A DNA stretch of 64,000 nucleotides from Macrostomum hystrix (lineage: Eukaryota; Animalia; Platyhelminthes): the NCBI GenBank assembly GCA_950097015.1, contig CATNEN010000028.1, positions 682,001 through 746,000 on the forward strand. Direction: 5' to 3'. How positions within the stretch are numbered: the first letter of the stretch is position 1; every line of letters begins with the position of its first letter. The notes beneath the pieces are model-generated. The model made no database searches. It was not told where the DNA came from and was given only the letters and a program-made list of their open reading frames with translations. Shown piece after piece: positions 1 through 64,000 of this stretch. The translations under genes were made by a program, and so were the position numbers.

Positions 1-2
1 CA

Positions 3-1800
3 GTTGCCTATAGCAACAACGACGATGCAGAAGGGGAAGCGAATTCGGCTTCGTCGATGGATGTCGTTGACTGTGACAGCGAAGAGGCATGCAATAGCCG
101 CAGTCCGGGCTTAAAGTGGCGCCCGGTGATGTTCAGTTGGGCTAATCCAGGAGCTACAGCTCCCAAGCAGCAACGCTTAACTGACAATGCTAACGATTGC
201 GGCGGCGGAGGCGAAGTCGATAATGATATCGGCGACAAAGGACTCGGCGCCTCTTCTGAAGCTGAAGATGCAGAAATTGATCCGGTAAGCTATTATTATT
301 TAGTTAAATAACTCTGCTTATATGATGTGTCGAAGAGCTGTTGGGGGATAATCACCTGTCTATGGGCTAGGTATGATCACTTGTTAGCTACAGTATGACT
401 AACTGCCAATAAACATAGAAGTAGATTCAATCACCTGTCAATTAAGTATTTTTAATACAGGCGCCCATCAATGAGCCAGATACAATCACCTGTCAATGAG
501 CTAGATACAGACACCTGTCAATGAGCCAGATACAATCACCTGTCAATGAGCTAGATACAGACACCTGTCAATGAGCCAGATACAGTCACCTGTCAATGAG
601 CTAGATACAGACACCTGTCAATGAGCCAGATACAGACACCTGTCAATGAGCCAGATACAATCACCTGTCAATGAGCTAGATACAGACACCTGTCAATGAG
701 CTAGATACAGACACCTGTCAATGAGCTAGATACAGACACCTGTCAATGAGCCAGATACAATCACCTGTCAATGAGCCAGATACAATCACCTGTCAATGAG
801 CTAGATACAGACACCTGTCAATGAGCCAGATACAATCACCTGTCAATGAGCCAGATACAATCACCTGTCAATGAGCTAGATACAGACACCTGTCAATGAG
901 CCAGATACAATCACCTGTCAATGAGCTAGATACAGACACCTGTCAATGAGCCAGATACAGACACCTGTCAATGAGCTAGATACAATCACCTGTCAATGAG
1001 CTAGATACAGACACCTGTCAATGAGCTAGATACAATCACCTGTCAATGAGCTAGATACAGACACCTGTCAATGAGCCAGATACAATCACCTGTCAATGAG
1101 CTAGATACAGACACCTGTCAATGAGCCAGATACAATCACCTGTCAATGAGCCAGATACAATCACCTGTCAATGAGCTAGATACAGACACCTGTCAATGAG
1201 CCAGATACAATCACCTGTCAATGAGCTAGATACAGACACCTGTCAATGAGCCAGATACAGACACCTGTCAATGAGCTAGATACAATCACCTGTCAATGAG
1301 CTAGATACAGACACCTGTCAATGAGCCAGATACAGACACCTGTCAATGAGCTAGATACAGACACCTGTCAATGAGCTAGATACAATCACCTGTCAATGAG
1401 CCAGATACAGACACCTGTCAATGAGCTAGATACAGACACCTGTCAATGAGCCAGATATAGACACCTGTCAATGAGCTAGATACAATCACCTGTCAATGAG
1501 CCAGATACAGACACCTGTCAATGAGCTAGATACAGACACCTGTCAATGAGCTAGATACAATCACCTGTCAATGAGCTAGATACAATCACCTGTCAATGAG
1601 CCAGATATAGACACCTGTCAATGAGCTAGATACAATCACCTGTCAATGAGCCAGATACAGACACCTGTCAATGAGCTAGATACAGACACCTGTCAAGGGT
1701 CTCATTCAACAGTACAAATCACTAAACGCAGGCCCGACTAAGCCTGATGTCCCGCGACTCCTGGCGCCGTTTCTCTGGTCAGCTTCGAGTGCTGCCCTGA
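3..1800 (+). CDS. 3' end of an unidentified spliced gene (partial; exons <3-284 and 1732-1800)
   Basis: Open acidic frame VAYSNNDDAEGE...AEIDP ends at CCG|GTAAGC (phase 0). Acceptor actaaacgcag| at 1731 gives in-frame ARLSLMSRDSWRRFSGQLRVLP-TGA. No recognisable domain. Confidence 0.5.
466..1696. repeat. 25-bp minisatellite (cacctgtcaatgagc[c/t]agataca[ga/at]), about 49 copies, intronic
   Basis: Direct tandem periodicity read from the sequence. Confidence 0.95.
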
Positions 1801-2430
1801 GCAGTGTTCTTCGGTTGTCCTGGCTACCATACTAATTATGTACCATATTTTTACTGGCTGAAAAAAATGTTCTTATATTAAATCAAACAATGTCAGACTT
1901 TCTAATTCTTTTGCTATTTCTGTCTGTCTTTCTGTTAAATATTTTAATATATTCGTCCTTTACTTAAATCAAATCACTTTTCTGTCATATCTTCTTTTGT
2001 TTAAAATGTTTATTGGAGTTTCTAGAAATGTTTTGCATTCTTTTCAAGATATCTGATGTGCTTACTCATTCTATTTCCTAGATACACATGTCCTAGATAG
2101 TTGCCAATGCGTATTGATTTAAAATTAGTGTAATTTTTTATTCTTAAATTTGATTTTGTTGCAATAGTAATCATAATTTAATAGTTTTGTTATAATATTC
2201 TTGATTTCAATTATAACTATTTTAATTACTCAAGGTTGTGTTAAAGCTGCGTTAAAGCACACAACATACCCCCTTACTTAATTCTGAATTGTAGTCTCTT
2301 GTTATACTCAATACTAAATTGCAGTATTGTCTAGGCTTAACGTTTTTCAAATCGTTTTTTAAGATTAATCATTGCAAGTTTCCATGCAAGTTAGCCAGTT
2401 TGACTCTTCATTGCCATTTTCAAATACTCC

Positions 2431-3660
2431 TTAATGTACACTCTCCCCAAGCCAATCCCAGCCAGTCCTTAATGCGTACACTGTGTCTGAGCCAATCCCA
2501 GCCACTCCTCAGTGTACACTGTGTCTAAGCCAATCCCAGCTACTCCTCAACGTACACTGTGTCTAAGCCAATCCCAACCACTCACCAACGTACACTGTGT
2601 CTAAGCCAATCCCAGCTACTCCTCAATGTACACTGTGTCTAAGCCAATCCCAACCACTCACCAACGTACACTGTGTCTAAGCCAATCCCAGCTACTCCTC
2701 AACGTACACTGTGTCTAAGCCAATCCCAGCTACTCCTCAATGTACACTGTGTCTAAGCCAATCCCAACCACTCATCAACGTACACTGTGTCTAAGCCAAT
2801 CCCAGCTACTCCTCAACGTACACTGTGTCTAAGCCAATCCTAGCTACTCCTCAATGTACACTGTGTCTAAGCCAATCCCAACCACTCACCAACGTACACT
2901 GTGTCTAAGCCAATCCCAGCTACTCCTCAATGTACACTGTGTCTAAGCCAATCCCAACCACTCATAAACGTACATACCCACAGGGTGTATATCGTTAGAC
3001 CCAGCTACTCCTCAATGTACACTGTGTCTAAGCCAATCCCAGCTACTCCTCAATGTACACTGTGTCTAAGCCAATCCCAGCTACTCCTCAACGTACACTG
3101 TGTCTAAGCCAATCCCAGCTACTCCTCAATGTACACTGTGTCTAAGCCAATCCCAACCACTCATCAACGTACACTGTGTCTAAGCCAATCCCAGCTACTC
3201 CTCAACGTACACTGTGTCTAAGCCAATCCTAGCTACTCCTCAATGTACACTGTGTCTAAGCCAATCCCAACCACTCACCAACGTACACTGTGTCTAAGCC
3301 AATCCCAGTTTCTCCTCAATGTACACTGTGTCTAAGCCAATCCCAACCACTCATAAACGTACATACCCACAGGGTGTATATCGTTAGACCCAGCTACTCC
3401 TCAATGTACACTGTGTCTAAGCCAATCCCAGCTACTCCTCAATGTACACTGTGTCTAAGCCAATCCCAGCTACTCCTCAACGTACACTGTGTCTAAGCCA
3501 ATCCCAGCTACTCCTCAATGTACACTGTGTCTAAGCCAATCCCAACCACTCATCAACGTACACTGTGTCTAAGCCAATCCCAGCTACTCCTCAATGTACA
3601 CTGTGTCTAAGCCAATCCCAACCACTTATAAACGTACATACCCACAGGGTGTATATCGTT
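2431..3660. repeat. 38-bp minisatellite (tgtacactgtgtctaagccaatcccagctactcctcaa) with higher-order duplication
   Basis: Tandem units. The flank sequence acatacccacagggtgtatatcgtt recurs at about 2972, 3361 and 3636. Confidence 0.93.
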
Positions 3661-4354
3661 AAACAGACCTCAGCATTCGCACATCTTAGTGCTCTAACAT
3701 TAAAATCAAACATTTATAACCGGAATGCTATATATAAGTTTTAATAACTTATTATCTGTATCTGATCTTCAGTTTCTCTACTCTACAGTTGCCAAGGCAA
3801 GCATGCTTACCTTCTTTGTGAAATTTATCTCTGTTTATAGATCTGTTGAACGTATTTTGTAAAGTTAATCTAGTTCTAAAAATCGGTTGTAAAAATGCTT
3901 GTTTTTTAATTGGTTGCACGTTTGTTAGTCGCCTCATCAACACAACTCCCTGTTGTTGCTGTACAGTTTATATTTTCTATCTTCTGTTTATTGCGAACTG
4001 CTGCTGTTCAGGTGTTATCTCGTTTCGTCTCTTATACTTTCTAAGTCAATATTTGGTAGGCTTATACGATGAATTATGTTACCAAGTATGAATCAAAAGT
4101 AAGTAACATCAAAATACAAAGACGCATTCTACTTATTTGGTTCGTGTTTTTTTAACATTTAAATATAAAACTCGTTGCACCCGAGTTTAATCTGTTGTAC
4201 TTTTTCATGTTTCTAAATATTGGCTCTAATATTAATATAGTGCCAAGTAAATCTCATCTGAAAATAGTAATAATACTCGACAAAAAAGTTCGTGTTTAAC
4301 TTATCGCATCAATTTTTTGCGGGCCTTTTTAAAAAAACTACATTACGTAACACT

Positions 4355-4812
4355 CCCGCTGGGACTCAACTCCGACATTTTGCAGACTGTTGGTTCGATT
4401 TCGGACCGAAATTCACACGAAATGTAATTTCGACCCGATTTTGAACCGTTTTAGAGCCGAATTTCATCTGCTCTGTGTCGGATCAAAATCGGCTGACTGT
4501 CGGGAAAAGTTTTGGTCCGATTTTTCCACGACTCCCACCCGAATTTCATCTGCTCTGTGTCGGATCAAAATCGGCTGACTGTCGGGAAAGTTTTGGATTT
4601 TTCACTTTTGGTCCGACAAAAACCGATGAAAATCGTACGAAGATGAATGTCGATCCGTCTTTTATATTTTGTTTGCGACTTTCGTCTGCCCAAAATCGAC
4701 CCGACGGCACCGACGCCACAACAAGATGAAAATCGGGAATAGATCGGTCCGATTTTCCCTTTCTTTGTGTCGGGCCGTTTAAAGTTGAATGTCGGAGTTA
4801 GGTCCCAGCGGG
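4355..4812. mobile_element. Non-autonomous TIR DNA transposon (MITE-like), 458 bp
   Basis: Left end cccgctgggactcaactccgacatt (4355) is the near-perfect reverse complement of aatgtcggagttaggtcccagcggg (ends 4812). CT flanks both sides (possible 2-bp TSD). Internal gtcggatcaaaatcggctgactgtcggga repeats. Confidence 0.75.
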
Positions 4813-5183
4813 CTGCTGGATATTGCTGGGGAGTTAACAGTAGGACCACAAATCCATTTTACCGCCCGTTTAAATACGAAGGGGGAATTCCCCCCTTTAA
4901 CTTAAGAACACAGGCCAACTTTTCTTGTGCATTTTCTGAAACAGGAATTGAGTCGCCAGCCCTTCAGACCGTCGAAATATTCATCGGTTCTGCCAGAAGG
5001 TCAGATTTTTCCTATAAGTGCTAGTGCATTTCATACCCCCATACACGAGATTCACACTTGCCAGGCCTTCAACATTTATCAGCACGTCACCCGCATGGGC
5101 CTGCTGATGCAGGTCGGAGTTGATGCAGGCACAATTTGACCGAAATGACGATAAAAATTAGCTATTAAATCAAGCAAATGAGT

Positions 5184-13742
<8,559 letters not shown>

Positions 13743-14019
13743 GGTAATTGCACGCATTATCGAAGTAGGCTGCCGCATTCAACTAGAAGCAATAGAAAAG
13801 CAGAATATTGTATCTGAGCATCATCTTACGGTTGGGGCGTCAATTTATTTAAGGCACCCGATAATCTTGACATGCAACTCTCGCATTGGTTCTCACTGCA
13901 TGAAAACTGCGCCCATTTGCCAAGCCTTTGTTAATTTCCAAAAGTATGTTTAACTGGTTAGCAACTTACTACTCGTCAGTAGAACTTAGTGAGTTTCGTT
14001 CGCTCATTTCCATGACTGA

Positions 14020-14881
14020 CTGCTCACTGACTCCCATGACTGCTCACTGACTCCCATGACTGCTCACTGACTCCCATGATTGCTCACTCACTGCCATGAC
14101 TGCTCACTGACTCCCATGACTGCTCACTGACTCCCATGACTGCTCACTGACTCCCATGACTGCTCACCGACTCCCATGACTGCTCACTGACTCCCATGAC
14201 TGCTCACTCACTGCCATGACTGCCCACTGACTTCCATGACTGCTCACTGACTCCCATGACTGCTCACTGACTCCCATGACTGCTCACTGACTCCCATGAC
14301 TGCTCACTGACTCCCATGACTGCTCACTGACTCCCATGACTGCTCACTGACTCCCATGACTGCTCACCGACTCCCATGACTGCTCACTGACTCACATGAC
14401 TGCTCACTGACTCACATGACTGCTCACTGACTCACATGACTGCTCACCGACTCCCATGACTGCTCACTGACTCACATGACTGCTCACTGACTCCCATGAC
14501 TGCCCACTGACTTCCATGACTGCCCACTGACTCCCATGACTGTCCACTGACTCCCATGACTGCCCACTGACTTCCATGACTGCCCACTGACTCCCATGAC
14601 TGTCCACTGACTCCCATGACTTCCCACTGACTCCCATGACTGCTCACCGACTCCCATGACTGCTCACTGACTCACATGACTGCTCACTGACTCCCATGAC
14701 TGCCCACTGATTCCCATGAGAGTCCACTGACTCTCATGACTGCTCACTCACTCCCATGACTGCTCACTGACTCCCATGACTGCTCACTGACTCCCATGAC
14801 TGCTCACTGACTCCCATGACTGCTCACTGACTCCCATGACTGCTCACTGACTCCCATGACTGCTCACTGACTCCCATGACT
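14020..14881. repeat. 20-bp minisatellite (ctcccatgactgctcactga)
   Basis: Tandem periodicity. An inverted relative lies at 29177-29600. Confidence 0.95.
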
Positions 14882-15181
14882 AACTGTTATGTAGACTACA
14901 TGCGCCTCTATCGCGAAGGAGGCTCAGGAAGGTTATTGCTCTTGACTTGTGCTAGACTCAAATAGATTATTAGTACAGTTCGCTCTGCTTGTGAGTAGTG
15001 CTATAATTTTACGATAGTTTTGCGGTCAATCATTTTGCTCAGTGTTTTGGAATTATGCATATTGTCGATTTAGCAACACTGTATATATTATACAGGGAGA
15101 AGAACAACAGTTCAACTACGGAATAGAGAATGGGCTGGCAGGTTAGACAAGCATGTTAAAATAAGTGTTGTTTTTTAATTA

Positions 15182-15256
15182 TCATTCAGCATTTCCTGGC
15201 CTTGGCTTGACTCGATTGTACAGAACAATTTTCTTATTCGCATAGCGACTGCGGCT

Positions 15257-15304
<48 letters not shown>

Positions 15305-18300
15305 AAGCTGTTTCTGCTGCTGGATTCGTTTCACCTCGGCTAATTGCTTCGTTGTGAGCTTGGCCTCTCGTTCGGCTATTCGCTGTTCCACTGAGTCGAC
15401 CAGTTCTTTAAGCTCCGGGAAGGCCTGAAGGTTTTCGATTAGCGGCACCAGGCGAGGCTCGATGCTCGGGTGCTTGCTGGCTGCATCGGGTTGTGGCGGA
15501 GGCGGCTGAGTTTGGGATCTGTTTAGTTTGCAGCGGCAAGCTCAACCTTACATTTTTGTGTGTGCTCAACCCGAGATTGACGTGCGCTCAACCTGAGATA
15601 AGGGTGTGCTCAAACTGAGATAAGGGTGTGCTCAAACTGAGATAAGGGTGTGCTCAAACTGAGATAAGGGTGTGCTCAAACTGAGATAAGGGTGTGCTCA
15701 AACTGAGATAAGGGTGTGCTCAACCTGAGATTAGAGTGTGCTCATCCTGAGATAAGAGTGTGTTCAACCTGAGATAGAGGTGTGCTCAAACTGAGATAAG
15801 GGTGTGTTCAACCTGAGATAGGGGTGTGCTCAAACTGAGATTGGAGTGTGCTTAACCTGAGGTAAGGGTGTGCTCAACCTGAGGTAAGGGTGTGCTCAAC
15901 CTGAGATAAGGGTGTGCTCTAGTTGAGATTGGCAGTGCTCAACCCAAGAGACTGTGAGAAATATTGGGTCAATATGTGCCTGAAATCGCTGCTCAAACAG
16001 AATATTAGTGAGAAGTTAGTGCTCAACATAAAGATATATAAAATATTAGGCTTAAAGAAACATTTAAAAAATTATATTTAGCGGTCACACTCGTAAATGC
16101 TAAAAGAAATTCAATTGCGAGATTGTTTGCTGATGATTAAAAATAATTTTCATTTTTCTGTTGTCGGCTGTTTTGAGTTATTTAGGCCGATGGAACGCCT
16201 CAGACAGGAAATAGACACGGATTAGTGAATTTTACCTGAGCTTTGATATTTTTTAAGTTTTAAATCGGAAAAATAGAGAAAATATTCGATTTAAAAAAGG
16301 GCTGAGCGTCAACTCACATTCGAGCTTGCAGAGAATGACGACATCCCGACTGCTGAGTTGGTCAGCCAGCGACTCGTGCTCCTGTAGATCTGGCAGTTTG
16401 AGCAACCGGCCTCCGACTGTGCTCAACTCGACCACCGCTGCAAGATTTGTTGATTAATTGATCGATTTATATTGATTGATAGTTTGATTTGCGAAAGTGT
16501 TCTTTTAAGTGAATCTATTTGATCTACTCGATAATAATCATAAATTGGTGATTGATTGGTAGGAAATTGATCAATTGGGAGTTCATTGATTGGTAGTTGA
16601 TCGATTGGAAGTTGATTGGTTGGGAGTTGATTGGTTGGGAGTTGATTGCTTGGGAGTTGATTGGTTGGGAGTTGATTGGTTGGGAGTTGATTGGTTGGGA
16701 GTTGATTGGTTGGGAGTCGATTGGTTGGGAGTTGATTGCTTGGGAGTTCATTGATTGGGAATTGATCGATTGGGAATTGATCGATTGGGAGTTGATCAAT
16801 TGGAAGTTGATTGATTGGGAGTTGATTGTTTGGGAGCTGATTGTTTGGGAGTTGATTGTTTGGGAGTTGATTGGTTGGGAGTTGATTGGTTGGGAGTTGA
16901 TTGGTTGGGAGTTGATTGGTTGGGAGTTCATTGATTGGGAATTGATCGATTGGGAGTTGATCAATTGGAAGTTGATTGATTGGGAGTTGATTGTTTGGGA
17001 GCTGATTGTTTGGGAGTTGATTGTTTGGGAGTTGATTGGTTGGGAGTTGATTGGTTGGGAGTTGATTGCTTGGGAGTTGATTGTTTGGGAGTTGATTGAT
17101 TGGGAGTTGATTGGTTGGGAGTTGATTGGTTGGGATTTGATTGGTTGGGATTTGATTGGTTGGGATTTGATTGGTTGGGAGGTGATTGGTTGGGAGTTGA
17201 TTGGTTGGGAGGTGATTGGTTGGGATTTGATTGGTTGGGAGGTGATTGGTTGGGAGGTGATTGGCTGGGAGTTGATTGGTTGGGAGTCGATCGATTGGGA
17301 GTTGATCGATTGGAAATTGATCGATTTAATAGTTGATTGAATGGGAGTTAATCGATTGGGAGTTGAATGTTTGGGAGTTAATTGGTTGGGAGTTGATTGG
17401 TTGGGAGGTGATTGGTTGGGACTTGATTGGTTGGGAGTTGATTGTTTGGGAGCTGATTGTTTGGGAGTTGATTGTTTGGGAGTTGATTGGTTGGAAGTTG
17501 ATTGGTTGGGAGTTGATTGGTTGGGAGTTGATTGGTTGGGAGTTGATTGGTTGGTAAGAAAGATCCCAAAATTATCCCCACTCACTGTCGTCATCCAATC
17601 TGCAACTCCGCCTGATAGCGCTAATCAGGTGCTCTTTTTGGCAGGTGATGTTAAACAGGGCCGTCTTGTTGGCTGAAAAAAGATGAAAAAGGGGTTTAAC
17701 AACGACTCTGGAGGCTAGCTGGCTTCGGGTGTGAGCGGCAGAGCGGTCTAACACGTTTGACGCTCGCACCAAAGTCCATGAGTTCGATTCCGCGGCGAGG
17801 CCAAATCAATTTGAGGAGAGTGAGCACTGCCTGACGATGAGAAAGTGCCCGTGTGCGATTTATGTGTTCAGGAATCAGCGGAATGGAGGAGAATTGCCTC
17901 TCGTTGGCTGCGGGTCGACTGTCCCCAAAAAGATGTGCCAGTGCCCATAGCTTCCCTCAATCTTCAGGTTCGCTCCCCTCAATCTTCAGGTTCGCTCCCC
18001 TCAATCTTCAGGTTCGCTCCCCTCAATCTTCAGGTCCGTTACCACATAGATATTCAGGTCCGCTCCTCTCTATCTTCAGGTTCGCTCCCCTCAATCTTCA
18101 GGTCCGTTACCACATAGATATTCAGGTCCGCTCCCCTCAATCTTCAGGTCCGCTCCCTAAATCTTCAGGTCCGCTCCCCTCAATTTTCAGGTCCGCTCCC
18201 TCAATCTTCAGGTCCGCTCCCTCAATCTTCAGGTCCGCTCCCTCAATCTTCAGGTCCGCTCCCCTCAATTTTCAGGTCCGCTCCCTCAATCTTCAGGTCC

Positions 18301-19642
18301 GCTCCCTCATTCTTCAGGTCCGCTCCCCTCAATCTTCAGGTCCGCTCCCCTCAATTTTCAGGTCCGCTCCCTCAATCTTCAGGTCCGCTTCCCTCGATAT
18401 TCAGGTGTGCGCCGCCTCTCCCGCCGCCGATTAATCTCAGCAGATTTCGCATAGACTATTTTTCACCCCAGAAGTGCAAGCTTGCAACAAGAGCGACTAA
18501 TCTGTGCGGCCCAATCCATCGGCGAAGATGCGGCTATCAAGCAAGTCAGCGAACCTTTGCAAACAGTACACTAGGCTGGCATACACCCACTCATTCACAT
18601 AGACCTGGTCTCGTGCCTGACATCTGCAGCTCGTGATTGATTGATAACGATACTCAAGCCATTATAACTCTGTAGATTCCATTGACTGGTCAGCGCATGG
18701 CTCTAACTCTTAACAAAAGATCACATCTATCTTACTCGATTGTGATTTACAAGTGTCGTTTCTTGCGACACAGCAAAGTAGATTGGCTAGAAAATTCGAA
18801 GGCTTTTCAACTGGCACGACCTAGTCTAGTTGGAGCCTTTGTTCGTTCTACCAAACCATTTGGGAATTCAATCCCTAATGTTTTCATTAGGGCTACAAAA
18901 AGGTCCTTTCTAACTTCAACTGATCCCACTTTGATGACCATTTGCTAGAGTTAAAAGAGAATTGATTGACAAGCACTTTGATTGGTGCCATGACTTCATG
19001 CTTGATTCGGTTTGATCTTGACCTCATTCACAGAGAAAAATACACACCCACTCACTCACCCACTCACTCACTCACCCACTCACTCACCCACTCACCCACT
19101 CACCCACTCACTCACCCCTCACTCACTCACCCACTCACCCACTCACTCACCCACTCACCCACTCACCCACTCACTCACTCACCCACTCACTCACTCACTC
19201 ACTCACCCACTCACCCACTCACTCACCTACTCACCCACTCACCCACACACTCACTCACTCACTCACCCACTCACTCACTCACTAACCCACCCACTCACTA
19301 ACCCACTTACTCACTCACCCACTCACCCACTCACTCACTCACTCACTCACTCACTAACTCACTCACTCACTCATTTACCCACTCACTCACTCACTCACCC
19401 ACTCACTCACTCACTCACTCATTTACCCACTCACTCACTCACTCACTCACTCACGCACTCACTCACCCACTCACTCACTCACTCACTCACTCACTCACTC
19501 ACTCACTTACTCACTCACTTACTCACCCACTTACTCACTCACCATCGTACAGGACGCAGAAGTACAGAGGCGGAACCGCAGCATCAATGGCGGAGTTTCG
19601 TCCAGACGCCCCTATCGCAGGATTTGTAGTGTCCGGTGCCAT
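15182..19642 (-). CDS. C22orf15/CXorf65-like uncharacterised protein with polyQ tail
   Basis: Exons, all phase 1: 19642-19543 (MAPD...LYFCVLYD, G|GTGAGT); 17672-17586 (NKTALFNITCQKEHLISAIRRSC); 16437-16318 (VVELSTVGGRLLKL...DVVILCKLE); 15480 (or 15540)-15182 (LVPLIENLQAFPELKEL...Q-run). The motif order resembles C22orf15 as recalled; not searched. Confidence 0.72.
15560..15945. repeat. 22-bp minisatellite (ctgagataagggtgtgctcaaa), intronic
   Basis: Tandem periodicity. Confidence 0.92.
16540..17553. repeat. 15-bp minisatellite (ggttgggagttgatt), intronic
   Basis: Tandem periodicity. Explains the WELIG/INSQP pseudo-ORFs. Confidence 0.95.
17726..17935 (+). mobile_element. tRNA-derived SINE family A, internally deleted copy
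   Basis: A-box-like gcggcagagcgg, B-box gagttcgattcc, and core ctgcctgacgatgagaaagt shared with 22123, 30540 and 55540. Confidence 0.8.
17952..18405. repeat. 21-22-bp minisatellite (ctcccctcaatcttcaggtccg), intronic
   Basis: Tandem periodicity. Confidence 0.92.
19043..19542. repeat. (ACTC/ACCC)n tetranucleotide microsatellite abutting a splice donor
   Basis: On the minus strand it reads G|GTGAGTGAGTAAGTGGG..., starting at the first intron base. Confidence 0.95.
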
Positions 19643-20164
19643 CAGCAGCAGTTGAGTGTGTTGTTATTCGGCTTATTTACCGTGAGGCCTGGACTATTTC
19701 AGATCTTAGTTTCTCGCCGCATTTTCAGACTATCAAGCCTTCACCGTTGAGCTATTTATGCTGCGAGAATTAGCTAGATGCGAAAAGGCCAACCCGCCTC
19801 GGTCTTTCTTGCTTTCTGAGGACACCGAGCAGAGTGCTAGAGATAAATGGATGAAGGCAGTAGTATGACAGCCCCACCGCTGCTTTTAAGTGTCGACCAA
19901 CGTTTCTTATGCCCAACTCTATTCTCATCATTCTTTCAGCTGTCTCTATGCTCAGTCCCGCCATTGGTTTCATTTTAAGTGTCTCATTCGCCACACAAAA
20001 CTGTTTACTCGGATTCTAAATTGTCTTGCAATGAGACTGCGCAAATTTACAGTGTGAGATGGCGGTGCAGAGAAACTCTTATATATGAAATCGCATATAT
20101 TAAAAATAGTGCGTCACTTTTTAAATTAACTGCACTGAAGGACTCCATATATTGTCACTTCATT

Positions 20165-21650
20165 GCCATAGAGGTCTGTCACTCCAAAGTCATAGAGGCC
20201 TGGCACTCCATAAATATAGAGGCCTGGCACTCCATTGCCATAGAGGTCTGTCACTCCAAAGTCATAGAGGCCTGGCACTCCATAAATATAGAGGCCTGGC
20301 ACTCCATTGCCATAGAGGTCTGTCACTCCAAAGTCATAGAGGCATGGCACTCCATAAATATAGAGGCCTGGCACTCCATTGCCATAGAGGTCTGTCACTC
20401 CAAAGTCATAGAGGCCTGGCACTCCATAAATATAGAGGCCTGGCACTCCATAAATATAGAGGCCTGGCACTCCATTGCCATAGAGGTCTGTCACTCCAAA
20501 GTCATAGAGGCCTGGCACTCCATAAATATAGAGGCCTGGCACTCCATTGCCATAGAGGTCTGTCACTCCAAAGTCATAGAGGTCTGTCACTCCAAAGTCA
20601 TAGAGGCATGGCACTCCATAAATATAGAGGCCTGGCACTCCATTGCCATAGAGGTCTGTCACTCCAAAGTCATAGAGGCCTGGCACTCCATAAATATAGA
20701 GGCCTGGCACTCCATAAATATAGAGGCCTGGCACTCCATTGCCATAGAGGTCTGTCACTCCAAAGTCATAGAGGCATGGCACTCCATAAATATAGAGGCC
20801 TGGCACTCCATAAATATAGAGGCCTGGCACTCCATTGCCATAGAGGTCTGTCACTCCAAAGTCATAGAGGCATGGCACTCCATAAATATAGAGGCCTGGC
20901 ACTCCATAAATATAGAGGCCTGGCACTCCATTGCCATAGAGGTCTGTCACTCCAAAGTCATAGAGGCATGGCACTCCATAAATATAGAGGCCTGGCACTC
21001 CATTGCCATAGAGGTCTGTCACTCCAAAGTCATAGAGGCATGGCACTCCATAAATATAGAGGCCTGGCACTCCATAAATATAGAGGCCTGGCACTCCATT
21101 GCCATAGAGGTCTGTCACTCCAAAGTCATAGAGGCATGGCACTCCATAAATATAGAGGCCTGGCACTCCATTGCCATAGAGGTCTGTCACTCCAAAGTCA
21201 TAGAGGCCTGGCACTCCATAAATATAGAGGCCTGGCACTCCATTGCCATAGAGGTCTGTCACTCCAAAGTCATAGAGGCATGGCACTCCATTGCCATAGA
21301 GGTCTGTCACTCCAAAGTCATAGAGGCATGGCACTCCATAAATATAGAGGCCTGTCACTCCAAAGTCATAGAGGCCTGGCACTCCATAAATATAGAGGCC
21401 TGTCACTACAAAGTCATAGAGGCATGGCACTCCATAAATATAGAGGCCTGTCACTCCAAAGTCATAGAGGCCTGGCACTCCGTAAATATAGAGGTCTGTC
21501 ACTACAAAGTCATAGAGGCATGGCACTCCATAAATATAGAGGCCTGTCACTCCAAAGTCATAGAGGCCTGGCACTCCGTAAATATAGAGGTCTGTCACTA
21601 CAAAGTCATAGAGGCCTGGCACTCCATTGCCATTGAGGTCTGTCACTCCA
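20165..21650. repeat. 24-bp minisatellite with three interspersed monomer variants
   Basis: Monomers gaggtctgtcactccaaagtcata, gaggcctggcactccataaatata and gaggcctggcactccattgccata. Confidence 0.95.
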
Positions 21651-22117
21651 TTTCAGTAGTTGATGATGCCTCACAATAATCATGCATATAACTATCTGAA
21701 GATCATGCACTGCTGAGAAATTCCATTCAGTCAGAATGCACAAATTGATCATCGAATATCCTAACAGTGCAGCGCAGTTTCTACTTGCAGCCGCGGATAA
21801 TAGCCAACAATGTCAACATAAGAACAAGCAGATTAAAGGCAAGATTATTAAGCACTGAGCACCGCAAACTCAGCTTAGATTAGTGGATTAGAGAGGCTGG
21901 TCCAGTGCCGAGAGGCGCCGGTGATTATTAGGCTGGATTAGCGCCTTAATCCACATTGCTATATGCCAAGTAGGTTATCAAATAGACTGCTAGACGTTTT
22001 TGGGGTGAAGAATGGATTAAAAATTAATCTGCACAGTCTCATCTTTAAGAATTTTTTGTCTCTCTCTTTAGTTTCCTATAGCTCCCATTCATGCCAACCT
22101 CCAAGTCACGGTTTGGA

Positions 22118-22200
22118 GTCTACAGTGCCTGACGATGAGAATGTCAGGGCAGATGTACACATCTGTGTGAGAGTGTGCCTGAGTTCAGTATCTGTGTGTG
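22118..22200 (+). mobile_element. SINE family A core fragment
   Basis: cagtgcctgacgatgagaatgtcagggcagatgtacacatctgtgtgagagtgtgcctg matches 55540-55600. Confidence 0.8.
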
Positions 22201-23343
22201 AGAGTGTGCCTGAGTTCAATATCTGTGTGTGAGAGTGTGTCTGAGTTCAGTATCTGTGTGTGAGAGTGTGCCTGAGTTCAATATCTGTGTGTGAGAGTGT
22301 GTCTGAGTTCAGTATCTGTGTGTGAGAGTGTGTCTGAGTTCAGTATCTGTGTGTGAGAGTGTGTCTGAGTTCAGTATCTGTGTGTGAGAGTGTGTCTGAG
22401 TTCAGTATCTGTGTGTGAGAGTGTGTCTGAGTTCAGTATCTGTGTGTGAGAGTGTGTCTGAGTTCAGTATCTGTGTGTGAGAGTGTGTCTGAGTTCAGTA
22501 TCTGTGTGTGAGAGTGTGTCTGAGTTCAGTATCTGTGTGTGTGTCTGAGTTCAGTATCTGTGTGTGTGTGTGTGCCTGAGTTCAGTATCTGTGTGTGTGC
22601 CTGAGTTCAGTATCTGTGTGTGTGTCTGAGTTCAGTATCTGTGTGTGTGTGTGTGTGCCTGAGTTCAGTATCTGTGTGTGTGCCTGATTTCAGTATCTGT
22701 GTGTGTGCCTGAGTTCAGTATCTGTGTGTGTGCCTGAGTTCAGTATCTGTGTGTGTGTCTGAGTTCAGTATCTGTGTGTGTGTGTGCCTGAGTTCAGTAT
22801 CTGTGTGTGTGCCTGAGTTCAGTATCTGTGTGTGAGAGTGTGTCTGAGTTCAGTATCTGTGTGTGTGTCTGAGTTCAGTATCTGTGTGTGTGTCTGAGTT
22901 CAGTATCTGTGTGTGTGTGTGTGCCTGAGTTCAGTATCTGTGTGTGTGCCTGATTTCAGTATCTGTGTGTGTGCCTGAGTTCAGTATCTGTGTGTGTGTG
23001 TGTGCCTGAGTTCAGTATCTGTGTGTGTGTCTGAGTTCAGTATCTGTGTGTGTGTGTGCCTGAGTTCAGTATCTGTGTGTGTGCCTGAGTTCAGTATCTG
23101 TGTGTGAGAGTGTGTCTGAGTTCAGTATCTGTGTGTGTGTCTGAGTTCAGTATGTGTGTGTGTATGCCTGAGTTCAGTATCTGTGTGTGTGTGTGCCTGA
23201 GTTCAGTATGTGTGTGTGTGTCTGAGTTCAGTATCTGTGTGTGTGTCTGAGTTCAGTATCTGTGTGTGTGTGTGCCTGAGTTCAGTATCTGTGTGTGTGC
23301 CTGAGTTCAGTATCTGTGTGTGTGCCTGAGTTCAGTATCTGTG
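22165..23343. repeat. Minisatellite ctgagttcagtatc(tg)n of variable unit length, derived from SINE sequence
   Basis: Tandem units with a variable (TG)n tract, continuous with the SINE fragment. Confidence 0.93.
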
Positions 23344-24035
23344 TCACACACGGCTATCTCAGATTCGAACTTGGGTGATTCAGCCGATAACCAGCACATA
23401 GCATTTCCAATCACTCCATCATATTCCTGCGTAGATATATGTTCCCATGTAGGTCGTATTTTTTATATTTGGCTCTCTTTGTTGTTACCAGTGAATGGCT
23501 TTTAGCCAAACAGTCTTACAATCTTAATACATAGAAAACTGGTCTATTCGTAGTTAATTAAAATTAGGAAAGTTGAATCTCTTATTTGTGAGCATAGCTA
23601 TTGATAGCGGAATGAATAAAGTTAACGGCCTCACTATCAAGTATATAGTAGCAAATTAATAATACATAGATATGATAAAGTCATTCTGAATGAGACGGGA
23701 CAGCTTCTTCCAATAGTGTCTCCTCCAATCTCCCCCATCCCCTCGTTTGCATCCCCTTCCAGATTGAGTCGGCTCTGGAGTTTCAACCAATGGCCGGGAT
23801 TCGCAATATAAAAAAAATTGTCCATAAATTTCTGGCCACATCTGGACGAGCTGAGATTCTTCACTTTAGTGGAGTTCGCAGTCAATTTGGAGTTGGTTAT
23901 CTTTCGCGTCAAACTGGTTCTTCGTTAACCAACTGCAGGTGAGTAAAATATGAATGAGTTCTTTATGTCTGCCAGTCGGCACTAATTCATAATTGCTATA
24001 TTGATTCACTGCAACATTGGCTCCTCACAGGCACC

Positions 24036-25153
24036 ATGAGATTTGCCGCGCAGGTTCTGGTAGCGCTTATGTTTGCCACGGCTGCATCTGGTCTTATTGA
24101 GGCAGCATTCGCACCTGCCGATGCAGACTCGGGTGAGTTCGATCTAGAACTATACAACTATAAAAAAATCCCATTTTCTTTAACTCCCAAAATGACTTAC
24201 TTGGCATTCACCAAATGTCAAAGTGATGGATAAAATTGGTAAATCATTATGAACAGAATCAGAAATTTCTGATCTGACAGATTTGTGTCAGAAATCCGAT
24301 TTAGAATGAGACTGAAATTTGACACGATCCACAAATTGGCAATTATCATTTCAATGTGCTCAAATTACACGAGATGAAATCGTAAATACTTCGATAACTC
24401 GTTGATAGAATACCTTTTTAAGGCGTAGCTTTAGTGATTCGTTCACGTTTTTTTACAAATGAGTTCCAGCGAATTTGAAAATTTCTATACATTTTGACAC
24501 CCCTGTGAAATAAAAAAAAACACAAAGAATAGTCACGCGAGAGACAAGACGGGAGAGATAAGACACGGGAGAGACAAGATAGCTAGGAGAGAGACAAGAC
24601 ATGAGAGAGATGAGACACAGGAAAGATGAGACAGGGAAGAGATGAGACAGGGGAGAGATGAGACGGAAAAGACGAGACACAGGAGAGATAAGATAAGGGA
24701 GAGATGAGATGAGACCCCAGAAAGATTAGAGACGGGAGAGATGAGACCAGGAATAAATGAGATGAGAGGGAGAGATATGAGAAACGAAAGCGATGATTAT
24801 TTTTAATTAAAAAAGCCTTCAAACTACTCATCAACCGGCCGAACCAGTAGTATGAAGCACCGCCTCTGCTCCGTCTCGCATCAACAGACGAGCAACAGCA
24901 GCAACAGCAGCAGCAGCAGCAGCTGGTGGCCGGCAGAAACTTTGTCAGTCTATTTGACAAGCGCGGAGTGGAGCTCACCGGTGACATGTACTGCTGCCTG
25001 AACAGCATCCCCGGCTGCTGTCGCCGACGCCGCCGTCGCTCTATTCAAGAGCAGCCAGATGTGCTGGCTGCCTGCGGCTGCTGTCGGCGAAGTTCGTTCT
25101 CCGCTGAGTCGGCCTGCTGCCGCGTCTGCGCGAGTCTATTGTCAGAAGCTTGA
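24036..25153 (+). CDS. Secreted cysteine-rich prepropeptide, 120 aa (signal peptide, polyQ pro-region, KR and R6 cleavage sites)
   Basis: 5' UTR intron 23939-24030 (CAG|GTGAGT...ctcctcacag|). Exons 24036-24132 (G|GTGAGT) and 24888-25153 (catcaacag|), phase 1. Product MRFAAQVLVALMFATAASG...DEQ10LVAGRNFVSLFDKR GVELTGDMYCCLNSIPGCC RRRRRR SIQEQPDVLAACGCCRRSSFSAESACCRVCASLLSEA. Confidence 0.82.
24538..24780. repeat. GA-rich degenerate tandem repeat (gagatgagacagggagag) in the peptide-gene intron
   Basis: Purine-rich repeats related to 25420-26411. Confidence 0.8.
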
Positions 25154-25419
25154 CGAATGGATTTGATGGACAAACAGACCCCACAGAATGTGCAAAATGT
25201 GTGTTTGTGTGTCCGGGTCATTCTAATCTGTTTGTTATCTGCACTTTTGAAGAACTCTGTCTAACAGTTATTAACTACTATTTCACGCAAAGTCAAGGAT
25301 TCCTAATAATAAACCTCACGGAATCGAGAGACATTGCGACAGGGTTTTAGTTCTCCGTCTTTAATTTATCGACTGAGGACTTCGTGCAGCGTGAAAACTG
25401 AACCTCATCGAGTGCAAGT

Positions 25420-26411
25420 GATGAGAATGGGAAGAGATGCGACAGGGAAGAAATAAGACAGGGGAGGGATGAGACAGGGAAGAAATAAGACAGGGGAGGG
25501 ATGAGACAGGGAAGAGATGAGCAAAGAAGAGATGAGACGGAAAATAGATAAGACAGGGCAGAAATGAGACACAGGAGAGATGAAAAGGGGAGAAATGAGA
25601 CACAGGAGAGATGAAAAGGGGAGAGATGAGACACGGAGAGATGAGATAGGGGAGAAATGAGACACAGGAGAGATGAAAAGGGGAGAGATGAGACACGGAG
25701 AGATGAGACACAGAAGAGATAAAAAGGAGAGAGATGAGACAGGGGAGAAATGAGACACAGGAGAGATGAAAAGGGGAGAGATGAGATACAGGAGAGATGA
25801 AAAGGGGAGAAATGAGACACAGGAGAGATGAAAAGGGGAGAGATGAGACACAGAAGAGATGAAAAGGAGAGAGATGAGACGGGAGAAATGAGACACAGGA
25901 GAGATGAAAAGGGGAGAGATGAGACAGGGGAGAGATGAGACAGGGGAGATGAAAAGGGGAGAGATGAGACACAGAAGAGATGAAAAGGAGAGAGATGAGA
26001 CAGGGGAGAAATGAGACACAGGAGAGATGAAAAGGGGAGAAATGAGACACAGGAGAGATGAAAAGGGGAGAAATGAGACACAGGAGAGATGAAAAGGGGA
26101 GAGATGAGACACAGAAGAGATGAAAAGGAGAGAGATGAGACAGGGGAGAGATGAGACACGGGAGAGATGAGACACGGAGAGATGAGACACGGAGAGATGA
26201 GACAGGGGAGAGATGAGACATGGAGAGATGAGACAAGCGATAAAGGAGACAGTGGAGAGTTGAGACACGGGAGATGAGACACGGGAGATGAGACACGGGA
26301 GATGAGACACGGGAGATGAGACACGGGAGAGATGAGACATGGAGAGATGAGACAGGGGAGAGATGAGACATGGAGAGATGAGACACGGGAGATGAGACAC
26401 GGGAGAGATGA
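25420..26411. repeat. GA-rich compound minisatellite (gagatgagacacaggagagatgaaaagggga)
   Basis: Tandem periodicity. Explains the SHLS/VSSLP pseudo-ORFs. Confidence 0.93.
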
Positions 26412-26559
26412 GTCGGTCTGAACTAGTATAGGCAGTCCTGGGGAATCAGTTCTAGAAACAAAATCAGAGTCATGCCTGAGTAAGCTGCCTATAGCTTGAT
26501 CGATTCAAGAGCCGCGGGAAACAACTATTGATAACTTGTTCGCCAAATTACCATCGACA

Positions 26560-27655
26560 AATGCGGATCAACCGTCATTAAGCTCCAAGGTATAGACTGA
26601 AAGACTTCGTTATATATATTCCAAAAATTACCATGATTTTCCTAATCTTATCGATTTCTGTGGTAATGTAGCTCGCTTTAAAAGTAGCAAAAGAGCAAAC
26701 GTCAAAACAAACATTGATTCTATTTAAACTGCCGACGCGTTTCGTCCAAAGCGGACATCTTCAGGGCAAACAAGCCGTTTGCCCGAAAACCGAAAATGTA
26801 TTTAAATTGAATCGAAAAAAATATTGAGCGAACAAAACATGTACATTCTGTAAACTTTTATATCAACGAACCAATCAGTGAAGAGGGTGCATCCACCTCA
26901 CCACCGCGCACAACGAGATAAAAAAATTCAGAGTTGCTGCTCTCACAAGCTGAACGTTCAAGCTTGGGTTGTACTTCCTAATTTACCTAGCTTCCAACAA
27001 TTTTAGCTTTTTATCGTTGTTACATCCATCCATCACCTTGAACAACTGCATAGGCTCACAGTCACAACACGCCTTGCACACGAATAGGTGGTCTTTAGTG
27101 GCCGAAGACGCAAGCCAGTGCTCCCTCACCCTCTTGTGCAGATGCCGTTTCGTTTTTCCGATATAGGAAACACCCTGATCAACAGAGCATTGAAGTTGAT
27201 AGACGACACCAGCCTTCAGAGGGAGAGGAACACTAGATTTGACCCTGCTCGCGTAGCGCGCAATCTTTTCAGTCGTGAACACAACTGTAATTTTGCAATT
27301 GAGCAGTCTAAAAAACCTCTTTTCTAACTTATTTTTAAAATCAATCGAAGCGGATCCAAGAAATGGTAAAATCATCAGCGAGACCGAAGAGTCCGTCTCT
27401 GAGCCTTTCCCGTGTTGCAAGCAGGACACTTTTTCAGAAACAAACCGGTTAAAAATACGGCTAACAAACTCAAACGGATAGCCATTCGATTTAAGGGTTC
27501 TAGTCAGAGAAATGACTTCCTGATGGAACAGCGCCCAAGAACTGCAAACAACATAAGCCCTGTGAAGCAAACACCTAACCAGACCAGATTTCCATTGGAT
27601 TGGGCAAAGCGCATTGAAATTCAGCATTAAGCCAGTAAACGTGGGTTTATCGATT
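26560..27655 (-). mobile_element. Penelope-like retroelement, 5'-truncated (RT thumb plus GIY-YIG endonuclease), inactivated
   Basis: KPTFTGLMLNF...WKSGLVRCLLHRAY...NGYP (thumb), then GVVYQLQC...SYIGKTKRHLHKRVREH (GIY-YIG). A TAG interrupts LLEAR*IRKYNPSLN at 26985-26983. A hammerhead lies in the 3' region. The outer boundary is approximate. Confidence 0.9.
26729..26769 (-). ncRNA. Minimal type I hammerhead ribozyme
   Basis: Minus strand: UUGCC CUGAAGA U GUCC-gcuuu-GGAC GAAA CGCG UC GGCAG. Intact core, helix II, palindromic ACGCGU helix III, and helix I UUGCC/GGCAG. Predicted GUC cleavage between 26734 and 26733. Confidence 0.88.
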
Positions 27656-27765
27656 TCTGCGATCGAGAAAACGACAAATGGCGGAAAATCTTTGCGGGAA
27701 GAGTCGCAGAATATATAACTTTAGCGACAGCCGACAGTGACTGTAAAGCCAAAAGATTCAAGACG

Positions 27766-28612
27766 TAGAATCGCAGCAGGAGTCGTTGAGAGAATCGCAG
27801 CAGGAGACGTTGCAAGAATCGCAGCAGGAATACTAGCAAGAATCGCAGCAGGAGTCGTTGAGAGAATCGCAGCAGGAGACGTTGAAAGAATCGCAGCAGG
27901 AGACGTTAAAAGAATCGCAGCAGGAGACGTTGAAAGAATCGCAGCAGGAGACGTTGAAAGAATCGCAGCAGGAGTCGTTGAAAGAATCGCAGCAGGAATA
28001 CTAGCAAGAATCGCAGCAGGAGTCGTTGAGAGAATCGCAGCAGGAGACGTTGAAAGAATCGCAGCAGGAATACTAGCAAGAATCGCAGCAGGAGTCGTTG
28101 AGAGAATCGCAGCAGGAGACGTTGAAAGAATCGCAGCAGGAGACGTTGAAAGAATCGCAGCAGGAGACGTTGAAAGAATCGCAGCAGGAATACTAGCAAG
28201 AATCGCAGCAGGACTCGTTGCAAGAATCACAGCAGGAGTCGTTGAGAGAATCGCAGCAAGAGTCGTTGAGAGAATCGCAGCAAGAGTCGTTCAGAGAATC
28301 GCAGCAAGAGTCGTTGAGAGAATCGCAGCAAGAGTTGTTGAGAGAATCGCAGCAAGAGTCGTTGAGAGAATTGCAGCTGGAGACATTGCAAGAATCGCAG
28401 CAGGAATACTAGCAAGAATCGCAGCAGGAATACTAACAAGAATCGCAGCAGGAGTCGTTGCAAGAATCGCAGCAGGAGTCTCTGTTAGAATCGCAGCAGG
28501 AATACTAACAAGAATCGCAGCAGGAGTCGTTGCAAGAATCGCAGCAGGAGTCTTTGTTAGAATCGCAGCAGGAATACTAACAGGAATCGCAGCAGGAGTC
28601 GTTGCGAGAATT
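27766..28612. repeat. 24-bp minisatellite (agaatcgcagcaggagacgttgaa)
   Basis: Tandem periodicity. Explains the RIAAG pseudo-ORFs. Confidence 0.94.
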
Positions 28613-28779
28613 GCTTTCATAATCAGTTGACTAAAAACCCGCATAAGGAATTAAAAGGCAAATACGCTTGTACGAGTAAATGAGATGCCATTAAGATTAT
28701 AACAATCAATTACAAATACTAGAAAAGCAAGATTTCTAACTAAATCGTTGTCGAATTCGGTCGCAACAACAACTTTATC

Positions 28780-29115
28780 TCAGCTGCCTCTGCGCTTGGC
28801 AGAATAGCGATGTAAATAAGGAGGCCATTCGCTCCGCCCGACCTCTGTGTAGCTACACTTCACTAATTTCCAATCAGCATTGTTATTCACTTCCGAAATG
28901 TTGTCAGCGTTTTCTCTGTCAATTGAATTTGAGCGAAATTCTGGGAGAGTGGAGTGGAGGCTGGGCCCTGAAGTGAGGGGTGTCTGATCAATGGGCCGGG
29001 ATGCGAAGAGGAAGTCGGGGAATTTGTTTCTGCAGCAGACTGCAAGGCAGCCGCCAAGCAACTCGGGCCAGCATTTATTTTTGTGAAGCGAGTAAACTAA
29101 TTTGATTCCGCTGGC
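28780..29115 (-). CDS. Possible orphan terminal exon (112 codons)
   Basis: Acceptor gtttttag| then an open frame ASGIKLVYSLHKNKCWPELLGGCLAVCC...RRGS-stop. No upstream exon or domain identified. Confidence 0.25.
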   Translation of the reverse strand, partial: ASGIKLVYSLHKNKCWPELLGGCLAVCCRNKFPDFLFASRPIDQTPLTSGPSLHSTLPEFRSNSIDRENADNISEVNNNADWKLVKCSYTEVGRSEWPPYLHRYSAKRRGS

Positions 29116-29176
29116 CTAAAAACTTCTGCTTCTTGGAGCTCTGCACTGCATCTGATTATTTATATTCTGCTCACCG

Positions 29177-29600
29177 GAGTCAGTGAGCAGACATGGGAGT
29201 CAGTGTACAGGCATGGGAGTCAGTGGACAGTAATTGAAGTCAGTGGACAGTCATGGGAGTCAGTGAGCAGTCATGGGAGTCGGTGTACAGGCATGGGAGT
29301 CAGTGGACAGTAATTGGAGTCAGTGGACAGTCATGGGAGTCAGTGGACAGTCATGGGAATCAGGGAGCAGTCATTGGAGTCAGTGGACAGTCATAGGAGT
29401 CAGTGGACAGTCATGGGAGTCAGTGGACAGTCATGGGAGTAAGTGGACAGTCATGGGAGTCAGTGGACAGTCATGGGAGTCAGTGGACAGTCATGGGAGT
29501 CAGTGGACAGTCATGGGAATCAGTGAGCAGTCATTGGAGTCAGTGGACAGTCATAGGAGTCAGTGGACAGTCATGGGAATCAGTGAGCAGTCATGGGAAT
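29177..29600. repeat. 20-bp minisatellite (tcagtggacagtcatgggag), inverted relative of 14020-14881
   Basis: Its reverse complement ctcccatgactgtccactga occurs as a variant unit in the 14-kb array. Confidence 0.92.
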
Positions 29601-29826
29601 CTGTCATTTGAGTCAGTGGGTGATCTAAAAAAACTTCAAAAACTTAAGTTTCGAAAATTGCAAACAATAATTTCGCTAGTGATAATCACGTTGGCCTTCA
29701 TTGACGAGTTTATTTATAAATCTATGGTTAAGTAGAGAGCGAATCAGGATGTGCCTAATCGACCTATGGCAGTCGATTTCTAAGGCGTGATAGAAAATGA
29801 TATTTAAAAAACAAAATATGCGTCCG

Positions 29827-30429
29827 TCACAGTTCAGTCTTCTTACCGGATGCTGCAGCTGAAGCGGCAGCTTTGGCAGCCTTCGCGGCCTTGTCAGCGG
29901 CGGCCACATCGGCAGCCGGTGCACCTCGACCTAGCACTGTATGACCCTCTATAGTGACGGAGTGACAATTCGGCTGGGCTAATAAGTACTCGCGCACTTT
30001 AACCACCTGGGAGCCGTCGAGGGCGACCAACTGGACATTGCCGTCCTCCGTTACGCGCCTAGTAGTCTCCATGTGGGCGTTAAACATTTCGAGCTGCCAG
30101 TTGCGCGACAGAGTCTCCAACCAATTGGAGTCGCGACCAACGGCGCCGGAGATCCGGACATTCAGCAGGATCGGCTGGCCCCGACTGGAATGCCGCAGAA
30201 TCAGCGTCGGGTCGGTGAGGTCGGCCTCCTTAGTGAGGTCCAACTGTGGACTGCGCCAGGCTGTGTCCTCTGGCTCGTAGTCCGGATCGGTCTCGTCCCA
30301 TTGCTTGTAGAGTTTCTCTAGATCGGCCTCGGTATAGGCGGATAGCGGCTTCCTCTCTGCGGCTGAGACACGGGCCAGGCTGTGACTGGCAACTGTCAGG
30401 GATAAGAGAAGCAGCAGGTGCCGCTTCAT
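29827..30429 (-). CDS. MESD: LRP chaperone MESD (boca)
   Basis: Signal peptide MKRHLLLLLSL, YTEADLEKLYKQWDE, NWQLEMFNAHMET, DGSQVVKVREYLLAQPNCHSVTIEG, and C-terminal ER-retention-like KTEL. A splice acceptor just upstream of the ATG indicates a 5' UTR intron. Confidence 0.92.
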   Translation of the reverse strand: MKRHLLLLLSLTVASHSLARVSAAERKPLSAYTEADLEKLYKQWDETDPDYEPEDTAWRSPQLDLTKEADLTDPTLILRHSSRGQPILLNVRISGAVGRDSNWLETLSRNWQLEMFNAHMETTRRVTEDGNVQLVALDGSQVVKVREYLLAQPNCHSVTIEGHTVLGRGAPAADVAAADKAAKAAKAAASAAASGKKTEL

Positions 30430-30493
30430 AACAGATCTTGCAAATGCCTGAAGCAAAAGAAACATTTGTTTAAAAACTTAATAACATTCTAAG

Positions 30494-30667
30494 TCGGGCT
30501 TGTCGCGCAATCTTTGAAAGTGCCAACCTCCAAGGCACAGTGACAGTGTACGCTGTCTGACGATGAGAAAGTCAGGGCAGGTGTAGCTCGTACACACCTG
30601 TGTGAGTGTGTGCTCAGGAGTCAGTGGAATGACAAGAATTGTCTCCTCGATGGCTGTCACCAAAAGA
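30494..30667 (+). mobile_element. SINE family A, 5'-truncated copy
   Basis: gccaacctccaaggcacagtgacagtgtacgctgtctgacgatgagaaagtcagggcag...tcaggagtcagtggaa matches 55510-55670. Confidence 0.85.
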
Positions 30668-31114
30668 TGTTTTGTTTTCGTTTTTTAAGTAACGTTGAAT
30701 AAACATACTAATCTACAAATAAGTATGAGGAACGAAAAAAAATATGATAAATTAATCACTAGTAATTAATAATGCATCCACGACGATAAATAAAAAAATG
30801 GACTTAAAAAAATTGTATCCCTTTTAAAAAAGGCAAAAAATAAGACACAATTACAGAAATTGTTATTCTTTATATTTACTAACGCGAGTCTCATTTTTGC
30901 TACAATACGAGTGTTAAACAAGAAACTTCAGCAACATAATTCATTTCAAAATCAATACAGTTAGTTGCATTATCAAGTATATCATTTCATTTAAGGTAGC
31001 TGAATAGATTTCGCATTACGCAAACCTTCAAACGTGTTTGTTAAAAGTACACTAGCTTTATCGTGACGATGACTGATAAAATTTCGAGTCTTGAATCTGG
31101 TGGACACAACTAAA

Positions 31115-31750
31115 TAAGTACACTATCTCGAACCTTGCCGACAATTGTTAAAGTACATTACCCTAGACTCTAACTGACAACATATAAAGCACATTTAGCC
31201 TGAACTAATTACCGAAAACTGTTAAAGTACATTACCCTAGATTCTTACCGATAATGGCTAAAGTACATTACCCTAGACTCTTACCGATAATGGTTAAAGT
31301 ACATTACCCTACACTCTTACCGATAATGGTTAAAGTACATTACCCTAGACTCTTACCGAAAATGGTTAAAGTACATTACCCTAGACTCTTATCGATAATG
31401 GTTAAAGTACATTACCCTAGACTCTTATCGATAATGGTTAAATTACATTACCCTACACTCTTACCGATAATGGTTAAAGTACATTACCCTACACTCTTAC
31501 CGATAATGGTTAAAGTACATTACCCTAGACTCTTATCGATAATGGTTAAAGTACATTACCCTAGACTCTTATCGATAATGGTTAAATTACATTACCCTAG
31601 ACTCTTACCGAAAATGGTTAAAGTACATTACCCTAGACTCTTACCGAAAATGGTTAAAGTACATTACCCTAGACTCTTATCGATAATGGTTAAAGTACAT
31701 TACCCTAGACTCTTACCGACAATGATTAAAGTACATTACCTAGACTCTTA
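31115..31750. repeat. 36-bp minisatellite (aatggttaaagtacattaccctagactcttaccgat)
   Basis: Tandem periodicity. Confidence 0.93.
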
Positions 31751-32005
31751 ATAGAGTACATTTACATCTAGTTCTTGCAAGAGTATAACTAATAAAGTAA
31801 AGATCCCTAAATTCTTAACAAATAACCATAGACCCTTGACGACAGCTTTTTATTTTGCCCCTTCGACTATCATTAAAGTATTTTCGCTTTACCCCAACGA
31901 CTCTGAAAAGGGGGATTTCTAATCAAGTTCGTCGACATTTGTAAAAAGTACATTTTATAAACTTCTCTCATAGTCATTTCTTTAACCGCTAAGATTCATT
32001 TCAAT

Positions 32006-34451
32006 CTAGCTGCCCTGCAGCTCTGGTCTCACATCCACCGACAATTTCTGTCCAGCCCTGAGCACAGTCAATCGTACAGTGACAGATGGGCTTGAGCTCT
32101 GCGTCTGCGTCGCCTTGGCAACCGCCCGGTGCAAATCGGAGACGCGGCGAATCGGCTCGCCGTCGGCGGCCAGAATGATGTCGTAGCTGGCCAAGCCGGC
32201 GCGCTGGGCAGGTGAGTCCGGGTGAACCGAATGCACCAGGACGCCTGTGTCGGCCACGTTGTCGCGACCGAAGACTCGCCTAGAGATGGCTGGAGTCAGA
32301 GACAGCAGAGTGAGGCCTAAGTAGACCTTCGGCCTGCTGATCAGCCGGCGCGATGTTGACAGGGCTTGATCAACAAAATTCTTGGCTTCGTCGATTGGAA
32401 TGGCGAAGCTGATGCCAGCGTCCGCTTTCAAAGTGTTGATGCCGATTGCCTGACGGGGGTGAATGGGTGAATGGGTGAATGGAATTAAAATTTAGATTAA
32501 AAAACTAAAAAGTCTTGTAATAAAATAATTCTACGCTCAAGATCTTAACAATCGGATGAGTTGAGTGACGAACTAAAAATTTTACCTCTATGGAGTGACG
32601 GACTCAAGATCTCACCTTTATGGAATGACAAACTCAAGATCTCACCTCTATGGAGCAATGGACTCAAGATCTTAACTATGGAGTGAAGTGACGGACTCGA
32701 GATCTTAACCATGGAGCAATAGACTCAAGATCTCAACTGTTGAGCAATGGACTCAAGATCTCAACTATGGAGCAATAGACTCAAGATCTCAACTATGGAG
32801 CAATAGACTCAAGATCTCAACTATGGAGCAATAGACTCAAGATCTCAACTATGGAGCAATAGACTCAAGATCTCAACTATGGAGCAATAGACTCAAGATC
32901 TCAACTGTGGAGCAATAGACTCAAAATCTCAACTGTGGAGCAATGGACTCAAGATCTTAACTATGGAGTGAAGTGACGGACTCAAGATCTTAACTGTGGA
33001 GCAATAGACTCAAGATCTCAACTATGGAGCAATAGACTCAAGATCTCAACTGTGGAGCAATGGACTCAAGATCTCAACTATGCAGTAATGGTCTCACACT
33101 GACGGATTGAAATCAGCAAATTAGCAGCACAATGGAACTGACTCACCTGTCCGTGCATGTCAACTAGTGGACCGCCAGAATTTCCAAACGTAATAGCCGC
33201 ATCAGTCTGCAAGTATTCAATATTGCTACCTGTGCCCAGATTCCTAGCCGTATTACTGAGTATACCAACTGTCACAGTGTTGCTAAGGGTCAGCGGCGAG
33301 CCAATAGCGATGACCCATTCGCCGGCGCGACATCGCTTCGATTGGCCGAGAGGCAGCACTGGGAGTCCGCTGGCGGCCACCTTCACTAGAGCCATGTCAC
33401 TCTCAGCGTCTATGGCCAATAGTTCGGCTGGCAACTCGCGGCCGTCAGTGAGGGTCACAACAAGACTGCCCTGTCATGCGCAAGGATGATAACAGTAGTG
33501 AGCAAGCATGTTGAATCTCTAAATTTAGGGCGAAATTTTATCACCGATTTAATTTGCGCTTTACTTTCACGCCTATTGTTAACAGTAGAAAGACAACGAG
33601 GTTATTTCAAATACCAAGGGGGAATTTACGATGAACTAACTTTCAATACCGTCCGAGTCAGCATCGTCGAGATATTGTGATTCAGAAAGTATTATTTCAT
33701 CGGATAGAGTGGAAAATTTTAAGCCCAGGTTTCTGCTTTAAAAAGCTCGGGATAACAGCAGCCATCGTCCCGAACGTTTTGCTTATAAACGTACATTTAT
33801 AAGCTAGACCAACCCGAATTTCTACCTAAATCTGGGTGAACTGAAGCAATTCAGTGGTAAGTGTCTTGCCAAAAGACGAATTTGTTCCAGGGAAGTCAGG
33901 AATCGAACCCCCGACCTTTCAAGTCGTGAGTCAGACGCTCTAACCACTATCTTGTTGCTTCTAACCTTGAACCGGCCAGCCACGTGAGCATTGGTGAGAA
34001 TGAGGCCATCTTCGCGAATGATGAACCCAGAGCCCTGAGAACTGGGCATGCCGAGCATCGAGTGCAGGGCCGTGCTGCCTTCGACCCGGATGTTGACGGC
34101 TGTGGGCGAGACCAGCTCAACCAGGTCGGCGATGTGATTGACGCTGGTTGGGGGAGTTGGACGACTCGGCGGATTAGCACTAGCCGCAGCAGCTGAGCTC
34201 ACATTGCTGACGGAGTTCTCTTGAGTGCCGCTGCCCAGGTGCCAGAGGGTCAGGCAGCAGCCGCCCAAGAAGCCGCCGCCAATGAGGGCGGCTCTGGTTG
34301 CCCATTGCCTGGCATTGCCTCTGCTGCGACCGTCAGTTGCATCAGGTTGAGACCTGATCGAGCTAATCAAACGAGTCAATTGAATAGGCCTGGCTCTATG
34401 GACTGCTAGCTGACGCGAGAGGCCAATAAGGCCCCGACTGGAAAGTGTCAA
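32006..34451 (-). CDS. HTRA2: HtrA2/Omi-like serine protease (presequence, TM, trypsin domain, PDZ); start exon not found
   Basis: Exons, phase 0: 34451-33966 (…IADLVELVSPTAVNI…GSGFII…LTNAHV, AAG|GTTAGA); 33470-33147 (SDMALVK…GEWVIAIGSPL…QTDAAITFGNSGGPLV); 32449-32006 (AIGINT…GISFAIP, PDZ). H/D/S triad intact. Confidence 0.9.
32595..33082. repeat. 28-bp minisatellite (ggagcaatagactcaagatctcaactat), intronic
   Basis: Tandem periodicity. Confidence 0.92.
33822..33950 (-). mobile_element. tRNA-derived CORE-like SINE (family B), 3'-truncated, intronic
   Basis: Minus strand: tagtggttagagcg (A box), ggttcgattcc (B box), ttggcaagacactta...gcttcagttcacccag. Homologous to 46760-47056. Confidence 0.8.
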
Positions 34452-34924
34452 CTATAGGGCGGGTTCAGCATTGGTTCAATTTCACTGGGTAGGAATATTC
34501 TATAACAGTTCACTTTGTAAGTCAGACATTGGTTGATGTATAAATACTTCCCCAATATGTTCAGTTTGGACAACATAAAGATTTCATATTTACCCGAAAG
34601 ATTTTAAGCGTGCTACAGTTTTATTAACACGAACTTTTTTATAAAAGCGATGTGAAACTAATATCTAAAGGCATTAAATATTCTAAAAAGCAGTCATCTT
34701 CTGCTATACTTTTAAGGTATTTTTTGTATCTTTAGAATAGGGCCCGACACTGTCAGTTTTATTAGATTGCATCGGTGCTTTTTCTCGCACGCGCGTGGGT
34801 TAGTACGAGTATATGGCGATAGTGATGTTGGTCTCTTGGCTGATTGAGTGATTTGATGTGAATAAGTAAAACGTACATAGCAGAAATTTATCGAGGGGAA
34901 GAATAAATTATAGATGAAAAGCAA

Positions 34925-35530
34925 AAGCATGAATTATCGACTGGAAAGCATGACTTATCGATGAAATAGTATGGATTATCGAGTGTTGAGCATAAATTAT
35001 TGAGAGGAAAGAATAAACTATTGTTGAAAAAGCATGATATATCGAGGGGGAAGCATAATTATCAAGGGGTAGCATGATTAATCAACTGGCTTGCATAAAT
35101 TATCGAGGGGTAAGCCTGAATTATCGATGGGGGAGCATGAATTATCGTGGGAAATCAAAAGAGGGGAATCATAAGCTATTGAGGGAAAGGCATTAATTTT
35201 TTAAAGGGGAAAATGAATTATTGATGAAAAAGCATTTTCTATTGAGAGGGTCGCATGGTTTAACGAGGCGGTAGCATGATATATTGAGACGTAAGCATTT
35301 TTTTCAAAATGGTAGCACGATTTACAAGGGATAGCATGATTAACTAAGGGTGTAGCATAAATTATTTACTGGACAACAAATTTTATCGAGGAAACAGCAA
35401 GTATTAGTGAGGGAACTTGATCAAATGTTGAGAGTGGCACAATTTATTGTGGGGGTAGCATAAATTATCAAGGAGGTAGCATGCTTTGTCGAGGGATAGC
35501 ATGATATATCAAAGGGGTAGCTTGATTTAT
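34925..35530. repeat. Degenerate ~20-bp tandem repeat (ttatcgagggga agcatgaa-like)
   Basis: Recurrent agcat...ttatcgaggg motifs, strongly diverged. Confidence 0.7.
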
Positions 35531-38091
35531 GGAGTAGATATTAAGAAAAGATAAACAGAGTAGTGAAGTTGCATATTTAAAATTATTATTCTTCTCAGGG
35601 CTGTAAAGCATGACTTTCTTCTCCCAAAGGGGGTCTTGGTTGCTAGTCCTATAGCTATATTCTGTGATATAAAAATTTAAACAGGGATGTACCAATGAAA
35701 GTGGAACAACTGGGACCATAGTTGATTTCCTATTCTGTTTAATTCAGAATTAGTGAGTAAAACATACATACTACTGAATAATATAATATGGTCTATAAAC
35801 TTAAAGATAATGAGTGTACTGACAAAATAAATAAATAAATAAGTTGCTTTGTACAATCTATGTGGAACATAGCTATTTCTAAATCTTAGCAGGTCATTAA
35901 TAAAAAACAAAATAGAGTATAGGGTAAATATATATATAGTTTGTAATTATATTTATAAATAAAAATTAGCACATTATCAACATAACACATAAGATAATTA
36001 GAAGAGGGATAGAGCATTGAATTATATAGCTGCTACAGAAATAGCAAAAGTTAAAACAAAAACCACATGACAATTTTTTAATCTCTATAAGATTATGATT
36101 GTCAATATTACTTAAATTGTGAATATTTGTAACCAAAGTGGCTGCAACTACAGTGGATTGCAGTCATCCTTAACCTTAGTAATAGTAGATATTTAGAAAA
36201 CATTTATATAGGATAATAGGCCTATTAGTTATATTTTAGAAGTAGGGCACAATACCATTATACCAAAGCTTAGAGAAATCTCAAATTTAAATGACTAAAT
36301 TAAGACAAATAGTATTTTATAAATAAATAACAGGATTCATTACAAAAAGCGCTTAAATTATGCTCCTGGGGTTATGCAACTTTTTTAAGTTGAATGGGCC
36401 TAGCTTTATGAATATATAGCTATAATTATGCAACCAGTCACCAGTGGACTAGGGAAGACATGCCAATCACTAGACAGTGTTCAAAATGACAATAACTTGC
36501 TTGTAGCTTATGAAATATTTTAGGCTTAAAAAGCGAAGTTCTATTGTAAAATAGTTGAGACGTAACAAGATTTATGGGCAAAAAATCTTTCACGTATTAT
36601 GTCTCAATGATCATTTATCTTACAAAAAAGCAAAAAAATGTAAAAAAATGCTCGAAAATCTTTCGAGCATCGCATCGAGATCGCCATGTTATATAAAGTT
36701 AATTGCTAACTTTTAAATAACACTAAAGCGAATTGATATGAGACTACAAACATTGTCTGCAATTAATATGGGGTGCCCTATCACGTGTTGAGTCGAAGAA
36801 AATGACGAAATCAAATATATTGCGGATCACGTTCTTGGAAATCAAGCATTATAAGTATATTGCCTATTTCATTTGATGACATGGGGCAAAAAAATCTCAT
36901 AACTTTCGAATTTCGAATGTATAATTTCAATATTGATTATTTTCTTAGATATTGGTTAAACTGTAAACAACGAACAAGAAACAGACTTATTGGTTCTGCA
37001 TGTACACATTATCATCATTTGTAAATACAAATACCTATTTATCTAAGTGTACCTGTCTAAAGTCAAGATGCATTGACTTGGCATCTTAACCAGTCAAATA
37101 CTTTATACATGATGTCGTCATACATATATGATGTCGTCAAACAGTCACCAATCGTTGATGTTTGTTTATAAAAAATATTTTTCTTTCTATCCATGCAACT
37201 GCGATTTATTTATTTCTTAATGCGCTTAGGATTAAGTATCGATCGTCAAGCTAAGTATCTTGAGTTCCACAAAGCAAAATAAAGCTACTGCTTGTTGATG
37301 CATGCAGCGATCGTATTATGAAATTATTTGCCATGACCTGGTTATCTTGCGGGAGTATACATTTCTGTCTTAAATAAGGAGCACACTATACTAGCTTCAA
37401 TCACTTCACGACTCAATCACTTACTCAGCCGGCCACTATAACAATCTCAGTGTCTTATAAAGCTATCAGGTAAAATACCTCGTATGTGCCATGCATTCTC
37501 CGGCACTTATTGATTCCGCCTGGATCGAAATAAAGTTTTTTGCTGCAACTCCGTATATTGGCCTGTAAAAGCATTAGCTAGGATAAAGAAAAAGAGAAAA
37601 CCTTCAATGCCAATTTCACCAAGTTGTCCATAATTGCATAAGGATTGTTGATTGACTGTTTGCTTTAAAGTGAAACATTCCTGAGGCCTAGCCTATTAAT
37701 ACCTGTATGTACTTGAATTCTCTCTCCCTTTATTCTATACTAAAATTACATATTCTATACTAAAATACACATGGATGCAACATGAACTCCGAGTGTGAAG
37801 TGGCCTTCCAAGAAAATGCAAATTTACTCTAATACGCAAATACAGACGCTTCCCAAAGAGAGAATTATAGTCATTTATAGACCTTTATCAAAAAAGATTC
37901 GCTTTGAAGTGGCTCAATCTAGACTGAGTATGATACATGTTTCCAATTCAATTGCCAATGCAGGCAAAAGTTTATGCTAAGATAGGCCCTATTCTCAACA
38001 TGCTTATGCTAGGCCTATGCTTCAACAATCACGCTGCATGGTTCCTTCGTTGGAACTTTGAGCCAAAAATATTTCAATTTCTATTTCTATT

Positions 38092-38405
38092 TTGATTCTG
38101 GCAAGCTCTGACATTCCTATACAGATTCTGGCAAGCTCTGACATTTCTATATACTGATTCTAGCAAGCTCTGACATTTCTATATACTGATTCTGGCAAGC
38201 TCTGACATCTATATACTGATTCTGGCAAGCTCTGACATCTATATACTGATTCTGGCAAGCTCTGACATCTATATACTGATTCTGGCAAGCTCTGACATCT
38301 CAATACTGATTCTGGCAAGCTGACATTTCTATATTCTGATTCTGGCAAGCTCTGATATTTCTATATTCTGATTCTGCATGGCAAGCTCTGACATTTCTCT
38401 ACCGA
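38092..38405. repeat. 30-bp minisatellite (ctgattctggcaagctctgacatctatata)
   Basis: Tandem periodicity. Confidence 0.9.
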
Positions 38406-38946
38406 TTCTAATAATTTCCGATTGTTCCTTAAACGTAGTTAGTACTATACTTTGACTAAGAGATACGAGCTATTATTTTTCAAAAGCAAAAGACACAGTG
38501 ACTAAGGATTGCTGCTTCGCGGTAACAGGGCTGTGCGAGCACTGGTTTGAATTTATCCGCGTTGCGTGGTTTCGCGTGGCGATATTCCTAAAAATAATGA
38601 TTGCCCAAACAGCTGAGAGGCCTTCCTGAAAATCCCAAACCTCAGCCTCCTCATTTGCGATCCCAGTCAACAAGCCCCTCGGGGCTGTTCCTAATTTTCT
38701 ACATTCGAGAATCTGATCCTCTCTCTTGTCTTTCACAGCAGCGATAATAGCCAGAGGCATTTTACTAATAAAAAAATATTATAATTCAGGTCCGATATTG
38801 ACTAAGACTCCGCTGTAGAGTGTGGGCTAGTTTTTTTATTTTTCGTTTTTGTTATACTCGTCAAACTCCTTTTAATTGTCGTCGTACTAGTATATTCGTT
38901 ATACTTGTTAGACTTGTTCAATAAATTGTTCTGCTTTAAAAAAATG

Positions 38947-40018
38947 GTGTCACTCTGTCACCATGTCACTCTGTCACCATGTCACCATGTCACTCTGTCA
39001 CCATGTCACTCTGTCACCATGTCACCATGTCACTCTGTCACCATGTCACTCTGTCACCATGTCACTCTGTCACCATGTCACTCTGTCACCATGTCACTCT
39101 GTCACCATGTCACTCTGTCACCATGTCACTCTGTCACCATGTCACTCTGTCACCATGTCACCATGTCACTCTGTCACCATGTCACTCTGTCACTCTGTCA
39201 CCATGTCACTCTGTCACCATGTCACTCTGTCACCATGTCACTCTGTCACCATGTCACTCTGTCACCATGTCACTCTGTCACCATGTCACTCTGTCACCAT
39301 GTCACTCTGTCACCATGTCACTCTGTCACCATGTCACTCTGTCACCATGTCACTCTGTCACCATGTCACTCTGTCACCATGTCACTCTGTCACCATGTCA
39401 CTCTGTCACCATGTCACTCTGTCACCATGTCACTCTGTCACCATGTCACTCTGTCACCATGTCACTCTGTCACCATGTCACTCTGTCACCATGTCACTCT
39501 GTCACCATGTCACTCTGTCACCATGTCACTCTGTCACCATGTCACTCTGTCACCATGTCACTCTGTCACCATGTCACTCTGTCACCATGTCACTCTGTCA
39601 CCATGTCACTCTGTCACCATGTCACTCTGTCACCATGTCACCATGTCACTCTGTCACCATGTCACTCTGTCACCATGTCACTCTGTCACCATGTCACTCT
39701 GTCACCATGTCACTCTGTCACCATGTCACTCTGTCACCATGTCACTCTGTCACCATGTCACTCTGTCACCATGTCACTCTGTCACCATGTCACTCTGTCA
39801 CCATGTCACTCTGTCACCATGTCACTCTGTCACCATGTCACTCTGTCACCATGTCACTCTGTCACCATGTCACTCTGTCACCATGTCACTCTGTCACCAT
39901 GTCACCATGTCACTCTGTCACCATGTCACTCTGTCACCATGTCACTCTGTCACCATGTCACTCTGTCACCATGTCACTCTGTCACCATGTCACTCTGTCA
40001 CCATGTCACTCTGTCACT
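38947..40018. repeat. 16-bp minisatellite (gtcaccatgtcactct), highly homogeneous
   Basis: Tandem periodicity. Confidence 0.96.
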
Positions 40019-40840
40019 TCAGTGCATCTCCACCTCTAAGTGATCAGAGGTTTCCAATAAACACGCACCAATGCATTCAAAAGTGCTCCCCCTGCAAGCA
40101 ATGGTTTCAGTCAGTTCTACCCCAAGCGCAGATGTACTTATCCAGAGTGCAGAATCCAGCTCCATCATATGCGAGCTGCCCGGAGGCTGCATTTACAGAT
40201 TTCCTCACCAATAGGTATGAGCGACACTGGATTTGCCGTTCTCAAAACTATGCAGAAATCGCCATCTGAAGTACTCAAACACGGCAGCTGGTATTGAGAT
40301 TATGCTCCGGGCAACCTCAAGGTGTGATGTGAACACCCACGTGATATTTTCGCTACCCCCCAAAGCGTCAGATCTGCAGCATCAAATCCAAAGCCCATTG
40401 CTGCTTCTAGAAGCAGGACAGAAGCTGGCACAACAGGAGCAACAGGGAGGGGGTCCTTCTTCAGTTTTCCTTCTCTGCCACTCGTTCAGACATCCCAAAA
40501 CGGGCGGTTTGTCGCGGCCTTCTCCGGGGAAATTAGGAAACTTGACTTTGGCAAGTGGTGCCAAAAGAACCTGTTCCCCATTCCCTTATTGCATTTCATC
40601 CCAAAAGATGTAGTCCTCTCAAGCAATAGTACTCCCATACCCCCCTAGCGCCCAGGACTTTCATTCTCCAATTCCTGATTGGCTGGATTTGCTTCTCGAA
40701 TTGGACTTTAGCGATCCAGCGTTCCACTCACGGCATCGGTCAACTAGCAGCGAGTCTATTTAGCTATTACAGAACCCCGGACCTTATCAGACAGCGGCAA
40801 CAATTAACAGAAGCCAAATAAAAAGCAGACTTAAAAACAG

Positions 40841-41434
40841 ATGCAAAACTTGCCAGCCGTAGCAACAGGCGGTCCCGCGAATCGCACAATGCTCCCAGCC
40901 AGAGTTGCTCCTTCAACAGATGCTGACTCATCATCGCCCAGTCGACTTCAACTAGCCTTCAATGGCCGACGCCTGATTTCGTTCGACGAGTTGTACAAGT
41001 ACTACAGGTACGACGGTGTCAAGTCGCGAATCGACCAACTGGACTACGATCCGTGGGACGGCCTGAGAACTGCCGGAATTCTGGCTGCCCTGATGGCTCT
41101 CATGGCACTGGGCATGACAGTCTGCCACCTGCGGGCCAGATCGCGGACTAGACGAGACGCTGCCACCGCAGCCGCCGAGTCAGCTGACGCCGCCGCTGCA
41201 GCCATCTCCGAGGCCGCTGAGGCCGCATCTTGGCTGGCTGCGACCGCGCCGTCGACGCCACCGCCGATGCCGCCGTCTCCAACGCCGCCATCGCGCCCCG
41301 ACTGTTCAAGGGTGACTCTGGCCATGCCGGAGGATGACGCCGACATCAATGATGACGAAGCTGATGCCACCGCGGCAATGCTACCAACCAAACCCAGATG
41401 CGATGCCGCTGTTGATATGGGCAGAATTTTATAA
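40841..41434 (+). CDS. Intronless single-pass membrane protein, 197 aa, unknown function
   Basis: GC-rich non-repetitive ORF with ATG. YDPWDGLRTAGILAALMALMALGMTVC is one hydrophobic helix, followed by a basic stretch and an Ala/Pro/Asp-rich tail. Confidence 0.7.
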   Translation: MQNLPAVATGGPANRTMLPARVAPSTDADSSSPSRLQLAFNGRRLISFDELYKYYRYDGVKSRIDQLDYDPWDGLRTAGILAALMALMALGMTVCHLRARSRTRRDAATAAAESADAAAAAISEAAEAASWLAATAPSTPPPMPPSPTPPSRPDCSRVTLAMPEDDADINDDEADATAAMLPTKPRCDAAVDMGRIL

Positions 41435-41617
41435 TTTTCCTTATTAAATATTTCAATCATCTGACAAGTCCTGGCTTTCTGTCTTCCCAGTTTCACTTCA
41501 TACCCCAAAGTCCGTAAAATGCATGATTTAGTCTCCATGACCAACTCAATTTTGTTCTATTTAGTTTGAGAATCATCCCTAGCTATACTTGCTATCCGCA
41601 ATACAAGTTAATGATAG

Positions 41618-42220
41618 TGAACAGTTCAGTGTGAGTAGTAGAGTGAGCAGTTCAGTGTGAGTAGGAGAGTGACCAGTTCAGTGTGAGTAGTAGAGTGACC
41701 AGTTCAGTGTGAGTAGGAGAGTGACCAGTTCAGTGTGAGTAGGAGAGTGAGCAGTTTAGTGTGAGTAGTAGAGTGAGCAGTTCAGTGTGAGTAGGAGAGT
41801 GAGCAGTTCAGTGTGAGTAGGAGAGTGAGCAGTTCAGTGTGAGTAGGAGAGTGAGCAGTTTAGTGTGAGTAGGAGAGTGAACAGTTCAGTGTGAGTAGGA
41901 GAGTGAGCAGTTCAGTGTGAGTAGGAGAGTGAGCAGTTCAGTGTGAGTAGGAGAGTGAGCAGTTCAGTGTGAGTAGGAGAGTGAGCAGTTCAGTGTGAGT
42001 AGGAGAGTGAGCAGTTCAGTGTGAGTAGGAGAGTGAACAGTTCAGTGTGAGTAGTAGAGTGAGCAGTTCAGTGTGAGTAGGAGAGTGAGCAGTTCAGTGT
42101 GAGTAGGAGAGTGAACAGTTCAGTGTGAGTAGGAGAGTGACCAGTTCAGTGTGAGTAGGAGAGTGAGCAGTTCAGTGTGAGTAGGAGAGTGAGCAGTTTA
42201 GTGTGAGTAGGAGAGTGAAG
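41618..42220. repeat. 24-bp minisatellite (gagtgagcagttcagtgtgagtag)
   Basis: Tandem periodicity. Confidence 0.95.
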
Positions 42221-42812
42221 AGTTTATGCTTACTTCGGTGTCTAAATTTAAGTTCAATTCTAGGATTTAAATAAAAAGCAAAATATTTTACTAGATTGAA
42301 CTCGGTCCGCACACCTATATACTGAGGCGTCACCGCTAGGCTAAATGAAAGGTAAAACATCCCTCACGCAGGGAACAAGCCATCAGGATGCAGTCGCTGC
42401 TGCTGCTTCCGCGCGCGTGTCCATCAATAGTCAGGGGCAGAGTAGGAGACCCATTGGTCAGATAGGAGTAAGAAATGTGAGGATTGAAAGCATACAAAAA
42501 AACTTTTCCTCTATGTCGAATGCAACAAGTTTTTTTCTACTTCTTTTTTGGTCTCAACTGTACTAGCCACTGTCTGCTTGCAAAAGCGAGAGATGAGACG
42601 AGAAGCCCTTTAAAAAATTGCCTCTTGTGTTGAGAGGTTACGCAGGGGCCGAGTGCTGCGGCTTCCAATGGTCAGAGATTTCTGCCCTAAAAGATAGAAA
42701 GACAGACTCCTCGTATCCTGCAACCCTGTGCTCAAGCCATCGGCTCTAAAGACAAGAATACCGAATTAGAATATAGTAAGGCTTTACTTGGCAATCAGAA
42801 ATCCTGTTTCTG

Positions 42813-43300
42813 TAGACAGTTTGGGGATTTCTTGATAAAGACAGTTTGGGGATTTCTTGATAAAGACAGTTTGGGGATTTCTCGATGAAGACAGTTTGGG
42901 GATTTCTTGATGAAGACAGTGTAGGGATTTCTCGATGAAGACAGTTTGGGGATTTCTTGATGAAGACAGTGTAGGGATTTCTCGATGAAGACAGTTTGGG
43001 GATTTCTTGATAAAGACAGTGTACGGGATTTCTTGATAAAGACAGTGTAGGGGATTTCTTGATAAAGACAGTTTGGGGATTTCAAGTGATAAAGACAGTT
43101 TGGGGATTTCTCGATGAAGACAGTTTGGGGATTTCTCGATGAAGACAGTTTGGGGATTTCTCGATGAAGACAGTTTGGGGATTTCTCGATGAAGACAGTT
43201 TGGGGATTTCTCGATGAAGACAGTTTGGGGATTTCTCGATGAAGACAGTTTGGGGATTTCTCGATGAAGACAGTTTGGGGATTTCTCGATGAAGACAGTT
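42813..43300. repeat. 25-bp minisatellite (tttggggatttctcgatgaagacag)
   Basis: Tandem periodicity. Confidence 0.94.
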
Positions 43301-43891
43301 CCGGGAGTTAAATAAACCAGAATAGATGTGTGTAACTCATATTTAAGATTTATAAAAAACGAGTATTTCGGGTAAGGATTTATTATAGTACTAAGACCAC
43401 GCTATTTCCCCTGGGGAAAGACCATGGGGATATTTTAAATACCCGCTGCCTACTTTGAATATTACGAAAGACACAGAAAATTAGAATAATTTGTGTATTT
43501 TAGCTCGTATACACCACACGTGCTTATTCTACTGTTGAAGAGGTTATTCAGGTGGAAAAGCAGTTCCGACACTTTGTTGATGAAGATGGTGCGAATTCAT
43601 GAAATAATTGATGAACGTGATAAGAAACGAACTCCTAACTGCGTGTCTTATCTCTTAGCTTTGATCACATGCCGGATTTCCGAATTATGTGCCCTACATG
43701 ACAAAGGAGGACCTGATTCTTATACAAACACAATAGCCATTTTGAGTTGAACATTATTGTATACTTTTTATCTCAACTAGAACTCATTGTTAGCTAATTC
43801 ATTCACAGAAAGCGGCAAAGCCTTCGTCAGTCAGTCAGTCACAATGCAACCCTGCATCTGCCCTGAGGAGACGGATGCAATGCCATCAAAC

Positions 43892-45526
43892 ACTCTCTGC
43901 CAGTTGAGCACTCTCTATCAGCTGAGCACTCTCTGCCAGTTCAGCACTCTCTATCAGTTGAACACTGCCAGTTGAGCACTCTCTGCCAGTTGAGCACTCT
44001 CTATCAGTTGAGCACTCTCTATCAGTTGAACACTGCCAGTTGAGCACTCTCTGCCAGTTGAGCACTCTCTATCAGTTGAGCACTGCCAGTTGAGCACTCT
44101 CTGCCAGTTCAGCACTCTCTGTCAGCTGAGCACTCTCTGCCAGTTGAGCACTCTCTATCAGCTGAGCACTCTCTGCCAGTTCAGCACTCTCTATCAGTTG
44201 AGCACTGCCAGTTCAGCACTCTCTGCCAGTTGAGCACTCTCTGCCAGTTGAGCACTCTCTATCAGCTGAGCACTCTCTATCAGCTGAGCACTCTCTGCCA
44301 GTTCAGCACTCTCTGCCAGTTGAGCACTCTCTGCCAGTTCAGCACTCTCTGTCAGCTGAGCACTCTCTGCCAGTTGAGCACTCTCTATCAGCTGAGCACT
44401 CTCTGCCAGTTGAGCACTCTCTATCAGCTGAGCACTCTCTGCCAGTTCAGCACTCTCTGTCAGCTGAGCACTCTCTGCCAGTTGAGCACTCTCTGTCAGC
44501 TGAGCACTCTGCCAGTTGAGCACTCTCTGCCAGTTCAGCACTCTCTGTCAGCTGAGCACTCTCTGCCAGTTGAGCACTCTCTGCCAGTTGAGCACTCTCT
44601 GCCAGTTGAGCACTCTCTGCCAGTTCAGCACTCTCTGCCAGTTGAGCACTCTCTATCAGCTGAGCACTCTCTGCCAGTTCAGCACTCTCTGCCAGTTGAG
44701 CACTCTCTGCCAGTTCAGCACTCTCTGTCAGCTGAGCACTCTCTGCCAGTTGAGCACTCTCTATCAGCTGAGCACTCTCTGCCAGTTGAGCAATCTCTAT
44801 CAGCTGAGCACTCTCTGCCAGTTCAGCACTCTCTGTCAGCTGAGCACTCTCTGCCAGTTGAGCACTCTCTGTCAGCTGAGCACTCTGCCAGTTGAGCACT
44901 CTCTGCCAGTTCAGCACTCTCTGTCAGCTGAGCACTCTCTGTCAGCTGAGCACTCTCTGTCAGCTGAGCACTCTCTGCCAGTTGAGCACTCTTTGCCAGT
45001 TGAGCACTCTCTGTCAGCTGAGCACTCTCTGACAGTTGAGCACTCTCTGCCAGTTGAGCACTGCCAGTTGAGCACTCTCTGCCAGTTGGGCACTGCCAGT
45101 TGAGCACTCTCTGCCAGTTGAGCACTGCCAGTTGAGCACTCTCTGTCAGCTGAGCACTCTCTGCCCAGCTGAGCCTTTGTCAATACAGTCAGTCAGTCAC
45201 AATGCAACCCTGCATCTTCCCTGAGGAGACGGATGCAATGCCATCAAACACTCTCTGCCAGTTCAGCACTCTCTGTCAGCTGAGCACTCTCTGCCAGTTG
45301 AGCACTGCCAGTTGAGCACTCTCTGCGAGTTGAGCACTCTCTATCAGTTGAGCACTGCCAGTTGAGCACTCTCTGTCAGCTGAGCACTCTCTGCCAGTTG
45401 AGCACTCTCTGCCAGTTGAGCACTCTCTGTCAGCTGAGCACCCTCTGTCAGTTGAGCACTCTCTGCCAGTCGAGCACTCTCTGTCAGCTGAGCACTCTCT
45501 GTCAGCTGAGCACTCTCTGCCAGTTG
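43892..45526. repeat. 18-bp minisatellite (gttgagcactctctgcca and variants), split by a duplicated unique leader
   Basis: Tandem periodicity. The leader cagtcacaatgcaaccctgcatc...ccatcaaa occurs at about 43830 and 45190. Confidence 0.94.
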
Positions 45527-45635
45527 ATTTCACTTCCCGGAAATTCGACATAACTTCCCGGACTTCATATTGTAAAAATCTTTCAAATCAACAAGCAAAT
45601 ATTTAAAAGTACATCTGAACTTGTCAACTCGTCAG

Positions 45636-48600
45636 TCATCCGCTTTTCGCCTCATCGAGTCTCCGAATTCGGCTGTAGATTTCGTCCCATTCAACGTAGC
45701 CGCCGTGAAGAAAGCGCTCAGCAGAGCCAACAACTCGAAATGCCTGACGACCGTGAAGGACGCGTCGATTGTCCACTACCTGGATGTCACCTGACAGAAT
45801 GGGAGAGAATGCTGACAGTGTCGCTGCCGTCTGTCACTCAGTGTCGCTACAATGTCTGTCACTCAGTGTCTCAACAGTCTGTCACTCAGTGTCTCAACAG
45901 TCTGTCACTCAGTGTCTCAACAGTCTGTCACTCAGTGTCTCAACAGTCTGTCACTCTGTGTCTCACTAGTCTGTCACTCAGTGTCGCTACAATGTCTGTC
46001 ACTCAGTGTCGCTACAATGTCTGTCACTCAGTGTCTCAACAGTCTGTCACTCAGTGTCGCTACAATGTCTGTCACTCAGTGTCTCAACAGTCTGTCACTC
46101 TGTGTCTCACTAGTCTGTCACTCAGTGTCGCTACAATGTCTGTCACTCAGTGTCGCTACAATGTCTGTCACTCAGTGTCGCTACAGTCTGTCACTCAGTG
46201 TCTCAACAGTCTGTCACCCACACTGAACTCACCCGTCATCAATTTATGCTGAATACAGCAGGGCGGCTTGCTGAGTATATCGTAGAATAATTTGAGCGCG
46301 TCGTAAAGCAGCTGCACTTTCTCAGGCGGCAGATGGTTCTGATAGTAGTCTCTTGAGTGACTGCTGAAGGTAATCCTATCTACTTCTCCAGCTTTGTTAA
46401 GTCTGAAGATGATTTTGTTTCGTAGGGACCAAATCAACATCTACGAGTATTTGAGTCAAAAATAAAACTCGAATAGATCAATCACAATTAATATGAGTTA
46501 ATATGCATTGCAATAGGTTTTTTAAGTCAATTAGAATGTACGTTTCGGTTTACATTTAAATGTACAACACGATGTACATATGACTGTACGCGTCGATGTA
46601 CATATGACTGTACGCATCGATGTACATATGACTGTACGCATCGATGTACATATGAATGTACATTTTTTACATATCAATGTAAAGCTTGACGCTCATGTCG
46701 ATATACTCTATAATGGATATTTAAATTTTCATTTCGATATAAATAATTTGGATTATGTATTACATGGATTACACCTGCCCCAATCGGGCCATACGTGTAG
46801 CCGACGGCACAGCCCCATCTATTGCGCGGCGCATCTGAAGGCTGCGTACGGCTGTTCAGTCCATGGACTGGGGGGACGCCACACCCACCCTCAATTAGCC
46901 CAGCTAATGCTGGTACCCATTTAACAGCTGGGTGAACTGAAGCAATGCCTAGTTAAGTGCCTTGCTAAAGGACACAAATTGCTCCATTAGAGTCGGGAAT
47001 CGAACCCTCGACCTTCAAGCCGTGAGTCCGACGCTCTAACAGCTAGGCTACAACCCTCACAGTATTATATGTACATTGGTTTTTTGGGATTCCTCAGAGG
47101 GTAACCGGAATTACCGTAGCACTGGTTCTCGATTCAGCAAATGAAAATCGCCCACAAAATCGCTGCCGTAGTCGTTAAAGTCGATTGGCAAGCTGGTCAG
47201 CGCCTCGAAGAGGTCCGGATAGCTGCGACGCAGCAACGACGCGGCCAGGAAGCCGTCAGACAGAAGGCTTTCGCCGCCCTGTATTGAACCGTCGTGCGGC
47301 TGCGAGATGCAGTGAAGGATTTGCACCTGCGGGTATTTTGGACGGTTGTGAACCTCTTGGCAGCATAAAGGTTACTCTTCAACGGCACTGCCACACTCTG
47401 TACCGACAATGTCACTCTGTACCGACAATGTCACTCTGTACCGACAATGTCACTCTGTACCGACAATGTCACTCTGTACCGACAATGTCACTCTGTACCG
47501 ACAATGTCACTCTGTACCGACAATGTCACTCTGTACCGACAATGTCACTCGGTACCGACAATGTCACTCTGTACCGACAATGTCACTCTGTACCGACAAT
47601 GTCACTCTGTACCGACAATGTCACTCTGTACCGACAATGTCACTCTGTACCGACAATGTCACTCTGTACCGACAATGTCACTCTGTACCGACAATGTCAC
47701 TCTGTACCGACAATTTCAATCGGAATCGGCAATGTCACTCTGTATCGAAAATGTCACTCTGTATCTACAATGTCACTCAGTATCGAAAATGTCACTCTGA
47801 ATCGACAATAACACTCTGTCTCAGCAGTTTGCTCACCCCAGGCTTTCTTTCAAAGAAGCACTGGTCAGTGTGGAGGCACAGGTAGCCGCTAGTGTAAGCC
47901 GCGTTGCTGGGATCTTTCTTCGACTTGACCTCGAATGTGTGGCCGTAGTTGCAGGCCGAGAGGTAGCCCGCCAACCGGCGGCCAAAATCGGGGACGACAT
48001 CCAGAGTCGGCGGCGCATGACGCACCAGGAGGCAGCCGAATTTGTCCAGGCAGCGAAGCAGTTTGAGCAGGACTGAGTCGTCTTTCATTAACTGAATTGG
48101 GCAAACAGAAAATTTTTTGCATTATATTATATCCCATCCTATCCCATCCCATCCCATCCCATCACATCACATCCCATCCCTTCCCATCACATCCCATCCC
48201 ATCCATCCCATCCCATCCCTTCCCATCACATCCAATCCCATCCATCCCATCCCATCCCTTCCCATCACATCCCATCCCATCCCATCACATCCCATCCCAT
48301 CCATCCCATCCCATCCCTTCCCATCACATCCCATCCCATCCCATCCCATCCCTTCCCATCACATCCCATCCCATCCCATCCCATCCCTTCCCATCACATC
48401 CCATCCCATCCATCTCATCCCATCCCTTCCCATCACATCCCATCCCATCCATCCCATCCCATCCCATCCCATCCCATCCCATCCCATCCCATCCCATCCC
48501 TTCCCATCACATCCCATCCCATCCCATCCCATCACATCTCATCCCACCTCATCCGATCCCATCCCATCCCATCTCATCCCATCTCATCTCATCCCATCCG

Positions 48601-51600
48601 ATCCCATCCCATCCCATCCCATCCCATCCCATCCCATCCCATCCCATCCCATCCCATCCCATCCCATCCCATCCCATCTCATCCCATCCCATCCCATCCC
48701 TTCCCATCACATCCCATCCCATCCCATCCCATCCCTTCCCATCACATCCCATCCCATCCATCTCATCCCATCCCTTCCCATCACATCCCATCCCATCCAT
48801 CCCATCCCATCCCATCCCATCCCATCCCATCCCATCCCATCCCATCCCTTCCCATCACATCCCATCCCATCCCATCCCATCACATCTCATCCCATCTCAT
48901 CCGATCCCATCCCATCCCATCTCATCCCATCTCATCTCATCCCATCCGATCCCATCCCATCCCATCCCATCCCATCCCATCCCATCCCATCCCATCCCAT
49001 CCCATCCCATCCCATCCCATCCCATCCCATCTCATCCCATCCCATCCCATCCCATCCCATCCCATCCCATCCCATCCCATCTCATCCCATCCCATCCCAT
49101 CCCATCCCATCCCATCCCATCCCATCCCATCCCATCCCATCCCATCACATCTCATCTCATCCCATCTCATCCCATCTCATCCGATCCCATCCCATCCCTT
49201 CCCATCACATCCCATCCCATCCCATCCCATCACATCTCATCCCATCTCATCCGATCCCATCCCATCCCATCTCATCCCATCTCATCTCATCCCATCCGAT
49301 CCCATCCCATCCCATCCCATCCCATCCCATCCCATCCCATCCCATCCCATCCCATCCCATCCCATCCCATCCCATCCCATCTCATCCCATCCCATCCCAT
49401 CCCATCCCATCCCATCCCATCCCATCCCATCTCATCCCATCCCATCCCATCCCATCCCATCCCATCCCATCCCATCACATCTCATCTCATCCCATCTCAT
49501 CCCATCTCATCCGATCCCATCCCATCCCATCTCATCCCATCTCATCCGATCCCATCCCATCCCATCCCATTGAGGCAGTGAATATTTAGGACACTTTTTC
49601 ATTTTGAATTCCTGCCACTTTTTCTCACGCGCTAGCTATTTATCGTAACCTCACGCAGCGCTCTTTGTTCGTTGTATGCGCACTCAAGCGGGACATGCAC
49701 CCACCCCAATTTAGGTATATATATACAGAGAAGAATATAATGCGATCTTTACCTGCTTTCCGTTCTCAACGTTTTGCTCTACGTTCGATACAACCTATAC
49801 GAAATATAAGCGATTCCACTTCCTACCTCTTTCCCTGTTTCGCTATTAAATAAACCAAGTTCCTTAGTTATTTTCACAATAGCAGTAAAACAGTTAGATC
49901 CCTTTACCTTCCCAATCCTCTCCCACTGATCTCTTGTCGGCATTCGTCACCCAAATCCACCCTATTATATGACCCCTTTGAAACCCCAATGTACCGCACA
50001 AAAGTCCCATCAAAAATTCCACCTGAAGTCTATCTGAAGTCCACCTAAAGTTCCCTAAATACCCCCCTGAAGTCCCTAAACTCCGCCTTTATCCCCCCAA
50101 TGAAACTGTACTAATTCCGGACCCCATAGAGGAAAGTAAGTGAGAGTGCGAAGGACGTTCACCAGGCAACTTCAATCCATCCTGATACGCCCCACGGACT
50201 GTGTGCCCCAGATCAGTGACCTTAGCCCTCGTGCCAGCAGTCGATTCCTCTCCCATTGTTAGTAGCTAGTGTCTTGCCGCTCGGGAATTAGCGCTACCTT
50301 AGGTATAACCCGAACTGCGTGGAAAATACCTATTCTCACCCTCATAACTTACGCTACCATCCCCCCAAATACTCAGCACGCCAATCCCAAATCCAACAAA
50401 TAGAGAGAGAGCTGAGAGGTCTGCTACACCATCCCATCCCATCCCATCCCATCCTATCCCATCCCATTCCATCCTATCCCACCACATCCCATCCCATCCC
50501 ATCACATCCCATCCCATCCCATTCCATCCCATCTCATCCAATCTCATCCGATCCCATCCCATCCTCCCATCCCATCCCATCCCATCCTATCCCATCCCAT
50601 CCCACCTCATCCCATCCCATTACATTCCATTACATCCCATCCCATCATATTCCGTCCTGTCCCATCCCATCCCATCCCATCCCATCCCATCACATCCCGT
50701 TCCGATTTCAAACCTCAGAGTAGTCGAACTCGGCCTGCTCCTGGCTCCAGCTCTTCTCCCGAGTCAACTTCACCAGCCTGGTCTCACGATTGTCTCTCGC
50801 CGACTCCGTGAAGCTGTGCAAATGAAGCCACTGCCGAGTGTAGCTGCTGATGTGGCCGTCCTGCCATTCAACAGTGAGGAGGCCGGATTTCGGACTCACC
50901 TGGTAAGGCATAAAAAAGGAAAATCCCGAATTAATTAATCCCACTCCCCCATCAGTCAGGGAAATCCCAGATAAAACACGGGAATCCTGGATCAAACAGG
51001 AATCTTCCATGAATCAGGAGAATCCCATATCAAACAGGGAAATCCCACATCAAACAGGGAAATCTTATATCAAACAGGAGAATCCCATATCAAACAGGGA
51101 AATCCCAGATCAATCATCTATCAAACAGGGAAATCCCACATCAAACAGGGAAATCCCCCCATCAAACAGGAGAATCACGTATTAAATGGGGGAATCCTGG
51201 ATCAAAAATGGAAATCCTGAATCAAGAAGGGAAATCTTGGATTAAACAGGGGAATCCTGGATCAAAAAGGGAAATCCTGGATCAAACAGGGGTATCCTGG
51301 ATCAAACAGGGGAATCCTAGATCAAACAGGGGAATCCTGGATCAAACAGGGGAATCCTAGATCAAATAGGGGAATCCTACATTAAACAGGGGAATCCTAG
51401 ATCAAACAGAGGAATCCTGGATCAAACAGGGGAATCCTAGATCAAATAGGGGAATCCTACATTAAACAGGGGAATCCTGGATCAAACAGGGGAATCCTGG
51501 ATCAAACAGGGGAATTGTGGATTGAACAGGTGAGTTATGCATTTATCGGGGGAATCCTGGATCAAACAAAGGAATCCCGCATCGAAAGAAAGGACGAAAT

Positions 51601-52617
51601 CCCGCGTCGATCTGCAAAATCCCTCTTCAAAAATGGTAACCGAGCATTAAACTGGAAATCGAAAGCCACGTAATGGCATCCTGAAAAAAACTAAATGTCG
51701 CAGCAAGATCTCGTATCTCTTTAGATACGATTAAATATCGTTTTAGCGTACTTTTTCAAGTTAAGCGCATTGAACTACTTAAAACCAGTAGCGGCAGTAG
51801 TAACTATAGAGTGCAGCACTCACCGCTGCTGACTTCACTGGCATTTTTGGATCGAAATCTTTGAAATGCAGAGTGCGCGATCGCGTGACGGAGTTGAAGC
51901 ACTGGGGGCACTGGCAGGAGTCTCTCAGCCAGGCCAGAGGCAGAACTTCTGAACCAGTTGAAGGCCACGTGATCGTCAATAGACGTCGGCCTTCGTCGAG
52001 ATTCACAACGGCAGCTTCCGGGCTGAGTTCGTGAGCCGGCGATGACGGCACCCCGGAGAGACTGACGTTCGGGCCATAGACAATTAATTGTAACATGAAT
52101 CACTCCGGTAAACCACACTGATTGTCACACAGAAAATCACACAGATAAAATACACGATAATATTTTTAATAATTAAAGGAGGGCTACGGGCGATGGCACA
52201 TCATTCGGTGACACTAGACTCTCAGCCAGCGAGGAGGCAATTCTGCCCATTCCGCTGACTCCTGAGCATACACTCACACAGATACCAGGCAGTACACTCT
52301 CACTATAAATGTGGTCTCGCCTCGGAATCGAGCTCAGGGACCTTGGTGCGAGAGGCGAACGTGTAAAACAATAATATGATGCAGTTTTCTACCATTGTTT
52401 GCGGTGCAGTGCAATATTTAACTGTTTAAAAATTGATTTATAGCCTAAAATAACCAGTAGAAGTTCTTAATGATTTATTGTGGCCTTACCATCTAATGAG
52501 CTCCGGTCGCTGACAGCCCAGTTTGATTGGCAGTTGATGACAAACACTCGCGCTTGCACGCATCGGCAGGGCTGAACAGCGCAATGCCCGCACTACTGGC
52601 CTAGCCAGGCCAAGCAT
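45636..52617 (-). CDS. BBOX1: Gamma-butyrobetaine dioxygenase (carnitine biosynthesis), 447 aa
   Basis: Exons 52617-52490, 52061-51824 (WLRDSCQCPQC), 50899-50714 (VEWQDGHISSY), 48091-47837 (NAAYTSGYLCLHTD), 47326-47115 (QILHC…GGES…DGF), 46402-46233 and 45790-45636 (DNRRVLHGR…GGYVEWDE). Phases 2,0,0,0,2,1 are all compatible; the total of 1344 nt ends in TGA. Confidence 0.93.
45829..46216. repeat. 23-bp minisatellite (gtctgtcactcagtgtctcaaca) in BBOX1 intron 6
   Basis: Tandem periodicity. Confidence 0.93.
46571..46657. repeat. 21-bp tandem repeat (gatgtacatatgactgtacgc), about 4 copies, BBOX1 intron 5
   Basis: Tandem periodicity. Confidence 0.85.
46760..47056 (-). mobile_element. tRNA-derived CORE-like SINE (family B), near full length
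   Basis: Minus strand: gtagcctagctgttagagcg, ggttcgattcc, then gtgtcctttagcaaggcacttaact...gcttcagttcacccagctgttaaatggg, which resembles the CORE consensus (ccttgggcaagtcacttaac...gcctcagtt...ctgtaaaatggg). Confidence 0.82.
47392..47820. repeat. 19-bp minisatellite (tgtcactctgtaccgacaa) in BBOX1 intron 4
   Basis: Tandem periodicity. Confidence 0.94.
48133..49570. repeat. (ATCCC)n pentanucleotide satellite in BBOX1 intron 3
   Basis: Simple repeat with ATCTC, ATCAC and ATCCG variants. Confidence 0.97.
50430..50700. repeat. (ATCCC)n second block next to the BBOX1 exon 3 donor
   Basis: Simple repeat. Confidence 0.92.
50965..51570. repeat. 20-bp minisatellite (atcaaacaggggaatcctgg) in BBOX1 intron 2
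   Basis: Tandem periodicity. Confidence 0.9.
52205..52370 (-). mobile_element. SINE family A, internally deleted, in BBOX1 intron 1
   Basis: Reverse complement matches the head (gcaccaaggtccctgagctcgattcc) and tail (tcaggagtcagcggaa...ctcctcgctggctga) of 55365-55685. The central hairpin is deleted. Confidence 0.82.
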
Positions 52618-53024
52618 ATTTCCGACTGAAAGGCTCGAAAATTGCTTAGAATTTCTAAGAAGAGAGCGACGAAAGTCGAATCAGACTACACAATGAGCGC
52701 TGTATATTTATAATTTCTGGGTGTGCGATTAAGGTGTACACGATCCCACTCTATTTCTTAGTACTTTCTCTTCTCTCTCTCTGCAGAGAAAAGTGTTCTA
52801 CGTTGTGAAATTATTCTTCTGATAAAGACACCCTTATCAACTAGGTTGCCAACCCGAAAAGACCTGGACGGGTTTATTTTCAGAAAAATTTTCTGTCTGC
52901 CTGATAACGATCTGCCATTCGAAAACTTACATACACTACAATGGCAAACTAGTGCAAAATATATTCAACACAGTCACAGTCACAGAGAAACGAGAGTGCA
53001 AGACAGAGATTCGACGATTTCTTC

Positions 53025-53835
53025 GACAATTCCTTCGATAGCTGATTAAATGATTCCTTCGATACCTGATCAGATGATTCCTTCGATACCTGATTAGACG
53101 ATTCCTTCGATACCTGATCAGACAATTCCTTCGATACCCGATCAGAGGATTTATTCGATTCCTGATTAGACGATTCCTTCGATACCTGATCAGACAATTC
53201 CTTCGATACCCGATCAGAGGATTTATTTGATTCCTGATGAGACGATTCCTTCGATACCCGATCAGAGGATTTATTTGATTCCTGATGAGACGATTCCTTC
53301 GATACCCGATCAGACGATTCCTTCGATACCAGATCAGACAATTCCTTCGATAACTGATTAGATGATTCAGTCGATACCAGATCAGACAATTCCTTCGATA
53401 CCTGATCAGATGATTCATTCGATAACTGATTAGATGATTCATTCGATACCAGATCAGACAATTCCTTCGATACCTGATCAGATGATTCATTCGATAACTG
53501 ATCAGATGATTCATTCGATAACTGATTAGATGATTCAGTCGATACCAGATCAGACAATTCCTTCGATACCTGATCAGATGATTCATTCGATACCTTATCA
53601 GATAATTCATTCGATACCAGATTAGATTATTCCTTCGATACCTGATCAGATGATTCCTTCGATACCTGATTAGACGATTCCTTCGATACCTGATCAGACA
53701 ATTCCTTCGATACCCGATCAGAGGATTTATTCGATTCCTGATGAGACGATTCCTTCGATACCTTATCCGACGATTCCTTCGATACCTTATCAGATAATTC
53801 ATTCGATACCAGATTAGATTATTCCTTCGATACCG
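53025..53835. repeat. 24-bp minisatellite (gattccttcgatacctgatcagac)
   Basis: Tandem periodicity. Confidence 0.93.
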
Positions 53836-54202
53836 GATTAAATTATTCTTTTAATCCCAGATTTCATTCATCTATACTAAGATCTCTTCGATATTTTTCT
53901 TCCTTCGATACCTGTTTAAATGATTCAGTCGGGACTGCACTAGTAGATTTCAGACAAACGAACAAACCATCCTTCTGGGGCTTATTTCCGAATTTTATAC
54001 GACTGTCTGCAAGATTCTCAGAAGCTAATTCATTTCTTTTAGCATGTTGAGCAAACAACAGTTATCACTGTCAGTTTTCTCTATTTTGCACCGCTTTTTG
54101 TAGTCATGGCAACCCATGAATTACATATCCCAGCCCCCGTGTCCCTAAGATAACTGAGACTCTGGTAACAGGAAAGCTGAGCAGAGTTCTCAACCCACAC
54201 CG

Positions 54203-55195
54203 ATGGATTCGTCAAATTCAACAAACCTGACTCTGAGCAAAGCCGGCATCGCATCCGGCAGCCTCGCACAGACATTGCTGCTAGCTTGCCGGGCCCACCT
54301 CCTAGCAGCTGGACTCGTGTTGAACTGTCTCTGCCTGGCTGCCACCATCATTCCCAGAGGGCGCCTCGGCGGCTCCGCCAACCGGACAGCGGGCCGACTG
54401 CTCGGACATCAGTTCTGCATCGATGCCTGGATCTGCCTTCTGTGCCTGCTGAACTCCCCGGGCCTGCTGCCCGACTTTACCGGCTACGGCGGGCCGGCCG
54501 TTTGCTACCTGTGGCACACCCAGACTGTCTACTGGGCCATTGTGGCCCTGGGAGTCGGCAATCTGCTGCTAATCAGCTGGGAGAGATTCACGGCGGTCGT
54601 CAGGCCGATTCACTATCGCTCCTCGGCGAAGACTGTCGGCGCATTCGCCTGTCAACTGGCGGGCATCTACTGCGCCGCCGGCTGTCTGGCCCTGCCGACG
54701 GCTCTCTACGTGCGCTTCGATTCGGCTGCGGGCGTCTGCCGACTGGGCGAATCGGCAATTCAGTCCGCTACGCTTGACAATCTACTCATGGGCCACTCCG
54801 TGCTCTGGTTTCTTGGCGTCTACCTAGGTCCCGTGGTTGCCATGGCGTTCATGCAGGCTCGAGTTGTGGTCGCAGTCAGGGCGACGCCATGCGGTCGAGC
54901 GGCTTTGGAGCTGACTCGAACCGCCGTAGCAGCTACCGTTCTATTCGCGGCCACCTTCGCGCTGGACTCATTCTACTACCTGATTGGCTCGCTAACGCCT
55001 GGCATTCGATACGAGCTCAACTCGCCTCTGCAGATAGTCAGCAGCTTCCTGGTGACGCTGAACTCCTGCGTCAATGCCCCTGTCTGCCTCGTTGGCGTTC
55101 GACGCCTGCGGATTCGGCTGCATCGACTGCTCACCTGCGGCGGCGTTGCTCCCGGCGGCGTTGTGGGTCCGGAGACAGTCGAGTCCGAGTTCTGA
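54203..55195 (+). CDS. Intronless class A (rhodopsin-like) orphan GPCR, 330 aa
   Basis: Seven hydrophobic segments, N-terminal NST/NLT sequons, TM3 ISWERFTAVVRPIHY, Cys at the top of TM3 and in ECL2, TM7 LNSCVNAPVC. Confidence 0.85.
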   Translation: MDSSNSTNLTLSKAGIASGSLAQTLLLACRAHLLAAGLVLNCLCLAATIIPRGRLGGSANRTAGRLLGHQFCIDAWICLLCLLNSPGLLPDFTGYGGPAVCYLWHTQTVYWAIVALGVGNLLLISWERFTAVVRPIHYRSSAKTVGAFACQLAGIYCAAGCLALPTALYVRFDSAAGVCRLGESAIQSATLDNLLMGHSVLWFLGVYLGPVVAMAFMQARVVVAVRATPCGRAALELTRTAVAATVLFAATFALDSFYYLIGSLTPGIRYELNSPLQIVSSFLVTLNSCVNAPVCLVGVRRLRIRLHRLLTCGGVAPGGVVGPETVESEF

Positions 55196-55364
55196 TGGAT
55201 TCGAACTCAGGACCTTAATGACAGGCTCGGACGCGTTGTTGTGGAGACATTTTGTTTGGTGTTTGTTCGGTCTGTTGTGATCGCAGAGATTTGCACGACT
55301 GCTAAAGATTTCTTTGTTTTCTAAAGTTCTATTGAACACTGCCTGAATATCTGCCTGCATCTCT

Positions 55365-55685
55365 GGGGGGGCTTAGTGGCAGAGCAATTAACGCTTTCGC
55401 CTCTTGCGCCAAGGTCCCTGAGCTCGATTCCACGGCGAGGCCAACTTTATTTGGAGCGCAGCCGCGGAGAGAAGGCTTAGCGGCTTTTCGCGCAATTTAC
55501 GCCCTTGAGGGCCAACCTCCAAGGCACAGTGAGAGTGTACACTGCCTGACGATGAGAAAGTCAGGGCAGATGTACACACCTGTGTGAGCGTGTGCCTGCG
55601 TACGGTATCTGCGCGTGTGTGCTCAGGAGTCAGCGGAACGGGCAGAATTGCCTCCTCGCTGGCTGAAAGTCTAGTGGCACCAATT
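55365..55685 (+). mobile_element. tRNA-derived SINE family A, longest copy in the window
   Basis: gggggggcttagtggcagagcaa (A box), gagctcgattcc (B-box-like), central hairpin 55535-55577, and a tail shared with three other copies. Confidence 0.87.
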
Positions 55686-55728
55686 GATGTACCATTGTCC
55701 GCAGCCCTTCAGCATTATACCTGCCTCT

Positions 55729-56040
55729 CTACCTCTACCACCAAATCTACCTCCAAATCTACCACCAAATCTACCTCCAAATCCACCACCAAATCTACCA
55801 CCAGATCTAACACCATATCTACCACCAAATCTACCACCAAATCTACCTCCAAATCTACCACCAAATCTACCTCCAAATCTACCACCAAATCTACCACCAA
55901 ATCTACCACCAAATCTACCACCAAATCTACCACCAAATCTATCTCCAAATCTACCACCAAATCTACCACCAAATCTACCACCAAATCTACCACCAAATCT
56001 ACCACCAAATCTACCTCCAAATCTACCTCCAAATCTACCA
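55729..56040. repeat. 12-bp minisatellite (accaccaaatct)
   Basis: Tandem periodicity. Confidence 0.94.
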
Positions 56041-57334
56041 TGCTAAAGTTTCTGTTCGCCACAAAACGGTGATGTCGGTTTCAGTCGACTAAGCAGTTTA
56101 AACAGTGCCGCGAAAATCTCGCTATTCGTCCTTCGATTGTTATTTTAGGCACAAAAATACTGACGCCAGTTCGCACAGACATGACTAACCAACTGAGCCA
56201 GCTGATTATCTGCAATAAGCTTTCACGCAATACCAGCCTGATGTTAATTGAATCCCAGATCCCTACCGAAGTTCCACGCCAACGAATTAATATTCTCTTC
56301 CTTAAGGCCCCAGCTAAGAAATGGCGGGATCTTTGAGACGAAGGCTTTGAGAGAGAGAGAGAGAGGAAAAATTCAAGAATAATGAAAGACAACTGCGAGG
56401 ACTTTCCGGGATCAAGAAAAGCCTATAATCCCTTTGTGGTTGGGATTTCCGTAATTCAGACATTTTCTAATGCCTCTGTCAGTTTTGTTTGACTCGTGAG
56501 TTTCACGCTTCCTTTGGCAAGTCAAAATCCTCCCTGGCAGCCCTGAAGTCCAGTTTTGAATTTTTGAAAGAAATGAGGTTTCATTCAAAGCAATGTTAGT
56601 TGTCTCTTGTCACTGCAGAGTCTTCGTTAGGAATCGCTGAATAACTCGACGATGCTGATCGTAAAGGGCGGAAAATGTTGATCCATTTGGTGGACTTTAA
56701 CGAAAATTCGTGAAGTAGGCATTGGGGATTTGAAATAGCCCGTGGTTTTTTCTACTATTAATAGGCACTGAATATTGAACAGTGTCAATGAACCAAAGCT
56801 AGAATAGAATTCCTTCCTATACAATTCCATTTCTTGGAAATTTTCTTCCGTTTCAACGCAAGAAGCAAAGAAAAAAAATTGAAGTTGCTCTGCTCTGACT
56901 TTCGGGTCGAGTGTAAACACAGATGTGGCTATAAATAAAATCTACATATGTATTTATATTCCAATTCCAAATCTTCAAGCGAAAAAATGATGGCCAAGCC
57001 TGCTGAAACTCCCGTACCTTGGCTTCTTAAATTTGCCTTTCTTAGAAAGCACATCGCTAATGAGATTCCCGGGCCCTGCTTTGACTGATTTGGCTCTGGA
57101 AAAAAAACCTGGTTAAACCAATTGAATCTATTTTCTATTCTGGTTTACTGTTTCGCTTACTTATCTTTTTCATGCATTGTCTTTTCTTGAGAACATTTCA
57201 GCAATTGTTTGCCTTGTTTATTGAAAATGATGCTGAGAATGTACTAAATGAAATGAACAATGGGGTATTTTTATACTGTTGCCTATTTCACTCTAGTCCT
57301 GGCCTTTGATTTTCTCACCTTTTGATTCTCATCA

Positions 57335-57622
57335 ATGTGATTATCACGCCCTGTGAGCTTCCTCCTGTGATTATCACACATGTGATTCTACTCCTGTGAA
57401 TATCAGACGTGATTCTCCTGTTGTGATTATCACACCTGTGATTCTCCCGTTGTGATTATCACACCTGTGATTCTCCTGTTGTGATTATCACACCTGTGAT
57501 TCTCTCGTTGTGATTATCACACCTGTGATTCTCCTACTGCGAATATCACAGGTGTGATTCTCCTGTTGTGATTATCACACCTGTGATTCTCCTACCGTGA
57601 ATATCACACCTGTGATTCTCAC
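57335..57622. repeat. 29-bp minisatellite (gtgattatcacacctgtgattctcctgtt)
   Basis: Tandem periodicity. The unit contains the palindrome gtgat-t-atcac. Confidence 0.9.
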
Positions 57623-58156
57623 CTAGCATTCCCCTTCGGCTGAAGCATATAAATTTCAAAACGCAGCTGCCTTGCTTAACATTTTCTTTGTCGCCACTTC
57701 CGGGACTCGATTCTGATGACGGAGAGAAAATTGAGCAAAACATTGAGTCTGTGCCCCCTTTCGATAAAATCCCAAACACTGCTCAACCAGTCGGCCGTGC
57801 GCGCATTGTTTTGCTGGCAGAAATTTTTCATCTTGCTTCCGGAAGCGCAGACAATGCGCCAGAATAGACTTGACTCAGGAATCCGCTGAGTAAGCCCTCC
57901 AGAACCACCGCACACCGGGCTGGTCTATTGTTTAAAAAATTGTTGCTATATTTTTCTGTTTGAAAGCATTCCAATGCAATTGATTGCCAAGGCTACACAA
58001 GTAATGGATTGGAAAGCATTGCCAAATTCCTGTGTACTGGCATTGACTTCCAAGCCGGCACGAATAGGAACTAGACAATGACATTAATGCGAACCCTCAG
58101 CCTTTGTTAAACTATTGTGTTGTTGCTTACAAAAGAGCGAGCCAGGATTTAACAAA

Positions 58157-60197
58157 GATTCCATAAATCCCAGATTCCATGAATCCCAGATTCCATGAAT
58201 CCCAGATTCCATTAATCCATAATTCCATTAATCCATAATTCCATGAATCCCAGATTCCATGAATCCCAGATTCCATGAATCCCAGATTCCACGAATCCCA
58301 GATTCCACGAATCCCAGATTCCATGAATTCCAGATTCCATGAATCCCAGATTCCATGAATCCCAGATTCCATGAATCCCAGATTCCATGAATCCCAGATT
58401 CCATTAATCCATCATTCCATGAATCCCAGATTCCATGAATCCCAGATTCCATGAATCCCAGATTCCATGAATCCCAGATTCCATGAATCCCAGATTCCAC
58501 GAATCCCAGATTCCATGAATCCCAGATTCCATGAATTCCAGATTCCATGAATTCCAGATTCCATGAATCCCAGATTCCATGAATCCCAGATTCCATGAAT
58601 CCCAGATTCCATGAATCCCAGATTCCATTAATCCATCATTCCATGAATCCCAGATTCCATGAATCCCAGATTCCACGAATCCCAGATTCCATGAATCCCA
58701 GATTCCATGAATCCCAGATTCCATTAATCCCAGATTCCATGAATCCCAGATTCCATTAATCCATCATTCCATGAATCCCAGATTCCATGAATCCTAGATT
58801 CCATGAATCCCAGATTCCATGAATCCCAGATTCCATGAATTCCAGATTCCATGAATTCCAGATTCCATGAACTCCAGATTCCATGAATCCCAGATTCCAT
58901 GAATCCCAGATTCCACGAATCCCAGATTCCATGAATCCCAGATTCCACGAATCCCAGATTCCACGAATCCCAGATTCCACGAATCCCAGATTCCACGAAT
59001 CCCAGATTCCATGAATCCCAGATTCCATGAATCCCAGATTCCACGCATCCCAGATTCCATGAATCCCAGATTCCACGAATCCCAGATTTCATGAATCCCA
59101 GATTCCATGAATCCCAGATTCCATGAATCCCAGATTCCACGCATCCCAGATTCCATGAATCCCAGATTCCACGAATCCCAGATTCCATGAATCCCAGATT
59201 CCACGCATCCCAGATTCCATGAATCCCAGATTCCATGAATCCCAGATTCCATGAATCCCAGATTCCATGAATCCCAGATTCCATGAATCCCAGATTCCAT
59301 GAATCCCAGATTCCACGAATCCCAGATTCCATGAATCCCAGATTCCATGAATCCCAGATTCCACGCATCCCAGATTCCATGAATCCCAGATTCCATGAAT
59401 CCCAGATTCCACGAATCCCAGATTCCACGAATCCCAGATTCCACGAATCCCAGATTCCATGAATCCCAGATTCCATGAATCCCAGATTCCACGCATCCCA
59501 GATTCCATGAATCCCAGATTCCACGAATCCCAGATTCCATGAATCCCAGATTCCATGAATCCCAGATTCCATGAATCCCAGATTCCACGCATCCCAGATT
59601 CCATGAATCCCAGATTTCACGAATCCCAGATTCCATGAATCCCAGATTCCACGCATCCCAGATTCCATGAATCCCAGATTCCATGAATCCCAGATTCCAT
59701 GAATCCCAGATTCCATGAATCCCAGATTCCATGAATCCCAGATTCCACGAATCCCAGATTCCATGAATCCCAGATTCCATGAATCCCAGATTCCACGCAT
59801 CCCAGATTCCATGAATCCCAGATTCCATGAATCCCAGATTCCATGAATCCCAGATTCCATGAATCCCAGATTCCACGAATCCCAGATTCCATGAATCCCA
59901 GATTCCATGAGTCCCAGATTCCACGAATCCCAGATTCCATGAATCCCAGATTCCATGAATCCCAGATTCCATGAATCCCAGATTCCATGAATCCCAGATT
60001 CCATGAATCCCAGATTCCATGAATCCCAGATTCCACGAATCCCAGATTCCATGAATCCCAGATTCCATGAATCCCAGATTCCATGAATCCCAGATTCCAT
60101 GAATCCCAGATTCCATGAATCCCAGATTCCATGAATCCCAGATTCCATGAATCCCAGATTCCATGAATCCCAGATTCCATGAATCCCAGATTCCATG
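58157..60197. repeat. 16-bp satellite (gaatcccagattccat), about 127 copies
   Basis: Tandem periodicity. Explains the MESGIHGIWDSWNLGF pseudo-ORFs. Confidence 0.97.
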
Positions 60198-60711
60198 ACC
60201 TGCAGATTCTATGCCTTTCGGTGTCTCCTGAGGCCCTTGTTGGAAACTCAATATCCTTGCTGTATTAAAAAACATACAATATCGTTTCAATTGCAGTTTC
60301 TATGTATTCTAGTCAAATAAGGAAGGCCCTGCAGTCATAGCTAGTTTTGACTTTAAAGTTAACTCGACAAGGTGCGTGTTTGCGAGCAATCGAGCATAGC
60401 GCTGACCAGCGGATAATGAGAATGGGGCTGAACTGAATGTTCTCACTGTCTGCTTGAATTATTTCACTCCAAGACTGCGGCTCAAATATTGAATAAATGA
60501 TGTGACTGTGCACATACTCGGATTAACAGCATGCACTCATTTGAGTATACTGCACTCAGTCTCCCATTGCCTTAATCTTTGCGTCTCCATGCGTAAATCT
60601 TTACCTAAGTGCTTACGACATGCCCAGTTGATAATGGCCATAGCACAAAATTTTCCACACGAAAATCAAATGGATGCTATTCTAAAATATTCATAAGGAA
60701 CATGAATATTC

Positions 60712-63415
60712 CACTGTCTCTATCCACCTCTCTCCACTGCCTCTATCCACCTCTCTTCACTGTCTCTATCCACCTCACTCCACTGCATCTATCCACCTCT
60801 CTCCACTGCCTCTATCCACCTCTCACCACTGTCTCTATCCACCTCTCTCCACTGCCTATATCCACCTCTCTTCACTGTCTCTATCCACCTCTCTCCACTG
60901 CCTATATCCACCTCTCTTCACTGTCTCTATCCACCTCTCTTCACTGTCTCTATCCACCTCTCTCCACTGCCTCTATCCACCTCTCTCCACTGCCTCTATC
61001 CACCTCTCACCACTGGCTCTATCCACCTCTCTCCACTGCCTCTATCCACCTCTCTCCACTGCCTCTATCCACATCTCTCCAATGCCTCTATCCACCTCTC
61101 TCCACTGCCTATATCCACCTCTCTCCAATCCCTCTATCCACCTCTCACCACTGTCTCTATCCACCTCTCTCCACTGCCTCTATCCACCTCTCTCCACTGC
61201 CTCTATCCACCTCTCTCCACTGCCTCTATCCACCTCTCTCCACTGCCTATATCCACCTCTCTTCACTGTCTCTATCCACCTCTCTTCACTGTCTCTATCC
61301 ACCTCTCTCCACTGCCTCTATCCACCTCTCTCCACTGCCTCTATCCACCTCTCTCCACTGCCTCTATCCACCTCTCTCCACTGCACTGCCTCTATCCACC
61401 CCTCTTCACTGTCTCTATCCACCTCTCTCCACTGCCTCTATCCACCTCTCTCCAATGCCTCTATCCACCTCTCTCCACTGCCTCTATCCACCTCTCTCCA
61501 CTGCCTCTATCCACCTCTCTCCAATCCCTCTATCAACCTCTCACCACTGCCTCTATCCACCTCTCTTCACTGTCTCTATCCACCTCTCTCCACTGTCTCT
61601 ATCCACCTCTCTCCACTGCCTCTATCCACCTCTCTCCACTGTCTCTATCCACCTCTCTCCACTGCCTCTATCCACCTCTCTCCACTGGCTCTATTCACCT
61701 CTCTCCAATCCCTCTATCCACCTCTCACCACTGTCTCTATCCACCTCTCTCCACTGCCTCTATCCACCTCTCTCCACTGCCTCTATCCACCTCTCTCCAA
61801 TCCCTCTATCAACCTCTCACCACTGCCTCTATCCACCTCTCTTCACTGTCTCTATCCACCTCTCTCCACTGCCTCTATCCACCTCTCTCCACTGCCTCTA
61901 TCCACCTCTCTCCACTGCCTCTATCCACCTCTCTCCACTGTCTCTATCCACCTCTCACCACTGCCTCTATCCACCTCTCTCCAATGCCTCTATCCACCTC
62001 TCTCCACTGCCTCTATCCACCTCTCTCCACTGCCTCTATCCACCTCTCTCCAATCCCTCTATCAACCTCTCACCACTGCCTCTATCCACCTCTCTTCACT
62101 GTCTCTATCCACCTCTCTCCACTGTCTCTATCCACCTCTCTCCACTGCCTCTATCCACCTCTCTCCACTGTCTCTATCCACCTCTCTCCACTGCCTCTAT
62201 CCACCTCTCTCCACTGGCTCTATTCACCTCTCTCCACTGTCTCTATCCACCTCTCTTCACTGTCTCTATCCACCTCTCTCCACTGTCTCTATCCACCTCT
62301 CTTCACTGTCTCTATCCACCTCTCTCCACTGTCTCTATCCACCTCTCTTCACTGTCTCTATTCACCTCTCTCCACTGCCTCTATCCACCTCTCTCCACTG
62401 TCTCTATCCACCTCTCACCACTGCCTCTATCCACCTCTCTCCACTGTCTCTATCCACCTCTCTCCACTGTCTCTATCCACCTCTCTCCACTGTCTCTATC
62501 CACCTCTCTCCACTGTCTCTATCCACCTCTCTCCACTGTCTCTATCCACCTCTCTCCACTGGCTCTATTCACCTCTCTCCAATCCCTCTATCCACCTCTC
62601 ACCACTGTCTCTATCCACCTCTCTCCACTGTCTCTATCCACCTCTCTCCACTGCCTCTATCCACCTCTCTCCAATCCCTCTATCCACCTCTCACCACTGC
62701 CTCTATCCACCTCTGTTCACTGCCTCTATCCACCTCTCTCCAATCCCTCTATCCACCTCTCACCACTGCCTCTATCCACCTCTGTTCACTGGCTCTATCC
62801 ACCTCTCTTCACTGTCTCTATCCACCTCTCTCCACTGTCTCTATCCACCTCTCTCCACTGTCTCTATCCACCTCTCTTCACTGTCTCTATCCACCTCTCT
62901 CCACTGTCTCTATCCACCTCTCTTCACTGTCTCTATCCACCTCTCTCCACTGTCTCTATCCACCTCTCTCCACTGTCTCTATCCACCTCTCTCCACTGCC
63001 TCTATCCACCTCTCTCCACTGGCTCTATTCACCTCTCTCCAATCCCTCTATCCACCTCTCACCACTGTCTCTATCCACCTCTCTCCACTGTCTCTATCCA
63101 CCTCTCTCCACTGCCTCTATCCACCTCTCTCCAATCCCTCTATCCACCTCTCACCACTGCCTCTATCCACCTCTGTCCACTGTCTCTATCCACCTCTCTT
63201 CACTGTCTCTATCCACCTCTCTCCACTGTCTCTATCCACCTCTCTCCACTGTCTCTATCCACCTCTCTTCACTGTCTCTATCCACCTCTCTCCACTGTCT
63301 CTATCCACCTCTCTTCACTGTCTCTATCCACCTCTCTCCACTGTCTCTATCCACCTCTCTCCACTGTCTCTATCCACCTCTCTCCACTGCCTCTTTCTAC
63401 CTCTCTCCACTGCTG
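60712..63415. repeat. 23-bp C/T-rich satellite (tatccacctctctccactgcctc), about 117 copies
   Basis: tatcc recurs every 23 bp. Explains the 940-aa pseudo-ORF. Confidence 0.97.
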
Positions 63416-63724
63416 CTATCTACTTCTCTAACAGCTTGTCCTGAATCTGGTCTTCAGTTGCACTGTGGGTGAGGACAAAATCCATAAACTGGATGGTCTA
63501 ACTGGTTCCTCTGGGTCATTGGGTCATTCTTTAATTTAGATACGAACTGATCTTCCCGTTTCCTAAATCCCAAATTAATTACATGAGTTATGCCCAAATA
63601 GGCCCGAATTGACATGCCTGAGTTGCTCTGAGCATAATGTACGTATTTAGCAGTGTGGATCGAATATTTGCGTGGCTTGTACAGAAAATGCTAATAATAT
63701 AGTTTTCGGAAATGGGCAAAACCA

Positions 63725-64000
63725 ATTAGTCAGTTAGTTAGTTAGTTAGTTATTCAGTTAGTTGGTTATTTAGTTATTTAGTTAGTTAGTTAGTTGGTTA
63801 GTTAGTTAGTTAGTTGGTTAGTAAGTTAGTTAGTTGGTTAGTTGGTTATTTAGTTATTTAGTTATTTAGTTAGTTGGTTAGTTAGTTAGTTAGTTGGTTA
63901 TTTAGTTATTTAGTTATTTAGTTAGTTGGTTAGTTAGTTAGTTAGTTGGTTAGTAAGTTAGTTAGTTGGTTAGTTGGTTATTTAGTTATTTAGTTATTTA
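63725..64000. repeat. (TTAG/TTGG/TTAT)n tetranucleotide microsatellite, runs off the window edge
   Basis: Simple repeat. Confidence 0.93.

Follow-up and report, generated by a model that had tools for sequence, protein, structure and literature searches.

Two vicinal cysteine pairs with a short loop between them, carried by a precursor composed of signal peptide, pro-region and mature peptide, characterise the framework V conotoxins of the T superfamily. In conotoxins, the signal and pro-regions are conserved and the mature toxin is hypervariable. The insulin/relaxin peptides follow another spacing, C-x(10-12)-C in the B chain and CC-x3-C-x8-C in the A chain. Invertebrate neuropeptide precursors are organized around a conserved peptide that is bounded by KR and RR-type sites and outconserves the rest of the precursor. 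Their genes are small, with three exons; the first coding exon specifies a signal peptide, and the acidic spacer is little conserved. The lophotrochozoan families of such precursors have been catalogued (PMC3890597, PMC6425005, PMC8557429). Two cysteine-containing groups among them are of interest here, namely the CLCCY precursors of Platynereis, Capitella and Aplysia, with the knottin-like spacing C-x6-C-x6-CC-x4-C (PMC3890597), and the CCWamide/agatoxin-like peptides, with eight conserved cysteines and an amidated aromatic C-terminus (PMC8557429). In both groups the precursor is short and leads from a signal peptide, over a spacer that is not conserved, to a single cleavage site, behind which one cysteine-rich peptide forms the C-terminus.

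In this study, we describe a gene of the flatworm Macrostomum hystrix that lies in a stretch of 64,000 nucleotides of genomic DNA (the window) and that very probably encodes a genuine secreted precursor of a conserved 19-residue peptide with the cysteine pattern CC-x6-CC. The gene belongs to a small family with two types of members, type 1 with a second cysteine region at the C-terminus and type 2 without it; the window gene is of type 1. Its features are as follows (window positions; the slash marks a splice joint).

23787–23814, + strand: putative core promoter, as read from the sequence, with CCAAT at 23787–23791 and TATAAAAA at 23807–23814
23840–23938, + strand: non-coding leader exon; 5′ end approximate, 3′ end at 23938, donor CAG/GTGAGT
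23939–24030, + strand: 5′ UTR intron of 92 nt, GT..AG, its joint present in an RNA-derived contig; GC 0.38 versus 0.46–0.61 in the exons
24036–24132, + strand: coding exon 1, with the ATG, the predicted signal peptide and the start of the acidic pro-region; 32 codons and 1 base
24133–24887, + strand: phase-1 intron of 755 nt, GT..AG, placed by its splice sites; holds a 16/32-nt GAGATGAGACA-type minisatellite at 24535–24762
24888–24958, + strand: spacer/pro-region, with Asp-Glu, Q10 (CAG/CAA repeat) and 12 residues up to the cleavage site
24959–24964, + strand: Lys-Arg, predicted convertase cleavage site, invariant in 6/6 family sequences
24965–25021, + strand: 19-residue peptide GVELTGDMYCCLNSIPGCC; the CC-x6-CC part is 24992–25021
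25022–25039, + strand: hexa-arginine run, directly after the second cysteine pair; an Arg-rich run stands here in all family members
25040–25150, + strand: C-terminal region of 37 residues with six cysteines, C-x-CC-RR-x8-CC-x2-C; type-1 genes only
25151–25331, + strand: stop codon (TGA, 25151–25153) and 3′ UTR, with AATAAA at 25308–25313; RNA-derived contigs end at 25315 and 25331

The three exons encode a predicted precursor of about 120 residues, with ten cysteines in total. The donor after 24132 reads GTGAGT and the acceptor, ...CAACAG/AC, opens the last exon at 24888; as coding exon 1 contributes 97 nt, the intron is in phase 1 and an Asp codon is split G/AC. The exons have a G+C content of 46–61%, and the introns and the 3′ UTR one of 38–39%. 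The predicted signal peptide begins with MR and continues with a 15-residue hydrophobic core (maximum Kyte-Doolittle value 2.27), small residues occupying −3 and −1 for a heuristic cut after position 19; a hydrophobic N-terminus with such heuristic features is present in all four genes of the family, that is, the window gene, its paralogue and their orthologues, in keeping with the signal peptide that an initial annotation of the window had proposed. On re-reading, the statements of that annotation on the sequence (exon ends, KR, 19-mer, R6, tail and stop codon) all proved correct. It had also remarked that the list of open reading frames holds the gene only as two separate fragments, which is indeed the case (24036–24233, and 24926–25153 with a GTG start).

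Public sequencing runs provide the evidence for expression. Seven of them contain part of the window and four were aligned to it. In three runs, all from one study, the RNA-derived contigs match the window at 100% identity and are confined to the exons (24028–24132 and 24937–25315/25331), with zero coverage, in the aligned runs, of the unique intron sequence at 24176–24495 and 24752–24879 or of the DNA outside the gene. Since coverage falls on the exons and is absent from unique intron, these runs carry RNA-derived sequence. The joint of the leader intron is seen directly in one contig, which passes from about 23935 to about 24028 and thereby omits 92 nt bounded by GT..AG. Over coding exon 1, the contigs leave the genome exactly at 24132 and continue for 33 further letters that differ from the intron, and the joint of 24132 to 24888 is strongly implied; it is not displayed because the CAG repeat at 24887–24936 is masked in the read alignment, where reads seem to be cut, and transcript assemblies break at the Q10 run (24891–24923). 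The contigs end 2–18 nt past the AATAAA signal and, on the 5′ side, CCAAT and TATAAAAA precede by about 30–90 nt the first transcribed bases seen (a contig start near 23896). The locus is a real, transcribed and spliced gene, as the initial annotation had supposed. A further contig, which carries a second organism code and comes from a 2024 study, spans 25031–25256, from the last part of the coding sequence into the 3′ UTR, and shows three differences, all in the 3′ UTR (25186, 25198 and 25205); its source is another strain or a species very close to this one.

The same genome holds one paralogue, on contig C38 (G000:C38:17492072-17495191), with its own predicted signal peptide, a phase-1 intron at the equivalent place, KR, GIELTGNIHCCLRNIAVCC, R9 and a nine-residue tail, the second cysteine region being absent. 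A motif scan found no third family member in the genome: the pattern E-L-T-G-x3-CC gives seven hits, among which only two are true genes, and the pattern CC-x6-CC-RR is swamped by CTG/CAG repeats. A third genome match was discarded as poly-Q similarity only, and two further matches as poly-Arg only. An exhaustive HMMER profile search of 1.84 billion protein representatives returned two true relatives (E 2.5e-17 and 1.5e-9), both annotated as "hypothetical proteins" in Macrostomum lignano, and each of the two M. hystrix genes has one of them as its orthologue. For the window gene this is the Mlig027086 protein (BOX15_Mlig027086g1-3; 115 aa), with KR, GVELAGDMYCCVNGIPGCC, R6 and the six-cysteine tail, and for the paralogue it is the Mlig010892 protein (BOX15_Mlig010892g1-2 / Mlig031427g1; 106 aa), with KR, GIELPGNIHCCVNGIAGCC, RRKRRIRRRR and a short tail. 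Both M. lignano genes have a single coding intron, in phase 1, that splits the Asp codon at the same place, and intron position and phase are thus common to all four genes. A 202-aa M. lignano entry was rejected as a longer protein, being a read-through translation of UTRs. These two proteins, annotated merely as hypothetical or uncharacterised, are the closest known entities; they agree with the two M. hystrix genes in exon structure, KR, 19-mer and Arg run and, in type 1, also in the six-cysteine tail.

Searches of other collections brought no further relatives. Pfam gave no match at E<=10 for either exon product (searched separately) or for the orthologues, the PDB profile search was empty, the ESM Atlas offered no usable match, and a word-based protein search with the last-exon product yielded zero candidates; with the six-sequence family alignment, the same kind of search recovered only the two M. 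lignano clusters. A Pfam match of the paralogue to NICE-1 was sub-threshold and compositional, and was set aside. In the portions of the literature that could be consulted, including those of the supplements of Macrostomum RNA-seq and genome papers, the identifiers Mlig027086 and Mlig010892 were not found. Judged by these comparisons, the genes appear to form an undescribed two-gene family of prohormone-type precursors, seen only in Macrostomum, and the two gene types are best read as ancient paralogues. The initial annotation had recognised no described family, which agrees with these results: nothing beyond the uncharacterised M. lignano proteins turned up as relatives. It had also named what would speak against it (no spliced transcript, no signal peptide or a match to a known family), and none of the three was encountered.

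The surroundings of these genes are rich in repeats. In the window, a 16/32-nt GATGAGACAGGGGAGA-type minisatellite occupies part of the intron (24535–24762) and forms a 1-kb array just downstream of the gene (25420–26412); contigs of GATGAGACAGGGGAGA-type repeats reach a summed depth of up to ~1e5 in the RNA-derived runs, which suggests that this satellite family is either strongly transcribed or present in very many copies. The paralogue is flanked by two long arrays of a ~24-nt GGTAGATATTTAGGAGACAGGCTG-type minisatellite in opposite orientations (positions 100–590 and 1850–3120 of its locus), and the intron of the M. lignano orthologue is likewise filled with minisatellite (positions 3090–3580 of its locus). 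Small peptide genes seem to be embedded here in satellite arrays. Other reading frames of the window include an ORF on the minus strand (26983–27624) with a GIY-YIG nuclease domain (E 5.8e-5), which adjoins the satellite array and is possibly the remnant of a Penelope-like retroelement, and two long repeat-built ORFs on the plus strand (19979–21676 and 38963–40036) that fit the Cornifin/SPRR profile (E 7.7e-40 and 7.2e-20) and would be Pro/Cys-rich repeat proteins unless they are translated satellites. At a distance of 29 kb from the peptide gene, an intronless ORF of 330 aa on the plus strand (54203–55192) matches rhodopsin-type GPCRs (7tm_1, E 1.5e-11).

The distribution of conserved residues along the precursor is markedly uneven. 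The family alignment, made of six sequences, keeps KR, G1, E3, L4, G6, the four cysteines, I15 and five arginines invariant, and the consensus of the 19-mer is G-[VI]-E-L-x-G-[DN]-[MI]-[YH]-CC-[LV]-x-x-I-[PA]-x-CC. Between the window gene and its M. lignano orthologue, 16/19 residues of the peptide are identical (dN 0.07, dS 0.78; dN/dS ~0.09), versus 1/12 in the residues before KR, for which dN/dS is not meaningful; in the type-2 pair, the corresponding figures are 14/19 (dN 0.19, with dS saturated) and 0/12, the latter again with no meaningful dN/dS. The signal peptides of the orthologues are dissimilar, and the Q10 run is missing in the M. lignano orthologue, which has QQLRQQK instead; this run (CAG/CAA, 24891–24923) is a lineage-specific expansion of the spacer. 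A conserved peptide surrounded by diverged sequence suggests that the 19-mer is the selected unit and that the signal, the spacer and the Q10 are free to drift. Beyond the peptide, the type-2 genes keep an LEF motif after the Arg run between species. In type 1, the six-cysteine tail (C-x-CC-x10-CC-x2-C in the window gene) keeps its cysteines and the RR/RRR after the first CC in M. lignano, where the gap has 11 residues instead of 10, and is otherwise diverged (6/17 identical around CCxxC). The second cysteine-rich peptide that had been read from the window is therefore present as a pattern in this gene, although it belongs to one of the two gene types and is not a feature of the family. The basic motifs proposed to flank the CC-x6-CC peptide held up well, KR being invariant in 6/6 sequences and the Arg-rich run being found in all members.

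Compared with the systems described above, the gene shares with invertebrate neuropeptide precursors the signal peptide predicted on the first coding exon, the poorly conserved acidic spacer, the small gene of three exons and, above all, a peptide that lies between basic sites and is more conserved than the spacers. In contrast to those precursors, the Macrostomum peptide is single, non-amidated and provided with two vicinal cysteine pairs, it matches no catalogued sequence, its Arg runs comprise 6 to 10 residues rather than a dibasic site, and the family has been seen in one genus. Two common hallmarks of neuropeptides are missing, since the 19-mer lacks a C-terminal Gly for amidation and each precursor contains one copy of it. 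Neither the CLCCY nor the CCWamide precursors, which resemble the present ones in general design, have CC-x6-CC or the G-x-E-L-x-G arm, and neither aligns; identity with CLCCY was rejected since the published spacing resembles neither peptide of the window gene, and identity with the CCWamide/agatoxin-like peptides since the 19-mer has four cysteines and no Gly amidation signal. Insulin/relaxin was likewise rejected on the spacings, CC-x6-CC and C-x-CC-x10-CC-x2-C, and on the lack of a Pfam Insulin match at E<=10. In the case of the framework V conotoxins, the likeness noted in the initial annotation is real as regards the CC-x6-CC spacing and the signal-pro-mature design. It does not extend to a sequence relation, as judged from the Pfam, PDB and HMMER searches, and the evolutionary pattern is the opposite one, with a conserved mature peptide behind a varying signal and spacer. 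Moreover, the flatworm peptide has a conserved N-terminal arm of nine residues, and the Arg run and more sequence follow its CC-CC.

The explanation that we favour, with moderate confidence, is that of a three-exon prohormone-type gene whose peptide is most likely a neuropeptide or peptide hormone. After removal of the signal peptide, subtilisin-like proprotein convertases would cut at the invariant Lys-Arg and inside the arginine run, and a carboxypeptidase would then trim the basic residues. Convertase P-domains are encoded in the genome (13 matches to P_proprotein, PF01483, of which at least two are full-length, at 76 bits). Processing would yield an acidic peptide of 19 residues without amidation, with a predicted mass of 1972.750 Da when two disulphides are formed; these could close inside a single peptide or join two. 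The predicted masses are 2026.921 Da for the paralogue and 3843.657 Da for the 37-residue tail with three disulphides. Since vicinal cysteines seldom pair with one another, the bridges are probably C10-C18/C11-C19 or C10-C19/C11-C18, or else link two peptides. The six-cysteine tail of type 1 may form a disulphide-clamped helical hairpin that is further cut at its internal RR into two linked chains, an idea of little weight that comes from an unreliable AlphaFold2 model of the family alignment (mean pLDDT 55.7). The peptide itself would act on a conserved endogenous target, since strong purifying selection on the 19-mer, in two divergent species and in two old paralogues, points to a conserved endogenous partner, as expected for a neuropeptide or hormone. 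Selection of this kind runs counter to the arms races usual for toxins, immune peptides and seminal-fluid proteins. We thus regard it as fairly probable that the 19-mer is an endogenous signal. The initial annotation had considered a neuropeptide, a toxin or a defence peptide; the undescribed secreted precursor holds, whereas, given the selection on the mature 19-mer, an endogenous signal is a likelier role than that of a toxin or defence peptide.

Among the alternatives, the one that survives best, although we consider it unlikely, is that the gene encodes a gland secretion and not a neural or endocrine product. The secretion might be a peptide that the prostate adds to the seminal fluid, part of an adhesive or of mucus, or a cationic peptide with an antimicrobial or defence role. 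The reproductive glands of Macrostomum make many secreted proteins that are small and orphan, the multibasic RxxR-type runs would suit furin and the constitutive secretory pathway, and an acidic pro-region followed by an Arg-rich product resembles precursors of the defensin type. As a defence peptide, the disulphide-locked product would retain the Arg run, which the acidic pro-region would neutralise until secretion. The 19-mer, however, is itself acidic or neutral (net charge −2 or 0), and in peptides of reproduction, venom and immunity it is usually the mature part that changes rapidly, which is here the slowest part of the precursor.

We find it improbable that the precursor undergoes no internal processing and acts as one small cysteine-rich protein, after removal of the signal peptide or cleavage at KR only. 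Such a protein, in type 1, would contain ten cysteines, and its Arg run would form a basic loop at the surface, with a possible affinity for nucleic acid, glycosaminoglycan or membrane. The cysteine total of type 1 is even, the low-confidence model (mean pLDDT 55.7) sets a hairpin beside a helix-loop-helix, and the LEF kept in the type-2 tail beyond the Arg run would also fit an unprocessed protein. Against this stand the type-2 proteins, which lack the second cysteine region and nevertheless keep KR, the 19-mer and the Arg run, so that the 19-mer must be a self-sufficient unit. In addition, the position of KR before the first invariant residue, together with basic residues after each CC, is the classic convertase layout, and conservation is poor beyond the 19-mer and the cysteine positions.

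The Arg run deserves separate consideration. In every member of the family, 6 to 10 basic residues follow directly after the second CC (R6, R6, R9 and RRKRRIRRRR), a length far beyond what cleavage needs, which suggests a role of its own, outside our main model. The net charges of the pro-region, the Arg run and the tails roughly cancel, as counted from the sequences. The run might serve furin-type processing or charge balance, stay on the product as a cationic tail, or be released as oligo-arginine. That it is more than a cleavage site, either retained as an oligo-Arg tail on what would be a natural cell-penetrating, disulphide-locked peptide or released as a free convertase inhibitor, is in our view a long shot. 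In this regard, multibasic and cell-penetrating peptides are potent furin inhibitors (PMC4482483). If a retained or inhibitory run were the case, the precursor would carry its CC-x6-CC peptide into target cells or control how it is itself processed, and the 19-mer would be the first signalling peptide of endogenous, non-venom nature on the CC-x6-CC scaffold.

Finally, descent from, or functional analogy with, the T-superfamily conotoxins, making this a venom-type peptide, is suggested by the presence of exactly four cysteines as CC-x6-CC behind a predicted signal peptide and a pro-region ending in KR, but the host is a flatworm, searches of Pfam, PDB and protein databases gave no conotoxin match, the peptide does not end the precursor and the conservation pattern is inverted, so that venom-type function is scarcely credible and homology is effectively refuted.

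All together, the gene and its family matter at several levels. The finding illustrates that small spliced peptide genes lying between satellite arrays are missed by annotation or left as "hypothetical", and the conserved oligo-arginine runs pose a question of processing or function. As a flatworm model, Macrostomum is tractable by RNAi, in situ hybridisation and transgenesis. Being a conserved and expressed orphan family whose predicted product has 1972.75 Da, these genes lend themselves directly to peptidomics, localisation, knock-down and receptor de-orphanisation. The flatworm repertoire would gain a double vicinal-cysteine peptide, whose scaffold has until now been linked with the toxins of cone snails.
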